A DNA stretch of 8,912 nucleotides from Naegleria gruberi (taxonomy: Eukaryota). The position numbers and the translations under genes were made by a program. A model generated the notes under the pieces. It was not told the DNA's origin. It did not search any database and worked only from the letters and a program-made list of their open reading frames with translations. Below are positions 1 through 8,912 of the stretch, one piece after another; the stretch's first letter is position 1; each line of letters starts with the position of its first letter. Location of the stretch: assembly GCA_000004985.1 (NCBI GenBank), contig GG739052.1. One strand, 5' to 3'.

Positions 1-765
1 TCATCTCAATGGACACAGAACTGGACTGATGCAAATGATTATTATCATGAGATTGCAAAGAACTCGTCGAAGTATTCAAATCAGTAGGCAAATGATGAGA
101 ACATTGGCATAAAGTGAATAATCACAATTATTTGGATCAATTTTGTGAAGTTCTTCAATGACATTTTGGATGGTTGACTTTTCATGGAGTGAATTCGAAG
201 GAGTGGAAAGAGAAGGATGTTCTGTGATATTCTCTTGTTGCTGCATTTTGGGAGGTGATTGAGTTGGATTGTTTTTTTGAGTTTGGATATTCAATAGTAT
301 GGAGGGTTATTAATATCACAACAGTTTCGAATAGCTTGTGTGTGATAAGAAGATGAAGATTAAATGTACGCGCTGTTGGGTTAATGTAATAGAGCATGTA
401 AGAGATTGAGAAAAGGAGTCCTTCATCTTATTTACAATTAGTTTCGTACTTCTAACAACTTGATTGGAAACTGGTTGGAAAATTCCCAAATTAAAACATT
501 CAGCTTTGTTAAATATCAAACATAAAAGTCATTTGTAAAGTACGTCCACTCTTTCGCGCACTAAATTTTTGACTCATGTGAAAAATCGATTGGTAAATTG
601 TTACGTTCTTGCATGAAGCGGTATTTTAAAATTAAGATCCTCATGTGGTAAAGTAAATGAGAATTTGTTGATTTGGAGACATTTTAGGAAGATGACAGTT
701 CTCCCATAACGAAGAAGCGTACTGATTGAAATTGTTCTTTGGTTTCGAATAATGTTAATATTATT

Positions 766-803
766 ACTGTAGTTTAATGTGAAAACTGTAGTTTCTGTGA
801 AAT
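766..803. repeat. Short imperfect tandem duplication (~19 bp x2): actgtagtttaatgtgaaa / actgtagtttc-tgtgaaa
   Basis: Direct reading of 766-803. Non-coding region. Confidence 0.4.
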
Positions 804-1009
804 TTTTCCGCCACCAACACGTACTGCAACAAAGTTACATAGAATCATGGGACGAAAGAGATTAATCTCCACTGTATTCTAAGTAATATTTTTTAATGAT
901 TCGAATAGTTTCTTTTTCAAGAATTAATATCCAAATTACTTGCCGATTTTAGAAAGTCGACATTCGGCGAAAGAGAGATTGAGCCGAATAACAAAACTTT
1001 CCATAATTT

Positions 1010-1723
1010 TCACTGCATGACCAATTTATTTGATATTGGAAACTGAAATTGACGCAGACGAAACATTTCTTCACTCGCATTACATTGTTTCATGTGAATG
1101 TATTCGTCTAATTTTCTTCTCTTGAGGTAATTGTCATCTACAGTGAACCCATTCGAAACTGTAGATTGATGGTTTGTTGATTCGTCTAGTTTCGAATCAA
1201 TTTCTTCTGATTTCGAAGGTAATGGAATTTGTACAGTTGGTAGATTGTTATTTACATTAATTGGAGGGAGAGTGAGTTCGATATTTGGTACTTCCACCAC
1301 AACAGATGGAATTTCATTCATATCAATTGGCGGGAGTTGAATTTTCTTTTGGTTTCGTTTGTTTTCTTGTTCGAAAGGACACTTATCAGTATTTTCTTTC
1401 ATGGTTGACCTAGGTGATGATGAGAATTTGTATCTTCTGATTGGTTGTTGAGCTGGTGGAGCCGAATCATTTTGTACGAAACTTGCTTTGAGGGGAAATG
1501 GATTTTGAATTGGTTGGAGGAGAACCTTGTTACTAGGAGAAGGTGGAGAAAGATGTTTTAGAGAGGAAATGGGAGATTGAGTTTCGAATAGTGGTGTCTT
1601 GGGAGGTAATTCTTGAAACGAAACTCTTGAAATTGAATTCACCCCAGTTGATTCTTCTTGATCATTATTCATCATTTCAGGAATCTCAACAAGAGAATCA
1701 TAATACGATACAGCAGAACCCAT
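1010..1723 (-). CDS. Hypothetical Pro/Ser-rich low-complexity protein (237 aa), intronless ORF; N-terminus MGSAVSY fits the N-myristoylation consensus (Gly2, Ser6)
   Basis: Uninterrupted ATG-initiated ORF. The start codon is a true ATG (plus 1721-1723 = cat) in an A-rich context (aagaataagaATGg). The protein is rich in P/S/N/Q, has repeated LPPI(D/N)xN and SPPSPS motifs, and a KRRK basic cluster. No recognisable catalytic domain. Length and composition bias argue against a chance ORF in 33% GC DNA. Confidence 0.45.
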   Translation of the reverse strand: MGSAVSYYDSLVEIPEMMNNDQEESTGVNSISRVSFQELPPKTPLFETQSPISSLKHLSPPSPSNKVLLQPIQNPFPLKASFVQNDSAPPAQQPIRRYKFSSSPRSTMKENTDKCPFEQENKRNQKKIQLPPIDMNEIPSVVVEVPNIELTLPPINVNNNLPTVQIPLPSKSEEIDSKLDESTNHQSTVSNGFTVDDNYLKRRKLDEYIHMKQCNASEEMFRLRQFQFPISNKLVMQ

Positions 1724-1778
1724 TCTTATTCTTCTTCTTAATATTCTAAACTAATCTTTCTATATTTAGTTGACTATC

Positions 1779-1834
1779 TTTATTCTCACTGTGTTGAATT
1801 CACTCACAAACACCTCAATTCTTGTCGTTTTATT
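1779..1834 (-). promoter_or_regulatory. Two minus-strand AATAAA hexamers (1784..1779 and 1834..1829): candidate poly(A) signals for the GS-like gene, located 56-110 nt upstream of the next gene's ATG
   Basis: Plus-strand TTTATT occurs at 1779-1784 and 1829-1834. No other exact TTTATT lies between the GS stop (2213) and these sites. The AT-rich background makes chance occurrence plausible. Confidence 0.25.
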
Positions 1835-2212
1835 TTTTTTTGATTGTTGGTTTTAAAAACGCGCTCGAAATCTTAAGTAGGGTTTTGCTTGGTATTCGCG
1901 AGAGAGAACAGCAGAACTTTAAATTCCTATTAAGGCGAGTTGCAAATATTCACTTTGGCGGGAGATATGAATCCATACTATTAAAATTACAAGTTTGGAA
2001 AGAGATAGTAGTGAGAGATAATTTTAGATGATGAGACATTATTCCACATCAATTGTATTATTCCTAGTTGGGATTATTTAAATTGCAAAGTTGTAAATCG
2101 ATAAATCTTATATAGGAAGATTGAACATGATAATTGACAATTTAAGAGTGATATTCAATCTCTCGGATCCATGAAACTGCAACTTTTAAGATCTGCAACT
2201 GTAACACTCAGT

Positions 2213-2458
2213 TTACATGAAATTCGAATATCTTTCAAATTCCCAATCAGTCACACAATGATGCACATATTTATCCCATTCAGCTCTCTTAGCCATCTTG
2301 AACATGTTGAAATTATGCTCCAGGAAAACTTCCTTCATGAGTGGATCCTTTTCAAATTCCTTAATGGCTTCCAATAAATTTTCAGGTAACAGTTCGAGAC
2401 CTTCCTTCTTCAATTCCTCATCCGAATAGTCAAAGACATTGTCTGTTCTGGCAGGTGG
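2213..2458 (-). CDS. 3'-terminal fragment (81 codons + TAA) of a glutamine synthetase family protein (GS type I-like / lengsin-like catalytic domain C-terminus); upstream portion lost in the assembly gap
   Basis: Translation ...PPARTDNVFDYSDEELKKEGLELLPENLLEAIKEFEKDPLMKEVFLEHNFNMFKMAKRAEWDKYVHHCVTDWEFERYSNFM*. It aligns by eye to the conserved C-terminus of bacterial GlnA-type GS (LPxSLxEAL..LExD......F.......K.E.D.V....P.EFELYY; here LPENLLEAI..FEKD...F...F..K.AEWDKY...VTDWEFERY). It does not resemble the type II GS C-terminus. The ORF runs straight into the N block. Confidence 0.65.
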   Translation of the reverse strand, partial: PPARTDNVFDYSDEELKKEGLELLPENLLEAIKEFEKDPLMKEVFLEHNFNMFKMAKRAEWDKYVHHCVTDWEFERYSNFM

Positions 2459-5400
2459 NNNNNNNNNNNNNNNNNNNNNNNNNNNNNNNNNNNNNNNNNN
2501 NNNNNNNNNNNNNNNNNNNNNNNNNNNNNNNNNNNNNNNNNNNNNNNNNNNNNNNNNNNNNNNNNNNNNNNNNNNNNNNNNNNNNNNNNNNNNNNNNNNN
2601 NNNNNNNNNNNNNNNNNNNNNNNNNNNNNNNNNNNNNNNNNNNNNNNNNNNNNNNNNNNNNNNNNNNNNNNNNNNNNNNNNNNNNNNNNNNNNNNNNNNN
2701 NNNNNNNNNNNNNNNNNNNNNNNNNNNNNNNNNNNNNNNNNNNNNNNNNNNNNNNNNNNNNNNNNNNNNNNNNNNNNNNNNNNNNNNNNNNNNNNNNNNN
2801 NNNNNNNNNNNNNNNNNNNNNNNNNNNNNNNNNNNNNNNNNNNNNNNNNNNNNNNNNNNNNNNNNNNNNNNNNNNNNNNNNNNNNNNNNNNNNNNNNNNN
2901 NNNNNNNNNNNNNNNNNNNNNNNNNNNNNNNNNNNNNNNNNNNNNNNNNNNNNNNNNNNNNNNNNNNNNNNNNNNNNNNNNNNNNNNNNNNNNNNNNNNN
3001 NNNNNNNNNNNNNNNNNNNNNNNNNNNNNNNNNNNNNNNNNNNNNNNNNNNNNNNNNNNNNNNNNNNNNNNNNNNNNNNNNNNNNNNNNNNNNNNNNNNN
3101 NNNNNNNNNNNNNNNNNNNNNNNNNNNNNNNNNNNNNNNNNNNNNNNNNNNNNNNNNNNNNNNNNNNNNNNNNNNNNNNNNNNNNNNNNNNNNNNNNNNN
3201 NNNNNNNNNNNNNNNNNNNNNNNNNNNNNNNNNNNNNNNNNNNNNNNNNNNNNNNNNNNNNNNNNNNNNNNNNNNNNNNNNNNNNNNNNNNNNNNNNNNN
3301 NNNNNNNNNNNNNNNNNNNNNNNNNNNNNNNNNNNNNNNNNNNNNNNNNNNNNNNNNNNNNNNNNNNNNNNNNNNNNNNNNNNNNNNNNNNNNNNNNNNN
3401 NNNNNNNNNNNNNNNNNNNNNNNNNNNNNNNNNNNNNNNNNNNNNNNNNNNNNNNNNNNNNNNNNNNNNNNNNNNNNNNNNNNNNNNNNNNNNNNNNNNN
3501 NNNNNNNNNNNNNNNNNNNNNNNNNNNNNNNNNNNNNNNNNNNNNNNNNNNNNNNNNNNNNNNNNNNNNNNNNNNNNNNNNNNNNNNNNNNNNNNNNNNN
3601 NNNNNNNNNNNNNNNNNNNNNNNNNNNNNNNNNNNNNNNNNNNNNNNNNNNNNNNNNNNNNNNNNNNNNNNNNNNNNNNNNNNNNNNNNNNNNNNNNNNN
3701 NNNNNNNNNNNNNNNNNNNNNNNNNNNNNNNNNNNNNNNNNNNNNNNNNNNNNNNNNNNNNNNNNNNNNNNNNNNNNNNNNNNNNNNNNNNNNNNNNNNN
3801 NNNNNNNNNNNNNNNNNNNNNNNNNNNNNNNNNNNNNNNNNNNNNNNNNNNNNNNNNNNNNNNNNNNNNNNNNNNNNNNNNNNNNNNNNNNNNNNNNNNN
3901 NNNNNNNNNNNNNNNNNNNNNNNNNNNNNNNNNNNNNNNNNNNNNNNNNNNNNNNNNNNNNNNNNNNNNNNNNNNNNNNNNNNNNNNNNNNNNNNNNNNN
4001 NNNNNNNNNNNNNNNNNNNNNNNNNNNNNNNNNNNNNNNNNNNNNNNNNNNNNNNNNNNNNNNNNNNNNNNNNNNNNNNNNNNNNNNNNNNNNNNNNNNN
4101 NNNNNNNNNNNNNNNNNNNNNNNNNNNNNNNNNNNNNNNNNNNNNNNNNNNNNNNNNNNNNNNNNNNNNNNNNNNNNNNNNNNNNNNNNNNNNNNNNNNN
4201 NNNNNNNNNNNNNNNNNNNNNNNNNNNNNNNNNNNNNNNNNNNNNNNNNNNNNNNNNNNNNNNNNNNNNNNNNNNNNNNNNNNNNNNNNNNNNNNNNNNN
4301 NNNNNNNNNNNNNNNNNNNNNNNNNNNNNNNNNNNNNNNNNNNNNNNNNNNNNNNNNNNNNNNNNNNNNNNNNNNNNNNNNNNNNNNNNNNNNNNNNNNN
4401 NNNNNNNNNNNNNNNNNNNNNNNNNNNNNNNNNNNNNNNNNNNNNNNNNNNNNNNNNNNNNNNNNNNNNNNNNNNNNNNNNNNNNNNNNNNNNNNNNNNN
4501 NNNNNNNNNNNNNNNNNNNNNNNNNNNNNNNNNNNNNNNNNNNNNNNNNNNNNNNNNNNNNNNNNNNNNNNNNNNNNNNNNNNNNNNNNNNNNNNNNNNN
4601 NNNNNNNNNNNNNNNNNNNNNNNNNNNNNNNNNNNNNNNNNNNNNNNNNNNNNNNNNNNNNNNNNNNNNNNNNNNNNNNNNNNNNNNNNNNNNNNNNNNN
4701 NNNNNNNNNNNNNNNNNNNNNNNNNNNNNNNNNNNNNNNNNNNNNNNNNNNNNNNNNNNNNNNNNNNNNNNNNNNNNNNNNNNNNNNNNNNNNNNNNNNN
4801 NNNNNNNNNNNNNNNNNNNNNNNNNNNNNNNNNNNNNNNNNNNNNNNNNNNNNNNNNNNNNNNNNNNNNNNNNNNNNNNNNNNNNNNNNNNNNNNNNNNN
4901 NNNNNNNNNNNNNNNNNNNNNNNNNNNNNNNNNNNNNNNNNNNNNNNNNNNNNNNNNNNNNNNNNNNNNNNNNNNNNNNNNNNNNNNNNNNNNNNNNNNN
5001 NNNNNNNNNNNNNNNNNNNNNNNNNNNNNNNNNNNNNNNNNNNNNNNNNNNNNNNNNNNNNNNNNNNNNNNNNNNNNNNNNNNNNNNNNNNNNNNNNNNN
5101 NNNNNNNNNNNNNNNNNNNNNNNNNNNNNNNNNNNNNNNNNNNNNNNNNNNNNNNNNNNNNNNNNNNNNNNNNNNNNNNNNNNNNNNNNNNNNNNNNNNN
5201 NNNNNNNNNNNNNNNNNNNNNNNNNNNNNNNNNNNNNNNNNNNNNNNNNNNNNNNNNNNNNNNNNNNNNNNNNNNNNNNNNNNNNNNNNNNNNNNNNNNN
5301 NNNNNNNNNNNNNNNNNNNNNNNNNNNNNNNNNNNNNNNNNNNNNNNNNNNNNNNNNNNNNNNNNNNNNNNNNNNNNNNNNNNNNNNNNNNNNNNNNNNN

Positions 5401-6673
5401 NNNNNNNNNNNNNNNNNNNNNNNNNNNNNNNNNNNNNNNNNNNNNNNNNNNNNNNNNNNNNNNNNNNNNNNNNNNNNNNNNNNNNNNNNNNNNNNNNNNN
5501 NNNNNNNNNNNNNNNNNNNNNNNNNNNNNNNNNNNNNNNNNNNNNNNNNNNNNNNNNNNNNNNNNNNNNNNNNNNNNNNNNNNNNNNNNNNNNNNNNNNN
5601 NNNNNNNNNNNNNNNNNNNNNNNNNNNNNNNNNNNNNNNNNNNNNNNNNNNNNNNNNNNNNNNNNNNNNNNNNNNNNNNNNNNNNNNNNNNNNNNNNNNN
5701 NNNNNNNNNNNNNNNNNNNNNNNNNNNNNNNNNNNNNNNNNNNNNNNNNNNNNNNNNNNNNNNNNNNNNNNNNNNNNNNNNNNNNNNNNNNNNNNNNNNN
5801 NNNNNNNNNNNNNNNNNNNNNNNNNNNNNNNNNNNNNNNNNNNNNNNNNNNNNNNNNNNNNNNNNNNNNNNNNNNNNNNNNNNNNNNNNNNNNNNNNNNN
5901 NNNNNNNNNNNNNNNNNNNNNNNNNNNNNNNNNNNNNNNNNNNNNNNNNNNNNNNNNNNNNNNNNNNNNNNNNNNNNNNNNNNNNNNNNNNNNNNNNNNN
6001 NNNNNNNNNNNNNNNNNNNNNNNNNNNNNNNNNNNNNNNNNNNNNNNNNNNNNNNNNNNNNNNNNNNNNNNNNNNNNNNNNNNNNNNNNNNNNNNNNNNN
6101 NNNNNNNNNNNNNNNNNNNNNNNNNNNNNNNNNNNNNNNNNNNNNNNNNNNNNNNNNNNNNNNNNNNNNNNNNNNNNNNNNNNNNNNNNNNNNNNNNNNN
6201 NNNNNNNNNNNNNNNNNNNNNNNNNNNNNNNNNNNNNNNNNNNNNNNNNNNNNNNNNNNNNNNNNNNNNNNNNNNNNNNNNNNNNNNNNNNNNNNNNNNN
6301 NNNNNNNNNNNNNNNNNNNNNNNNNNNNNNNNNNNNNNNNNNNNNNNNNNNNNNNNNNNNNNNNNNNNNNNNNNNNNNNNNNNNNNNNNNNNNNNNNNNN
6401 NNNNNNNNNNNNNNNNNNNNNNNNNNNNNNNNNNNNNNNNNNNNNNNNNNNNNNNNNNNNNNNNNNNNNNNNNNNNNNNNNNNNNNNNNNNNNNNNNNNN
6501 NNNNNNNNNNNNNNNNNNNNNNNNNNNNNNNNNNNNNNNNNNNNNNNNNNNNNNNNNNNNNNNNNNNNNNNNNNNNNNNNNNNNNNNNNNNNNNNNNNNN
6601 NNNNNNNNNNNNNNNNNNNNNNNNNNNNNNNNNNNNNNNNNNNNNNNNNNNNNNNNNNNNNNNNNNNNNNNNN
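2459..6673. other. Assembly/scaffold gap: 4215 consecutive N
   Basis: Direct observation. The X-filled ORFs spanning it are meaningless. Confidence 0.99.
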
Positions 6674-6888
6674 GTGCAAATATATCACTTGCAAAAGAGA
6701 ACGGATTCTCTTTTTTTTCAATAGAAGCTTGTATCACTTCAGGAGCAATAAAATTGACAGTTCCAGAAATGCCTGTACTTGTGAAAGTATCCAAGTTTCT
6801 GGCCAATCCAAAATCCGAAAGAACTACACTCACTTCTTCTCTCTCCAAATCCAAATCTCTTATCAAAATATTATCTGGTTTGATGTCT
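6674..6888 (-). CDS. Ser/Thr protein kinase, internal exon (catalytic loop to subdomain IX), continues 3'-ward into the gap
   Basis: The minus-strand translation starts immediately after a CTCTAG acceptor: (R)DIKPDNILIRDLDLEREEVSVVLSDFGLARNLDTFTSTGISGTVNFIAPEVIQASIEKKENPFSFASDIFA... This carries the catalytic-loop DIKPDN, DFG, APE and the subdomain IX D-I-F-A motif. The frame is still open at the gap edge. Confidence 0.75.
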
Positions 6889-6931
6889 CTAGAGATAAAT
6901 AGAAAAATAATTGCATAATTTAATTACTTAC
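6889..6931 (-). other. 43-nt spliceosomal intron (minus strand GTAAGTAATT...TTTATCTCTAG), phase 2
   Basis: Minus-strand sequence ...CTTATTCACAG|GTAAGT....CTCTAG|AGACATCAAACCAGATAAT. Splicing joins LIH-R to DIKPDN and recreates the invariant HRD(I)KPDN catalytic loop. Reading through the intron instead gives an immediate in-frame TAA. Confidence 0.7.
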
Positions 6932-7317
6932 CTGTGAATTAAATTGCAAACTTTCAAAATTTCCAAAGCACTACACATTTGTACTAGAATAGTCTGCATA
7001 ATCTTTTCAGAAAATGGCTTTTCTGTCGTCATTACATTTTTCAAGCTCATCTTCATCAACTCCATTTCTATCCCTACAATACCATCTCCAATCATGAATA
7101 AATCACAAGTTTTAATAATATTGCAGTGAGTAATCTGACGCATCTTTTGATACTCTCGAACGGAAATCATAACTTCCGATGTTTGCTTACCCAATTTTAG
7201 AGCCAACTTTTCATAATTCTTGGTAGTCACTTTATAAACAGTGCCAAAACCTCCCGTAGCAATAAATTCCTTGGATATGTATCGATCTTCAAAGGCTTGT
7301 CGATCGTTATCATACGT
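6932..7317 (-). CDS. Ser/Thr protein kinase, N-lobe exon (Gly-rich loop, beta3 Lys, alphaC, hinge, up to H-R of HRD); 5' boundary unresolved
   Basis: Translation ...FEDRYISKEFIATGGFGTVYKVTTKNYEKLALKLGKQTSEVMISVREYQKMRQITHCNIIKTCDLFMIGDGIVGIEMELMKMSLKNVMTTEKPFSEKIMQTILVQMCSALEILKVCNLIHR. This shows the GxGxxG loop, VAIK-type LALK and alphaC Glu. An in-frame TAA at 7318-7320 lies only 9 codons upstream of the Gly loop, so the true exon start is somewhere in 7293..7317 with no convincing acceptor. The coordinate 7317 is the maximal open frame, not a called splice site. Confidence 0.65.
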
Positions 7318-7546
7318 TTAACATTCGGGTATGAATTGAAATTCTTCATCCTCTTGATTAGTTACTTCAACGCAAGGCTGAACAAACGAGTCTTGATCAA
7401 ACCCATCATCCACTTGTCTATCATTTCGTGCTTCGTGAGTCAACATTTTTTATGTTTGATGAGGTTTAGCCATTCAATGTTGTCTGGTATTATTGTCAAT
7501 TATAAATAATTGTTCGGAATGGAAGATTGTACAAAGAATAACCAGA

Positions 7547-7921
7547 TTAAACCTTAGATTGACTAGTTTGAGTATCGGTAGTATAGGTATTAGTAGTATT
7601 AGTATTAGTTGTTGTTGTGTCTTGTTCGGATTGATTTCTATTGAAAAAATCAAAGGAAGGATGATATAAACACATGACCAAAATTGAAAAGATTAAAATT
7701 CCCAAACAATTCAAAAAATCATAAAACAATGATGAATAATTCCAAACAAAACTAACAGCACCCAATCCAACTGCAATAATTTGAAAAAATGTTGAAAATA
7801 TCAAAACTGAAAGCAAAATGATAATTTTCAAAATGGGTTGTTTCCATGAATAGGATTGAGATTGATCTTTGAATTGTTTTCTTGTCTTGTTCAGCAGTAT
7901 AATCACTCTTGAAAACACAAT
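7547..7921 (-). CDS. Seven-transmembrane receptor-like protein, exon 2 (ICL3, TM6, TM7, Thr/Asn-rich cytoplasmic tail ending -SKV) incl. TAA stop
   Basis: Translation IVFSRVIILLNKTRKQFKDQSQSYSWKQPILKIIILLSVLIFSTFFQIIAVGLGAVSFVWNYSSLFYDFLNCLGILIFSILVMCLYHPSFDFFNRNQSEQDTTTTNTNTTNTYTTDTQTSQSKV*. Two clear hydrophobic helices follow a basic loop. Stop TAA at 7547-7549. Confidence 0.5.
   Translation of the reverse strand: MVFSRVIILLNKTRKQFKDQSQSYSWKQPILKIIILLSVLIFSTFFQIIAVGLGAVSFVWNYSSLFYDFLNCLGILIFSILVMCLYHPSFDFFNRNQSEQDTTTTNTNTTNTYTTDTQTSQSKV
7581..7619 (-). repeat. Coding microsatellite-like tract (tattag / ttg repeats) encoding the Thr/Asn-rich receptor tail
   Basis: Plus strand gtataggtattagtagtattagtattagttgttgttgtg. 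On the minus strand this gives ACA/ACT/AAT codon runs (TTTTNTNTTNTYTT). Such tracts are slippage-prone. Confidence 0.5.
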
Positions 7922-7984
7922 CTATTCATCATTTCAAAATAATTTTAGCTATTAGAATTATGAGAATGTTAAATGAAAACTTAC
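7922..7984 (-). other. Putative 63-nt intron (GTAAGTTTTC...GATGAATAG), phase 0
   Basis: A consensus GTAAGT donor directly follows codon TCA. The only in-phase AG that joins the frame to the downstream TM6-TM7 ORF is the AG of TAG at 7922-7924. The acceptor is A/T-rich but not TTTCAG-like, so the exact 3' splice site is uncertain. The alternative acceptor TTTTCAAG at ~7907 is out of phase. Confidence 0.4.
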
Positions 7985-8785
7985 TGAAATTGCAATTGTT
8001 TGAACAATTAATTGAATTGCAAAGAATGCAAAACAAGCAATTGAAAAGATGAACAAAATATCCACAGTCACTTTCAAGCTCTCAATTACAAGCATGACAA
8101 ACACTGCAACAACCAACAAGAAGTACATTGCAGAACTAATGAAAAAGGAAGTATCAAATATCTTTCTGATAATTTTTGTTTGTTTTGATTTCAAAATTCC
8201 TTGTGAATATTTGATCAAATTGAAGAACAAATGAGAAATGTAGTGCACAATTTCATTAATCACCAACAAGGCAATCAAAATGAGGAATGTTTCAATACCA
8301 AGAGCAAAGAACAATCCCACTAAATCAGCATATGGTATCCCAACAGTTTCTGTTGTCAATGTACTATTCCTGTTTATCATAACATCTTGATAGAGTTGAT
8401 CTGGTTCATTCACATTATTCACTTTCAAATAATTGTGAAATCGTTCAACAATGGAAATATTACAAAAAGTATAAGCAGTTCTTGCACACAATGCCAATGT
8501 TTGAACAATCAACAATGTATTCACGAGAATGAGAACAATTCTTTGAGCCTTCCTCAATGTCTTCCAAGTTTGATTCCTCACAATGAAAATTATCATGACA
8601 AGAATGAGTGAAATGAACAACAAGATGAAGAGAAAGGAAATCGATTGATCAATGGCACTCAACAAAGTATCATCAAAATCATCAATAGTAAACACTGGAG
8701 AGGAGACATTGTTGGTAGATGACGTTTCGTTTACCTGGTAGTTTACTAGAAGAGCGAGTTCGGCAATTTTTCCAACAGAATGCAT
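7985..8785 (-). CDS. Seven-transmembrane receptor-like membrane protein, exon 1 (N-terminal ectodomain to TM5); family unassigned (nematode chemoreceptor-like, lacks class-A DRY/NPxxY)
   Basis: True ATG at 8783-8785 (minus) in the context acaaacaaagATGcat. It encodes MHSVGKIAELALLVNYQVNETSS...; the ORF-track extension upstream of this ATG starts at TTG and is preceded by an in-frame TAG. There are five strongly hydrophobic ~20-25 aa segments separated by basic loops (RNQTWKTLRKAQR; KSKQTKIIRK), consistent with an N-out topology. N-glycosylation sequons NETS, NIS and NST sit in predicted extracellular segments. The exon ends at a consensus GTAAGT donor (ATTTCA|GTAAGT). Confidence 0.55.
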
Positions 8786-8912
8786 CTTTGTTTGTTTTTT
8801 TCTTTTGTGATTAGTGAAGTATGACAACGTTACAGGAATGAAAACGAATAACAATTTGAGAGATATGGATTGTACTAATTGGAAGAATAGTTGCAACTAA
8901 CAAATATAGAAA

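What the first reader, a model, noticed from the sequence alone, without database searches (positions are those of the whole stretch)
2213..7317. Kinase N-terminal half and glutamine-synthetase-like C-terminus sit on the same strand either side of a 4.2-kb gap: two genes, or one kinase-GS fusion?
On the minus strand, a Ser/Thr kinase catalytic domain enters the N block at 6674. It is still in frame at subdomain IX, and about 100 more codons are expected. A GS type-I-like catalytic-domain C-terminus emerges from the other side at 2458. If the gap length is roughly right, 4.2 kb could hold either the kinase 3' end, an intergenic region and a separate ~400-aa GS-like gene, or a single long gene fusing the two domains. 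I know of no described kinase-GS fusion, so this would be notable if real. The separate-gene model is the conservative default. Either way, nearly half of this window is unsequenced, and that is where the informative parts of both genes lie.
Basis: partly seen in the sequence, partly recalled or inferred. Interest (0 to 1): 0.55.

Follow-up and report, generated by a model that had tools for sequence, protein, structure and literature searches.

The report
Two separate genes, not a fusion
The kinase and the glutamine-synthetase-like fragment on either side of the 4.2-kb assembly gap are two ordinary, separate genes of the amoeba Naegleria gruberi, and the only "kinase-GS fusion" here is an erroneous public gene model that treats the gap as an intron.

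Summary
On the minus strand, a protein-kinase domain (Pfam Pkinase positions 3-182 of 263) runs into the N block at 6674. The last 81 codons of a type-I glutamine synthetase (Gln-synt_C 274-344 of 344) leave it at 2458. The N run is 2459..6673 (4,215 N).

The window is a complete 8,912-bp scaffold of the Naegleria gruberi NEG-M assembly. Contigs from a very close relative or second copy (98.4-98.6% identical in the GS tail) fill 2,287 bases of the gap. They show:
- a stand-alone 467-aa GS with its own ATG and a 107-nt intron;
- three in-frame stop codons 15 codons upstream of that ATG;
- a 448-bp spacer of 24% GC;
- a 182-aa gene on the opposite strand (NAEGRDRAFT_73341).

The intact GS is already annotated (NAEGRDRAFT_52785) on a 297-kb scaffold.

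A public 622-aa "predicted protein" on this scaffold chains the neighbouring membrane protein, two thirds of the kinase domain and the last 62 GS residues. It does so through a 4,330-nt "intron" made of the gap, and it is an annotation artefact. About 1.9 kb of the gap, including the kinase 3' end, remains unseen. Interest is low.

The parts
7547..8785 (-). Multi-pass membrane protein gene, 391 aa, with no Pfam family. Exon 1 is 8785..7985, then a 63-nt GTAAGT..AATAG intron (7984..7922), then exon 2 at 7921..7550 with stop TAA at 7549..7547. It forms the first 386 residues of the public chimeric model P0176.
   Evidence: Six-frame translation. The spliced product is 100% identical to P0176 over 99% of its length. 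Six or seven hydrophobic segments were found. There was no Pfam hit.
6674..7446 (-). Protein kinase gene, 5' part. The ATG is at 7446..7444. Exon 1 runs to 6932, the 43-nt intron is 6931..6889, and exon 2 runs from 6888 to 6674 and on into the gap. An in-frame TAA lies at 7320..7318; the relative has AAA there.
   Evidence: Pkinase profile positions 3-182 of 263, E 3.9e-33. P0001 from contig L001 reads Lys at the TAA position. Motifs ALK, HRDIKPDN, DFG and APE are present.
2459..6673 (.). Scaffolding gap of 4,215 N.
2213..2458 (-). The last 81 codons plus the TAA stop of a type-I (GSI-alpha-like) glutamine synthetase gene.
   Evidence: Gln-synt_C profile positions 274-344 of 344. It is 98.4-98.6% identical to L003 and L002, and all 4 differences are synonymous. 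The protein tail is identical to N. gruberi XP_002671623.1.
2459..3723 (-). INFERRED inside the gap; coordinates are nominal, taken as window = 4746 minus the L003 position. This is the rest of the GS gene: exon 2 to ~3566, a 107-nt GTAAGT..CAG intron at ~3567..3673, and a 50-nt exon 1 with its ATG at ~3723. In-frame stops TAG TAG TAA lie at ~3777..3769.
   Evidence: L002 and L003 sequence and reconstruction. In the 467-aa product, Gln-synt_N covers residues 11-84 (profile 2-66 of 82) and Gln-synt_C covers 126-463 (profile 2-344 of 344).
3724..4171 (.). INFERRED inside the gap (nominal coordinates): a 448-bp spacer of 24% GC between the divergent start codons of the GS gene and of NAEGRDRAFT_73341.
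   Evidence: L003 575..1022 has GC 0.243-0.244, against 0.377-0.379 in the GS coding sequence. All three frames in the GS orientation carry 7-13 stops.
4172..4720 (+). INFERRED inside the gap (nominal coordinates): a 182-aa gene on the opposite strand, identical to N. gruberi XP_002671558.1 (NAEGRDRAFT_73341, UniProt D2VWD3). Its function is unknown.
   Evidence: ORF at L003 574..26. An exact match lies on the same 297,120-bp scaffold as the GS. There was no significant Pfam hit.
1011..1724 (-). The next gene downstream of the GS tail: a 237-aa intronless ORF equal to N. gruberi XP_002668466.1 (NAEGRDRAFT_76619). The record's contig length of 8,912 bp identifies the window.

Best explanation
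The window is a whole small scaffold (8,912 bp) of the Naegleria gruberi NEG-M draft genome, made of two contigs joined across an estimated 4.2-kb gap.

The two fragments that flank the gap belong to two independent genes on the same strand.

(1) An ordinary eukaryotic-type Ser/Thr protein kinase. Its ATG is at 7446 and it has one 43-nt intron. Its last ~80+ codons lie in the gap.

(2) A stand-alone type-I (GSI-alpha-like) glutamine synthetase of about 467 aa with two exons. Only its last 81 codons are sequenced here.

Between them the gap holds, in order from the GS side:
- the first ~1.27 kb of the GS gene;
- a ~450-bp AT-rich divergent promoter spacer;
- a 182-aa gene on the opposite strand (NAEGRDRAFT_73341);
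- about 1.9 kb still unseen, which must include the kinase 3' end.

What is shown: the content of 2,287 bases of the gap, read in a 98.4-98.6%-identical copy. What is inferred: that the window's own copy has the same structure, and that the gap length is roughly right.

The public 622-aa protein that carries both a kinase and a GS domain is a gene-prediction artefact. It splices the membrane protein to the kinase and the kinase to the GS tail, across the N run.
For: Identity of the window. Its 237-aa ORF is an exact match to N. gruberi XP_002668466.1, on a contig of 8,912 bp. The ~33% GC matches the published NEG-M value (PMC8296547 Table 2).

Gap content.
- P0022 and P0172 contain the window's GS tail.
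- L002 and L003 overlap window 2458..2313 and 2458..2213 at 98.6% and 98.4%. All 4 differences are synonymous.
- L003 has the GS ATG at 1023, preceded by TAG TAG TAA 45-54 nt upstream. Every frame of L003 1..1022 in the GS orientation carries 9-32 stops.
- The first exon restores the start of the beta-grasp domain: Gln-synt_N starts at profile position 2 at residue 11, against position 23 in the public 440-aa model. The GS fold therefore begins at the predicted N-terminus with no room for an upstream domain.
- The best solved homologue, a 448-aa archaeal GS, aligns its residues 13-445 to residues 8-463.
- None of the 150 best relatives of the tail is longer than 508 aa.
- The opposite-strand ORF is the annotated N. 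gruberi gene 73341. It is on the same 297-kb scaffold as the GS, and the two have consecutive UniProt accessions.
- All five start codons, including the GS one, sit behind A-rich leaders.

The artefact. P0176 maps to 8785..7985, 7921..7564, 7295..6932, 6888..6738 and 2407..2216. Its 268-nt 'intron' skips a stop codon, an intergenic spacer and the kinase ATG and TAA. Its 4,330-nt 'intron' spans the whole N run. The credible introns here are 43, 63 and 107 nt, and the published mean is 203 bp. In P0176, Pkinase profile positions 3-167 of 263 abut Gln-synt_C positions 283-344 of 344, so neither domain is complete.
Against: The gap content was read in another copy (another haplotype, strain or duplicate), not in the window's own DNA.

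Similarity between the window and L003 stops exactly at the GS stop codon. The two copies therefore differ structurally at least downstream of the gene.

No contig bridges gene 73341 to the kinase. Adjacency of the kinase and the GS rests only on the scaffold join. About 1.9 kb of the gap is unaccounted for.

No transcript data were available.

Whether the opposite-strand ORF is really expressed rests on the public annotation, its complete ORF, its start context and its uniform GC. A codon-usage test did not discriminate between the strands.
Confidence: 0.95

Rival explanations
1. A genuine kinase-GS fusion gene in this copy. The kinase transcript would continue across the gap, through one or more long introns that would have to contain the opposite-strand gene, into the GS exons.
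For: Both fragments are on the same strand. A public model (P0176) encodes such a chain. An AG at L003 ~1006, between the triple stop and the GS ATG, could in principle serve as an acceptor. The window's copy differs from L003 downstream of the GS gene.
Against: In the 98%-identical copy the GS has its own ATG at the natural N-terminus of the fold, three in-frame stops upstream, a 24% GC spacer and a divergent gene. The junction in P0176 cuts both domains and needs a 4,330-nt intron made of N, against 43-107 nt observed and a 203-bp genome mean. No relative of the tail exceeds 508 aa.
Confidence: 0.02
2. The scaffold join is wrong, or the window is a rearranged or duplicated copy. In that case the kinase contig (6674..8912) and the GS-tail contig (1..2458) are not neighbours in the genome, and the GS tail may be a truncated duplicate rather than the end of a full gene.
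For: Similarity to L003 ends at the GS stop codon, and L003's next 31 nt occur nowhere in the window. Gene 76619 and the membrane protein each sit alone in their 90% clusters, and no twin on the 297-kb scaffold was found. No contig links gene 73341 to the kinase.
Against: All four differences in the 246-nt tail are synonymous, which points to purifying selection on both copies. The strand orientation of the two contigs is consistent. The 4.2-kb estimate comfortably holds the 2.3 kb seen in L003 plus a kinase 3' end. Only 31 nt of downstream sequence were available for the comparison.
Confidence: 0.12
3. The kinase ends inside L003. On this reading the 112-codon frame open from L003's first base ('...DFDEFPSFSEIVNFL...') is the kinase C-terminus, the annotated opposite-strand gene is a shadow ORF, and the real gap is only ~2.4 kb.
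For: The frame is open to the contig end, and the motif loosely resembles kinase subdomain XI. Codon-usage scores for the two strands are equal, at 0.058 and 0.057 per codon.
Against: There was no Pfam match even at E 10, and the Pkinase alignment did not extend into this frame. There was no PDB hit at E<=10. It scores -2.9 bits against a kinase HMM with filters off, and 196 of 300 shuffles score as high. GC is uniform over L003 26..574, so there is no coding/non-coding step at 341. The opposite-strand ORF is complete and has an A-rich start context.
Confidence: 0.04

Closest known systems
Type I glutamine synthetase, GSI-alpha subgroup (the GlnA of Bacillus, methanogens and relatives; e.g. 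PDB 8OOL from Methanothermococcus thermolithotrophicus and 4LNF from Bacillus subtilis)
   Same: The length (467 aa) and the two-domain layout match: Gln-synt_N at residues 11-84 and Gln-synt_C at 126-463. The best solved match is 8OOL at E 2.8e-75, aligned end to end. In that alignment the metal, ATP and glutamate motifs are kept: DGSS, EPEF, HHE..GQ.E, FMPKP, GSG.H.H, NSYKRLV.G.EAP, NR.A..R.P and E.R.PD.
   Different: It scores 338 bits against TIGR00653, below the 429-bit equivalog cut-off. It has AGSGQH where the solved enzymes have NGSGMH, and a ~20-residue insertion in the N-domain. It is encoded in a eukaryote and carries a spliceosomal intron. Its substrate (ammonia or another amine) is untested. 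For the 81-aa tail alone, the best PDB hit was a glutamate--methylamine ligase.
Eukaryotic-type Ser/Thr protein kinase (Pfam PF00069)
   Same: The N-lobe and catalytic loop are present: an ATGGFGTV glycine loop, ALK lysine, HRDIKPDN, DFG and APE.
   Different: The first glycine of the loop is Ala. The nearest database relatives are only 28-40% identical, so no subfamily can be assigned. Subdomains X-XI are unsequenced. This copy has a premature TAA at codon 43.
Chimeric gene models across assembly gaps (automated-annotation artefact)
   Same: P0176 joins three neighbouring same-strand genes using GT..AG pairs, one of them across the N run. The domains are truncated at the joins.
   Different: Nothing unusual. 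This one happens to create a Pkinase + Gln-synt_C architecture that exists nowhere else among the relatives examined.

Membership tests
Glutamine synthetase type I (Pfam Gln-synt_N + Gln-synt_C; NCBIfam TIGR00653 GlnA) | C-terminal catalytic domain (PF00120) above the gathering score | tested here: met
   The window fragment alone scores 46.4 bits against a cut-off of 24, over profile positions 274-344 of 344. The reconstructed protein scores 309.7 bits over positions 2-344 of 344.
Glutamine synthetase type I (Pfam Gln-synt_N + Gln-synt_C; NCBIfam TIGR00653 GlnA) | N-terminal beta-grasp domain (PF03951) | tested here: met
   It scores 42.0 bits against a cut-off of 33.4, at residues 11-84 of the reconstruction. 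This part lies in the gap and was read from L002 and L003, not from the window.
Glutamine synthetase type I (Pfam Gln-synt_N + Gln-synt_C; NCBIfam TIGR00653 GlnA) | Score above the TIGR00653 equivalog cut-off, i.e. same function as bacterial GlnA | tested here: not met
   It scores 338.1 bits against a cut-off of 429.15. It is still the best NCBIfam hit, ahead of type III (236 bits) and gamma-glutamylputrescine synthetase (210 bits). It is therefore a member of the GS type-I superfamily, but ammonia specificity is not established.
Glutamine synthetase type I (Pfam Gln-synt_N + Gln-synt_C; NCBIfam TIGR00653 GlnA) | Conserved metal-, ATP- and glutamate-binding motifs | tested here: met
   The alignments to 8OOL and 4LNF keep EPEF, HHE, GQ.E, GSG.H.H, NSYKRLV.G.EAP, NR.A..R.P and E.R.PD. 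One deviation is NGSGMH changed to AGSGQH.
Glutamine synthetase type I (Pfam Gln-synt_N + Gln-synt_C; NCBIfam TIGR00653 GlnA) | ATP-dependent glutamate-ammonia ligase activity; dodecameric assembly | not testable with these tools
   Needs an enzyme assay or a structure.
Protein kinase superfamily (PF00069) | Pkinase domain above the gathering score, with catalytic HRD, DFG and APE | tested here: met
   It scores 115.4 bits against a cut-off of 31.7, over profile positions 3-182 of 263. The motifs were located.
Protein kinase superfamily (PF00069) | Complete C-lobe (subdomains X-XI) | not testable with these tools
   It lies in the unsequenced part of the gap. No contig of the relative covering it was found.
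Kinase-GS fusion protein (hypothetical architecture) | One continuous reading frame or transcript linking a complete kinase domain to a complete GS | tested here: not met
   The 98%-identical copy has in-frame stops, an AT-rich spacer and an opposite-strand gene upstream of the GS ATG. The only protein with both domains, P0176, has both domains truncated and joined across the N run.

The most novel reading that the evidence does not exclude
The 8.9-kb scaffold may be a structurally divergent second copy of the locus rather than a mis-merged haplotype. In this copy the kinase would truly be joined to, or co-transcribed with, the GS. A milder version is that the copy is a decaying duplicate: a nonsense codon in the kinase, a different sequence straight after the GS stop, and a hypervariable block in the membrane protein. 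That would give a glimpse of allele- or paralogue-specific gene loss in a heterozygous amoeba.
Probability: 0.02. Interest if true: 0.5.

Novelty: already known. Interest (0 to 1): 0.1.

Why it matters
The biology is ordinary: two standard enzymes, already present in the public N. gruberi gene set.

The practical value is curatorial.
- A 622-aa N. gruberi 'predicted protein' in NCBI, UniProt and EukProt shows a unique membrane-protein + Pkinase + Gln-synt_C architecture. It is an artefact of predicting genes across an N gap, and it could mislead domain-architecture or gene-fusion surveys.
- The public model of the real GS (NAEGRDRAFT_52785) appears to lack its first exon, which is 27 residues.
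- The scaffold looks like a redundant, diverged copy of part of a larger scaffold.

Tried and rejected
(1) Alternative genetic code. The in-frame TAA in the kinase suggested a ciliate-type code. I rejected this because the neighbouring 267- and 237-codon ORFs have no internal TAA or TAG, the GS ends at a TAA at the normal family C-terminus, and the relative has AAA at that codon.

(2) A word-index search with the 81-aa GS tail found nothing, although 48-81 identical residues exist in the database. Only the exhaustive HMMER search found them.

(3) An exact look-up of gene positions for the 237-aa ORF and for P0176 found nothing. The NCBI Naegleria scaffolds are not in that index, so the 297-kb scaffold could not be read.

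(4) A JGI metagenome scan with the kinase returned only kinases at 24-42% identity, so no bridging contig was found.

(5) L001 (kinase side) ends at window 6851, before the gap.

(6) I considered that L003's 112-codon frame might be the kinase C-terminus. I rejected this. The codon-usage test was inconclusive.

(7) Literature. There were no papers on PRJEB11402, nothing specific on a Naegleria GS, and the 2010 genome paper is not held.

(8) Exact look-ups of my spliced membrane protein and of kinase sub-ORFs found nothing, because the public model is the chimera.
Full report
**1. The observation**

The window is 8,912 bases at about 33% GC, with one run of 4,215 N at 2459..6673. All recognisable genes are on the minus strand.

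- GS side. Translation of 2458..2216 gives 81 residues ending ...VTDWEFERYSNFM, followed by TAA at 2215..2213. Pfam Gln-synt_C matches at E 3.6e-12, covering profile positions 274-344 of 344. Solved type-I enzymes of ~447 aa align at their residues ~370-446.
- Kinase side. The minus strand encodes a protein kinase: Pkinase E 3.9e-33, profile positions 3-182 of 263. It has one 43-nt GTAAGT..TAG intron (6931..6889) and the motifs ALK, HRDIKPDN, DFG and APE. The frame is open at 'SDIFA' where the N run starts.

The one refinement is that the kinase begins at the ATG at 7446, not at 7317.

**2. Where the window comes from**

Short GT..AG introns and compact spacing pointed to a eukaryote. The standard genetic code applies: the long ORFs have no internal TAA or TAG.

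An exact look-up showed that the 237-aa ORF at 1724..1011 is Naegleria gruberi XP_002668466.1 (NAEGRDRAFT_76619). Its record sits on a contig of 8,912 bp, which is the length of the window. The window is therefore a complete small scaffold of the NEG-M draft assembly. The GC content agrees with the published 33% (PMC8296547 Table 2).

**3. What is in the gap**

The word-index search with the GS tail found nothing. The exhaustive HMMER search returned P0022, a 414-aa protein that is 96% identical over the first 50 residues of the tail. P0022 ends in a translated Illumina adapter.

Two contigs carry this GS. One is L002, a Logan assembly of run ERR1078381. The other is L003, a longer contig from the ENA assembly of the same run.
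- They overlap window 2458..2313 and 2458..2213 at 98.6% and 98.4% identity.
- All four differences are synonymous.
- L003 extends 2,287 bases into the region that is N in the window.

The ORFs of L003 are identical in protein sequence to two annotated N. gruberi genes. These are NAEGRDRAFT_52785 (440 aa, UniProt D2VWD2) and NAEGRDRAFT_73341 (182 aa, D2VWD3). Both are on one 297,120-bp scaffold.

Reading L003 away from the window's GS tail, the order is as follows.
- GS exon 2.
- A 107-nt GTAAGT..CAG intron.
- A 50-nt exon 1 starting MASTYLPNEPIYFIEN.
- Fifteen in-frame codons, which include a second possible ATG.
- TAG TAG TAA in frame.
- A 448-bp spacer of 24% GC, against 38% in the GS coding sequence.
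- The 182-codon ORF on the opposite strand, with its own A-rich start context.

The first exon is supported by the domain model. With it, Gln-synt_N is matched from profile position 2 at residue 11 (42.0 bits). The public 440-aa model matches only from profile position 23 (34.3 bits).

The reconstructed 467-aa protein aligns end to end with a 448-aa archaeal GS, PDB 8OOL, at E 2.8e-75. The GS fold therefore starts at the predicted N-terminus, and nothing is fused upstream. In the GS orientation, every frame of L003 1..1022 has 9-32 stops.

**4. Two genes or one**

Two genes. The GS has its own start, preceded by stops, a promoter-like spacer and a divergently oriented gene. None of the 150 closest relatives of the tail is longer than 508 aa.

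If the gap length is right, the nominal layout is as follows.
- GS: 2213..~3723.
- Spacer: ~3724..4171.
- Gene 73341 on the + strand: ~4172..4720.
- Unseen: ~4746..6673 (1.9 kb), which must contain the kinase's last ~80+ codons.

I could not obtain the unseen part. L001, the relative's kinase contig (95.5% identical over 6851..8862), stops before the gap. A JGI metagenome scan gave only distant kinases. The NCBI scaffold is not in the positional index.

**5. An apparent kinase-GS fusion in the databases, and why it is an artefact**

I searched with the spliced membrane protein next to the kinase. This returned P0176, a 622-aa 'predicted protein [Naegleria gruberi]' on the 8,912-bp contig, with precomputed Pfam hits to both kinase families and to Gln-synt_C.

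P0176 maps to these exons: 8785..7985, 7921..7564, 7295..6932, 6888..6738 and 2407..2216.
- Two of its introns are credible (63 and 43 nt).
- The third, 268 nt, removes the membrane protein's last five codons and stop, the intergenic spacer, the kinase ATG and the premature TAA.
- The fourth, 4,330 nt, is essentially the N run.

In the product, Pkinase profile positions 3-167 of 263 abut Gln-synt_C positions 283-344 of 344. That is a kinase without its C-lobe joined to the last helices of a GS. The published mean intron length for NEG-M is 203 bp and the mean gene length is 1,677 bp. The model is a three-gene chimera produced by predicting across a gap.

**6. What the genes are and how they probably work**

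- The GS is a GSI-alpha-like enzyme. TIGR00653 is its best NCBIfam hit at 338 bits, but this is below the 429-bit equivalog cut-off. The metal, ATP and glutamate motifs are conserved in the alignments to 8OOL and 4LNF. One change is NGSGMH to AGSGQH, and the N-domain has an insertion. It is most likely an active ATP-dependent gamma-glutamyl ligase. Ammonia as the substrate is inferred, not shown.
- The kinase has all the catalytic motifs visible so far and is only 28-40% identical to anything else found. In this scaffold it carries a nonsense codon, which may be an allele or a sequencing error.
- Gene 73341, gene 76619 and the membrane protein have no family assignment.

**7. Relation of the window to the 297-kb scaffold**

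The synonymous-only divergence in the GS tail suggests a second copy under selection, either an allele or a recent duplicate.

Several points complicate a simple allelic picture.
- Similarity to L003 ends exactly at the stop codon, and L003's next 31 bases are nowhere in the window.
- Neither gene 76619 nor the membrane protein has a detected twin.

A structural difference between the copies, or a wrong scaffold join, therefore cannot be excluded. I put this at ~0.12. Either way the two-gene conclusion stands.

**8. A lead that failed**

A 112-codon frame, open from L003's first base in the kinase orientation, contains 'DFDEFPSFSEIVNFL', which loosely resembles kinase subdomain XI.
- It has no Pfam match.
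- It has no PDB match at E<=10.
- It scores -2.9 bits against a kinase HMM with filters off, and 196 of 300 shuffles score as high.
- Codon usage did not separate the two strands.
- GC is uniform across the annotated opposite-strand ORF.

I keep the annotated gene.

**9. Verdict**

- The separate-gene default is supported, and the fusion is refuted (residual probability ~0.02).
- Both genes are of well-known kinds and are already in the public gene set.
- The useful by-products are annotation corrections.
- Interest is 0.1.

Noticed in passing
window 8785..2216 (minus strand), exons as mapped: A public 622-aa N. gruberi 'predicted protein' (P0176; held by NCBI, UniRef and EukProt) is a chimera of three genes, joined across an intergenic region and across the 4,215-N gap. 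It gives a spurious membrane-protein + Pkinase + Gln-synt_C architecture.
   Followed up: yes
window 7320..7318 (minus strand); L001 position 1545: There is an in-frame TAA at codon 43 of the kinase, where the 99.5%-identical relative has AAA (Lys). This is either a nonsense allele or decaying copy, or a base-call error. The public chimeric model hides it inside an invented intron.
   Followed up: partly
L003 1023..1179 (nominal window ~3723..3567, inside the gap): The public GS model NAEGRDRAFT_52785 (440 aa) starts at an internal Met. A 50-nt first exon and a 107-nt intron add 27 residues and restore the first ~21 positions of the Gln-synt_N profile. An alternative in-frame ATG lies 14 codons further upstream (L003 981).
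   Followed up: partly
window 8130..8042, against L001 734..822: A hypervariable block of about 31 mismatches in 89 nt lies inside the membrane-protein coding sequence. The rest of the 2-kb alignment differs at isolated sites and by in-frame indels in the Thr/Asn-rich C-terminal tail (7618..7576).
   Followed up: no
window 2212 downstream, against L003 2534..2564: Similarity between the window and the relative's contig stops exactly at the GS stop codon. The relative's 31 downstream bases occur nowhere in the window. Gene 76619 has no detected twin, which hints at a structural difference between the two copies of the locus.
   Followed up: partly
window 1..247 (minus strand): Another ORF starts at about 247 (MQQQENITEHPSLSTPSNSLHEK...) and runs towards the scaffold end. 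It was not in the protein collection as an exact sequence and was not characterised.
   Followed up: no
L001, L002, L003 (run ERR1078381, study PRJEB11402, labelled 'metagenome'): This public 'metagenome' run contains DNA of N. gruberi or a very close relative. Two of its ORFs are identical in protein sequence to NEG-M genes, while its kinase-side contig is only 95.5% identical to the window. No paper citing the study was found.
   Followed up: partly
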